DNA from: a virus | Lineage: Duplodnaviria > Heunggongvirae > Uroviricota > Caudoviricetes | Direction: 5' to 3' (one strand) | Length of the DNA: 10,603 nt | Virus record (IMG/VR): IMGVR_UViG_2711768062_000001 | Shown here: in pieces, positions 1-10,603 of the stretch | Layout of the letters: each line of letters begins with the position of its first letter | How positions within the stretch are numbered: position 1 is the stretch's first letter | Made by a program: the position numbers and the translations under genes | Notes under the pieces: model-generated | What the model was told of the DNA's origin: nothing | Seen by the model: only the letters and a program-made list of their open reading frames with translations | The model's database searches: none

Positions 1-231
1 CAGCTGGCGTTTGAGACGTGCAATCTCGGTAGACATCTCCAGTTCACGTTCAGAAGACGTCTGCTGATTTTGCTGTTTACTGCGCCAGTTGTAGAGCTGT
101 GATTCATACAGGCTGAGTTCACGGGCTGCGGCAGTAACACCGATGCGTTCAGCAAGCTTCAGGGCTTCACTGCGAAATTCAGGCGAATGCTGTTTACGGG
201 GTTTTTTACTGGTTGATACTGTTTTTGTCAT
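1..231 (-). CDS. insE: IS3 transposase OrfA (InsE), N-terminal 77 codons; the 3' part and OrfB lie outside the window
   Basis: Minus-strand ATG at 231..229 opens MTKTVSTSKKPRKQHSPEFRSEALKLAERIGVTAAARELSLYESQLYNWRSKQQNQQTSSERELEMSTEIARLKRQL..., matching my recollection of IS3 InsE (HTH N-terminal domain). The frame is open to the window edge. Confidence 0.8.
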   Translation of the reverse strand, partial: MTKTVSTSKKPRKQHSPEFRSEALKLAERIGVTAAARELSLYESQLYNWRSKQQNQQTSSERELEMSTEIARLKRQL

Positions 232-296
232 GTGAGTCACCTCTGACTGAGAGTTTACTCACTTAGCCGCGTGTCCACTATTGCTGGGTAAGATCA
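1..296 (-). mobile_element. IS3 (IS3 family) left end, partial; the element continues beyond the window start
   Basis: Reverse complement of 241-296 reads TGATCTTACCCAGCAATAGTGGACACGCGGCTAAGTGAGTAAACTCTCAGTCAGAG, which I recognise as the IS3 terminal inverted repeat and leader, followed by the OrfA start. Sequence character changes abruptly at 297 (AT-rich prophage DNA). Only one end is visible, so the target-site duplication cannot be checked. Confidence 0.85.
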
Positions 297-438
297 TTTC
301 TCTACCTGCCGTTGGTGTTCGTGCCCGAGGCAGATAGCCTCAAGCACCCGCAGTCATTCTACTTAACTAAGATTTCCCCGCAAACCGTTTTTGTCCAGCA
401 CAGTAAATATCCAACTAAACCAATGGAGTTCGCTGTAT

Positions 439-618
439 TTACCGCCAGTATTCAATGCACATGACCGCCATGAACACCCCTAAAAAAAGGGCATTTATAT
501 ATCCAAATATTAATATCAAAACATCAACTTTTTCCATATACCTTGCTGTGAAGATGATGGGCATACATGATGCGAACAACCAGAACGCAACAAACAAAAA
601 CTGCAATGCGTTTTTCAT
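439..618 (-). CDS. small hydrophobic protein, 59 aa, two predicted transmembrane helices, unknown function
   Basis: MKNALQFLFVAFWLFASCMPIIFTARYMEKVDVLILIFGYINALFLGVFMAVMCIEYWR. Minus-strand GGAGG lies 7 nt upstream of the ATG at 618 (gattgtaGGAGGaataATG), so the internal ATG is preferred over the 72-aa start at 657 given in the ORF track. TAA stop at 441..439. Confidence 0.45.
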   Translation of the reverse strand: MKNALQFLFVAFWLFASCMPIIFTARYMEKVDVLILIFGYINALFLGVFMAVMCIEYWR

Positions 619-1052
619 TATTCCTCCTACAATCAATGTGCAATTACATTTAAACACACCTCAATTTGGCCGGACATATAAATATCTAAACCAGAAAAAA
701 TCACTTACATAGCGTTACAAACTCTTTAGTCTAAAGGTTCATCGTAAAACATTCCCCATACTTATCAGTCCGTTCCGCGCCAGGTAGCTCATTGCCTTAT
801 CTGGCAACCTGTAATCAGGTTTCCGCTTTTTCAGTTGGCTGGTCGTTTAACCGACATAGTTAACCCATTAATCTAGTTGCCGGATGTTGGTGGATTTTCG
901 CGTTTTAGTTGTTCATAAAAGTGCACAGCTTTAACCAATTCTTCTGATGTAACCGGGACTGGTGAGGCAGTGAATAAGGCCTGAATTTGATAGTTCGGCC
1001 TGTCGTTACAATCCTCTTTTTTCGGTACATATTTCCAGTCACCAGACCACTA

Positions 1053-1160
1053 CTTCCCCTGAAAGTCCGTAACGCCTTTTTTCACGTAGCGATATCGCCA
1101 TGTCACTGGTTTTGCTTGCCCCGCCGTTTCATGCCCTTCCTGATAATTAATCTCGCTCAT
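1053..1160 (-). CDS. micro-ORF, 35 aa hydrophilic (MSEINYQEGHETAGQAKPVTWRYRYVKKGVTDFQGK), hypothetical
   Basis: ATG at 1160..1158 preceded by a G-rich SD-like run (gaGTGGGGcgatgaATG); TAG stop at 1055..1053. Below the ORF-track size threshold; no homology recognised. Confidence 0.2.
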
Positions 1161-1397
1161 TCATCGCCCCACTCATCACAATATGCTTCGACCGGAGTTT
1201 TTCCCGCTTCATAGTCATCACGCTAGGATTCGACATCAGCAGCACTTCCACCGCGTAACTCACCATAGTCCATTAATAGTTCATCCCGCTCTTCAAAACT
1301 GATGTTATATTTAGCTGAACAAAAATCAGCCACTTTGTTCTTCCTCATCGTCTTTTATTTCGTGGTATGAGTAATTGCAGTAGTTAAAGAAAATTTC

Positions 1398-1508
1398 TTA
1401 TGCTCCGTCATGAATTTCATCAGGTGTTGCGTCATCGTCCACTTCGAATACATCCTCAAAATCTCCACCAGCTATTCCCGTTTCAATAATAATTTTGAAC
1501 TTTCGCAT
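1398..1508 (-). CDS. micro-ORF, 36 aa acidic (MRKFKIIIETGIAGGDFEDVFEVDDDATPDEIHDGA), hypothetical
   Basis: ATG at 1508..1506; on the minus strand an AGGAGG is followed by a GC hairpin (ccgccc-gaaa-gggcgg, plus-strand 1516-1531) and then the ATG, a geometry that could bring SD and start codon together. TAA stop at 1400..1398. Confidence 0.2.
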   Translation of the reverse strand: MRKFKIIIETGIAGGDFEDVFEVDDDATPDEIHDGA

Positions 1509-1770
1509 TTCACTACCGCCCTTTCGGGCGGCCTCCTGATGTTCTGAGGGTGCAGAAATCCATCCGGTTAAGGATTAAGTTTTATTTACAGAACTGAATT
1601 TAATTATTCAGATATACGTATCTGTAACCTTACGAATCTACTCACTGGATGCCTCTTTCATAAAAATAATCCAGTGGGTTTTATCGTTTTTTCCCTGTTC
1701 GTTGACAGATAACAGGCTTTCTATCTGTCAGTGCCAGAATCTGGCTTACCGGTATTTGCGTTTCATTCCA

Positions 1771-2127
1771 TTAAAAAATCAGAACGCCGTGCGGCCTCAA
1801 CACCCGAAAAGCTTCTTTAAATCTCTGTCGCAAATCATCACGCCAGGCATCTTTATTCAGCCGTCCATATTTCTTTCCCATCCAGGCGTTATCACCAACA
1901 CGCTCAAGATGCGGAGGGTCTAATACAACCATCGAAAAAGATGCGTCTGCAAATGATAATGCACGAAAATCTGCGATAATGTCAGGGCTGATAATCAAGC
2001 GTCTCCCATTGCGTAATGTGTATCCTTCTTTTCTGATATCGCTAAATATCGCCCGTTCGTCAGACTTATCGAACCAGAACATGCGGCTGCCACAGCACAT
2101 ATCAAGAATGGTTGCCGGTGCACTCAC
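1771..2127 (-). CDS. DNA methyltransferase-like protein, 118 aa, probably truncated by an in-frame TAA (see findings)
   Basis: Translation has an AdoMet-binding-like N-terminus (ILDMCCGSRMFWFD) and a (D/N/S)PP(Y/F/H)-type motif IV (VVLDPPHL) about 60 residues later, the order seen in amino-MTases. Start ATG overlaps the stop of the upstream 140-aa gene (ATGA at 2124-2127), implying translational coupling. Confidence 0.5.
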   Translation of the reverse strand: MSAPATILDMCCGSRMFWFDKSDERAIFSDIRKEGYTLRNGRRLIISPDIIADFRALSFADASFSMVVLDPPHLERVGDNAWMGKKYGRLNKDAWRDDLRQRFKEAFRVLRPHGVLIF

Positions 2128-2546
2128 TGCGCCACGTCCTGAAAATTACCCTGATAGAAAGCCAGTATGCGCTGCATAACTTCGCTCTTCCGGCACTCGC
2201 GACAGATTATGTTTAGGCGACTGTCGTAGCGACGTATTTCTCCGTCAGGTGATGACCAGATAAGGTCCGGATCAACCACAGCAGGTTTCTTCACCTTTGC
2301 CCTCGAGAGTTTTTTGCGGGCGTTTTGCCAGTCCTTACGCGCCTGTTCAGAGGGGAATAACCCGTAGCCGGAGTTGTATACATCGCCACTGGCTACCAGC
2401 TCTCTGGCAAGAACGCTCATCAGATATCTAGTCGCACCTGTTTTAGCTTCCAGTTGCCGTAACGTCTCACGGCCGCTCTGGCGCACGAGTTCCACCACCT
2501 GCCATTTAATTTTTTCCCGCTCTTCTTGTGTAAAAACTTTTGCCAC
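2124..2546 (-). CDS. hypothetical protein, 140 aa, basic, with a possible winged-helix-like segment
   Basis: Long open frame with a GTG start at 2546..2544 preceded by aaGGGGGActt; protein MAKVFTQEEREKIKWQVVELVRQSGRETLRQLEAKTGATRYLMSVLARELVASGDVYN.... No family recognised. Sits between the replication initiator and the MTase-like gene in the same operon. Confidence 0.55.
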   Translation of the reverse strand: MAKVFTQEEREKIKWQVVELVRQSGRETLRQLEAKTGATRYLMSVLARELVASGDVYNSGYGLFPSEQARKDWQNARKKLSRAKVKKPAVVDPDLIWSSPDGEIRRYDSRLNIICRECRKSEVMQRILAFYQGNFQDVAQ

Positions 2547-2586
2547 AAGTCCCCCTTAAAATTACCTCATGACCTGAAATCAACAC

Positions 2587-3552
2587 TTATCCTCTGAAAC
2601 CAGGCGGAATTTCTGTATCCGGTTCAGAAATATGATTAACACAACGCTGTACAGGTGAACGTCCCAGGCGGATGACCAGTTCGTCCCATTTTTCGCGGAG
2701 CTTTGACGGGCTCATGATGTTTTTTACCCAGAATGGATCTCGCTGAATCCGACCAAACATTTCGCAAATTTGTCTGTGGCTTCTGCCATCCAGCATCCGC
2801 ATTGTGCGCACGTCATTGGCCCAGGCAGTCCAGTTAGGCTCTTTTGGTCGCATGATCTCGCCATCATCACTGGCTGCCTGTTCGTAGAGACCCACGATCC
2901 GCCCCCAGATCCACTGCGCACACGCCAAATCCTCCCTGCTACCCCACTGGCGTTTTTTCGCACTAAACACAACCGCGTCGGAGTTCCGGGTTAAAAAATC
3001 CTGTTCAGTCGTCTGCGGGTCCGGTTGCGAAGCTTCCGGACGAAAAGTGTTTTTATTCTCTGTAGTAATCTCTGTTGTATTCTCTGTAAGATCATCAGGC
3101 CATTTTGACCCGATGACATTGGGTCGTTTTGAATCAATGGAGCGTTTCATTTTGACCTCTTCCATCGTGTCATTTTGACCTGATGGAGCGGCGCATTTTG
3201 AACCGATGGATTCGCTCAATTTGCCACCATCTAAAAGCTCGCTCCCATAGTTGATCGTGTAGAAATTGGTCATATCGCGCTTTGATTTATTGAGCTTTTC
3301 ACAACGCAAAAGCCCCAGCGTTTTCAGACTTGCAAACGCGCGCTTTAACGTTGACTCTGACCAGAATGGGAACTGTTCCAGCCATTGTTCCGTTGTGTTA
3401 TAAATCCAGCGAACACCATCACATTCCATGCCGGAGTTGGTATCTCTCAACCAGTAGTGCAGTTGTTGCAAAACAATGGCTTCGTTTAAGCCAATTTTCA
3501 TTGCCAGCTGCGTGTTTATAACCAGTGGGCGTTCAGCAAAAAGAAGGCTCAT
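2587..3552 (-). CDS. phage replication initiator (lambda O-like, two domains with low-complexity linker) containing the putative origin iterons
   Basis: Long ORF; ATG at 3552..3550 preferred (the track's 339-aa form starts at TTG 3606). N-terminal domain ...LVINTQLAMKIGLNEAIVLQQLHYWL...STLKRAFASLKTLGLLRCEKL, then a T/E/N/Q-rich linker, then a Trp-rich C-terminal domain. The linker-coding DNA holds an iteron array (3101-3230), as in the lambda O gene and ori-lambda. Confidence 0.6.
   Translation of the reverse strand: MSLLFAERPLVINTQLAMKIGLNEAIVLQQLHYWLRDTNSGMECDGVRWIYNTTEQWLEQFPFWSESTLKRAFASLKTLGLLRCEKLNKSKRDMTNFYTINYGSELLDGGKLSESIGSKCAAPSGQNDTMEEVKMKRSIDSKRPNVIGSKWPDDLTENTTEITTENKNTFRPEASQPDPQTTEQDFLTRNSDAVVFSAKKRQWGSREDLACAQWIWGRIVGLYEQAASDDGEIMRPKEPNWTAWANDVRTMRMLDGRSHRQICEMFGRIQRDPFWVKNIMSPSKLREKWDELVIRLGRSPVQRCVNHISEPDTEIPPGFRG
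3101..3230. repeat. origin-like iteron array: 5-6 direct repeats of core CATTTTGACC at about 23-bp period
   Basis: Copies start at 3101 (cattttgacc), 3125 (cgttttgaatc, degenerate), 3148 (cattttgacc), 3171 (cattttgacc), 3194 (cattttgaac) and 3218 (caatttgcca, weak). Flanked at 3057-3089 by three TCTCTGT copies at 12-bp period and a short AT-rich patch at 3040-3056. Confidence 0.6.
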
Positions 3553-4054
3553 AATTCCATCCAGCTTTTTGTTGGTATTGCTGTCGATACGCAAGCTTGA
3601 AAGCAATTGCTTTTTCTATAAGTTCGTCAGTTTCACGATCCACTACGGCAGGATCAGCAAAAAGCAGTCCGGACTCCACCACATCGCCATATTCTTTGTT
3701 TAACCCGGCGATCATGCACGTGATGCTTTTTCCGTCAGTAATTTCACGATACAACCTGAAATCACTAATCCGGATAGCCTCCATAATCGCAGGCACTAGC
3801 GCCGTGAACTTTTCACGCTTATCCCTGGTGTCGATAGCCTTCCAGCGTTCGAATATCTTCACTCGATTAACACCAAGCGCTCGCTGATCAACCGCGCCAC
3901 CTTCATCTGTGACACGCTGAACATCGATGTTCGGGCGCTCTTTCAAAGCCCAGAATGCTTCAGTGATTAATATCGTCGCCTGCTCCTGTGTCATTCCTGG
4001 TCGACATATCCAGGCATCCAGAGCCTCACGAGCCTGTTCAGGAGTGATTTTCAT
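3533..4054 (-). CDS. hypothetical early protein, 173 aa, immediately downstream of the cro-like gene (the position occupied by CII/YdaT-type regulators)
   Basis: ATG at 4054..4052 lies 17 nt inside the 3' end of dicC (aacaATGaaaatcactcctgaa), suggesting coupling; protein MKITPEQAREALDAWICRPGMTQEQATILITEAFWALKERPNID.... Function is inferred from position only. Confidence 0.55.
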   Translation of the reverse strand: MKITPEQAREALDAWICRPGMTQEQATILITEAFWALKERPNIDVQRVTDEGGAVDQRALGVNRVKIFERWKAIDTRDKREKFTALVPAIMEAIRISDFRLYREITDGKSITCMIAGLNKEYGDVVESGLLFADPAVVDRETDELIEKAIAFKLAYRQQYQQKAGWNYEPSFC

Positions 4055-4265
4055 TGTTCAACCGCCCCGCCCGCTTCGTCTTACGATATTCATCATAAAC
4101 TTTGGGATCATACTGAAGCTCCCCGCCAGATGCCTCCTGTAGACGCATCGCGCGACCTTCAGGAACCAGTATCCCCCAAGCAGCAACACTTGCCAGCCTC
4201 ACTCCTGCGGCATTGGCAAGCTTTGTTTTGCTGCCAAAAAAAGTAATTGCGTCAACTTTAAGCAT
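4038..4265 (-). CDS. dicC: DicC, Cro-like small DNA-binding protein (75 aa from the ATG; 76 with the preceding TTG)
   Basis: MLKVDAITFFGSKTKLANAAGVRLASVAAWGILVPEGRAMRLQEASGGELQYDPKVYDEYRKTKRAGRLNNENHS. Divergent from dicA across an 80-bp operator region; SD GAGGGGG 5 nt upstream of the ATG. Size and sequence match my recollection of Qin DicC. Confidence 0.7.
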   Translation of the reverse strand: MLKVDAITFFGSKTKLANAAGVRLASVAAWGILVPEGRAMRLQEASGGELQYDPKVYDEYRKTKRAGRLNNENHS

Positions 4266-4278
4266 CAAATCCCCCTCT

Positions 4279-4296
4279 TGTTAGACTTTTCTAACA
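4279..4296. promoter_or_regulatory. operator: perfect inverted repeat TGTTAGA-cttt-TCTAACA in the dicC/dicA intergenic region
   Basis: Read directly from the sequence: 7-bp arms, 4-bp spacer. Overlaps the -10 and predicted start site of the dicC promoter. A degenerate second copy (aattaga-atta-cctaact) lies at 4328-4345, abutting the dicA start codon. Confidence 0.6.
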
Positions 4297-4323
4297 TTAT
4301 TGTGCGCGGGATACCTAAGTCAA
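4296..4323 (-). promoter_or_regulatory. candidate sigma70 promoter for dicC (-35 TTGACT, 16-bp spacer, -10 AATAAT on the minus strand)
   Basis: On the minus strand, TTGACT is at plus coordinates 4323..4318 and AATAAT at 4301..4296. The predicted start falls inside the 4279-4296 operator. Confidence 0.4.
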
Positions 4324-4345
4324 GAAAAATTAGAATTACCTAACT

Positions 4346-4753
4346 ATGGATACAAGAACCCTGGGCCAGCGAGTTCTGGCGCGACGAAAAGAATTACGCT
4401 TAACACAACGAGAAGCCGCGCGCCTCGCTGGAGTTGCTCACGTCACAATTTCACAATGGGAAAGAGACGAAACCCAGCCAGTCGGAAAACGATTGTTTGC
4501 TTTAGCGGATGCTCTGAAGTGCTCACCTACATGGCTAATGTTTGGTGACGAAGACAAGGCACCAGTGCCTGCACAAGAACTTCATGTGGAAACAGAGCTA
4601 ACTCCCAACCACAAAGAATTGATCGAATTATTCGATGCTCTTCCATCTTCCGAGCAGGAAGCCTTGCTGTCTGAAATGCGCGCAAGAGTAGAAAACTTCA
4701 ACAAACTCTTCGAAGAAATGCTTAAAGCGCGTAAAAATAAATCAATAAAATAA
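4346..4753 (+). CDS. dicA: DicA, HTH (XRE/cI-type) repressor of the dicB operon, 135 aa
   Basis: MDTRTLGQRVLARRKELRLTQREAARLAGVAHVTISQWERDETQPVGKRLFALADALKCSPTWLMFGDEDK..., i.e. an N-terminal HTH followed by a C-terminal helical domain. Length, sequence character and context (divergent dicC, dicB operon downstream) match Qin DicA as I recall it. Confidence 0.8.
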   Translation: MDTRTLGQRVLARRKELRLTQREAARLAGVAHVTISQWERDETQPVGKRLFALADALKCSPTWLMFGDEDKAPVPAQELHVETELTPNHKELIELFDALPSSEQEALLSEMRARVENFNKLFEEMLKARKNKSIK

Positions 4754-4788
4754 CATTCTTTTCAAGTGATTAGTTGCGCCCACCCTTT

Positions 4789-4808
4789 TTGTTAGATCAA
4801 TCTAACAA
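4789..4808. promoter_or_regulatory. operator: perfect inverted repeat TTGTTAGA-tcaa-TCTAACAA upstream of the dicB operon
   Basis: 8-bp arms, 4-bp spacer, with the same half-site as the 4279-4296 operator. A degenerate third copy (tgttagg-ttat-tctaaat) at 4826-4843 overlaps the candidate promoter. Confidence 0.6.
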
Positions 4809-4815
4809 AAAACAC

Positions 4816-4844
4816 TTGCCTCTCATGTTAGGTTATTCTAAATT
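4816..4844 (+). promoter_or_regulatory. candidate promoter of the dicB operon (-35 TTGCCT, 17-bp spacer, -10 TAAATT)
   Basis: Weak match to the sigma70 consensus, flanked and overlapped by DicA-type operator copies; the first gene of the operon starts at 4922. Confidence 0.3.
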
Positions 4845-4921
4845 ATTTTCCATCAAGACACCGCACGGTGTTCTCAGCAAACAGTTCCGCTACCCCGGCG
4901 TTAAGGGGAAATGAGGTCAGC

Positions 4922-5077
4922 ATGGATACTATCGATCTTGGCAACAACGAATCTCTGGTGTACGGCGTGTTTCCAAACCAGGACGGCACGTTCACCGCAA
5001 TGACGTATACCAAAAGCAAAACGTTTAAAACCGAATCTGGAGCGCGTCGCTGGCTGGAAAGAAATTCAGGTGGGTGA
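4922..5077 (+). CDS. ydfA: YdfA-like small protein, 51 aa
   Basis: MDTIDLGNNESLVYGVFPNQDGTFTAMTYTKSKTFKTESGARRWLERNSGG; GAGG 6 nt upstream of the ATG. The internal start is preferred over the 69-aa form in the ORF track. First gene of the dicB operon, same length as K-12 ydfA. Confidence 0.7.
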   Translation: MDTIDLGNNESLVYGVFPNQDGTFTAMTYTKSKTFKTESGARRWLERNSGG

Positions 5078-5078
5078 T

Positions 5079-5207
5079 ATGGATTTCGACACAATCATGG
5101 AAAAGGCTTACGAAGAATACTTCGAAGGCCTTGCCGAAGGCGAAGAAGCTCTCAGCTTCAGCGAATTTAAACAGGCGCTTTCCAGTTCGGCAAAATCTAA
5201 CGGCTGA
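5079..5207 (+). CDS. ydfB: YdfB-like small acidic protein, 42 aa
   Basis: ATG at 5079, one nucleotide after the ydfA stop (tGAtATGg); MDFDTIMEKAYEEYFEGLAEGEEALSFSEFKQALSSSAKSNG. Below the ORF-track threshold. Same length and operon position as K-12 ydfB. Confidence 0.65.
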   Translation: MDFDTIMEKAYEEYFEGLAEGEEALSFSEFKQALSSSAKSNG

Positions 5208-5236
5208 TAAGCGAAACAGCACCGCAAGGAATCAGT

Positions 5237-5455
5237 ATGCAGAAACGAGAACCCGTTATCATCGCGCCAGACTATACCGATGATGAACTTTATGAGTGGA
5301 TGCACCAGAAAATTAATGCAGCGCAGGATCTGAAATGGGCTAATGAAGCCAGGGCTAAGCAGGCTGAAAATCTGTTCTCTCTGGAGCAGGATATCACCAA
5401 TCTGGAAAAAGCAGCGGCATTAAGCATTGCCAGAATGATTACATACCCGCGTTAA
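5237..5455 (+). CDS. ydfC: YdfC-like protein, 72 aa
   Basis: MQKREPVIIAPDYTDDELYEWMHQKINAAQDLKWANEARAKQAENLFSLEQDITNLEKAAALSIARMITYPR; SD-like aaggaa upstream. Same length and position as K-12 ydfC. Confidence 0.7.
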   Translation: MQKREPVIIAPDYTDDELYEWMHQKINAAQDLKWANEARAKQAENLFSLEQDITNLEKAAALSIARMITYPR

Positions 5456-5795
5456 TAGCTAACCAACGAAGCTAAGGTTGGTAATTAAGGAGTTCTCCAC
5501 GGGTGAGGTGGAGTGCGTGCGCCGGACACGGGTGAGCATCCGGCACTGACAGTTTACTGAAAGGATATTTCCCTGAAAAGTCAGACCATAACGCGAAAGC
5601 GCACGGCGAGGTAGCTGGTTCATAGATAGCCTGTCGTTAAATTTTCGTCGACCGTGCGCTTCCGGTTGTGGCAACCCGCGAAATGGCGCGGCGGTAAGTA
5701 TGGCGGGGTTATTCCTTCCCCGTTGAGGACACCGGGTTGTCAGGTTGACCATACGCTTAAGTGACAACCCCGCTGCAACGCCCTCTGTTATCAAT

Positions 5796-5853
5796 TTTCT
5801 GGTGACGTTTGGCGGTATCAGTTTTACTCCGTGACTGCTCTGCCGCCCTTTTT
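5796..5853 (+). ncRNA. dicF: DicF small RNA (Hfq-dependent sRNA that represses ftsZ translation), processed from the dicB operon transcript
   Basis: tttctggtgacgtttggcggtatcagttttactccgtgactgctctgccgccctttttaa matches the DicF sequence as I remember it, including the GGCGG...CCGCC stem and U-tract. It lies between ydfC and dicB, after a 340-nt untranslated spacer. Confidence 0.75.
5811..5853 (+). terminator. intrinsic terminator forming the 3' end of DicF (leaky; dicB and ydfD lie downstream)
   Basis: GC stem (ggcgg ... ccgcc) followed by CTTTTT at 5848-5853. Confidence 0.5.
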
Positions 5854-6022
5854 AAAGTGAATTTTGTGATGTGGTGAATGCGGCTGAGCGCACGCGGAAC
5901 AGTTAAAACCAAAAACAGTGTTATGGGTGGATTCTCTGTATCCGGCGTTAATTGTTAACTGGTTAACGTCACCTGGAGGCACCAGGCACCGCATCACAAA
6001 ACTCATTGTTGAGGGCGAGATA

Positions 6023-6211
6023 ATGAAAACGTTATTACCAAACGTTAATACGTCTGAAGGTTGTTTTGAAATTGGTGTCACTATCAGTAACCCTGTATTT
6101 ACTGAAGATGCCATTAACAAGAGAAAACAAGAACGGGAGCTATTAAATAAAATATGCATTGTTTCAATGCTGGCTCGTTTACGTCTGATGCCAAAAGGAT
6201 GTGCACAATGA
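6023..6211 (+). CDS. dicB: DicB, cell-division inhibitor (acts through MinC), 62 aa
   Basis: MKTLLPNVNTSEGCFEIGVTISNPVFTEDAINKRKQERELLNKICIVSMLARLRLMPKGCAQ; GAGGG 7 nt upstream of the ATG. The internal start is preferred over the 97-aa form in the track. Matches DicB as I recall it. Confidence 0.8.
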   Translation: MKTLLPNVNTSEGCFEIGVTISNPVFTEDAINKRKQERELLNKICIVSMLARLRLMPKGCAQ

Positions 6212-6399
6212 ATTCAGCATTTGCGCTTGTTCTGACAGTTTTTCTTGTTTCCGGAGTGCCAGTTGATATTGCAGTCAGTGTTCACAGGACAATGCAGGAG
6301 TGTATGACTGCAGCAACCGAACAGAAAATTCCCGGTAACTGTTACCCGGTCGATAAAGTTATTCACCAGGATAATATCGAAATCCCGGCAGGTCTTTAA
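6208..6399 (+). CDS. ydfD: YdfD, small membrane-anchored protein (reported to be lytic when overexpressed), 63 aa
   Basis: ATG overlaps the dicB stop (ATGA at 6208-6211); MNSAFALVLTVFLVSGVPVDIAVSVHRTMQECMTAATEQKIPGNCYPVDKVIHQDNIEIPAGL with an N-terminal hydrophobic helix. Length and position match K-12 ydfD. Confidence 0.7.
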   Translation: MNSAFALVLTVFLVSGVPVDIAVSVHRTMQECMTAATEQKIPGNCYPVDKVIHQDNIEIPAGL

Positions 6400-6492
6400 A
6401 ACAGTTCCGTAATAAATATCCGGTTTCATTCTTATATGCCAGCAATGGCAGGGATTTGTTCATCCTTAAATCTGTCATGAGGTTAAAACAAA

Positions 6493-8964
6493 ATGAGTAA
6501 AGTCTTTATTTGCGCCGCTATTCCTGACGAACTGGCAACAAGGGAAGAAGGCGCTGTGGCTGTAGCCACAGCCATTGAAGCTGGCGACGAACGCCGTGCT
6601 CGAGCAAAATTTCACTGGCAATTCCTGGAACATTATCCGGCTGCTCAGGACTGCGCTTATAAATTTATTGTCTGCGAGGATAAACCTGGTATACCCCGCC
6701 CTGCCCTCGATTCATGGGATGCTGAATATATGCAGGAAAACCGCTGGGATGAGGAGTCTGCTTCTTTTGTCCCGGTTGAGACTGAATCCGATCCGATGAA
6801 CGTCACTTTTGACAAGCTGGCCCCTGAAGTACAGAACGCTGTCATGGTTAAGTTCGACACATGTGAAAACATCACCGTTGATATGGTTATTAGCGCACAG
6901 GAATTGTTGCAGGAAGACATGGCAACATTCAACGGACATATCGTTGAAGCGTTGATGAAAATGCCAGAAGTTAACGCCATGTATCCGGAGCTTAAGTTGC
7001 ACGCCATTGGGTGGGTTAAGCATAAATGTATTCCTGGTGCTAAATGGCCCGAAATTCAGGCAGAGATGCGCATCTGGAAAAAACGTCGCGAAGGTGGACG
7101 CAAGGAAACCGGAAAATACACGTCTGTTGTTGATCTCGCCCGCGCCAGAGCCAATCAACAGTACACTGAAAATTCAACAGGAAAAATCAGCCCGGTCATT
7201 GCTGCCATTCATCGCGAATACAAGCAGACATGGAAAACACTGGATGACGAACTGGCCTACGCTCTCTGGCCTGGTGATGTGGATGCCGGAAACATTGACG
7301 GCAGCATCCATCGCTGGGCAAAAAATGAAGTTATCGACAACGACCGCGAAGACTGGAAGCGTATCTCGGCATCAATACGCAAACAGCCTGATGCCCTTCG
7401 CTACGACCGCCAAACTATTTTTGGCCTTGTCCGTGAGCGTCCGATCGACATTCACAAAGATCCCGTAGCACTGAACAAATATATCTGCGAATACCTGACG
7501 ACAAAGGGCGTGTTTGAGAATGAAGAAACAGACCTGGGCACTGTTGATGTTCTCAAGTCATCAGAAACACAAACTGATGCAGTGGAAACTGAGGTATCTG
7601 ATATCCCAAAAAATGAAACCGCACCGGAAGCTGAACCATCTGTAGAGCGTGAGGGGCCGTTCTATTTCCTCTTCGCAGATAAGGACGGAGAAAAATACGG
7701 TCGCGCAAACAAACTTTCTGGTCTGGATAAGGCACTGGCTGCTGGCGCCACTGAAATCACAAAAGAAGAATATTTTGCCCGAAAAAATGGCACATACACG
7801 GGCTTACCGCAAAATGTAGATACCGCTGAAGATTCAGAACAACCAGAGCCGATAAAAGTTACCGCTGACGAAGTAAACAAAATTATGCAGGCAGCCAATA
7901 TCAGCCAGCCTGACGCCGATAAGTTGCTTGCTGCATCACGTGGTGAATTTGTTGAAGGGATTAGTGACCCGAATGATCCGAAATGGGTTAAGGGGATCCA
8001 GACCCGCGATTCTGTGAACCAGAACCAGCATGAATCGGAACGGAACTACCAAAAAGCGGAACAAAACAGCCCAAATGCGTTACAAAACGAGCCAGAAACG
8101 AAACAGCCTGAATCAGTGGCGCAACAGGAAGTGGAAAAAGTCTGCACCGCCTGCGGTCAGACCGGCGGCGGCAACTGCCCTGATTGTGGCGCGGTGATGG
8201 GCGACGCAACATACCAAGAAACATTCGATGAAGAGTATCAGGTTGAAGTTCAGGAAGATGATCCGGAGGAAATGGAAGGCGCTGAACATCCACACAAGGA
8301 GAACGCTGGCGGCAATCAGCATCACGATAGCGATAATGAAACTGGCGAGACGGCAGATCACTCAATTAAGGTGAACGGTCATCACGAAATCACATCCACC
8401 AGCAGGACGTGTGACCATCTAATGATCGACCTTGAAACCATGGGAAAAAATCCTGATGCCCCGATCATCTCAATAGGTGCAATATTTTTCGATCCGCAAA
8501 CCGGAGATATGGGACCGGAATTTAGTAAGACTATCGATCTGGAAACTGCTGGCGGAGTCATTGATCGGGACACCATTAAATGGTGGCTTAAGCAATCACG
8601 CGAAGCGCAATCGGCCATTATGACCGATGAAATCCCGTTAGATGATGCACTGTTACAATTGCGGGAATTTATCGACGAAAACTCCGGTGAATTTTTTGTT
8701 CAGGTTTGGGGAAATGGAGCCAACTTCGACAACACGATTTTGCGCCGTTCATACGAACGGCAGGGGATCCCCTGCCCGTGGCGTTACTACAACGATCGCG
8801 ATGTACGCACAATCGTTGAGCTGGGGAAAGCCATAGACTTCGATGCCAGAACGGCTATTCCATTCGAAGGTGAGCGCCATAATGCACTTGATGACGCCCG
8901 TTACCAGGCAAAATACGTTTCAGTTATCTGGCAAAAACTGATCCCGAGTCAGGCTGATTCTTAA
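6493..8964 (+). CDS. ydfE: YdfE, full-length form (823 aa): N-terminal domain of unknown function, acidic low-complexity linker with a C4 zinc ribbon, C-terminal DEDDh 3'-5' exonuclease domain
   Basis: Uninterrupted 2472-nt ORF with GAGG upstream. The N-terminus MSKVFICAAIPDELATREEGAVAVATAIEAGDERRARAKFHWQFLEHYPAAQD matches my recollection of the K-12 YdfE fragment. C-terminal motifs MIDLETMG (Exo I), WGNGANFD (Exo II) and ERHNALDDARYQA (Exo III, His variant); zinc ribbon CTACGQTGGGNCPDCG at about 8143-8200. Confidence 0.8.
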   Translation: MSKVFICAAIPDELATREEGAVAVATAIEAGDERRARAKFHWQFLEHYPAAQDCAYKFIVCEDKPGIPRPALDSWDAEYMQENRWDEESASFVPVETESDPMNVTFDKLAPEVQNAVMVKFDTCENITVDMVISAQELLQEDMATFNGHIVEALMKMPEVNAMYPELKLHAIGWVKHKCIPGAKWPEIQAEMRIWKKRREGGRKETGKYTSVVDLARARANQQYTENSTGKISPVIAAIHREYKQTWKTLDDELAYALWPGDVDAGNIDGSIHRWAKNEVIDNDREDWKRISASIRKQPDALRYDRQTIFGLVRERPIDIHKDPVALNKYICEYLTTKGVFENEETDLGTVDVLKSSETQTDAVETEVSDIPKNETAPEAEPSVEREGPFYFLFADKDGEKYGRANKLSGLDKALAAGATEITKEEYFARKNGTYTGLPQNVDTAEDSEQPEPIKVTADEVNKIMQAANISQPDADKLLAASRGEFVEGISDPNDPKWVKGIQTRDSVNQNQHESERNYQKAEQNSPNALQNEPETKQPESVAQQEVEKVCTACGQTGGGNCPDCGAVMGDATYQETFDEEYQVEVQEDDPEEMEGAEHPHKENAGGNQHHDSDNETGETADHSIKVNGHHEITSTSRTCDHLMIDLETMGKNPDAPIISIGAIFFDPQTGDMGPEFSKTIDLETAGGVIDRDTIKWWLKQSREAQSAIMTDEIPLDDALLQLREFIDENSGEFFVQVWGNGANFDNTILRRSYERQGIPCPWRYYNDRDVRTIVELGKAIDFDARTAIPFEGERHNALDDARYQAKYVSVIWQKLIPSQADS

Positions 8965-9036
8965 TGTTCAACTGTCGCCGGTTGTGACTGGTATTCTGCA
9001 ACCGGCGCTCGTCTGATGTAAGAGATAAAGAAATCG

Positions 9037-9288
9037 ATGAGCGAAGTAATCATGATTGTCTCTCCCGGCAAATGGGTATCCGAAGAGCAGTTAATTGCGC
9101 TGAAAGGAATAAAAAAAGGTACGTTAAAAAAGGCCCGGGAAAAATCGTTTATGGAAGGAAGGGAATATAAGCATGTCGCTCATGACGGTATGCCATGGGA
9201 TAACAGTCCATGCTTTTACAACCTGGAAGAAATTGATCGCTGGATTGAGCGCCAGGCATCAGCAAGACCAAGACGTCATCTTACTTGA
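9037..9288 (+). CDS. excisionase-like protein (Xis family), 83 aa
   Basis: Small basic protein directly upstream of the integrase; contains ...EGREYKHV..., reminiscent of the DGREYLFHE segment of lambda Xis. The true start may be the internal ATG (IMIVSP). Confidence 0.6.
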   Translation: MSEVIMIVSPGKWVSEEQLIALKGIKKGTLKKAREKSFMEGREYKHVAHDGMPWDNSPCFYNLEEIDRWIERQASARPRRHLT

Positions 9289-9322
9289 CTAAAAGCCACA
9301 CTAACTAATGAGAGAAGTTGAA

Positions 9323-10603
9323 ATGAAATATCCGACAGGCGTGGAAAACCATGGAGGGAAATTACGTATCTGGTTTGTTTATAAAGGCGTAAGAGTCAGG
9401 GAAAACCTGGGGGTTCCTGACACAGCAAAAAACAGGCGCGTTGCAGGTGAGCTACGCGCCTCTGTTTGTTACGCAATAAAAACTGGTGTTTTCGACTATG
9501 CAAAACAGTTTCCCTCCTCACGCAATCTGGAAAAATTTGGTGAGACTCGACAAGATTTAACCATAAAAGAACTGGCTGAAAAATTTCTGGCACTGAAAGA
9601 AACTGAAGTCGCAAAAACATCACTCAACACATACCGTGCCGTCATCAAAAATATCCTGAGCATAATCGGTGAAAAAAATCTTGCCTCATCGATTAATAAA
9701 GAAAAATTACTGGAGGTTCGTAAAGAGCTACTGACTGGATACCAGATCCCCAAAAGTAACTATATTGTTACACAACCAGGGAGATCGGCTGTAACTGTAA
9801 ATAATTACATGACAAATCTTAACGCCGTGTTCCAGTTTGGTGTTGATAACGGTTACCTGGCAGATAACCCGTTTAAGGGGATCTCGCCATTAAAGGAATC
9901 AAGAACCATTCCGGATCCTCTTTCGCGGGAGGAATTCATCCGTCTTATCGATGCGTGCAGAAATCAGCAAGCCAAAAATTTATGGTGTGTTTCTGTTTAT
10001 ACTGGCGTTCGCCCTGGTGAGCTGTGTGCACTTGGATGGGAGGACATAGATCTGAAAAATGGAACAATGATGATCAGGAGAAATTTAGCAAAAGACCGTT
10101 TCACGGTACCAAAAACACAGGCGGGAACCAATCGGGTCATTCATCTTATTAAGCCAGCAATCGACGCTCTCCGGAGTCAGATGACATTAACGAGACTGAG
10201 CAAAGAGCATATCATTGATGTTCACCTCAGAGAGTATGGCAGAACAGAAAAACATAAATGCACCTTTGTTTTTCAACCTGAAGTGTCAGCGAGAGTAAAA
10301 AATTATGGTGACCATTTTACCGTTGACTCAATAAGGCAGATGTGGGACGCAGCGATAAAACGTGCCGGACTCCGCCATCGAAAATCATATCAGTCGAGAC
10401 ATACTTATGCCTGCTGGTCGCTGACAGCTGGTGCTAATCCGGCATTTATAGCAAACCAGATGGGCCATGCAGATGCGCAAATGGTATTTCAGGTATACGG
10501 AAAATGGATGTCTGAAAACAATAATGCACAGGTAGCTTTGTTAAATACACAGTTAAGCGAGTTTGCCCCAACCATGCCCCATAACGAAGCAATGAAAAAT
10601 TAA
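9323..10603 (+). CDS. tyrosine site-specific integrase (phage integrase family), 426 aa from the preferred ATG (431 aa from 9308)
   Basis: N-terminal arm-binding-like region (KYPTGVENHGGKLRIWFVYKGVRVRENLG) and C-terminal catalytic region with candidate Arg (GVRPGELCAL), His-x-x-Arg (SRHTYACWSL, MGHADAQ) and Tyr (FQVYGKWM) residues. Stop codon at the last three bases of the window. By synteny this is the counterpart of intQ, which is a pseudogene in K-12. Confidence 0.85.
   Translation: MKYPTGVENHGGKLRIWFVYKGVRVRENLGVPDTAKNRRVAGELRASVCYAIKTGVFDYAKQFPSSRNLEKFGETRQDLTIKELAEKFLALKETEVAKTSLNTYRAVIKNILSIIGEKNLASSINKEKLLEVRKELLTGYQIPKSNYIVTQPGRSAVTVNNYMTNLNAVFQFGVDNGYLADNPFKGISPLKESRTIPDPLSREEFIRLIDACRNQQAKNLWCVSVYTGVRPGELCALGWEDIDLKNGTMMIRRNLAKDRFTVPKTQAGTNRVIHLIKPAIDALRSQMTLTRLSKEHIIDVHLREYGRTEKHKCTFVFQPEVSARVKNYGDHFTVDSIRQMWDAAIKRAGLRHRKSYQSRHTYACWSLTAGANPAFIANQMGHADAQMVFQVYGKWMSENNNAQVALLNTQLSEFAPTMPHNEAMKN

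What the first reader, a model, noticed from the sequence alone, without database searches (positions are those of the whole stretch)
439..660. Strongly initiated 59-aa two-helix membrane ORF in an AT-rich island next to the IS3
On the minus strand a consensus GGAGG lies 7 nt upstream of an ATG opening a 59-codon ORF that is almost entirely hydrophobic (two predicted transmembrane helices, with Cys and aromatic residues). It sits in a markedly AT-rich segment (about 300-1000) with no neighbouring gene in the same orientation for over 1 kb. Small membrane proteins with strong ribosome-binding sites in prophage accessory DNA are typically toxins of type I toxin-antitoxin pairs, holin-like or lysis proteins, or superinfection-exclusion factors. 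I do not recognise this sequence as Hok, Ldr, Ibs or another named family. The 85-aa plus-strand ORF in the track (455..712) is fully antisense to it and could instead mark an antisense RNA locus.
Basis: inference. Interest (0 to 1): 0.5.

Follow-up and report, generated by a model that had tools for sequence, protein, structure and literature searches.

The report
Unannotated small membrane protein beside hok
The 59-codon hydrophobic reading frame is very probably a real, never-annotated small membrane-protein gene of E. coli prophages; it always sits just upstream of a hok/sok toxin-antitoxin module (here cut off by IS3), and what it does is unknown.

Summary
On the minus strand, AGGAGG (628-623), a 4-nt spacer and ATG (618) open a 59-codon ORF (stop 441-439) with two hydrophobic helices (GRAVY 1.27). 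It lies in the nin-like region of a Qin-type lambdoid prophage.

It is more than chance. Shuffles never reproduce its hydrophobicity or T-at-codon-position-2 periodicity. An exhaustive search found a second 59-aa paralog: 41% identity, no gaps, same start and stop. Nucleotide identity between the two is 58/71/47% at codon positions 1/2/3, and pN/pS is 0.47 (dN/dS about 0.2). The antisense 85-aa ORF is not conserved.

The two paralogs occur in 1570 and 1045 of 5426 complete E. coli genomes. RefSeq annotates neither, K-12 lacks both, and no Pfam, NCBIfam, PHROG, PADLOC or PDB entry matches.

Both paralogs lie immediately upstream of hok or a hok remnant. In this window IS3 cuts the hok mRNA leader at about +52, so only the hok promoter and leader stub remain (297-383).

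The ORF itself shows no type I toxin features: no antisense promoter, terminator or RNA family, and no mRNA fold hiding the ribosome-binding site. It is also not placed or built like a holin. Best reading: a small N-in/C-in inner-membrane accessory protein, transcribed by read-through of the early-right operon. Its function is unknown.

The parts
439..618 (-). ORF59: a 59-codon CDS (ATG 618-616, TAA 441-439) for a small two-helix membrane protein. TM1 is about aa 4-24 and TM2 about aa 33-55.
   Evidence: Searches give sequence and hydropathy. One search gives the shuffle controls. One search found the paralog P0037/P0042 (41% identity, gapless). Searches give codon-position identity 58/71/47% and pN/pS 0.47. 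One search gives the AF2 model (helices 2-26 and 28-58, pLDDT 74).
623..628 (-). Shine-Dalgarno AGGAGG, 4 nt (AATA) before the ATG. It reads AGGGGG in 17 of 76 related copies, and the paralog has AGGGA at a comparable distance.
619..755 (-). AT-rich 5' region that is alignable between the two paralog loci (55% identity, 10 gap columns). It has no convincing sigma-70 promoter. It contains the palindrome CTTTAGACTAAAG (736-724), which shows a compensatory change in the paralog.
401..438 (-). Short 3' spacer between the ORF59 stop and the hok module. It is conserved between paralogs (61%) and has no terminator.
356..395 (-). Start of the hok/sok module: homology to 933W hokW begins at about 395. 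The predicted hok promoter has -35 TTGCGG at 383-378, a 16-nt spacer and -10 TAGAAT at 361-356.
   Evidence: alignment with the intact hok loci L005, L008, L025 and with 933W. The promoter assignment is by inspection and inferred.
297..349 (-). Remnant of the hok mRNA 5' leader, about the first 52 nt (GGGUGCUUGAGGCUAUCUGCCUCGGG...). The sok, mok and hok parts lie beyond the IS3 and outside the window.
   Evidence: Rfam sok model positions 1-58 match 291-349 minus, 19.7 bits, E 0.057, below gathering; relatives continue into an intact Hok. PF01848, E 3e-23, in phage 640R1.
1..296 (-). Left end of IS3 (terminal repeat at 296 plus the start of the orfA/InsE transposase), inserted in the hok leader.
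   Evidence: HTH_Tnp_1, E 6.4e-10; a multi-copy element (median 4 places per genome), and 0 of 5426 complete genomes share this junction. The identification as IS3 proper is from my own knowledge of its sequence.
739..1160 (-). Decayed same-strand nin-region gene directly upstream. The stop of the intact allele falls at 741-739.
   Evidence: IAI1 annotation 'frameshifted; internal stop', mapped with offset 5704; intact allele in L008; intact neighbours in phage vB_EcoS-640R1.

Best explanation
ORF59 (618-439, minus strand) is a genuine but unannotated protein-coding gene. It encodes a 59-aa inner-membrane protein made of two transmembrane helices joined by a short loop.

Its likely topology is N-in/C-in. 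There is K/R at the N-terminus and R59 at the C-terminus, and the loop is acidic in the paralog.

Conserved polar or small residues lie inside the helices: S17, C18, P20, T24, G39 and N42, plus the C-terminal E56-x-W58-R59. These suggest specific helix packing or self-association, or binding to another membrane protein. That step is inferred.

ORF59 belongs to a two-member family restricted to Escherichia/Shigella. [quoted passage not shown] The gene stays intact where hok has been destroyed, so it does not depend on hok.

In lambdoid (Qin-type) phages it sits in the nin-like region between the replication genes and Q, on the same strand. No promoter or terminator of its own is detectable. It is therefore most likely transcribed by read-through of the early-right (dicC-side) operon and translated efficiently from its AGGAGG site. 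That step is also inferred.

In this window IS3 has cut the adjacent hok mRNA leader, leaving only the hok promoter and about 52 nt of leader.

Molecular role, with low certainty: a membrane-acting accessory protein that modulates an envelope function. It is neither the toxin of an antisense-controlled pair nor a holin.
For: Coding status:
- Gapless 59-aa paralog, 41% identity, E 1.2e-8 against 1.84 billion proteins.
- Reciprocal tblastn gives E 1e-10 to 1e-12.
- Identical start and stop positions, and 0 gaps in 180 nt, against 14 gap columns in about 175 nt of flank.
- Nucleotide identity is 58/71/47% at codon positions 1/2/3 (chi-square p 0.03). 14 of the 24 conserved residues use different codons.
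- pS 0.72 and pN 0.34 in frame; the ratio is 0.64 and 1.14 in the two control frames.
- T at codon position 2 is 0.53 and 0.47 in the two paralogs, and shuffles never reach this.
- Polymorphism density is about 3-fold lower in both ORFs than in their flanks: 2.8 vs 9-15 per 100 nt, and 1.1 vs 3.6-4.0.
- 249 of 250 full-length copies are intact.
- The T8 frameshift allele has 0 matches in IMG/VR, against 98 for T7.
- The antisense ORF is absent in the paralog.

Membrane hairpin: hydropathy and the AF2 model with helices 2-26 and 28-58.

Linkage to hok:
- Every related locus read continues into the hok promoter and leader.
- Among distinct contexts, 67 have an intact hok and 23 have an IS in the hok ATG.
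- The remnant downstream of the paralog matches K-12 hokD at 80% over 66 nt, E 2e-11.

Context in a likely functional phage: cro-cII-O-DUF977-4 ORFs-[ORF59]-mok/hok-...-ydfU-rusA-Q, all on one strand.

No promoter or terminator. No structured leader.
Against: - There is no direct evidence of transcription or translation.
- RefSeq/PGAP never calls the ORF in 1570 + 1045 genomes.
- Within-population changes are almost all nonsynonymous: 8 versus 1 in ORF59, and 4 versus 0 in the paralog. Recent constraint on the protein is therefore weak or unproven.
- Between the paralogs, the immediate non-coding flanks are about as similar (55-61%) as the ORF (59%). The coding signal rests on frame-specific patterns from only two lineages.
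- The family is confined to one genus.
- No promoter was found, so expression in a lysogen is doubtful.
- Function is inferred from architecture alone.
Confidence: 0.62

Rival explanations
1. ORF59 is the toxin of its own type I toxin-antitoxin pair, held in check by an antisense RNA transcribed across 439-712.
For: It is small, very hydrophobic, strongly initiated and sits in prophage DNA. Its size and two-helix build resemble the membrane toxins GhoT and OrtT (my own knowledge). An ORF-free antisense transcript cannot be excluded without RNA data.
Against: - No plus-strand promoter scores >=9/12, and the only 8/12 matches are poorly placed.
- No terminator bounds an antisense RNA, and no Rfam family covers the ORF.
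- Antisense promoter-like sites in the paralog locus have no counterpart here (one search compared with the sequence).
- The leader does not sequester the SD, and the fold energy is no better than shuffles.
- The gene is never disrupted while the neighbouring hok is repeatedly knocked out by IS elements. That argues against strong toxicity.
Confidence: 0.07
2. ORF59 is not a functional gene. It is an open frame on a T-rich strand with a fortuitous SD, kept only because the DNA is young or because the region has a non-coding role linked to hok.
For: ATG-ORFs of this length are common in such composition, appearing in 43% of shuffles. Population polymorphisms are nearly all nonsynonymous. The flanks are as conserved as the ORF between paralogs. 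PGAP does not call it.
Against: Frame, length, start and stop are all preserved through 41% nucleotide divergence with no indel. The codon-position pattern and pN/pS are frame-specific. The T2 periodicity and hydrophobicity were never reached by shuffles. An SD is present in both paralogs.
Confidence: 0.1
3. The protein is processed as a lipoprotein. TM1 would be a type II signal peptide (MKNALQFLFVAFWLFAS|C), leaving a 42-aa lipidated peptide anchored by the C-terminal helix.
For: By inspection, both subfamilies satisfy the PROSITE prokaryotic lipoprotein rule as I recall it: K/R within the first 7 residues, no charge for 6 residues, then L-F-A-S-C or I-V-I-S-C with Cys at position 18. S17 and C18 are invariant between the paralogs, and the A16V allele keeps the rule.
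Against: Residues after the Cys are hydrophobic (MPIIF / VPIIL), so aa 4-24 reads as one continuous 21-residue helix. No SignalP or LipoP-type predictor was available. A lipobox-like match in a Cys-containing TM helix is not rare.
Confidence: 0.15
4. It is a holin-like or pinholin lysis protein, or a superinfection-exclusion membrane protein.
For: It has two TM helices with N-in/C-in topology, as class II holins do. It is phage-borne. Small membrane proteins of prophages often exclude other phages (my own knowledge).
Against: - It lies upstream of Q in the nin-like region, far from the lysis genes.
- It has no charged C-terminal tail and no dual start.
- It has no holin or PHROG family hit, and the fold searches were insignificant.
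- No lysogenic promoter, which an exclusion gene would need.
- No PADLOC hit.
Confidence: 0.1

Closest known systems
[quoted passage not shown]
   Same: ORF59 is physically and ancestrally adjacent to this module: both paralogs lie directly 5' of hok or a hok remnant, on the same strand. Both products are small hydrophobic inner-membrane peptides. Like the K-12 chromosomal hok loci (Pedersen and Gerdes 1999, my own knowledge), the hok copy here is disabled by an IS element close to the reading frame rather than in it.
   Different: ORF59 has no sequence relationship to Hok (no PF01848 hit). It has two helices rather than one helix plus a periplasmic Cys domain. It has no mok-like leader ORF, no Sok-like antisense RNA and no folded-back mRNA. 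Thousands of hok loci exist without it.
GhoT / OrtT two-helix membrane toxins (57 aa; type V and orphan toxins of E. coli)
   Same: Nearly the same size and predicted two-TM hairpin build. They are also enterobacterial. This comparison rests on my own knowledge of those proteins.
   Different: No detectable sequence similarity to any Pfam family, which should include the GhoT/OrtT family. There is no adjacent GhoS-like antitoxin gene. Toxicity of ORF59 is untested.
Class II holins / pinholins (for example phage 21 S21-68)
   Same: Two TM helices, N-in/C-in, encoded by a lambdoid phage.
   Different: Wrong genomic position: the nin region upstream of Q rather than the lysis cassette. It lacks a basic C-terminal tail, a dual start and any family match.
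Small regulatory membrane proteins of E. coli found by small-protein surveys (AcrZ, MgtS, KdpF, CydX and similar)
   Same: Under 60 aa, hydrophobic, overlooked by annotation, and likely to act by binding larger membrane proteins. This is an inference by analogy from my own knowledge.
   Different: Those are mostly single-helix core-genome proteins with their own regulated promoters. ORF59 is prophage-borne, has two helices, is absent from K-12 and has no known partner.

Membership tests
Hok/Gef toxin family (PF01848) | Sequence match to the Hok/Gef profile: one N-terminal TM helix followed by a periplasmic segment with a conserved Cys. | tested here: not met
   hmmscan of ORF59 and 8 relatives found no PF01848 hit up to E 10. 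The true neighbour gene in phage 640R1 scores E 3e-23.
Type I toxin-antitoxin system (generic) | Small hydrophobic toxin peptide. | tested here: met
   59 aa, GRAVY 1.27, two hydrophobic helices.
Type I toxin-antitoxin system (generic) | Antisense or divergent small RNA gene with its own promoter and terminator overlapping the toxin mRNA. | tested here: not met
   No plus-strand promoter scores >=9/12. No Rfam hit over 439-720. Antisense promoter-like sites in the paralog locus are not conserved here. Only RNA-seq could fully exclude one.
Type I toxin-antitoxin system (generic) | Toxin mRNA structure that occludes the ribosome-binding site. | tested here: not met
   The MFE of the 150-nt leader plus start region is no better than shuffles (z +0.55 here, -0.38 in the paralog), and no conserved pairing of the SD was found. 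The true 5' end is unknown.
Class II holin / pinholin | Two TM domains. | tested here: met
Class II holin / pinholin | Position in the lysis cassette next to an endolysin downstream of Q, with a charged C-terminal tail. | tested here: not met
   The gene lies between the replication/nin genes and hok, upstream of ydfU-rusA-Q. The C-terminus is only E-Y-W-R. There are no holin Pfam or PHROG hits.
Bacterial lipoprotein (type II signal peptide) | N-terminal K/R, an uncharged hydrophobic stretch, then a lipobox ending in Cys at position 15-35. | tested here: inconclusive
   By inspection, both subfamilies fit the PROSITE-type rule (LFAS-C and IVIS-C, Cys18 invariant). The segment after the Cys remains hydrophobic, and no dedicated predictor was available.
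Bacterial lipoprotein (type II signal peptide) | Lgt/LspA processing (globomycin-sensitive cleavage, lipid labelling). | not testable with these tools
   This needs experiment.
New 'ORF59' small-membrane-protein family (this work) | 59 aa, with the motifs W13, S17-C18-x-P20-I-I-x-T24, F38-G39-[YH]-x-N42-A-L and a C-terminal E-x-W-R, lying 5' of hok. | tested here: met
   Alignments A2 and A3. Loci examined.

The most novel reading that the evidence does not exclude
The small membrane protein and hok/sok form a functional two-gene unit. The ORF59-family protein would act at the membrane on Hok, or on the same target. It could be a protein-level modulator or immunity factor, or a second effector released when early-right transcription reads through. 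That would add a protein component to a system thought to be controlled only by RNA. The ancestral adjacency of both diverged paralogs to hok is compatible with this. Persistence of the ORF where hok is destroyed argues against strict dependence.
Probability: 0.1. Interest if true: 0.65.

Novelty: new member of a known kind. Interest (0 to 1): 0.4.

Why it matters
If expressed, this family adds a conserved small membrane protein to the E. coli accessory proteome. One paralog is in about 29% and the other in about 19% of complete genomes, including Nissle 1917, ST131 and strain 83972. Automatic annotation and all family databases miss it, probably because K-12 lacks both copies.

Its fixed position next to hok/sok gives hok researchers a concrete, testable neighbour. 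It is also a further example of IS elements disabling chromosomal hok copies.

Practically, the finding corrects the local annotation. The phage records annotate the meaningless antisense ORF instead, in two of them under the product name 'hornerin'.

Tried and rejected
- Family libraries: Pfam, NCBIfam, PHROGs and PADLOC, using single sequences and all alignment members. Nothing was found except sub-threshold DUF4212 (E 0.03) in the paralog members.
- PDB sequence profile search: no hits.
- AF2 model followed by Foldseek against BFVD and PDB: only generic helical hairpins, with best E above 1.
- Search for a third subfamily: profile search of 5.8 billion proteins, degenerate-pattern scan of metagenome contigs, and tblastn of phage and plasmid collections. 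Only the same two subfamilies appeared.
- Promoter search at a relaxed threshold on both strands: nothing convincing.
- RNA structure of the leader: not significant.
- Population-level dN/dS: too few changes to be decisive, and partly biased by how the loci were retrieved.
- Frameshift alleles in the T7 run (481-487) at first suggested decay or phase variation. They occur only in Logan read-assemblies and are absent from IMG/VR (0 vs 98), so they are probably sequencing artefacts.
- Apparent upstream module boundaries in L068 and L073: L068 continues into what reads by eye as the 3' end of a transposase gene, so I take that break to be an IS insertion. The different upstream DNA of L073 was not identified. 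Neither was treated as a module boundary.
- Full-text search for the peptide sequences: no paper.
- The recent survey of Hok diversity does not mention a neighbouring small gene.

Full report
**1. What is in the sequence**

Read on the minus strand, window 628-616 is AGGAGGAATAATG. That is a perfect AGGAGG, a 4-nt spacer and an ATG. The ORF runs from 618 to the TAA at 441-439 and encodes 59 aa: MKNALQFLFVAFWLFASCMPIIFTARYMEKVDVLILIFGYINALFLGVFMAVMCIEYWR.

GRAVY is 1.27. There are two hydropathy peaks, at aa 7-25 and aa 33-52. AlphaFold2 gives two helices, 2-26 and 28-58, with mean pLDDT 74.

GC falls to 0.347 at 451-750. The antisense 85-aa ORF at 455-712 exists.

The neighbours on the same strand are decayed genes rather than absent ones. 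By homology to E. coli IAI1 they lie at about 739-1160, 1326-1508 and 1638-2082, followed by an intact DUF977 gene at 2124-2546.

**2. Where the window comes from**

The window is a Qin-type lambdoid prophage. It holds the dicC-side replication and nin-like genes on the minus strand. On the plus strand it holds dicA, ydfABC, DicF (Rfam 76.7 bits at 5797-5848), dicB and ydfD.

Positions 1-296 are the left end of an IS3-family element. Its OrfA matches HTH_Tnp_1 at E 6.4e-10, and the element is multi-copy in genomes. No complete E. coli genome in the collection shares this IS junction, so the insertion is rare or recent.

**3. More than chance**

An ATG-ORF of at least 59 codons is common in DNA of this composition, appearing in 43% of shuffles. 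The other features are not:
- an SD at the right distance: 0.4% of shuffles
- GRAVY >=1.27: 0 of 3000
- T at codon position 2 >=0.53: 0 of 1626 random ORFs
- GC3 minus GC12 >=0.20: 0.55%

The AT-richness of the ORF is carried by codon positions 1 and 2, while GC3 is 0.51.

**4. The decisive evidence is a paralog**

Word-indexed searches found only near-identical E. coli and Shigella copies. An exhaustive phmmer scan of 1.84 billion representatives then found a 59-aa protein, P0037/P0042, at 41% identity over residues 1-59 with no gap (E 1.2e-8). Its sequence is MRKILMYLCISIWIVISCVPIILTSEYLTEASIMALMFGHANALCIGVFISIIYIECWR. Reciprocal tblastn gives E 1e-10 to 1e-12.

The two genes compare as follows:
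- They share start and stop positions.
- Nucleotide identity is 58, 71 and 47% at codon positions 1, 2 and 3 (chi-square p 0.03; position 2 vs 3, p 0.014).
- 14 of the 24 conserved residues use different codons.
- Nei-Gojobori gives pS 0.72 (saturated) and pN 0.34. The ratio is 0.47, against 0.64 and 1.14 in the two shifted control frames.
- The 180-nt ORF aligns without a gap, whereas about 175 nt of flank needs 14 gap columns.
- The paralog has a stop 6 codons upstream of its ATG, so the 59-aa form is the conserved one, not the 72-aa GTG form.
- The antisense 85-aa ORF has no counterpart in the paralog.

In both lineages the ORF is about three times less polymorphic than its flanks. The figures are 2.8 vs 9-15 sites per 100 nt, and 1.1 vs 3.6-4.0.

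There are caveats:
- The few segregating changes are nearly all nonsynonymous (8:1 and 4:0).
- The immediate flanks are as similar between paralogs (55-61%) as the ORF (59%).
- Only two lineages exist.

Overall I put the probability that this is a real coding gene at about 0.85.

**5. Distribution and annotation**

The ORF59 DNA is in 1570 of 5426 complete E. coli genomes. The paralog is in 1045 of them, including Nissle 1917, 83972, ST131 and ATCC 11775. RefSeq annotates nothing at either place.

Three phage records carry ORF59. All three annotate the antisense ORF instead, two of them under the product name 'hornerin'.

K-12 MG1655 lacks both copies. That probably explains their absence from small-protein catalogues.

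There is no Pfam, NCBIfam, PHROG, PADLOC or PDB match. No third subfamily appeared in protein, metagenome, phage or plasmid searches.

**6.

Window 297-395 matches the region upstream of hokW/sokW of phage 933W. In relatives the sequence downstream of ORF59 continues into a complete hok/sok locus encoding MKQQKAMLIALIVICLTVIVTALVTRKDLCEVRIRTGQTEVAVFTAYEPEE. In phage vB_EcoS-640R1 this gene matches PF01848 at E 3e-23.

By alignment and inspection, the parts are:
- hok promoter: -35 TTGCGG at 383-378 and -10 TAGAAT at 361-356
- hok mRNA start: about 349
- IS3 insertion: at 296/297, about +52 of the leader

Rfam's sok model weakly matches 291-349 (E 0.057, below gathering).

Among distinct related contexts, 67 keep hok intact, 23 carry another IS exactly in the hok ATG, and none shares the IS3 insertion.

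The paralog sits in a prophage remnant between a ttcA-proximal integrase fragment and uspF. It is followed by a degraded 3' half of hok that matches K-12 hokD at 80% over 66 nt, E 2e-11.

The unit [small membrane gene - hok/sok] therefore predates the split of the paralogs. The small gene also outlives hok. Hok enrichment in prophages is documented in the Hok survey preprint (10.1101/2025.08.07.668861), which does not mention such a neighbour.

**7. How it most likely works**

In the probably functional phage 640R1 the gene order on one strand is cro(dicC)-cII-O-DUF977-four small ORFs-[ORF59]-mok/hok-...-ydfU-rusA-Q. ORF59 therefore lies in the delayed-early nin-like region.

No sigma-70-like promoter scores better than 8/12 upstream or antisense, and no terminator separates it from hok. 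The leader shows no significant structure. I infer transcription by read-through of the early-right operon, with efficient translation from AGGAGG. That motif reads AGGGGG in 17 of 76 copies, and the paralog has AGGGA.

Charge distribution suggests an N-in/C-in hairpin: K/R at the N-terminus, an acidic loop in the paralog, and R59.

The invariant residues are M1, L5, L8, W13, S17, C18, P20, I21, I22, T24, L36, F38, G39, N42, A43, L44, E56, W58 and R59. The polar or small ones inside the helices are the kind that mediate helix-helix contacts. By inference, the protein probably self-associates or binds another membrane protein.

Both subfamilies also fit a lipobox rule (LFAS-C and IVIS-C, with Cys18). 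A lipoprotein reading therefore remains possible. The hydrophobic continuation after the Cys argues against it.

**8. Rivals**

- Type I toxin with an antisense RNA: no promoter, terminator, RNA family or occluding fold, and the gene is never disrupted while hok is. Probability about 0.07.
- Chance ORF: contradicted by section 4. Probability about 0.1.
- Holin or superinfection exclusion: wrong position, no charged tail, no family match and no lysogenic promoter. Probability about 0.1.
- Functional partner of Hok: allowed by the ancestral adjacency but not required. Probability about 0.1.

**9. Verdict**

The specific mechanisms it offered are not supported, and the true type I toxin-antitoxin element is the IS3-truncated hok/sok next door.

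This is a new member of a familiar kind, the small hydrophobic prophage accessory proteins. Interest is moderate, raised somewhat by the conserved linkage to hok and by the breadth of unannotated occurrence.

Noticed in passing
window 297-395 (minus strand): Beheaded hok/sok locus. The hok promoter (-35 at 383-378, -10 at 361-356) and about 52 nt of the hok mRNA leader remain. IS3 (1-296) separates them from sok, mok and hok. No complete E. coli genome in the collection has this junction.
   Followed up: yes
L001 (IAI1) and 22 other distinct related contexts, about 260 nt downstream of the ORF59 stop: A different IS (annotated as ISEsa1-like in IAI1) is inserted exactly in the hok start codon (GGCTAT|TGTTAAC...). 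This is a second, independent way in which this hok copy has been disabled.
   Followed up: partly
window 724-736: Palindrome CTTTAGACTAAAG (minus-strand reading), immediately after the stop (741-739) of the decayed upstream gene. The paralog locus has CTTCAGTCTGAAG, which is a compensatory double change. It could be a small hairpin or a protein-binding site.
   Followed up: no
window 806-831 (plus strand): Terminator-like hairpin AACCTGTAATCAGGTT followed by a T-run. It lies inside the decayed upstream gene and is absent from the intact allele (L008), so it is probably incidental.
   Followed up: partly
window 481-487: T7 run inside the ORF (minus strand). T8 frameshift protein variants (55 aa) are seen only in Logan read-assemblies. 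IMG/VR has 98 T7 copies and 0 T8 copies, so these are probably sequencing artefacts rather than phase variation.
   Followed up: yes
ORF59 codons 37, 40, 57 (window 508-506, 499-497, 448-446): Three of the eight nonsynonymous polymorphisms (I37M, Y40H, Y57C) change the residue to the one found in the paralog. This could be ancestral polymorphism, parallel change or gene conversion.
   Followed up: no
window 5797-5848 (plus strand): DicF small RNA (Rfam RF00039, 76.7 bits), within the dicA-ydfABC-dicF-dicB-ydfD arm of the Qin-type prophage.
   Followed up: no
window about 739-2082 (minus strand): A run of pseudogenised nin-region genes: a hypothetical gene, a DUF7167 gene and a SAM-dependent methyltransferase. 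The small ORF just downstream of them remains intact.
   Followed up: partly
L088 3984-6260 (E. coli chromosome between ttcA and uspF): The paralog sits in a prophage or island remnant at the Rac attachment region, together with an integrase fragment, a hok 3' remnant (about 5235-5300) and sitD (ABC-3) fragments. In some strains sitABCD lies alongside.
   Followed up: partly
Phage records ON470612.1 and ON470619.1 (L087 4166-4417): The antisense ORF over ORF59 is annotated as 'hornerin', an obvious mis-annotation of a low-complexity antisense frame.
   Followed up: yes

Follow-up and report, generated by a model that had tools for sequence, protein, structure and literature searches.

A seemingly gene-free kilobase in a Qin-type lambdoid prophage of Escherichia coli is very probably a block of decayed accessory genes

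Positions 660-1770 of the window (the whole 10,603-nt stretch of DNA that was analyzed) very probably hold decayed accessory genes, all on the minus strand, of the early rightward operon (the cro/dicC side) in a lambdoid E. coli prophage of the Qin type. The type of prophage is given by its context of dicC, dicA, DicF, dicB, exonuclease, excisionase, and integrase. Intact homologues in the related loci L002, L003, L005, and L007 cover all four genes at 81-93% identity, as evidenced by tblastn, and across the four genes the window carries premature stops, frameshifts, deletions, and the loss of a start codon. The small genes for 60- and 58-aa proteins keep a single frame, while the methyltransferase gene and the third small gene each change frame once. 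The first-pass annotation had proposed either several very small genes, as in nin-type regions, or frameshift damage to one or two genes. These readings turn out to be combined, and the lesions are mainly in-frame nonsense codons rather than frameshifts. Intact genes in homologous prophages, which that annotation had named as the mark of decay, were looked for and found in related prophages.

The description of the interval as lacking a long open reading frame holds. The sole ORF of at least 60 aa wholly within 660-1770 starts with TTG (987..1214, plus strand, 75 aa), and the plus-strand ORFs 455..712 and 1702..1923 overlap its edges only. The TTG ORF had been considered spurious, a judgment supported by its position antisense to two conserved genes and by its lack of a family match. 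The longest ORF in 500 dinucleotide shuffles averaged 85 aa; the observed 75 aa is no longer, and so the region resembles random sequence, which is unusual for a phage genome. The micro-ORFs and hairpins of the first-pass annotation were all recovered from the sequence at the positions given there. On the minus strand, the micro-ORFs are 1508..1398 (36 aa), 1348..1223 (41 aa), and 1160..1050 (36 aa, containing 1160..1053 of the earlier list), along with 1218..1147 and 1030..905, which are internal-ATG versions of ORFs 1266..1147 and 1042..905. The suggestion that micro-ORFs are remnants of real genes applies to 1508..1398, 1348..1223, and 1160..1053. It fails for 1218..1147 and 1030..905, which are chance ORFs that lie in the wrong frame and match no family.

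The DUF7167 pseudogene (PF23768, phrog_1997; 1326..1508, minus strand, 60 codons) was delineated with tblastn, a codon table, Pfam, PHROG, and PGAP. Its lesion converts Lys37 from AAA to TAA at 1400..1398, and tblastn aligns the window copy with intact homologues over all 60 residues at 90-93% identity in a single frame with one stop. The 36-aa acidic micro-ORF 1508..1398 is the N-terminal stub of this gene and on its own still matches phrog_1997 (E 4e-16). An intact homologue, to which the window copy is 93% identical, matches the Pfam family with an E value of 2.4e-14 (53.6 bits versus a cutoff of 24.4) and phrog_1997 with an E value of 2e-30, and the 60-aa protein is present in 74 of 75 scorable IMG/VR loci. 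Plain counts from the codon table give 4 nonsynonymous versus 4 synonymous differences. PGAP labels the corresponding DNA of E. coli IAI1 "DUF7167 family protein, internal stop." An AlphaFold2 model of the protein (pLDDT 79) has a beta-beta-alpha-beta-alpha arrangement, and a Foldseek search with this model against the PDB returned no match with an E value of <1. Faint likenesses to T7 Gp2 and phage p56 (probability of 0.3 or less) were not taken as evidence.

Downstream lies the pseudogene of a 58-aa acidic protein (phrog_519; 1157..1333, minus strand), identified by tblastn, a codon table, and PHROG. It shares 8 nt with the DUF7167 gene and 4 nt (ATGA) with the gene that follows. Two lesions are present, namely, a change of the start ATG to GTG (1333) and of Trp37 from TGG to TAG at 1225..1223, and micro-ORF 1348..1223 is the stub of this gene. 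The window copy can be aligned over 58 residues at 81-83% identity in a single frame with one stop (tblastn), and it differs from that of L002 by 10 nonsynonymous and 9 synonymous changes (codon table, plain counts), which may reflect relaxed constraint. An intact homologue matches phrog_519 (E 4.5e-23), and the gene is intact, at 56-61 aa, in 71 of 75 scored IMG/VR loci. L053 carries an independent stop at W37. Intact 60- and 58-aa genes occur in L002 and L003, and intact 60-, 58-, and 171-aa genes occur in L007.

The third small gene encoded a 171-aa protein (phrog_660; 739..1160, minus strand), as traced by tblastn, a four-way DNA alignment, PHROG, and PGAP. Its N terminus, MSEINYQ, is shared with ead/Ea22-like proteins of relatives. 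A TAG at codon 37 (1052..1050) leaves micro-ORF 1160..1053 as the stub. A second TAG follows at 875..873, and the ancestral stop lies at 741..739. Two deletions are also present, one of 90 nt (about 896-888), flanked by AATCC(R)CCA direct repeats, and one of 4 nt (about 842), which causes a frameshift. In tblastn, residues 1-91 of the intact L007 protein match the window at 86% identity, and residues 127-171 match in another frame. The intact homologue matches phrog_660 with an E value of 1e-42, a PDB sequence search with the 171-aa protein gave only chance matches, and NCBIfam holds no family for any of the 60-, 58-, and 171-aa genes. PGAP describes 739..1160 in IAI1 as "hypothetical protein, frameshifted; internal stop." Between this dead gene and a small membrane ORF (ATG at 618, preceded by AGGAGG at 628..623) is a minus-strand spacer (660..738), in which scans found no promoter, terminator, or Rfam match; it is collinear with L001, L003, and L004 only.

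At the other end of the interval is the pseudogene of a class I SAM-dependent (DNA) methyltransferase (1638..2127, minus strand), of which only 1638-1770 lie within 660-1770. The evidence comes from tblastn, DNA alignment, phrog_954 (E 7e-75), and PGAP, which calls the gene in the identical IAI1 DNA a pseudogene, "frameshifted; internal stop." Lys119 is changed from AAA to TAA at 1773..1771, and the insertion of one G (GGG at 1695..1693) then shifts the frame. The ORF thus ends at codon 119 of 157 and changes frame afterward, which is not the structure of a working methyltransferase. The intact 157-aa homologue in L005 matches at 86% identity in two frames (tblastn), and the ancestral C terminus, GKNDKTHWIIFMK, is still legible at 1694..1656.

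We infer both the loss of function of the four genes and an order of events. The ancestral operon would have consisted of a DUF977 gene, the small DNA methyltransferase gene, a leader of roughly 100 nt, three coupled genes, and a hok locus. The three genes, for the 60-aa DUF7167 protein, the 58-aa acidic protein, and the 171-aa phrog_660 protein, would have been translationally coupled through their overlaps of 8 and 4 nt. The third gene was presumably the first to die, through the TAG at codon 37 and the 90-nt repeat-mediated deletion; both lesions are common to the 95%-identical sister lineage of L003. Next, in the lineage of the window, the methyltransferase gene would have acquired its AAA-to-TAA change plus the additional G, the DUF7167 gene its AAA-to-TAA change, and the 58-aa gene its ATG-to-GTG and TGG-to-TAG changes. 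Amino acid substitutions may then have built up after the nonsense knockouts, leaving the micro-ORFs as stubs upstream of stops plus two chance ORFs. Nothing in the interval needs to function.

The allele is common. Copies of the region with at least 99% identity number 511 records, E. coli IAI1 is 100% identical to 297-2600 of the window (297-2200 in a DNA comparison and 300-2600 in a sequence search), and four further near-identical copies of Qin, one of them the record Escherichia phage PhiR42_1, have identical lesions. A literature search for PhiR42_1 found nothing. The IS3 junction of the window had no match among the complete E. coli genomes of the collection, and a check of the K-12 Rac prophage for named homologues found none, with ydaF and ydaG being unrelated. 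In RefSeq, the IAI1 counterpart is NC_011741, 1687173-1688516. PGAP pseudogenes there are equivalent to 739-1160, 1326-1508, and 1638-2082 of the window, that is, to three of the four dead genes. Because RefSeq already marks these three as pseudogenes in identical DNA, what the interval displays is ordinary prophage decay, and the finding itself is ordinary and already annotated.

Could the truncated products of 36 to 41 aa be genuine small genes of the nin type, as functional units in their own right? Three stubs do retain start codons and ribosome-binding contexts, 1508..1398 still matches phrog_1997, and the allele is widespread; the wide spread, however, is accounted for by vertical inheritance of one prophage lineage. 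Moreover, each stub corresponds to codons 1-36 of a longer gene, which most relatives carry intact, and homology runs past each stop, in the same frame in both small genes. The 58-aa gene no longer starts with ATG and has accumulated nonsynonymous changes about equal in number to synonymous ones, and of the five micro-ORFs, two lie out of frame and lack homologues. We consider this explanation very unlikely. Programmed read-through or suppression would keep the genes functional with their stops decoded, and codon 37, where the first stop falls in all three small genes, would be part of the mechanism. Against this idea, both TAA and TAG occur among the stops, which arose at different times and are accompanied by start-codon loss, deletions, and frameshifts. 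Both K37 (AAA) and W37 (TGG) are one substitution away from a stop, and L053 has the independent W37 stop. Read-through can hardly be the explanation. The recurrence of codon 37 looks nonrandom, though the events were not contemporaneous; it was judged to be chance, given the different stops and times and the single substitution that separates AAA and TGG from a stop.

Hairpins were the other prominent feature of the interval. Perfect inverted repeats with arms of at least 6 nt number 8, compared with 3.6 +/- 1.9 in shuffles (3% of shuffles reach 8), and those with arms of at least 8 nt number 2, compared with 0.24 (1.4% of shuffles). This modest enrichment was counted against a reading of pure decay. 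A consensus scan found no excess of promoters, and none of the four flagged hairpins was called as a promoter or terminator; a scan of the whole window with Rfam 15 covariance models (E <=1) returned nothing in 660-1770. The only Rfam matches in the window are DicF (5797-5848) and a subthreshold STnc100 (5860-6000).

To the first-pass annotation, the repeat at 1643-1650 and 1669-1676 looked like a plus-strand intrinsic terminator and hinted at a small or antisense RNA ending at 1677-1694. An inverted-repeat search and folding recover the hairpin at 1640..1694 (ACTCACTGGAT-18 nt-ATCCAGTGGGT, then TTTTATCGTTTTTT), in which the arms ACTCACTGGAT/ATCCAGTGGGT pair 1640-1650 with 1669-1679 in an 11-bp stem. 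Such an RNA would be consistent with the stability of the plus-strand fold (-15.5 kcal/mol; z, -4.3), with the UUUUAUCGUUUUUU that follows the stem, and with the invariance of the repeat among E. coli relatives that have this methyltransferase. Yet a Rho-independent terminator combines a GC-rich stem, a loop of 3-8 nt, and a U-tract, and 1640-1694 offers a stem and a U-rich tail only; the 18-nt loop is why the terminator scan left it uncalled. Read in reverse complement, the whole stretch consists of the methyltransferase codons for GKNDKTHWIIFMK plus post-gene sequence. Its 5' arm and T-run complement the conserved codons GKNDKTHWI, and its 3' arm is what remains of an SD-GTG start region. 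Homologues from Salmonella, Klebsiella, and Pectobacterium lack the downstream arm, which amounts to only 6 bp in the Stx2c phage L092. No sigma-70-like plus-strand promoter was found within 300-1640, and no Rfam family matches. The hairpin is most likely fortuitous, and a plus-strand RNA ending there is very improbable.

The neighboring inverted repeat, TGACAGATA/TATCTGTCA (1703..1730; 1703-1711 with 1722-1730), found by the same two methods, falls in the methyltransferase codons LTDR...VICQ. It folds at -12.7 kcal/mol, and 6 of 200 shuffles are equally stable. L005 and L092 have TGACCGA/TCGGTCA instead, so both arms changed together, once; in other genera, the repeat is absent. With the exception of the hairpin in front of the DUF7167 start codon, the flagged hairpins can be regarded as by-products of coding sequence or as recombination scars.

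That exception belongs to the noncoding leader of the DUF7167 gene block (1509..1637, minus strand, 129 nt), which was studied in an alignment of 35 distinct leaders from 80 IMG/VR and 7 E. coli or phage loci. The leader is conserved from about 1611 downward behind differing upstream genes, and homology to relatives without the methyltransferase ends at 1611. Comparison with L092 indicates that 1612-1645 resembles the remnant of the SD and GTG start of an Ea22-like gene, a recombination scar. The 5' edge of the conserved module, a mosaic boundary, carries the palindrome CTGAAT-AATTAA-ATTCAG (1594..1611). Most relatives have this palindrome, or a form of it ending in ATTTAG, where homology starts. 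As a hairpin it is weak (-5.3 kcal/mol), and it was rejected as a LexA box because its spacing is CTG-N12-CAG, not CTG-N10-CAG. Further down, the RNAalifold consensus predicts a minus-strand helix, AAUCCUU-AACCGG-AGGGAUU (1557..1576), with 7 pairs and 98.8% of cells paired; in the window, a G-to-U change at 1562 breaks one pair. This helix is almost invariant, and across three leader helices in the 35 distinct leaders, covariation was no better than in shuffle controls. For a helix GAGGG/CCCUC, an apparent compensatory change in L041 did not survive a count of columns. A coding role for the leader, suggested by the 87-aa DUF7167 forms in some databases, was likewise dismissed: these forms arise only in rare variants that start with GVG or whose ATG is mutated, and an in-frame TAA closes the upstream ORF extension in most leader variants.

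Directly before the DUF7167 gene, sequence and folding reveal a candidate split ribosome-binding site (1516..1537, minus strand). A perfect Shine-Dalgarno (SD) sequence, AGGAGG (1537..1532), is followed by the 16-nt hairpin CCGCCC-GAAA-GGGCGG (1531..1516), 7 nt (1515..1509), and then the ATG at 1508. The element folds at -16.9 kcal/mol (z, -3.4), with none of 200 shuffles as stable. It is conserved, with 94.3% of cells paired, a value not above that of the shuffle control. Among the 35 distinct leaders, one pair is A-U in 2, with both sides changed from G-C, and an A-C intermediate occurs in 6. The layout is that of a split site, in which the SD lies more than about 15 nt away, a hairpin fills the gap, and the folded spacing is 5-11 nt; here, we infer that folding would reduce the distance between SD and AUG from 23 to 7 nt. 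The hairpin was probably functional in the intact ancestor, and thermodynamics, conservation, and analogy suggest a role in translation. Whether the hairpin is needed to unite the AGGAGG and the AUG of the DUF7167 block, as a functional split ribosome-binding site, is a more doubtful matter, and we put it forward tentatively. The upstream helix AAUCCUU/AGGGAUU might give a second layer of control. Within the window, the element would be a fossil, given that the downstream gene is dead. A nut/boxB-like site, with its GC stem and GAAA loop, was considered and set aside: the hairpin is situated some 3 kb into the operon and immediately precedes the AUG, and in some variants the loop reads GGCA.

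The main use of these findings is annotation hygiene. Four pseudogenes account for what seemed to be a kilobase without genes in a very common E. coli prophage, and one of them, the 58-aa gene at 1157-1333, goes beyond those called by PGAP. The interval also offers a small worked example of piecemeal prophage degradation, in which the loss of the third gene would have been followed by three single-base knockouts in one lineage. Finally, the SD-AUG hairpin is a cheap candidate in any search for T4-style split ribosome-binding sites in lambdoid phages.

Among known systems, the Qin (Kim) cryptic prophage of IAI1 is the nearest, with the same gene order as the window (DUF977, methyltransferase, DUF7167, and hypothetical genes) and the same pseudogene calls ("internal stop" and "frameshifted; internal stop"). 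Its PGAP annotation omits both the 58-aa pseudogene and the 59-aa membrane ORF, and where the window has IS3 at 1-296, IAI1 instead has an ISEsa1 remnant further along. For the three small genes, intact homologues match PF23768 (DUF7167)/PHROG 1997, PHROG 519, and PHROG 660 with E values of 2e-14 to 1e-42, whereas the window copies differ by premature stops and deletions. The methyltransferase resembles the small phage methyltransferases of PHROG 954, such as Salmonella phage vB_SosS_Oslo gp36 and Pectobacterium phage ZF40 gp20, in which the C-terminal motif WNETQIPV...GQRTGK..DKTHWIIF is kept across genera. In the window, by contrast, Cys replaces the conserved Gly of IGQRTGK, and the protein is truncated at codon 119 and then frameshifted.

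In arrangement, the block is like lambda nin and other early-right accessory blocks of lambdoid phages, where short, overlapping, coupled genes lie between the replication genes and a Q-type antiterminator. Those blocks are mosaic and have conserved boundary sequences, as here, but the genes in the window are inactivated. The split initiation regions of T4 genes 38 and 25 (Nivinskas et al. 1999; Malys and Nivinskas 2009; reviewed in PMC3014915) are the model for the SD-AUG hairpin. The settings differ, in that the present element comes from a temperate lambdoid prophage, has no sequence homology to the T4 regions, precedes a gene that is dead in the window, and shows no significant covariation. 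Nevertheless, the likeness is close in design, with a stable hairpin lying wholly between a good SD and the AUG: in T4, it shortens the spacing from 22 to 5 nt and from 27 to 11 nt (PMC3014915), and here it would do so from 23 to 7 nt. If the parallel is true, the arrangement of T4 genes 38 and 25 would also exist in temperate lambdoid phages of E. coli.

Positions 1-296 of the window read as the left end of IS3; the sequence from 297 on matches the Qin-type prophage of Escherichia coli IAI1 at 100% identity (search query, window 300-2600; alignment, window 297-2200). The minus strand carries, in order, dicC (cro-like), a YdaT-family gene, the gene for an O-like 321-aa protein, DUF977, and a SAM-dependent methyltransferase gene; the plus strand carries dicA, ydfA/B/C, DicF, dicB, ydfD, exonuclease, excisionase, and integrase. 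This gene order places the interval 660-1770 in the early rightward operon, with the replication genes upstream and the hok locus downstream. About 511 records contain the region at ≥99% identity.

The IS3 end adjoins a 100-nt stretch (297-396) that, in relatives, precedes the hok/hokD coding sequence by 117-216 nt. IS3 thus either lies within the hok leader or has removed it, and this junction is absent from all complete E. coli genomes in the collection searched. The module at 397-738, found only in the lineages of L001 and L004 (Qin copies) and L003 (strain MLI108K3), bears a minus-strand 59-aa ORF with two hydrophobic segments (window 439-657; ATG at 618, perfect Shine-Dalgarno [SD] AGGAGG at 628..623; 72 aa when read from GTG at 657). 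This ORF is missing from the PGAP annotation of the same DNA in IAI1, matches no Pfam or PHROG family, and has 35 homologues, of which every named one is from E. coli or Shigella. Elsewhere in the prophage, an Rfam scan located the DicF sRNA at 5797-5848 on the plus strand (RF00039, 76.7 bits) and, directly downstream of it and just upstream of dicB, a sub-threshold match to STnc100 (RF02076) at 5860-6000 on the same strand (38.4 bits, gathering score 47, E 1.4e-5).

The interval is an instance of routine accessory-gene decay in a widespread defective prophage, most of it already annotated in RefSeq. In the identical IAI1 DNA, PGAP lists three pseudogenes, at the equivalents of window 739-1160 ("hypothetical protein, frameshifted; internal stop"), 1326-1508 ("DUF7167 family protein, internal stop"), and 1638-2082 (the methyltransferase). 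In tblastn searches, the proteins of intact relatives gave full-length homology to the window, broken by stops. The ORF lists agree with the first-pass annotation that no ORF of at least 60 aa lies wholly within the interval except a plus-strand, TTG-initiated one (987..1214). The longest ORF is 75 aa, versus a mean of 85 aa in 500 dinucleotide shuffles, and is thus random-like. The five minus-strand micro-ORFs described there all exist, two of them starting at ATG codons internal to slightly longer ORFs in the lists. Those at 1508..1398, 1348..1223, and 1160..1053 correspond to codons 1-36 of three small genes, the second with five spurious codons added in front; those at 1218..1147 and 1030..905 lie in other frames, and neither they nor the TTG ORF matched a family. 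The earlier proposal of either small nin-type genes or frameshift-broken genes was half right: the genes are small and of nin type, and they are broken, mostly via nonsense codons.

Intact versions show what was lost. Strain 95-3322 retains all three small genes, namely DUF7167 (60 aa), the 58-aa gene that overlaps it, and the gene for a 171-aa protein; strains G749 and MLI108K3 retain the first two, and an O111 strain has an intact 157-aa methyltransferase. The small-gene products match PF23768/DUF7167 plus phrog_1997, phrog_519, and phrog_660, and the methyltransferase is a member of phrog_954. The 60-aa DUF7167 occurs in 74 of 75 scorable IMG/VR loci, and a full-length second gene in 71. 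The third position is mosaic among relatives, occupied by 171-aa, 119-aa, or Ea22-like genes, all starting MSEINYQ. Net charges counted from the sequences, about -14 for DUF7167 and about -12 for the 58-aa protein, make both very acidic. An AlphaFold2 model of DUF7167 (pLDDT 79) has a beta-beta-alpha-beta-alpha arrangement with no significant neighbour in the PDB, which also holds no solved relative of the 171-aa protein.

All lesions are read on the minus strand. The methyltransferase carries a Lys119 stop (AAA to TAA, 1773..1771) and a frameshifting extra G in GGG at 1695..1693, with the ancestral C-terminus GKNDKTHWIIFMK still readable at 1694..1656. DUF7167 has a Lys37 stop (AAA to TAA, 1400..1398). 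The 58-aa gene (1333..1157) has lost its start (ATG to GTG), has a Trp37 stop (TGG to TAG, 1225..1223), and differs from the G749 copy by 10 non-synonymous and 9 synonymous changes. The third gene (1160..739) has two TAG codons, one at codon 37 (1052..1050) and one at 875..873, and two deletions: 90 nt lost between AATCC(R)CCA direct repeats at about 896-888, and 4 nt lost at about 842. The 118-aa methyltransferase stub (equivalent to window 1771-2127) is called intact by PGAP in L094, a Qin copy (NZ_CP024141.1). Some genomes list it in this way, as 'class I SAM-dependent methyltransferase' (WP_001310834.1), whereas others that do not differ at the lesions checked list it as a pseudogene.

The 95%-identical MLI108K3 lineage, in which DUF7167 and the 58-aa gene are intact, shares the TAG and the deletion junction of the third gene; the remaining lesions occur only in four near-identical Qin copies (L001, L004, L093, and L094). 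This distribution suggests that the third gene died first and that the others would have followed later, in the window's own lineage. One Qin copy has since been interrupted by an IS66-family element. L004 (PV340562.1, "Escherichia phage PhiR42_1") was submitted as a complete phage genome, with ECOR13 as its source. The four pseudogenes recur in its Qin-like sequence, along with transposase genes of IS type, and no describing paper was found in the literature. Codon 37 is the first in-frame stop in all three small genes, which follow one another (1400..1398, 1225..1223, and 1052..1050). The shared position is probably a coincidence because the events were not contemporaneous, the third-gene stop being older; because AAA and TGG are both one step from a stop; and because L053, an IMG/VR locus, has an independent Trp37 stop in its 58-aa gene.

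The four inverted repeats of the first-pass annotation were found where it had placed them, and such repeats are modestly enriched in the interval (arms of at least 6 nt, 8 versus 3.6 in 500 dinucleotide shuffles; at least 8 nt, 2 versus 0.24). The one at 1640-1694 has, on the plus strand, a stable 11-bp stem (-15.5 kcal/mol, z -4.3; 18-nt loop) followed by a T-run, and had been read as a possible terminator of a plus-strand or antisense RNA. That reading is unsupported, as neither a plus-strand promoter nor an Rfam family was found. The 5' arm and T-run are the complement of conserved methyltransferase codons (GKNDKTHWI). The 3' arm has its counterpart in an Stx2c phage (L092), in the SD-GTG start region of an Ea22-like gene behind the methyltransferase, which would make window 1612-1645 a recombination scar. 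The repeat is absent from homologues in other genera.

The repeat at 1703-1730 falls within methyltransferase codons LTDR...VICQ. Its counterpart in two E. coli relatives, the O111 strain and the Stx2c phage, is TGACCGA/TCGGTCA, which means that the two arms changed together; no repeat is present at this place in homologues from Salmonella, Klebsiella, and Pectobacterium. The entailed Gly-to-Cys change strikes the conserved IGQRTGK motif, and the repeat reflects one event, probably arising by chance. The palindrome at 1594-1611 folds weakly (-5.3 kcal/mol) and marks the 5' edge of a module conserved behind varying upstream genes; it is a mosaic boundary.

The remaining hairpin, at 1516-1531 (-16.9 kcal/mol, z -3.4), lies in a stretch that reads AGGAGG-CCGCCCGAAAGGGCGG-UAGUGAA-AUG on the mRNA strand. 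It exactly spans the gap from a perfect SD to the DUF7167 start codon, and folding therefore shortens the spacing from 23 to 7 nt. Over 35 distinct versions the leader is highly conserved, and in its common variants it is non-coding, any extension being closed by an in-frame TAA. Across these leaders, 94.3% of hairpin cells are paired, several versions have wobble-compatible changes, and one pair is A-U in two versions (both sides changed from G-C) and an A-C intermediate in six. In four IMG/VR loci (L069, L071, L072, and L061), a recombination breakpoint lies inside the SD-proximal hairpin, with unrelated sequence replacing both the upstream arm and AGGAGG, and with GGGCGGTAGTGAAATG retained. 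Since none of the measures over the 35 leaders exceeds the shuffle controls, we infer a translational role for the hairpin only tentatively, as a possibility somewhat short of even. The same arrangement is seen in two T4 genes with split initiation regions, in which the intervening structure enhances translation: the spacing falls from 22 to 5 nt in gene 38 and from 27 to 11 nt in gene 25 (PMC3014915).

Follow-up and report, generated by a model that had tools for sequence, protein, structure and literature searches.

Why a methyltransferase-like open reading frame (ORF) in viral DNA should stop at a TAA codon when the same frame stays open for 29 further sense codons is the question raised by one locus in a stretch of 10,603 nucleotides, hereafter the window. 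The ORF is 118 codons long and encodes a DPPH tetrapeptide (Table 1), and in the translation of 2127..1681 the frame beyond its TAA reads WNETQIPVSQILALTDRKPVICQRTGKKR before a further TAA is reached. An earlier note on this DNA had pointed out the ORF, the in-frame TAA, the 29-codon extension and the DPPH motif, all of which we found in place, and had taken the locus for a Dam-like methylase gene recently interrupted by a single nonsense mutation. We conclude, with high confidence, that the locus is instead a pseudogene that was inactivated long ago and carries two lesions; it lies in the early-right operon of the Qin prophage and once encoded a small SAM-dependent phage methyltransferase of class I, about 160 aa in length. 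The start codon of the ORF overlaps the stop codon of the adjoining DUF977 gene in a GTGA arrangement that is typical of translationally coupled phage operons, and intact homologues begin at the same position as the GTG of the window.

Table 1. Features of the methyltransferase locus and its surroundings, in window coordinates
Feature	Position	Strand	Remarks
Whole methyltransferase pseudogene (ancestral 162-codon ORF)	1638..2127	minus	GTG start 2127..2125; ancestral TAG 1640..1638
118-codon ORF	2127..1771	minus	GTG start; carries DPPH; ends at TAA 1773..1771
GTGA overlap	2127..2124	minus	methyltransferase start codon and DUF977 stop codon (DUF977 gene 2546..2124)
ILDMCCGS, motif-I-like SAM-binding loop	2109..2086	minus	residues 7-14
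DPPH, motif-IV-like (D/N/S)PP(Y/F/H) tetrapeptide	1920..1909	minus	residues 70-73
Premature TAA in place of AAA (Lys), codon 119	1773..1771	minus	next base T, giving UAAU; AAA in intact relatives
G3A6 run with one extra base (+1 frameshift)	1695..1687	minus	creates a false 'KR-stop' ending 1683..1681
Hairpin, 8-bp stem CACUGGAU/AUCCAGUG	1676..1643	minus	-17 kcal/mol; z = -4.7 versus shuffles
DUF7167 pseudogene	1326..1508	minus	RefSeq; internal stop
Hypothetical-protein pseudogene	739..1160	minus	RefSeq; frameshifted, with internal stop
DicF sRNA	5797..5848	plus	Rfam match over the full length at 76.7 bits (gathering score 48); located between ydfC and dicB, its expected place in Qin

Searching phage genomes by tblastn returned 254 records at 60-98% identity, with alignments that cross the stop and reach query residue 146-147. 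Intact examples include the Stx2c phage allele and the 160-aa product of Klebsiella phage ST846-OXA48phi9.2 (QBP07693.1), which ends ...VLIFKWNETQIPVSQILALTDEKPAIGQRTGKNDKTHWIIFVKGAAV. A search of 5.8 billion proteins recovered more than 7,000 relatives, the best 120 of them mostly 157-170 aa in length, with many others of about 248 aa that carry a C-terminal extension; the closest intact relative among the matches listed was the E. coli protein P0001 (162 aa, 88% identical). An exhaustive search of cluster representatives at 50% identity yielded 2,030 clusters, in which matches run to query position about 157-160. Rather than ending near 118 aa, as a natural terminus at this point would require, the intact relatives of 157-170 aa align across the stop, and at the position of the TAA 40 of 40 diverse homologues read a sense codon, AAA (Lys). 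As codon 119 is invariably AAA in relatives that align well past the stop, the TAA is a nonsense mutation. The core of the earlier reading, a prophage methyltransferase pseudogene inactivated by a nonsense codon, is thereby borne out, as is its expectation that the extension would prove homologous to the C-terminal part of the homologues, seen here both by tblastn and in a DNA alignment.

The TAA is not the single interruption that had been supposed. In the DNA alignment of the window with intact relatives (A1), the window has TAA against AAA and, at column 436, one extra base, which lies in ACAGGGAAAAAACGAT, within the G3A6 run, where the Klebsiella phage allele reads ACC-GGGAAGAACGAT. The WNET and THW codons are accordingly 92 nt apart in the window, one more than the 91 nt of the intact relatives. 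The insertion probably lengthened a run of five A residues to six; homopolymer runs of this kind are prone to replication slippage. As a result of this +1 insertion, only the first 27 of the 29 extension codons are ancestral, the frame being shifted thereafter. Repairing the frame by removing one A and changing TAA to AAA produces a 162-aa protein ending ...QRTGKNDKTHWIIFMKEASSE at the TAG of Table 1, which is 88% identical to P0001 over its full length, and homology then continues through residue 161 as against 146-147 in the unrepaired query. The gene thus has a frame that is disrupted twice, by TAA versus AAA and by the +1 insertion, and RefSeq labels the locus 'frameshifted; internal stop'.

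The earlier note had also placed a hairpin 5 nt past the end of the extension, as a feature downstream of the gene. The hairpin starts 4 nt after the stop at 1683..1681 and lies inside the ancestral coding sequence, at codons about 151-162, as the ancestral gene runs through it to the TAG. Its 5' arm encodes the conserved THWI, and its 3' arm keeps six of the eight pairs in the Stx2c phage allele, pairing that is lost in the Klebsiella phage allele. We rejected this hairpin as a terminator: it is followed by no T-run, was absent from the terminator scan, sits within the ancestral ORF and lacks conservation in the Klebsiella allele.

Against PHROG 954, a profile named 'DNA methyltransferase', the repaired protein scored E = 9.7e-82, its residues 4-161 aligning with positions 51-205 of the 229 in the profile. 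Its identity to intact members of this family, the class I SAM-dependent methyltransferases of temperate phages in NCBI terms, which include Klebsiella QBP07693.1, Stx2c alleles and proteins of Pectobacterium phage ZF40 and Gordonia phages, is 60-88%, and it shares with them the layout motif I ... DPPH ... FKW ... THW. Intact members are about 160 aa long with an invariant DPPH and no target-recognition domain, the proteins of about 248 aa forming a subset. Identity within the family is about 60% between enterobacterial phages and phages of the Actinobacteria Gordonia and Corynebacterium. A seven-stranded Rossmann-like fold with a SAM-binding loop was found.

These properties identify PHROG 954 as a family of minimal class I SAM-dependent methyltransferases that is not Dam-like, contrary to the earlier assignment. 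Neither of the Dam families, PF02086 (MethyltransfD12) and PF05869 (phage Dam), was matched in the Pfam scan at E up to 1, which rules out a Dam-like methylase; the matches obtained were a borderline one to Methyltransf_11 (21.5 bits versus a cut-off of 21.2, residues 97-118 only) and a sub-threshold one to N6_N4_Mtase (PF01555; 14.6 bits versus a cut-off of 26.7). The NCBIfam search gave only noise-level matches, far under the cut-offs. Dam-type phage methylases resemble the window family in being phage-borne SAM-dependent enzymes with a DPPx tetrapeptide, but differ from it in size and architecture. The best PDB sequence match was the beta-class enzyme 2ZIE (Thermus thermophilus TTHA0409; E = 0.11), over the DPPH region: DPPH together with the next helix and strand aligns with the SPPY/DPPY region of this enzyme (residues 34-96) and of PF01555 (positions 2-59). 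Beyond this segment the likeness ends, as beta-class proteins of the PF01555 type are about 250-300 aa long, versus about 160 aa here, and run in the order motif IV, target-recognition domain, motif I, whereas in the window family motif I (residues 7-14) precedes DPPH (residues 70-73) and a target-recognition domain is lacking. RNA N2-guanine methyltransferases with (D/N)PP(Y/F) motifs (Trm11, TrmN/Trm14, RsmC) also count among the closest known systems. In amino-methyltransferases the (D/N/S)PP(Y/F/H) motif serves methylation of an exocyclic amino group, and by analogy of motif DPPH suggests that the family may methylate such a group. DNA as the substrate of PHROG 954 is an annotation-level name only, and a search of the literature on the family, the DPPH motif, phage PhiR42_1 and WP_001310834 found no characterisation and no substrate test.

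Conservation was read from an alignment of 40 sequences spanning 40-89% identity. The residues listed as invariant are D9, C12, D30, R32, P48, D70-P-P-H73, L90, E105, R108, K119, W120 and P138, with K119 and each of D70, P71, P72 and H73 present in 40 of 40 homologues. In the motif-I-like loop, L8 and G13 are nearly invariant beside the invariant D9 and C12, and past the stop T150 and K157 are nearly invariant beside W120 and P138. The window retains the invariant residues except three: K119 is the stop, and W120 and P138 lie beyond it. Where intact PHROG 954 members have an open frame, the window copy has a stop and a frameshift, and its conserved F69 and G102 have been replaced; it is a derived, broken member of the family rather than a working one. 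An AlphaFold2 model of the intact P0001 (pLDDT 93.3, pTM 0.88) has, after residue 118, a helix at 127-131 and strands at 138-144 and 150-156. The 118-aa product therefore does not lack everything downstream of motif IV, as had been stated; it keeps about 45 residues after DPPH and loses the last helix and the last two beta-strands. As part of the central sheet is missing in terms of this model, we infer that the fragment would be inactive.

The window can be assigned, from its sequence, to the early region of the E. coli lambdoid prophage Qin. Positions 297..10603 are 100% identical to several E. coli chromosomes, such as that of isolate 07-4299, and the 1,201 bases around the gene (1400..2600) are 100% identical to many. 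Among the Qin landmarks present are int, xis, an exonuclease gene, ydfD, dicB, DicF, ydfCBA and a pair of DicA-like and DicC-like repressor genes, with rspB adjoining. On the minus strand the genes follow in the order YdaT-like, O-like replication gene, DUF977 gene and methyltransferase, the last being flanked by the DUF977 gene on one side and the DUF7167 pseudogene on the other; with a further pseudogene beyond (Table 1), the whole distal end of the methyltransferase operon is decaying. The prophage remnant is bordered by an IS junction at about 297, since positions 1..296 have no match in the genomes that are 100% identical from 297 on and are found inside an IS3-family element in strain PK13. 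At 4177-4672 the sequence departs from that of E. coli IAI1 between flanks of 98-99.7% identity; this is the repressor region, with the DicC-like and DicA-like genes, and the pattern looks like an immunity-region swap between Qin variants. A separately deposited record, Escherichia phage PhiR42_1 (PV340562.1, 48.7 kb, from ECOR13), is a near full-length Qin-like prophage with a complete lambda-like set of head and tail genes; it has the same broken methyltransferase, and an internal transposase.

Of 5,426 complete E. coli genomes, 473 contain the exact 61-nt context of the TAA, each of them as a single chromosomal copy. With AAA in place of TAA, the 61-mer has no exact match in these 5,426 genomes, its best full-length matches being the TAA carriers at 98.4%. 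The AAA query also returned 177 records in the band of 99% or higher, which must be partial matches, as no full-length exact match heads the ranking; most likely they come from intact alleles in other prophages, for instance of the Stx2c type, in which the central stretch has the same sequence as the AAA query. The frameshift context of the window is exact in 89 genomes and has one to three differences in 385 more, and the repaired run was never found exactly among the complete E. coli genomes searched. As counts in identity bands cannot on their own separate alleles with and without the extra base, five further copies were read base by base alongside the window. This revealed both lesions in all six Qin-type copies (window, IAI1, 07-4299, ATCC 8739, 300709 and PhiR42_1). 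The six copies fall into two haplotypes, separated by six differences within the gene (two non-synonymous, four synonymous), and both haplotypes carry both lesions, which are therefore older than the split between them. The order and age of the two mutations we infer rather than observe, and neither lesion appears to be recent. With both lesions fixed in the lineage, the TAA in 473 genomes, no exact AAA or repaired run, and both lesions in two diverged haplotypes, the earlier description of a recent mutation and an incipient pseudogene does not hold. A 133-aa ENA metagenome protein (P0019), a variant of this allele that corresponds to window 2082..1681, has GAA (Glu) at codon 119 and keeps the +1 frameshift; to judge from this protein, even the stop codon seems to be changing, in the way that drift in a dead gene would predict.

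The course of events that we favour can be set out as follows. The AAA codon of the invariant Lys119 has become TAA, and one base has been inserted, independently, into the G3A6 homopolymer run. Translation from the GTG at 2127 would then stop at codon 119, in a UAAU context, and no active enzyme would be made, as the Rossmann fold of the resulting fragment would end before its last helix and the two beta-strands at the C-terminus. Conserved positions have changed in the window lineage as well: at the site of F69L all 40 homologues have F or W, at that of G102R 38 have G, and at that of P58S 34 have P. Over 901..3002, 12 of the 13 differences between the two haplotypes fall in the pseudogene stretch 901..2127, which comprises the methyltransferase, the DUF7167 pseudogene and one further pseudogene, leaving one for the DUF977 and O-like genes, which are intact (Fisher p = 0.011), although a recombination boundary could also produce this clustering. 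Ratios of non-synonymous to synonymous changes were 10:9 on the window branch and 6:11 on the Stx2c phage branch, a difference that is not significant with such small counts (p = 0.34), and between the two haplotypes the ratio within the gene is 2:4; numbers this low do not suffice to demonstrate relaxed selection.

That the broken allele is kept for a reason, either a function of a SAM-binding 118-aa fragment or rare readthrough combined with a slip on the A6 run that yields traces of full-length enzyme, we consider very improbable. The first of these possibilities holds that selection maintains the N-terminal fragment in, for example, a SAM-binding or regulatory role. The GTGA-coupled start is indeed kept, some genomes annotate the fragment as a CDS, and the 61-nt context of the TAA is identical in 473 genomes; such a fragment, however, would end short of the invariant W120 and P138 and of the final two beta-strands, and it carries F69L and G102R at conserved residues of its own. 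Haplotype differences are similarly frequent upstream and downstream of the stop (four sites in 354 nt versus two in 135 nt), two of the four upstream changes are non-synonymous, and the intact neighbouring genes are nearly free of haplotype differences. A functional fragment is thus highly unlikely.

Programmed recoding, in which low-level readthrough of the TAA at codon 119 would combine with a +1 slip on the A6 run, either ribosomal or transcriptional, to supply small, regulated amounts of full-length protein, is less likely again, and we give it hardly any weight. A +1 shift on AAA-AAA-C before CGA-TAA would regenerate the exact ancestral sequence ...GKNDKTHW..., and both lesions are stably conserved over hundreds of genomes, but vertical inheritance of the prophage remnant as a whole accounts for this conservation. 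Two independent events of low efficiency would have to coincide. UAAU, the context found here, is the most efficient termination context in E. coli according to published work on stop contexts, and a run of six A residues is shorter than those known for appreciable transcriptional slippage. Neither signal is found in any intact relative, all of which have AAA and an in-frame run; P0019, with its Glu codon and retained frameshift, is what drift predicts; and the conserved F69 and G102 have been lost in the lineage as well. A sequencing or assembly error confined to one sequence, for which A6 would be a typical indel site, can be dismissed as next to impossible, since the same TAA is present in hundreds of independently sequenced complete genomes and in a separately deposited phage record, and the same extra base was seen in each of the other five copies that were read base by base. 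The earlier note's ranking of sequencing error and programmed readthrough as unlikely is therefore upheld, and a pseudogene with two old lesions remains the preferred reading.

The decay of this gene is already on record. At 1638..2082 RefSeq/PGAP has a pseudogene entry, 'SAM-dependent methyltransferase; frameshifted; internal stop' (for example ECIAI1_RS08200 in IAI1 and C6W75_RS11095 in 07-4299), and this is the same locus as the window gene, with identical sequence, lesions and position; it is an ordinary decayed gene in a well-known cryptic prophage. In some assemblies, including those of ATCC 8739 and strain 300709, the truncated 118-aa product appears as WP_001310834.1, an ordinary CDS for a 'class I SAM-dependent methyltransferase'. 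These CDS calls are only inconsistent annotation, the identical sequence being called a pseudogene elsewhere, and the listing of WP_001310834.1 as a genuine methyltransferase could mislead surveys of methylomes or defence systems. Among temperate phages the intact family is found very widely; it is apparently uncharacterised, and the question of its substrate concerns the family and not the window locus. It is the intact relatives, such as P0001 and QBP07693.1, rather than the window copy, that are suited to experimental study.

Follow-up and report, generated by a model that had tools for sequence, protein, structure and literature searches.

The window analysed here, a stretch of 10,603 nucleotides, belongs to an E. 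coli lambdoid prophage that is Qin-like rather than Rac-like, and its genes run in the same order as those of lambda (cI / cro - cII-like - O-like - Ren-like). The O-like gene, which encodes an initiator of 321 amino acids, occupies 2587..3552 on the minus strand (ATG at 3552, stop codon at 2587-2589); an alternative TTG start at 3606 is possible, and public annotations use 3552. Directly downstream, where lambda has P and then ren, lies a gene identified by profile matches as DUF977 / 'Ren-like exclusion protein' (2124..2546, minus strand), in keeping with the preliminary description, which had seen no loader character in this 140-amino acid product. The only promoter-like site in 2000-4800 is a pR-like sigma-70 candidate in the cI/cro intergenic region (TTGACT-16-AATAAT; 4296..4323, minus strand), recognised by consensus match only, which would serve cro, the cII-like gene and the initiator and would carry transcription through the element described below. 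Of 5426 complete E. coli genomes, 1849 contain a match to at least 80% of the initiator gene, and RefSeq mostly labels the gene 'hypothetical protein'. A 99.4% identical copy is encoded by PhiR42_1, a 48.7-kb lambdoid phage genome deposited as 'complete', for which our literature search found no describing paper. Many carriers are chromosomal prophages, which may be defective.

Consistent with the earlier proposal that the gene encodes an O-like initiator, residues 17-321 match positions 11-298 of the 298 in PHROG 391, 'replication initiation O-like' (E 1.5e-91). An AlphaFold2 model, built from a shallow 9-sequence alignment (mean pLDDT 54), shows two folded domains joined by a disordered linker rich in T/E/N/S/K, with pLDDT below 50 for residues 86-174 and 60-86 for the C-terminal domain (aa 175-297; 2662..3030, minus strand). 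By tblastn, residues 170-294 align at 36% identity with the O proteins of lambda and 933W in their C-terminal domain (E 2e-16), and alignment of the domain with lambda O gives 38% identity with W..ANDIR.M..DGR.H...C and SP.KLR.KW invariant. On this evidence, the domain is homologous to the C-terminal, P-interacting domain of lambda O. The N-terminal domain (aa 1-107; 3232..3552, minus strand) is a predicted winged-helix DNA-binding domain of another kind: it had no Pfam match to Phage_rep_O (PF04492) up to E 10 in a run that scored lambda O at 5.7e-36, and BLASTP found no similarity to the lambda O N-terminal domain, which rules out a lambda O-type domain at this end. Initiators from phages of Hafnia, Pseudomonas, Staphylococcus and Bacillus share it instead (44-48% identity), including staphylococcal and Bacillus phage 'DnaD-like' proteins that are 43-46% identical to residues 3-129. 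Pfam and NCBIfam hold no family for the initiator save a 20-residue DnaT tail match, and a PDB sequence search returned just that tail and a chance match to YteR.

All repeats and the A+T-rich tract described below lie within codons for residues 108-167, in the predicted disordered linker between the two domains, where the preliminary description had placed them. The larger array (3093..3231, minus strand) is supported by repeat search, which detects families with a 23-bp period over 3093-3224, and by its conservation in alleles. It consists of six units of 23 bp (24 bp once) starting in register at 3093, 3117, 3140, 3163, 3186 and 3209. As a consensus, the units form a 10+3+10 inverted repeat, CATCGGGTCA-AAA-TGACCCGATG, with 10-bp arms around an A-tract, a feature absent from the preliminary description, and the core on the gene strand reads RGGTCAAAATG. 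Exact copies of the core CATTTTGACC stand at 3101, 3148 and 3171, with one mismatch at 3194, and the sole further match in the window at one mismatch or fewer is at 8616. Four units are good (3093, 3140 with its core at 3148, 3163 and 3186), and those at 3117 and 3209 are degenerate; the 'five to six' direct repeats at about 23 bp first reported were therefore an accurate count. The self-comparison proposed as a check on period and copy number agrees, with an autocorrelation of 0.54 at lag 23 (window mean 0.25, sd 0.05), a value that none of 5000 shuffles reached whatever the lag. No second repeat cluster of this kind occurs elsewhere in the window; a lag-21 periodicity near 7976-8130 was not confirmed as a repeat on re-examination. 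Rfam contains no RNA family matching the region, and a terminator-like hairpin on the plus strand (3106-3126) was discarded, being made up of two neighbouring iteron arms and, after them, the T-run in the core that comes next.

Adjoining the array is an A+T-rich, purine-skewed tract (3042..3092, minus strand), which we propose as the DNA-unwinding element on the basis of its low stability and its repeats. Three 12-bp repeats at 3054-3089, TACAGAGAATAC on the gene strand, share an ACAGAGA core; the complementary TCTCTGT occurs five times in the window, against a chance expectation of 1.0, three of these copies being the ones here at 3057, 3069 and 3081, and TRF reports 2.7 copies of period 12. 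These are the three repeats at 12-bp spacing noted earlier, and the 'short AT-rich patch' noted with them proves to be the least stable tract of the gene: G+C is 0.30 at 3040-3079, no 40-mers in the whole gene are less stable than those beginning at 3042-3053, and 3046-3085 falls within the least stable 1.5% of the window. The composition of the tract (70% A+T, 64% purine) is close to that of its lambda counterpart (72% and 66%). ACAGAGA repeats are present in an unrelated initiator too.

We compared codons 108-166 with the rest of the gene in 34 distinct alleles. Third-position diversity was 0.043 in these codons versus 0.213 elsewhere, with a trough at about 3030-3230, and 20 of 59 third positions were variable compared with 217 of 262 outside (Fisher p = 4.6e-13). 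Codon positions 1+2 showed no difference (p = 0.34). Within the linker, third positions vary as little as positions 1+2, and their conservation is five times that of third positions in the flanking domains. Since a period of 23 bp is not divisible by three, the cores fall in all three codon phases (0, 2, 1, 0, 2, 2). Conservation is higher still in the A+T-rich tract, where nucleotide diversity is 0.015, than in the iterons. On the far side of the tract, a conserved flank (3013..3041, minus strand), recognised from its sequence and the diversity trough, contains an inverted repeat, TCCGG (3021-3025) ... CCGGA (3037-3041); the DNA-level constraint fades within it, the trough reaching about 3030. 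Selection therefore acts on the repeats as DNA, beyond their coding role. Recent recombination spreading one origin cassette could be part of the cause of the low diversity, but it fails to account for an effect limited to third positions.

Comparison of related initiators showed that the N-terminal half and the repeats travel together, with a mosaic junction at the A+T-rich tract and in the flank beside it (3013..3041): varied N-halves meet a common C-half at a BLAST breakpoint at nucleotide 497 of the gene (about 3056 in the window). Alleles with an HTH_36 N-terminal domain carry different repeats, of 15-bp period, in the same place and with the same trough in synonymous diversity. Conversely, phages with a 47-48% identical N-terminal domain and other C-terminal domains retain the spacing of 23 bp as well as the ACAGAGA tract, which in the Hafnia and Pseudomonas phage homologues is likewise found 3' of the iterons. 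In these relatives, the arms change in mirror, from GGTCA..TGACC here to GGACA..TGTCC in Hafnia yong2, and the cores of Pseudomonas USP_18, near-palindromic only and read by eye, are of GGGCA..GCCC type. Judged from these alignments, the repeat sequence co-varies with the type of DNA-binding domain in the initiator.

We therefore put the probability that 3013-3231 is the vegetative replication origin of this Qin-like lambdoid prophage, lying inside the initiator gene where it encodes the linker, at roughly 85%. The putative origin is of the ori-lambda type, the arrangement expected for an element of this known kind, since the C-terminal domain is homologous to that of lambda O and relatives of the N-terminal domain keep both the 23-bp palindromes and the ACAGAGA repeats. 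Searches of the accessible literature found no replication, binding or unwinding data for this element.

Three other explanations were weighed against the origin reading. The first is that the element is a fossil, a once-functional origin that has lost replication and appears conserved as the prophage is young and has spread clonally or by recombination. Copies of the gene that are 100% identical occur in many E. coli chromosomes, the Qin prophage of K-12 is defective, and in natural alleles of 290 amino acids an in-frame deletion of 93 nt has removed exactly four units, so that keeping an open reading frame does not depend on the array. Against this, alleles at 87%, 77% and 70% nucleotide identity keep the units; the alleles compared are from Escherichia, Citrobacter and Salmonella and differ by up to 30%, and the abundant synonymous change in the flanks indicates that time for decay was available. 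The module is also carried by PhiR42_1, a complete phage genome, and is likely in use there. We consider decay of a former origin improbable. The second, which we rate as quite improbable, holds that the initiator, or some other phage protein, binds the units for the purpose of regulation (autorepression, copy control, handcuffing or incompatibility) and that initiation occurs elsewhere. Plasmid iterons do double as copy-control elements, but here the array lies next to the gene's least stable tract, in a polarity and composition like those of lambda, this tract is more conserved than the iterons and travels with them in distant phages, and the window holds no other such cluster. Finally, that the repeats are a protein-level feature only, a low-complexity linker arising by slippage with no role in cis, is hardly credible: although the region does encode such a linker, and both the 12-bp repeats (peptides TEN/TEI/TEN) and the 15-bp period of the HTH_36-type alleles are multiples of three, the 23-bp cores encode unrelated peptides in their three phases, synonymous diversity collapses across them, and the Hafnia and Pseudomonas phages keep the spacing and the palindromic cores despite different peptides, which excludes the purely protein-level constraint that the preliminary description had named as its possible refutation.

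The last 21 residues of the initiator form a tail that is predicted to be disordered (aa 301-321, VQRCVNHISEPDTEIPPGFRG; 2590..2652, minus strand). Fifteen of the 21 are identical to residues 159-179 of E. coli DnaT, including ...IPPGFRG at the very C-terminus. The initiator reaches 16.3 bits with the NCBIfam DnaT model NF002770, whose cutoff is 201, and profile positions 160-179 alone match; it was thus rejected as a full-length DnaT, only the tail being shared. The same type of tail occurs on unrelated phage replication organisers. Genes for P, a DnaC-like or a DnaB-like protein are absent from this phage, the next gene being DUF977, and PhiR42_1 has no annotated P, DnaC, DnaB, loader or helicase gene. 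A sister allele with the same N-terminal domain and iterons ends in a lambda-type tail and is followed by a Phage_lambda_P gene. We surveyed those viral-contig genes whose products end in IPPGFRG and whose downstream sequence was long enough (n=107; the loci are related and not independent): the gene directly downstream encodes an IstB/DnaC-like ATPase in 55 of 107 and DUF977 in 42 of 107, whereas a P protein or DnaB-like helicase follows in none of the 107. Because alleles with a phage DnaC-like gene also carry the tail, it is not a mark of loader-less modules only, and we set that idea aside. In E. coli, dnaT lies just upstream of dnaC, an order paralleled by the tail-bearing organiser followed by a DnaC-like gene in the 55 phage loci.

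These associations suggest a role for the tail in recruiting the helicase-loading system of the host. Since the phage lacks P, DnaC-like and DnaB-like genes and its tail copies the DnaT C-terminus, the host DnaB-DnaC or restart-primosome machinery may be engaged via the tail and deliver the helicase, a mechanism to which we give somewhat less than even odds. More tentatively still, ...SEPDxxIPPGFRG could be a portable docking peptide that connects at least five unrelated organiser families to a DnaC-type loading system. The system used would be a phage DnaC paralogue or, in modules without a loader such as the present one, the host DnaB-DnaC or PriA-PriB-DnaT primosome; this part is equally tentative. 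If the docking logic is true, the C-terminal tail of DnaT would itself be what links the restart preprimosome with DnaB-DnaC, or with PriA. Several published observations bear on the tail. DopC has a region like DnaT_C, and its partner is a P-like protein (PMC5509034), which counts against this reading of the tail. A 2026 preprimosome structure also counts against it, having led to the proposal that DnaB/DnaC may be recruited by the N-terminal domain of DnaT and not by its tail (PMC13377028). DnaT from which residues 154-179 are removed binds ssDNA less cooperatively (PMC4132743). The DnaT structure literature does not state the contacts of residues 160-179, and a literature text search for 'PPGFRG' found nothing.

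From the repeat anatomy and the homologies described above, we infer how binding, unwinding, origin firing and contact with the tail's partner might proceed. Transcription from the pR-like candidate promoter would lead to synthesis of the initiator, dimers of which would bind the palindromic 23-bp iterons through their winged-helix N-terminal domains to form an O-some-like complex. Strain from this complex would melt the adjacent A+T-rich tract with its ACAGAGA repeats, and the lambda-O-like C-terminal domain, together with the tail, would bring in the replicative helicase, delivered by host DnaB-DnaC or restart-primosome machinery through the DnaT-type tail.

These results provide a precise origin annotation for a module mostly labelled 'hypothetical protein', and describe an initiator that combines a non-lambda DNA-binding domain, a lambda-type C-terminal domain and a DnaT-type tail. 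They also offer a clean natural example of the exchange of a DNA-binding domain and its origin as one cassette. The annotation should be of use for prophage annotation and for predicting the incompatibility and immunity of replication modules, and the naturally occurring specificity variants, with T/A, A/T and G/C swaps in the arms, are useful for studies of initiator-iteron recognition. The association of tail and loader, if confirmed, would give a handle on DnaB-DnaC recruitment in replication restart.

The preliminary description had proposed comparison with Rac, Qin and lambda-like phages. The lambda-like origin layout and the Qin-like character of the prophage stand, whereas Rac is not a direct comparator because its initiator in K-12 is unrelated. 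The Rac YdaU-YdaV module occupies the same slot after racR / ydaS / ydaT, has a reported active origin (oriJ), and encodes a YdaU protein that ends in the same tail, ...VNTVSLPDSAIPPGFRG; however, YdaU is a DUF1376 protein without similarity to the present initiator save for that tail, and the DnaC-like YdaV comes next. Likeness to E. coli DnaT (PDB 2ru8, 6aep and 9zbt chain D) is likewise confined to the last 21 residues, and the initiator lacks the DnaT N-terminal domain, acidic linker and three-helix ssDNA-binding domain.

For the N-terminal domain, the nearest folds found by Foldseek are the N-terminal domains of RepA_N plasmid initiators such as staphylococcal pSK41 RepA (PDB 4pql, 4pt7 and 5kbj, one of them a Rep-DNA complex) and of DnaD. 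RepA, a dimeric iteron binder, shares the winged helix; the matches are weak (E 0.03-0.1, with a model pLDDT of 60-74 for the domain) and only suggestive given the shallow model, and the C-terminal domains, hosts and partner proteins differ. RepA_N plasmids of Gram-positive bacteria also have iterons inside the rep gene.

The closest parallel is ori-lambda, which lies in the middle of O and comprises four to six intrinsically bent iterons with an A-tract, plus an A+T-rich tract (PMC7466680). The preliminary description drew this parallel, and it extends to the same position and polarity, from iterons through the A+T-rich purine-skewed tract to the C-terminal domain. As in lambda and its relatives (the 933W/P27 Stx phages, 82 and phi80), the putative origin lies mid-way in the initiator gene; as in lambda, palindromic iterons with a central A-tract, four to six in number, are spaced at 20-24 bp, the purine-skewed tract is on the side of a C-terminal domain that is 36-38% identical, and the order cro - cII-like - O places the origin within a pR-type operon that reads through it. 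In contrast to lambda, the N-terminal domain is unrelated in sequence, the core is GGTCAAAATGACC instead of TCCCTCAAAACGAGGGA, the A+T-rich tract contains three 12-bp ACAGAGA repeats, there is no P gene, and the initiator ends in a DnaT-type tail where lambda O ends in ...DWIYGVDL.

Six units with a 23-bp period lie within the initiator gene (2587-3552, minus strand), starting at 3093, 3117, 3140, 3163, 3186 and 3209, with one spacing of 24 bp. The preliminary description had placed direct repeats here, and they lie far above chance expectation: autocorrelation at lag 23 reaches 0.54 where the window-wide value is 0.25 +/- 0.05, and none of 5000 shuffles equals this peak. The 10-mer CATTTTGACC occurs in three exact copies and one copy with a single mismatch, all inside 100 bp, and at only one other site in the 10.6 kb with at most one mismatch. 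The consensus of the units, read on the gene strand, forms an inverted repeat, CATCGGGTCA-AAA-TGACCCGATG, which that description lacked; each unit thus looks like a dimer site. Also borne out were three TCTCTGT repeats at 12-bp spacing, found at 3057, 3069 and 3081 (TRF period 12), and an AT-rich patch beside the repeats, where the gene's least stable 40-mers start (3042-3053). This tract is 70% A+T and, on the coding strand, 64% purine. A 40-nt stretch of the ACAGAGA tract (window 3054-3093) recurs at 97.5% identity in an unrelated initiator from E. coli VL40 (L010:2120-2962), annotated as 'LvrA C-terminal domain-related' and followed by genes for a DnaC-like ATPase and a replicative helicase. 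Thus, the A+T-rich element seems to move between origin types. Elsewhere, lag-21 autocorrelation reaches 0.58 at 7976-8130, in the acidic Q/E-rich linker of the 823-aa exonuclease; this periodicity is probably compositional, because a repeat search gave only a single weak 17-nt pair there.

That the repeats reflect a protein-level constraint only, which would have undone the origin proposal, is contradicted by two independent results, codon phase and third-position diversity, which show that the constraint acts on DNA. A 23-bp period does not divide into whole codons, so the six cores fall in differing codon phases (0, 2, 1, 0, 2, 2), and the peptides they encode are unrelated. For the second result, viral contigs, E. 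coli genomes and a Citrobacter-type locus supplied 34 distinct alleles, which share 70-99.8% identity with the window and were aligned. In both folded domains, third-position diversity is 3-6 times that of positions 1+2 (0.193 vs 0.032; 0.220 vs 0.070), the normal signature of selection on protein. In codons 108-166 (window ca. 3230-3030) it falls to 0.043, with positions 1+2 at 0.02-0.07. Third positions vary in 20 of 59 codons there vs 217 of 262 elsewhere (Fisher p = 4.6e-13), whereas positions 1+2 show no difference across the same alleles (p = 0.34). The most conserved stretch of the gene is the 12-bp-repeat tract (diversity 0.015).

The proposed O-like initiator was upheld by a full-length match to PHROG 391 ('replication initiation O-like', E 1.5e-91), and by homology between residues 170-294 and the C-terminal domain of O proteins, including those of lambda and 933W (36% identity, E 2e-16). 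The N-terminal 107 residues are not of lambda type: they had no match to Phage_rep_O, and BLASTP against the lambda O N-domain returned nothing. Residues 1-155 are 43-48% identical to N-terminal parts of replication proteins from Hafnia, Pseudomonas, Staphylococcus and Bacillus phages. An AlphaFold2 model, built from a shallow alignment and poor overall (pLDDT 54), has a helix-strand N-domain (11-85), a disordered stretch (86-174) holding everything the repeats encode, a helical C-domain (180-297) and a disordered tail. Among solved structures this model comes closest, with weak scores, to the N-terminal domains of DnaD and of RepA_N plasmid initiators from staphylococci; one of the latter was solved as a Rep-DNA complex.

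Four comparisons indicate that the repeats go with the N-domain. In BLAST searches of E. coli genomes, a mosaic junction fell at gene nt 497 (ca. window 3056), with the C-half, at 86% identity, joined to other N-halves. In alleles with an HTH_36-type N-domain the corresponding position is taken by another array, with 15-bp-period units GTCAAAATCTGACCC or TTGACCCGTCAA, and these alleles likewise show the trough in synonymous diversity. Where alleles retain the present N-domain (70-88% protein identity; E. coli and a Citrobacter/Salmonella-type cluster), 23-bp units and ACAGAGA repeats are retained as well. Two phages, yong2 of Hafnia and USP_18 of Pseudomonas, combine an N-domain 47-48% identical to that of the initiator with unrelated C-terminal parts; their units, five and four respectively, have exact 23-bp spacing (0 of 5000 shuffles each) and are followed by an ACAGAGA-type tract. 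The arms differ between the three by mirrored changes: GGTCA..TGACC in the window, GGACA..TGTCC in Hafnia, and GGGCA..GCCC-type cores, near-palindromic only and read by eye, in Pseudomonas. Such symmetric half-site change is what would be predicted for a dimeric reader with altered specificity. Several 290-aa alleles (P0015, P0017-P0021) lack 31 residues, or 93 nt (23+23+23+24), corresponding to window ca. 3110-3202; two units remain, and the loss of four looks like recombination between repeats. Small in-frame ori-minus deletions of lambda parallel this loss, and these alleles neither support nor refute origin function.

The early region of a lambdoid E. coli prophage makes up the window, which comprises integrase (9308-10603), excisionase (9037-9288), the exonuclease (6493-8964), a cI-like repressor (4346-4753, plus strand) and, on the minus strand, a P22-Cro-like gene (4038-4268), a cII/YdaT-like gene (3533-4054), the initiator gene, a DUF977 ('Ren-like') gene (2124-2546) and a methyltransferase fragment (1771-2127). 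The Qin-like character of the prophage is marked by DicF antisense sRNA at 5797-5848 (plus strand; Rfam RF00039, 76.7 bits vs a gathering score of 48). The methyltransferase ORF (118 aa) may be truncated, since its Pfam matches are partial only (Methyltransf_11/25 fragments); the annotation of PhiR42_1, a 48.7-kb lambdoid phage record, holds the same 357-nt gene. The initiator ATG sits 20 nt within the 3' end of the cII/YdaT-like gene (overlap 3533-3552), suggesting translational coupling; a start at the alternative TTG at 3606, which is in frame, would lengthen the protein by 18 residues. A search of 2000-4800 for sigma-70-like promoters found a sole site, pR-like (4323-4296), reading through the origin. 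Many E. coli chromosomes contain segment 2100-4300 at 100% identity, and matches to 80% or more of the segment occur in 1391 of 5426 complete genomes. PhiR42_1 has the same gene order and a 99.4% identical initiator; as the rest of its genome shows, this phage is an intact relative of the K-12 Qin prophage.

As first described, the gene downstream of the initiator, DUF977, is not a helicase loader, and no P, DnaC or DnaB gene is annotated in the whole PhiR42_1 genome. The last 21 residues of the initiator (window 2590-2652, minus strand), VQRCVNHISEPDTEIPPGFRG, match E. coli DnaT residues 159-179. This tail is modular: other organiser genes carry its 63 nt at 89% identity, and the same ending is found on Rac YdaU (DUF1376; L001:4120-4977), on an unrelated 'phage replisome organizer' and at L009:1493-2563. 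Among 107 IPPGFRG-ending genes in viral contigs, from phylogenetically non-independent loci and at least five unrelated protein families, an IstB/DnaC-like ATPase gene comes next in 55, DUF977 in 42, and P or a DnaB-like helicase in none. Near-identical modules differ in the presence of the ATPase gene (L005:2473-3213 and the 55 viral-contig loci), which begins 7 nt after the initiator stop; without it, DUF977 begins 41 nt after. A sister allele (P0036, locus L011) with the same immunity genes, N-domain and linker has a lambda-like end, ...DWNSADGWEDVL, directly followed by a Phage_lambda_P gene, and an initiator with its own DnaC-like and DnaB genes lacks the DnaT-type tail. E. coli dnaT itself lies just upstream of dnaC. 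On these grounds, we think that the tail may couple organisers to a DnaC-type loading system, the host's own if the phage has none, at somewhat less than even odds. Against this, a P-like protein is the partner of DopC, a protein with a DnaT_C-like region (PMC5509034), and a 2026 preprimosome structure paper, which calls the route of DnaB/DnaC recruitment unknown, favours the DnaT N-domain (PMC13377028). The partner of the tail could equally be PriA, PriB or SSB.

Together, the analyses support an origin of the ori-lambda type that lies inside the gene of an O-like initiator. In lambda, dimers of O recognise bent iterons centred on an A-tract, assemble the O-some and melt the neighbouring A+T-rich tract (PMC7466680). 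The initiator would bind its units as lambda O does, through a different DNA-binding domain, and an O-some-like complex would then unwind the adjoining tract and allow firing. As lambdoid prophage origins go, this one is ordinary; the DnaT-type tail, associated with DnaC-type loading or the lack of a phage loader, is of more interest. The likeness to ori-lambda noted at the outset holds for the layout: iterons, a purine-skewed A+T-rich tract and the C-domain all lie within one gene, located after cro and a cII-like gene, and the tract is close in composition to that of lambda (72% A+T, 66% purine). What has been replaced, relative to the known ori-lambda type, is the DNA-binding domain together with the iteron set.

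Follow-up and report, generated by a model that had tools for sequence, protein, structure and literature searches.

Candidate operators of a probable P22-type immunity switch in a Qin-type Escherichia coli prophage whose dicA allele differs from that of K-12

Perfect inverted repeats lie on both sides of a repressor gene in a 10,603-nt stretch of tailed-phage DNA (IMG/VR record IMGVR_UViG_2711768062_000001; hereafter the window), raising the question of which protein reads them and which promoters they govern. The window belongs to a Qin-type E. coli prophage and carries dicC, dicA, ydfABC, the DicF RNA, dicB, ydfD, an exonuclease gene, xis and int (Table 1). RefSeq annotation of an identical region agrees with our gene assignments. 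The locus adjoins rspB, and its gene order at the Qin attachment site, dicC (minus strand), dicA (plus strand) and ydfA-ydfB-ydfC-DicF-dicB-ydfD, is that of a Qin-type switch. From position 4635 onward, nucleotide identity to K-12 is 96%. The dicA allele is present in ~9% of complete E. coli genomes, laboratory derivatives of E. coli B among them.

The two regulators are encoded divergently and pair a CI/C2-like helix-turn-helix repressor with a Cro-like protein, as in lambdoid immunity regions of the P22 type. DicC matches the P22_Cro family above the curated Pfam cut-off, and the N-terminal domain of P22 C2 matches DicA residues 1–71 at 1.3e-18. DicA has no Pfam match besides HTH_3 above curated cut-offs and thus no S24 peptidase domain, an absence likewise noted for K-12 DicA (PMC10448788). 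DicC is 86% identical to its K-12 counterpart, with the differences concentrated in the N-terminal helix-turn-helix part; for DicA, identity falls to 55%. A diverged cassette encloses every operator and the DNA-binding determinants of both proteins. It holds the helix-turn-helix coding part of dicC, the sites Oc, Om and Oa, dicA, the sites B1 and B2, and the promoter dicBp; identity to K-12 per 30-nt bin is 33–83% within it and 97–100% immediately outside on both sides. Judged by its sequence, the locus is very probably the P22 immC-type immunity switch of a Qin-type lambdoid prophage, in an allele other than that of K-12.

Table 1. Genes, promoter elements and candidate operators of the immunity region (window coordinates)
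Feature	Position	Strand	Basis or description
Diverged immunity cassette	4150..4855	.	~700 bp; identity to K-12 by 30-nt bins
dicC, Cro-like regulator	4038..4265	-	75 aa from ATG at 4265; Pfam P22_Cro 4.9e-12
Oc, strong candidate operator	4278..4297	.	TTGTTAG-ACTTTT-CTAACAT; exact pattern match
dicCp promoter, PR analogue	4296..4323	-	-35 TTGACT (4323-4318), 16-nt spacer, -10 AATAAT (4301-4296)
Om, weak middle candidate operator	4302..4321	.	GTGCGCGGGATAC-CTAAG-TC; position and type-specific right half
Oa, degenerate candidate operator	4327..4346	.	AAATTAG-AATTAC-CTAACTA; 4 mismatches; position kept
Candidate dicAp -10, PRM analogue	4331..4336	+	TAGAAT; read from sequence
dicA, short cI-like repressor	4346..4753	+	135 aa; Pfam HTH_3 1.5e-14
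B1, distal dicBp candidate operator	4786..4811	.	20-bp core TTGTTAG-ATCAAT-CTAACAA at 4789-4808
dicBp promoter, PL analogue	4816..4844	+	-35 TTGCCT (4816-4821), 17-nt spacer, -10 TAAATT (4839-4844)
B2, proximal dicBp candidate operator	4825..4844	.	ATGTTAG-GTTATT-CTAAATT; 3-mismatch match
Regulated operon	4922..6399	+	Rfam DicF, RefSeq annotation, nucleotide identity to K-12
ydfA	4922-5077	+	within regulated operon
ydfB	5079-5207	+	within regulated operon
ydfC	5237-5455	+	within regulated operon
DicF RNA	5797-5848	+	Rfam 76.7 bits vs gathering score 48
dicB	6023-6211	+	within regulated operon
ydfD	6208-6399	+	within regulated operon

A pattern search of the window found TGTTAGA-N4-TCTAACA exactly at 4279-4296 and 4790-4807, and with three mismatches at 4826-4843 (TGTTAGGTTATTCTAAAT). 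At this tolerance (at most three mismatches) 0.39 copies are expected in the window, and at least three copies arose in 0 of 200 shuffles. A sequence-only reading of the window had already pointed to a perfect palindrome at the first of these places and a degenerate one at the third, and both are borne out. The perfect palindrome that it placed at 4789-4808, with 8-bp arms, is real but larger, with 12-nt perfect arms (4786-4797 and 4800-4811) around a 2-nt centre. Its fourth copy, at 4328-4345 (AATTAGAATTACCTAACT), mismatches at 4 of 14 positions; seven sites of that quality occur in the window against 4.6 expected, and seven were reached in 49 of 300 shuffles. Because this match is at chance level, the support for the copy lies in its place and in family-wide conservation of its position, not in its letters. 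Comparison with K-12 and with variants of the present allele suggests that the conserved unit, proposed earlier to be legible directly as TGTTAGA-N4-TCTAACA, is better written as a 20-bp site, TTGTTAG-N6-CTAACAA. A search for further operators with at most three mismatches, covering the prophage and flanking DNA (41 kb), returned only Oc and B1 and none near rem or elsewhere, a count not above that of shuffles. A full-text literature search found no biochemical definition of the DicA motif by ChIP-exo, SELEX or footprinting.

Between dicC and dicA, the earlier reading had described a pair of operators overlapping a dicC promoter. The promoter stands, being the only sigma-70-like match in 4000-5000 (10/12 positions, minus strand), and candidate operators are present, but as three sites with centre-to-centre spacings of 24 bp (Om to Oc) and 25 bp (Om to Oa). 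Oc, the one clear site of this tripartite layout in the present allele, carries the TTGTTAG...CTAACAA core that a Qin-type switch has where the dicCp -10 meets the transcription start. Extending from -8 to +12, it takes in the final 2 nt of the -10 together with the predicted dicC start (~4289). Among 20 haplotypes, 0 of 7 columns vary in its left half and 3 of 6 in its centre. The weak site Om has a poor left half in this allele, and its right half-site abuts the dicCp -35. Oa, likewise weak, overlaps a candidate -10 of dicA, and its last base is the A of the dicA ATG; none of its 20 columns varies among the 20 haplotypes. The dicA promoter may thus sit inside this third site. By reading of the sequence it has no recognizable -35, and dicA has no Shine-Dalgarno sequence; the leader would be ~2-3 nt long.

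Downstream of dicA, B1 and B2 resemble the second operator set of OL/PL type, with two sites instead of three and their centres 36 bp apart. B1 lies just upstream of the dicBp -35 (about -63 to -44) and continues into an A-tract. B2 fills the promoter spacer, with the -10 hexamer itself forming its right half. The predicted dicBp start would fall at ~4851-4852; the promoter matches the consensus at only 8 of 12 positions and is below the promoter-scan threshold. Among 34 haplotypes of the allele, 3 of 14 half-site columns of B1 vary (minor-allele sum 6), compared with 5 of 6 columns in its centre (sum 29) and 15 of 32 in the upstream flank. B2 is nearly invariant, with variation at 4 of 4 columns in the nucleotides just upstream. 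Candidate operators accompany both promoters of the earlier proposal, those of dicC and of the ydfA-dicF-dicB operon, while the count of two promoters gives way to three (dicCp, dicAp and dicBp).

The layout recurs across 21 DicA helix-turn-helix types. Measured from the dicA ATG, positions are fixed (Oc -68/-69, Om -44/-43, Oa -19), and the downstream order B1, -35, B2, -10 is the same throughout, while the half-site differs by type and changes with the linked repressor. Within the present allele the half-sites are nearly invariant and the centres and flanks vary (20 and 34 haplotypes). The promoters are kept as well: the AGTCAA element of dicCp in nearly all types, a TAnnAT/TAnnTT hexamer (TAGAAT, TAGCAT, TAAGAT or TATATT) at the dicAp -10 position in every type, and TTGnnn-17-TAnnnT followed by CCATCAA at the place of dicBp in nearly all. 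The right half of Om is type-specific, with 3.9 of 5 matches to the cognate half-site against 2.9 to non-cognate ones (0/20000 permutations). Other types carry the cognate half-site at the B1 position, and the left half of B2 tracks it too. Scoring with a 7+6+7 model worked for the TTGTTAG, TCCTTAG and TTGTTGA groups but failed for other geometries (ATAACT-N2-AGTTAT and TAAC-N4-GTTA; types L094, L097 and L098), and it was replaced by a register-free test of shared 6-mers. In that test, 6-mers of Oc recur in the cognate dicBp region, with 8.5 shared against 2.6 for different specificity groups (0/20000 permutations); the sequences are related, so permutation tests of this kind overstate their independence.

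The half-site also follows particular parts of the repressor. A helix 2 beginning TQR goes with an outer triplet TTG in 10/10 types, SQA with TCC, CCC or TTC in 4/4, and SQN with ATA or AAG in 3/3; for helix 3, ...SQW accompanies inner bases TTAG and ...SLW accompanies TTRAG. Recognition by these short P22-C2-like repressors looks modular, with the start of helix 2 tracking the outer triplet and helix 3 the inner bases.

Early descriptions of the K-12 dic switch reportedly go back to Bejar et al. in 1986 and 1988. Later descriptions of the K-12 Qin switch (Yun et al. 2012, PMC3441716; Ragunathan et al. 2023, PMC10448788) provide functional evidence, all of it obtained by others on the K-12 allele. 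There, DicA occupies Oc (TTGTTAGTCATAACTAACAA) in vivo; the interaction depends on dicA and on the sequence of the site, and it is lost upon one A-to-C substitution (CTAACAA to CTCACAA). Om and Oa, tested singly in vivo, did not bind DicA (PMC3441716). The annotated K-12 DicA site is at -8 to +12 of dicCp (bioRxiv 10.1101/2025.05.13.653802), and two independent reports found that plasmid copies of K-12 Oc titrate DicA (PMC3441716; bioRxiv 10.1101/2025.05.13.653802). The K-12 dicC 5′ end, mapped by RACE, lies downstream of the equivalent -10, and K-12 dicA, which has no consensus promoter, needs DicA at Oc for its expression (PMC3441716). DicA represses dicBp, DicA and DicC act as a bistable pair, and the antirepressor Rem derepresses dicBp 165-fold (PMC10448788).

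The two Qin prophages share the chromosomal site next to rspB, the gene order dicC, dicA, ydfABC, DicF, dicB, ydfD, the operator core TTGTTAG-N6-CTAACAA, the register of Oc on the dicCp -10 and start, the arrangement of three candidate sites between dicC and dicA and two around dicBp, and an identical Rem protein. They differ in DicA and the rest of the diverged cassette, including operator centres and flanks. B1, a perfect 12+2+12 palindrome here, is degenerate in K-12, and the left half of Om is weaker here than in K-12. The ydaT-like, replication, exonuclease, xis and int genes are intact here and lost or disrupted in K-12. In the present allele, DicA would likewise bind these operators and repress dicC and dicBp, which the phylogenetic footprint within the allele and the co-variation of half-site and repressor support indirectly. 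The earlier proposal that the palindromes are DicA operators for dicC and the ydfA-dicF-dicB operon accords with this evidence, with the core and register of K-12 Oc and with repression of dicBp in K-12.

Starting from sites that exist beyond chance, overlap promoters, are conserved and co-vary with the linked repressor, we infer for the present allele binding by its own DicA and DicC, the dicA and dicBp starts, and cooperativity. A DicA dimer would bind the 20-bp operators through their TTGTTAG-N6-CTAACAA core. At Oc it would cover -8 to +12 of dicCp and block transcription of the cro-like dicC and, by analogy with K-12, also stimulate dicAp, which is weak and nearly leaderless. On the other side of dicA, binding at B1 (4789-4808) and B2 would occupy the region just upstream of the -35, the spacer and the -10 of dicBp, keeping ydfABC, DicF, dicB and ydfD silent. 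The degeneracy of the weaker sites would come from overlap with promoter elements: the left half of Oa with the dicA -10 (TAGAAT), the right half of B2 with the dicBp -10 (TAAATT), and the right half of Om adjoining the dicCp -35. Since Om and Oa of K-12 did not bind singly, such copies, taken alone, may not serve DicA. They probably need cooperative DicA binding or are preferred DicC sites, through which DicC would turn dicA off as the switch changes state. Lacking an S24 domain, DicA would be inactivated at induction by Rem and not by RecA-dependent cleavage.

The palindromes could instead be mainly operators of the Cro-like DicC, with DicA acting elsewhere or indirectly. In lambdoid phages, Cro and the repressor share their operators, DicC is a helix-turn-helix protein of the P22_Cro family, and its N-terminal part falls inside the diverged cassette that holds the operators. 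Om and Oa of K-12, moreover, did not bind DicA alone (PMC3441716). Against this, K-12 Oc has the same core and is bound in vivo by DicA itself (PMC3441716), and the half-site alters in step with the DicA helix-turn-helix. Use by DicC alone is unsupported and very unlikely; sharing is expected, and DicC very likely uses the same sites as DicA. That the repeats are chance products of an A+T-rich region, or sites for host nucleoid proteins, fits the composition of the locus and the influence of H-NS with a Cnu variant and of YjdC (DicD) on dic expression in K-12. Yet the shuffles never yielded three copies, and the sites hold fixed positions in 21 types while the half-site varies with the linked repressor, which argues against a host factor, since that would predict one motif in all types. 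We disfavour this reading as extremely improbable.

The long palindrome around B1 might act in RNA, as a hairpin terminating or stabilizing the dicA transcript, either in place of an operator role or besides it. It lies 33 nt past the dicA stop codon, its RNA pairs into an 11-bp stem, and folding of the 100-nt region gives -16.2 kcal/mol (z = -2.4). The terminator scan found no other terminator-like element between dicA and dicBp in this allele, and several other types (L097, L113) have a G+C-rich hairpin with a T-run there. The scan did not match the palindrome either, however, because its stem is A/U-rich and is followed by ACACUUGCC and not by a U-tract. Oc and B2 carry the same half-sites in places where such a hairpin role is impossible. 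The central bases are free to vary while the half-sites are kept, and K-12 B1 (ATGTTAGCTATAGCATACAA) forms no long palindrome; both points indicate recognition by a protein. Terminator scan and RNA folding leave a hairpin or terminator unsupported as the main function, and we consider it quite unlikely. DNA-bound DicA at B1 could possibly serve in addition as a roadblock to read-through.

Read as DicA operators, the sites can be set beside those of better-known switches. In P22 immC, as here, the two regulatory genes are divergent, a second operator set lies on the promoter downstream of the repressor gene, and the operators are palindromic; the tripartite operator between the P22 genes may have its counterpart in Oc with the weak sites Om and Oa. 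On the protein side, DicA shares homology with C2 in the N-terminal domain, and DicC is a P22_Cro member. P22 operator palindromes have a variable, probably uncontacted centre (C2-operator structures 2R1J and 3JXB), and the centre is variable here too. The P22 half-site is ATTTAAG, compared with TTGTTAG here. C2 has an S24 autocleavage domain, whereas DicA has a short helical C-terminal part, and just two sites, 36 bp apart, were found at dicBp.

The logic would also be that of lambda, in which the repressor blocks the PR and PL analogues and activates its own weak promoter, Cro counteracts it, and the repressor gene is transcribed toward the PL analogue. Spacings in lambda OR are 24 and 23 bp, against 24 and 25 bp here, and lambda cI mRNA from PRM is essentially leaderless, as predicted here for the repressor mRNA. 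Lambda operators have no sequence homology to those described here, and the OL spacing of 24/20 bp does not correspond to the 36 bp between B1 and B2. All three intergenic sites are ~10 bp closer to the inferred dicA start than OR1-3 are to PRM, and therefore the geometry of activation may differ. Lambdoid repressors self-cleave under RecA stimulation through an S24 domain; DicA, with helix-turn-helix families only, has no RecA-sensitive domain. On its domain content, the switch would work in lambdoid fashion yet belong to a non-cleavable, antirepressor-controlled subclass. The prophage carries a rem gene identical to that of K-12, and the short GfoR/GfhR repressors of Gifsy prophages, non-cleavable and inactivated by a small antirepressor, would resemble DicA in their mode of control.

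The switch interpretation is supported but is not new: such a switch was described in 1986-88 and 2012, so this is not a discovery, and conceptually a lambdoid switch is textbook material. Its practical value is modest. DicA, at ~20 molecules per cell, silences DicB and DicF, which are toxic inhibitors of division, and operator copies carried on plasmids titrate these ~20 molecules and harm the host; with the allele in ~9% of complete genomes, operator coordinates are therefore useful for annotation, cloning safety and reporter design. For DicA action at dicBp, where RegulonDB (as quoted by Reg-Seq) rates the site as low evidence with unknown location, the comparison also supplies support at the level of sequence.

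Since two DicA alleles that are 55% identical share the TTGTTAG core, repression may cross between Qin-type prophages that differ in their dicA allele, making them homoimmune in function. We put forward tentatively, as one picture that we hold to be possible but not probable, that dicA alleles cross-repress, that a modular recognition code applies, and that Rem acts through a conserved C-terminal part of DicA. If true, specificity would be a readable code from which immunity groups could be predicted from sequence, and the identical Rem, paired with both alleles, would act on that conserved C-terminal part.

In the sequence-only reading, DicA was proposed to repress both dicC and the dicB operon through TGTTAGA-N4-TCTAACA operators. 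A pattern scan found this sequence exactly at 4279-4296, as that reading had it, and at 4790-4807, and confirmed a degenerate copy with three mismatches at 4826-4843; three occurrences compare with 0.39 expected, and 0 of 200 shuffles gave three. The arms of the second palindrome proved longer than first read (a perfect 12+2+12 palindrome, 4786-4811), and the further copy proposed at 4328-4345 is present but, with four mismatches, lies at chance frequency in the window (7 seen versus 4.6 expected). The core of the proposed 7-bp arm was kept, but its position 7 varies (TCTAACA/CCTAACA, TGTTAGA/TGTTAGG), so that the conserved unit is TTGTTAG-N6-CTAACAA. The sole sigma-70-like match in 4000-5000 was the proposed dicC promoter (dicCp), minus-strand TTGACT-16-AATAAT at 4323..4296, which overlaps the first palindrome by the final two bases of its -10. 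A search across 41 kb of prophage and flanking DNA revealed no further operator sites. Open reading frames, an Rfam match to DicF and the annotation of the matching prophage region bore out the gene names.

Genes and promoter elements in the window
Feature	Position	Strand	Remark
ydaT-like gene	3533-4054	-	
dicC	4038-4265	-	
TAGAAT	4331-4336		within Oa
dicA	4346-4753	+	
A-tract	4805-4812		3' of B1
candidate dicBp -35, TTGCCT	4816-4821		
candidate dicBp -10, TAAATT	4839-4844		right half of B2
ydfA, ydfB, ydfC			after dicA in gene order
DicF RNA	5797-5848		Rfam 76.7 bits
dicB, ydfD			after DicF RNA in gene order
exonuclease (823 aa)	6493-8964	+	after ydfD in gene order
xis, int			last in gene order, after ydfD

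In K-12, the strong operator of the dicC-dicA spacer, Oc (TTGTTAGTCATAACTAACAA), is bound by DicA in vivo in a dicA-dependent manner, and binding is abolished by one change to CTCACAA (Yun et al. 2012, PMC3441716). High-copy clones of the K-12 region survive only if Oc is mutated, since the intact site titrates DicA (PMC3441716); the titration effect was seen again in a later Reg-Seq study, where the annotated K-12 DicA site is quoted as -8 to +12 of dicCp (bioRxiv 10.1101/2025.05.13.653802). The window's dicCp -10 ends at 4296, which puts the predicted start at about 4289; the 20-mer 4278-4297, TTGTTAGACTTTTCTAACAT, then occupies exactly -8 to +12. Its core half-sites are identical to those of K-12 Oc, with differences confined to the six central bases. 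DicA also represses the promoter of the ydfA-dicF-dicB operon, dicBp, in K-12 (Ragunathan et al. 2023, PMC10448788), and that paper credits Bejar et al. 1988 with the description of three operator-like sequences per intergenic region. With the corrections above, the proposed interpretation is supported and constitutes a correct rediscovery of the published K-12 system: the switch is well known, its operator core had already been published, and the new element is the allele. Beyond that, only mildly new are the dicBp operators fixed by comparison, the apparent modularity between helix-turn-helix (HTH) residues and operator bases, and an identical Rem antirepressor paired with a much-diverged DicA.

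The N-terminal domain of DicA is homologous to that of P22 C2 (1.3e-18), a domain search found no S24 peptidase domain in DicA, and DicC belongs to the P22_Cro family. Three 20-bp sites lie in the dicC-dicA spacer, centred at 4287.5, 4311.5 and 4336.5 (spacing 24 and 25 bp). Oc lies over the edge of the dicCp -10 and the predicted start site, the middle site Om over the dicCp spacer and the edge of the -35, and the third, predicted site Oa contains TAGAAT nine nucleotides before the dicA ATG. In K-12, DicA did not bind Om or Oa when tested singly, and dicA has no recognisable promoter, its expression depending on DicA at Oc (PMC3441716); the weak sites therefore probably need cooperativity or serve DicC. 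A dicA Shine-Dalgarno was absent from the window (4327-4348) and from every one of 13 diverse loci (L085-L100) lined up at the dicA start codon. In each of them the end of a -10-like hexamer (TAGAAT, TAGCAT, TAAGAT or TATATT) falls 10 nt ahead of the A of that codon. This arrangement points to a weak PRM-like promoter from which dicA is probably transcribed, and suggests an mRNA that is leaderless or carries a 2-3-nt leader, like lambda cI from PRM.

At dicBp, the distal operator B1 lies directly upstream of the candidate -35 and runs into an A-tract, and the proximal operator B2 occupies the 17-nt promoter spacer. The degenerate sites depart from the operator pattern at the places where they also serve as promoter elements, which explains why Oc and B1 alone are perfect. 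The A-tract stands directly 3' of B1 and 5' of the dicBp -35 in nearly all repressor types, whatever the operator (CAAAAAAC, CAAAATTCC, CAAAAATAAC, CAAAAAGCC). It is similar to a proximal UP-element subsite, so that DicA bound to B1 might in addition keep the alpha-CTD from making contact. That the B1 palindrome instead acts as an RNA hairpin or terminator is very improbable, given that its RNA stem is A/U-rich and lacks a U-tract, that a terminator scan gave no call, and that its half-sites recur at places where a hairpin role is impossible. No obvious terminator-like element lies between the dicA stop and dicBp (window 4754-4788), in this allele or in K-12, so that as a secondary role DicA on B1 could form a roadblock to dicA read-through into the toxic operon. 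Several other types (loci L097 and L113) have a G+C-rich hairpin and T-run downstream of dicA.

The assignment of these sites to DicA draws on 21 distinct DicA HTH types, collected from one species-representative genome scan and three viral-contig scans. In nearly all, the first palindrome begins 68-69 nt upstream of the dicA ATG, the right half of a second site (-44/-43) abuts the conserved AGTCAA (the dicCp -35), and a third lies at -19; 3' of dicA follow a palindrome, the A-tract, TTGnnn, 17 nt with another copy, TAnnnT and CCATCAA. The half-site changes with repressor type: TTGTTAG...CTAACAA in this allele, K-12 and three other types, TCCTTAG...CTAAGGA in a common SQAALGK...VAHVTISQW type, and TTGTTGA...TTAACAA or ATTGAG...CTCAAT in two groups of ...ISLWES types. 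In a register-free test, 6-mers of the Oc region recurred in their own dicBp region (mean 8.5 shared versus 2.6 for other specificity groups; Mann-Whitney p 3e-8; a sum as high as that observed in 0 of 20000 permutations), and the right half of Om likewise followed the repressor type (0 of 20000 permutations); relatedness among the loci makes these p values generous. Even so, the pattern is the one expected if operators co-evolve with the repressor that binds them, and is not that expected of sites for a host factor or of repeats arising by chance.

Upstream regions of L001, L085-L100, L109-L113 and L191-L197, lineages that are non-independent, were compared with DicA residues. The start of helix 2 goes with the outer triplet (TQR with TTG in 10/10 types, SQA with TCC/CCC/TTC in 4/4, SQN with ATA/AAG in 3/3) and helix 3 with the inner bases (...SQW with TTAG, ...SLW with TTRAG), an apparent modular co-variation that we offer as a hypothesis only.

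Within the allele, 82 loci carrying this DicA at 99-100% protein identity (dicA nucleotide identity 93-100%) yielded 20 different haplotypes on the upstream side and 34 on the downstream side. Variable columns and minor-allele sums were 0/7 and 0 in the left half of Oc, 3/6 and 21 in its centre, and 2/7 and 8 in its right half. Both B1 half-sites together gave 3/14 and 6, and the B1 centre 5/6 and 29; the 32 nt from the dicA stop to B1 gave 15/32 and 103, and the 4 nt directly upstream of B2 gave 4/4 and 36. B2 was almost invariant across the downstream haplotypes. Oa was invariant (0/20 and 0), which alone is uninformative, as the site shares bases with the dicA start codon and candidate -10.

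Compared with K-12, DicA is just 55% identical and DicC 86%. A sliding comparison delimits a diverged block at ~4150-4855 (33-83% identity per 30 nt) with sharp boundaries to flanks of 97-100% identity, up to ~4147, inside dicC past its HTH-coding part, and from ~4856, directly after the dicBp -10. The block holds the HTH-coding part of dicC, the dicC-dicA spacer and the whole of dicA through to the dicBp -10. It is a classical immunity cassette swapped by recombination in conserved flanks, in which all proposed operators and both DNA-binding determinants are inherited together. Of 5426 complete E. coli genomes, 477 have the allele's regulatory region, in one copy each, E. coli B derivatives included; in the latter (H33, H36; strain C3029, NEBExpress) the dicBp operator region is 98.7% identical over 75 nt, so a convenient experimental host exists already. 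The antirepressor gene rem lies outside the window, ~8 kb past dicC in the same prophage (L002:12341-12592, minus strand; L002 is 41 kb of the prophage and flanks), and its product is 100% identical to K-12 Rem (83/83 residues), paired here with the 55%-identical DicA that it is expected to inactivate. There are two ways to account for this: Rem recognises a segment common to both DicA proteins (for example CSPTW..FGDEDK or, at the C terminus, EMRARV.NFNKLFEE.LKAR), or one of the two strains has a mismatched Rem-DicA pair.

Many E. coli chromosomes match the window at 100% identity, and in NZ_CP027462 it lies inside a prophage adjoining rspB, the site of cryptic prophage Qin in K-12. On the far side of the replication genes, at 1771-2127 (minus strand) and L002:16840-18183, several genes are annotated as frameshifted or interrupted by stop codons (a SAM-dependent methyltransferase, a DUF7167 protein and a hypothetical protein), and a truncated ISEsa1 transposase lies directly outside the window; the prophage is thus still partly degraded. 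The reading frame annotated as an exonuclease is intact, its middle part long, acidic and of low complexity, whereas K-12 Qin has at this position just the ydfE pseudogene, split by IS2. As xis and int are also retained, this Qin copy is far less decayed on that side than that of K-12.

Follow-up and report, generated by a model that had tools for sequence, protein, structure and literature searches.

An intact dicBF operon in the early-left arm of a Qin/mEp460-type prophage and a conserved structured RNA ahead of DicF

The window analysed here is a stretch of DNA of 10,603 nucleotides, read on the plus strand as given, and all coordinates refer to it as a whole. There is hardly any doubt that positions 4922–6399 hold an intact dicBF operon, placed in the early-left (PL-equivalent) arm of a Qin/mEp460-type lambdoid prophage and endowed with control, processing and functions like those of Escherichia coli K-12. 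The genes lie in the order ydfA-ydfB-ydfC-dicF-dicB-ydfD on one strand, 3′ of the divergent pair dicC/dicA, which is the arrangement that defines the dicBF operon. A first-pass annotation of this DNA had proposed a complete plus-strand operon with this order and these gene lengths, and all its features are present and the same as in the K-12 annotation; that reading is supported, and the operon is a known and well-studied prophage module. Within this locus, among the oldest known for an sRNA, the gap ahead of dicF holds a covariation-supported RNA fold that is common to phage P1 and many lambdoid phages.

Every part of the operon is identified and intact, and all of them are encoded on the plus strand. 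The first gene, ydfA (4922–5077, 51 aa), matches DUF1391 in Pfam (E = 8.8e-29) and shares 49/51 residues with K-12; ydfB (5079–5207, 42 aa; phrog_2061, E = 1.3e-27) is identical to its K-12 counterpart at 42/42 residues, and ydfC (5237–5455, 72 aa; phrog_1744, E = 1.1e-38) at 69/72. After a gap of 340 nt (5456–5795) come dicF and a 174-nt leader (5849–6022; 170/174 nt identical to K-12), followed by dicB (6023–6211, 62 aa) and by ydfD (6208–6399, 63 aa), which encodes a lysis protein (PMC8835842), matches DUF1482 (Pfam E = 2.2e-25) and retains 61/63 residues of K-12. DicB matches the Pfam family of the same name (PF05358) at E = 1.9e-40 with 136.8 bits, against a gathering score of 27, over residues 1–62 of 62. 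PHROG families are matched by YdfA, YdfB, YdfC and YdfD; an assignment of YdfC to TcA_TcB_BD was rejected at 16.9 bits, under the cut-off of 25. None of the five reading frames is interrupted, and their proteins are 96–100% identical to K-12. Agreement of this degree greatly exceeds what chance would give. Both of the tight junctions noticed at first reading are real: the ydfA stop TGA (5075–5077) is separated from the ATG of ydfB by the single base T5078, and dicB and ydfD overlap in ATGA (6208–6211). Translational coupling at these junctions is possible, and since a Shine-Dalgarno-like motif precedes each operon gene, the sequence does not require it. The leader also gives a sub-threshold Rfam match to STnc100 at 5860–6000 (38.4 bits vs a gathering threshold of 47).

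From about 4852 to the ydfD stop (6399), the sequence agrees with K-12 at 1519 of 1548 nt (98.1%) with zero indels, and the stretch 5605–5989 contains zero differences. The first-pass annotation had suggested this alignment, and instead of poor identity it gave a full match for DicF (53/53 nt, b1574) and DicB (62/62 residues). The dicBF operon of the K-12 MG1655 Qin prophage (b1571–b1576) agrees with the window in gene order, in the length of each gene, in the 1-nt gap and the ATGA overlap, and in the untranslated stretches of 340 and 174 nt, and it occupies the same chromosomal site adjoining rspB. It differs in its promoter-operator region, which is 75% identical, in its repressor genes, and in the downstream arm, where K-12 carries ydfE and intQ as pseudogenes with an IS2 insertion (IS2E) between them, whereas here ydfE, xis and int are intact. 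The ydfE-type exonuclease gene (6493–8964, 823 aa, full-length), the excisionase gene (9037–9288) and the integrase gene (9323–10603) all lie on the plus strand, and K-12 ydfE is listed as part of the dicBF operon (PMC10448788). Many E. coli chromosomes are 100% identical to the window; in them it occupies the Qin site, with rspB adjoining the integrase, and RefSeq annotates ydfA, ydfB, ydfC, dicB and ydfD in these identical genomes. Of 5426 complete E. coli genomes, 4759 contain parts of the operon. With the 98.1% match to K-12 and this wide occurrence, the operon finding is already known, and as the re-identification of a textbook prophage module it matters little.

Upstream of the operon lie two regulators. 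A dicC-type Cro-like regulator (4038–4265, minus strand, 75 aa; Pfam P22_Cro, E = 4.9e-12; RefSeq “Cro/CI family transcriptional regulator”) is the same as K-12 DicC in its C-terminal two thirds and divergent at its N-terminus. The dicA-type CI-like repressor (4346–4753, plus strand, 135 aa; Pfam HTH_3, E = 1.5e-14) is a divergent allele, equal in length to K-12 DicA and identical at 76 of 138 aligned residues (~56%), so that this prophage may differ from K-12 in its inducing signals and in its cognate antirepressor. Palindromes of the pattern TGTTAGR-N4-TCTAA occur at four sites, as six strand-hits against 0.04 expected by chance; two lie in the dicC-dicA intergenic region (4279–4345) at 4279–4296 and 4330–4345, and two in the dicBp region (4790–4844, plus strand) at 4790–4807 and 4826–4841. 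These operator repeats correspond to the repeat families D1, I2 and I9. The hexamers of dicBp (−35 TTGCCT, 4816–4821; −10 TAAATT, 4839–4844) and a start site near 4852 were placed by eye and by K-12 alignment and are putative; dicBp was missed by an automatic promoter scan. The two operators would bracket this −35 and overlap this −10, and when the region is aligned to K-12 and to two further immunity types the −35 and −10 positions are conserved and the leader is invariant from about 4850. In K-12, DicA represses dicBp (PMC10448788). Putative control of the present operon through its operators, as the first reading held, is supported by these sites, with the qualification that the repressor acting on them would be a divergent DicA allele.

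The sRNA gene dicF was located by the first-pass annotation at 5796–5853. The location holds, with Rfam RF00039 matching at 5797–5848 (76.7 bits, gathering threshold 48, E = 6e-16, model positions 1–52 of 52); the annotated 53-nt form ends at 5848, and the further bases to 5853 are the U-tract of its terminator. This terminator consists of a predicted hairpin at 5811–5847 (−15.9 kcal/mol) followed by UUUUU at 5849–5853. A generic terminator scan did not call it, probably because its loop exceeds the size limit. In K-12, RNase III cuts the transcript between +813 and +814 to give a 190-nt DicF species, RNase E processing gives the 53-nt DicF, and the DicF terminator stops most transcripts (PMC10448788). 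With a start near 4852, the RNase III site would fall at about 5663–5665 here. The published length of the ydfABC-dicF transcript, 1,146 nt (PMC10448788), disagrees with this start, as a cut at +813/814 plus 190 nt amounts to about 1,003 nt.

By analogy with the K-12 experiments, which were done on sequence 98–100% identical to that of the window, the operon probably works as follows. The DicA-type repressor would hold it silent by binding the palindromic operators at dicBp, and when repression is lifted, transcription would run from about 4852 through ydfA, ydfB and ydfC. Most transcripts would end near 5853 at the intrinsic terminator that forms the 3′ half of DicF, and some would pass it into dicB and ydfD. 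RNase III would cut at the base of a long hairpin to release the 190-nt species and RNase E at 5795/5796 to release the 53-nt DicF, which with Hfq would pair with the ftsZ, manX, xylR and pykA mRNAs and lower their translation, as DicF is an Hfq-dependent repressor of these genes (PMC5069750, PMC9438474). DicB would bind MinC and bring it to the septal ring via ZipA, so that FtsZ rings are dissolved, and would block ManYZ-dependent entry of phage DNA, both being known activities of DicB (PMC6832061); YdfD would inhibit IspG and cause lysis. The functions of DicF and DicB named at first reading, antisense regulation and action through MinC and ManXYZ, agree with this literature.

The gap between ydfC and dicF had been described as a 340-nt untranslated spacer, and its length stands; it is structured and conserved, and not inert. 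Folding the RNA of this locus and of related ones gives a long imperfect hairpin on the plus strand at 5586–5671, which we take as the probable RNase III substrate. Its lowest helix joins CCAUAAC (5586–5592) to GUUGUGG (5665–5671), and the latter is also the 5′ strand of a second element, a four-way junction of ~115 nt at 5665–5779 (plus strand) that makes up the 5′ portion of the 190-nt precursor of DicF. This element comprises the closing helix P1 (5665–5672/5772–5779), the stems SL-A (5676–5680/5687–5691), SL-B (5704–5708/5718–5722) and SL-C (5734–5742/5762–5770), and a pseudoknot between GUAUGG (5698–5703) and CCAUAC (5749–5754). Covariation supports the fold: 96.3% of the alignment cells are paired, against 31–56% when the partners are slid, and 8–9 pairs are changed on both sides, against 2.2–3.3 in shuffles, with none of 500 shuffles reaching that number. 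SL-B is retained across at least eight different stem sequences. Each of 77 loci carries a single copy, and the element occurs in lambdoid and P1-type phages. An intrinsic-terminator-like hairpin with a T-run follows within ~45–100 nt in 111 of 112 loci, in at least eight unrelated terminator sequences, and 39 of the 112 loci, among them those of cdtI-type phages and of phage P1, have the element and a terminator without the DicF seed. We found no earlier description of this conserved folded RNA in the literature covered, the original work on the 190-nt DicF precursor lying outside it; a permissive cmscan of 4700–6500 against Rfam 15 to E = 5 returned only DicF, the sub-threshold STnc100 match and noise, with nothing at the element. 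Three open reading frames of the spacer region, two on the reverse strand (5459–5794 and 5824–6159, 111 aa each) and one on the plus strand (5654–5764, 36 aa), were rejected as genes and are ascribed to chance, since homologues show indels of 1, 3 and 4 nt as well as compensatory changes of paired bases; the only one scanned, 5459–5794, has no Pfam match.

Our working proposal, offered tentatively, is that 5665–5779, the 5′ ~130 nt of the DicF precursor, belongs to a so far uncharacterised class of structured RNAs in the early operons of lambdoid and P1-type phages of Enterobacterales, and would either control terminator read-through, and with it the dosage of the two toxic genes dicB and ydfD, or be a stable RNA in itself, DicF being an add-on between element and terminator. 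The first of these two roles, which we regard as possible though doubtful, would make the element a cis regulator of elongation, either a put-like processive antiterminator or an attenuator sensing a ligand or protein, that sets the read-through of the next terminator, here that of DicF, and thus the amount of dicB and ydfD expression. Its position in early operons, 3′ of repressor-controlled promoters, its complex pseudoknotted fold with invariant loops, and the terminators of unrelated sequence that follow it so regularly are consistent with such a role. Pfam and PHROGs recognised no N-like antiterminator protein among early-left ORFs from cdtI, 2H10, mEp460 and strain 2014C-3307, which also fits, though it is not proof of absence. 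Against it, K-12 transcripts mostly end at the DicF terminator (PMC10448788), and no conserved alternative pairing of the element with the terminators was seen. In the minimum-energy fold 5685–5696 pairs with the 3′ strand of the DicF terminator hairpin; this pairing was considered as a conserved antiterminator and rejected, because it would disrupt SL-A and finds no complementary counterpart in terminators of the P1 type.

The comparison with the put RNAs also weighs against elongation control. The putL and putR sites of HK022 and the putL-like site of HK639 are likewise multi-stem-loop cis RNAs upstream of terminators, in early operons of lambdoid phages with no recognised N gene, and put suppresses termination in a manner dependent on the zinc-binding domain of the RNA polymerase beta′ subunit (PMC9378689). 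However, put RNAs consist of two stem-loops in ~70 nt (PMC9378689), whereas the element is a ~115-nt four-way junction with a pseudoknot. An nhmmer search of the HK022 immunity region with the element profile gave no match at the put sites, a covariance model of the element (R1) gave none in HK022 at E ≤ 1, and in HK639 the sole match up to E = 10 was weak (E = 4.9) and away from the annotated putL-like site. The element was therefore rejected as a put member for want of similarity in sequence or structure to known put sites. If it does set read-through, it would explain how phages dose their toxic early genes and would add an RNA-based control of elongation distinct from both N/nut and put.

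An equally tentative explanation takes the element as a processing scaffold only, which together with the upstream hairpin would place the two cuts, by RNase III and by RNase E, that free DicF. The element begins at the mapped RNase III cut and stops 16 nt 5′ of the RNase E site (PMC10448788), and the upstream hairpin and P1 compete for the one strand GUUGUGG. On the other hand, in the 39 loci that keep element and terminator without the DicF seed there is no DicF to free, and a scaffold for its release fails to explain conservation there. Phage P1 is a case in point. The “dicF-like region” in the leader of its ban operon (NC_005856, 68791–68892) is the same element, with 77.6% identity and 87.5 bits in the covariance model, and is followed as here by an intrinsic terminator, whose hairpin (GCCCAUCUUCGGGUGGGC) is unrelated. 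P1 lacks the DicF seed and dicB, and its element begins ~36 nt after the Pban start without the upstream RNase III hairpin.

It is rather unlikely, by our estimate, that element and terminator form an independent stable ncRNA of ~150–190 nt that acts in trans, for example by binding a host protein, with the DicF seed inserted later between body and terminator. The 190-nt species does accumulate in K-12, but RNase E turns it over there (PMC10448788), and such an RNA has no known partner or phenotype. The architecture of other loci would suit it: cdtI-type loci have kept UUUGGCGGUACCAG, a homologous 5′ arm of the terminator, immediately 3′ of the element and lack the 5′ single-stranded part that precedes the hairpin in DicF, and in P1 the RNA would begin at the Pban start and end at the first terminator.

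As for the prophage that carries the operon, the upstream replication region is partly pseudogenised in the matching genomes, so that, this intact left arm apart, the prophage is probably defective. That the operon itself is a decayed, non-functional remnant merely resembling dicBF is most improbable: the frameshifted genes and the IS fragment of that replication region could be taken to favour it, but the five intact frames with proteins 96–100% as in K-12, the identical DicF, the presence of promoter, operators and terminator, and the full-length exonuclease, xis and int genes, unlike those of K-12, all speak against it. Some E. coli strains thus carry a complete, uninterrupted Qin left arm with another immunity allele. 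The phages mEp460 (LR597641), Evi, HannyBb, Tritos and vB_EcoS-813R8 are 98–99% identical to the window over 5456–6022 and share the order of repressor, ydfA-like gene, structured element, DicF, dicB, ydfD, a 2472-nt exonuclease gene, xis and int. mEp460 differs in having a 121-aa ORF where the window has ydfB and ydfC, and in its operator type, with the half-site TGAG...CTCA.

The plus-strand interval 4922–6399 holds the dicBF operon, in the order ydfA (4922–5077, 51 aa), ydfB (5079–5207, 42 aa), ydfC (5237–5455, 72 aa), dicF (5796–5848), dicB (6023–6211, 62 aa) and ydfD (6208–6399, 63 aa); the protein genes were placed from the ORF list and raw sequence, and dicF by mapping the 53-nt K-12 annotation onto the window. 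The first-pass annotation had recognized the operon from its gene order and lengths, and the MG1655 annotation of the Qin cryptic prophage agrees, lengths and spacings being exactly equal. The observation is real and its interpretation correct, and the finding is already known. The alignment to the K-12 operon that had been proposed as a check gives high identity throughout: 96% of nucleotides for ydfA, 98% for ydfB (with an identical protein) and for ydfC, 98.2% for the spacer between ydfC and dicF (5456–5795), 53/53 nt for dicF, 170/174 nt for the leader between dicF and dicB (5849–6022), 62/62 aa for DicB and 61/63 aa for YdfD. Overall, 29 substitutions and no indels separate 4852–6399 from K-12, none of them within 5605–5989. 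Pfam recognizes DicB, YdfA (DUF1391), YdfD (DUF1482), the repressor (HTH_3) and the dicC-like gene (P22_Cro), while PHROGs has families for YdfA, YdfB, YdfC and YdfD, all labelled unknown function. DicF itself is matched by Rfam at 5797–5848 (76.7 bits, E=6e-16, threshold 48); its presence is thus confirmed, but the annotated form stops at 5848, and the end at 5853 given earlier simply includes the U-tract. A single base does lie between the ydfA stop (5075–5077) and the ydfB start, and dicB and ydfD do share ATGA at 6208–6211. Since every gene of the operon is preceded by its own Shine-Dalgarno-like motif, translational coupling at these tight junctions is only a possibility.

Window 297–10603 occurs at 100% identity in many E. 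coli chromosomes, in which RefSeq annotates the same genes and rspB comes next after the integrase, this being the Qin site. Of 5426 complete E. coli genomes, 4759 contain parts of the query, and 2212 carry 80% or more of it at a single location; the same arm is present in functional lambdoid phages such as mEp460.

Because the sequence is 98–100% identical to K-12, the experimental results obtained there can be transferred to the window. In K-12, the operon promoter dicBp is repressed by DicA and relieved via the antirepressor Rem, urea or heat; a single transcript spans ydfABC-dicF and a longer form extends to ydfD; cleavage by RNase III between +813 and +814 yields a 190-nt DicF form, and the 53-nt form is an RNase E product (PMC10448788). 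DicF depends on Hfq and acts as a repressor of ftsZ, manX, xylR and pykA (PMC5069750, PMC9438474), DicB works via MinC and ZipA and prevents phage entry that depends on ManYZ (PMC6832061), and the lysis protein YdfD inhibits IspG (PMC8835842). Given a start near 4852, the RNase III cut would fall at ~5663–5665 and the 190-nt RNA would stop at ~5853, the end of the U-tract, so that cut position and RNA length are mutually consistent on window coordinates. The ydfABC-dicF transcript calculated from the cut, the 190 nt and the promoter position is ~1,003 nt, as against a published 1,146 nt (PMC10448788).

The promoter region was placed by an intergenic alignment of the window, K-12 and two other immunity types, in which a putative −35 (TTGCCT, 4816–4821; TTGACC in K-12) and the position of a −10 (TAAATT, 4839–4844; TAATCT in K-12) are conserved; a generic promoter scan did not call dicBp. 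There is a sharp mosaic boundary at ~4850: upstream, promoter-operator DNA is variable and immunity-type-specific, whereas downstream the transcribed leader is nearly invariant across the four immunity types. We infer that transcription starts at ~4852, that is, at this boundary. The operator pattern TGTTAGR-N4-TCTAA has four sites (0.04 expected by chance), at 4279–4296 and 4330–4345 between the dicC-like and dicA-like genes and at 4790–4807 and 4826–4841 upstream of ydfA. The predicted operators retain the TGTTAG half-site of K-12. The repressor (4346–4753, 135 aa) equals K-12 DicA in length but shares only ~56% identity with it, and the DicC-type Cro (4038–4265) differs from K-12 DicC at its N-terminus. 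From these comparisons the arm, Qin-like in other respects, seems to carry a distinct immunity allele in its repressor/Cro pair.

The gaps on either side of dicF are the 340-nt spacer (5456–5795) and the 174-nt leader (5849–6022). The length earlier given for the untranslated spacer stands, but the spacer is not featureless: it contains a long hairpin and a structured element, the sole part of the operon that might be new. In a BLAST search of 5456–6022 against phage genomes, the block 5665–5787 also appeared in phages without dicF or dicB. The sequences support a conserved, covariation-backed four-way junction of ~115 nt with a pseudoknot at 5665–5779 (plus strand), composed of a closing helix, P1 (5665–5672 with 5772–5779), stem-loops SL-A (5676–5680 with 5687–5691), SL-B (5704–5708 with 5718–5722) and SL-C (5734–5742 with 5762–5770), and the pseudoknot (5698–5703 with 5749–5754). 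With 63 distinct sequences aligned by MAFFT, 96.3% of cells form standard pairs as against 31–56% with slid partners, and eight pairs change on both sides as against 2.2±1.1 in shuffles, none of 500 shuffles reaching eight. Fitting 72 distinct sequences to the model gives an alignment with 96.6% paired and nine two-sided changes, although this alignment is biased towards the structure used for fitting. The sequences were gathered by exact patterns inside the element and are mutually related. The SL-B hairpin is preserved across at least eight different stem sequences, the P1 helix alternates among GU, GC and UA pairs, and a U-A pair of the pseudoknot becomes C-G in the phage P1-type lineage. 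The element has no match to an Rfam family, and no earlier description of the fold was found in the literature covered, outside which lie two key older papers.

In phages cdtI, 2H10 and F1055 and in Stx2c phages the element is flanked by the repressor gene on one side and the early-left genes on the other; it also occurs in phage mEp460 and in prophages of Citrobacter, Trabulsiella and Erwinia, and in phage P1 it is found ~36 nt downstream of the Pban start, formerly labelled a 'dicF-like region'. Pattern scanning recovered 120 loci from IMG/VR. In species-representative genomes it found one chance match and 18 true loci, the latter in Escherichia, Shigella, Citrobacter, Trabulsiella and Erwinia, among them several metagenome bins whose taxonomic labels are unexpected.

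The element is accompanied by further hairpins. Upstream, the long hairpin (5586–5671, plus strand) closes with CCAUAAC paired to GUUGUGG. Such hairpins occur in Qin, cdtI, F1055, Citrobacter and Erwinia types, those of the latter four having different sequences at the same place, and in all of them the lowest helix takes up GUUGUG(G). Since this is also the 5′ strand of the P1 helix, upstream hairpin and P1 helix are mutually exclusive. The position at which RNase III cuts in K-12 corresponds to the 3′ base of the hairpin (~5663–5665), at the hairpin/element junction. Downstream, a terminator-like hairpin with a T-run follows the element within ~45–100 nt in 111 of the 112 loci with enough flank, at least eight terminator sequences being in use; the DicF seed is absent from 39 of the 112. 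In cdtI-type loci the terminator has a 5′ arm, UUUGGCGGUACCAG, that is homologous to the DicF one, and the 5′ single-stranded part that precedes the hairpin in DicF is missing, which suggests that DicF evolved out of the terminator belonging to the element module.

The element may serve as a scaffold for processing, regulate read-through of the terminator or be an independent stable RNA, three readings that we rank as roughly equal. No N-type protein family was recognized among the neighbouring early genes tested. As a put RNA the element was rejected, having no similarity to the HK022 or HK639 put RNAs.

Within the leader, 5860–6000 (plus strand) gives a sub-threshold Rfam match to the Salmonella sRNA STnc100 (RF02076; 38.4 bits, threshold 47, E=2e-6). 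Other prophages, including Rac-type ones, contain unannotated relatives of this stretch. Outside its left arm the prophage of the window is probably defective: RefSeq reports a frameshift in the SAM-dependent methyltransferase region (1771–2216), and most genomes with the 100% match lack window 1–296 and have an ISEsa1 fragment nearby. The segment 6493–10603 (plus strand) encodes a YdfE-type protein of full length (823 aa) whose C-terminal part is an Rv2179c-like 3′-5′ exonuclease domain (E=2.6e-67), followed by intact excisionase and integrase genes. Over its first 765 nt the ydfE-type gene agrees with the K-12 ydfE fragment at 762 of 765 positions; in K-12, however, ydfE and intQ are pseudogenes with an IS2 insertion (IS2E) between them, whereas the copies in the window are intact.
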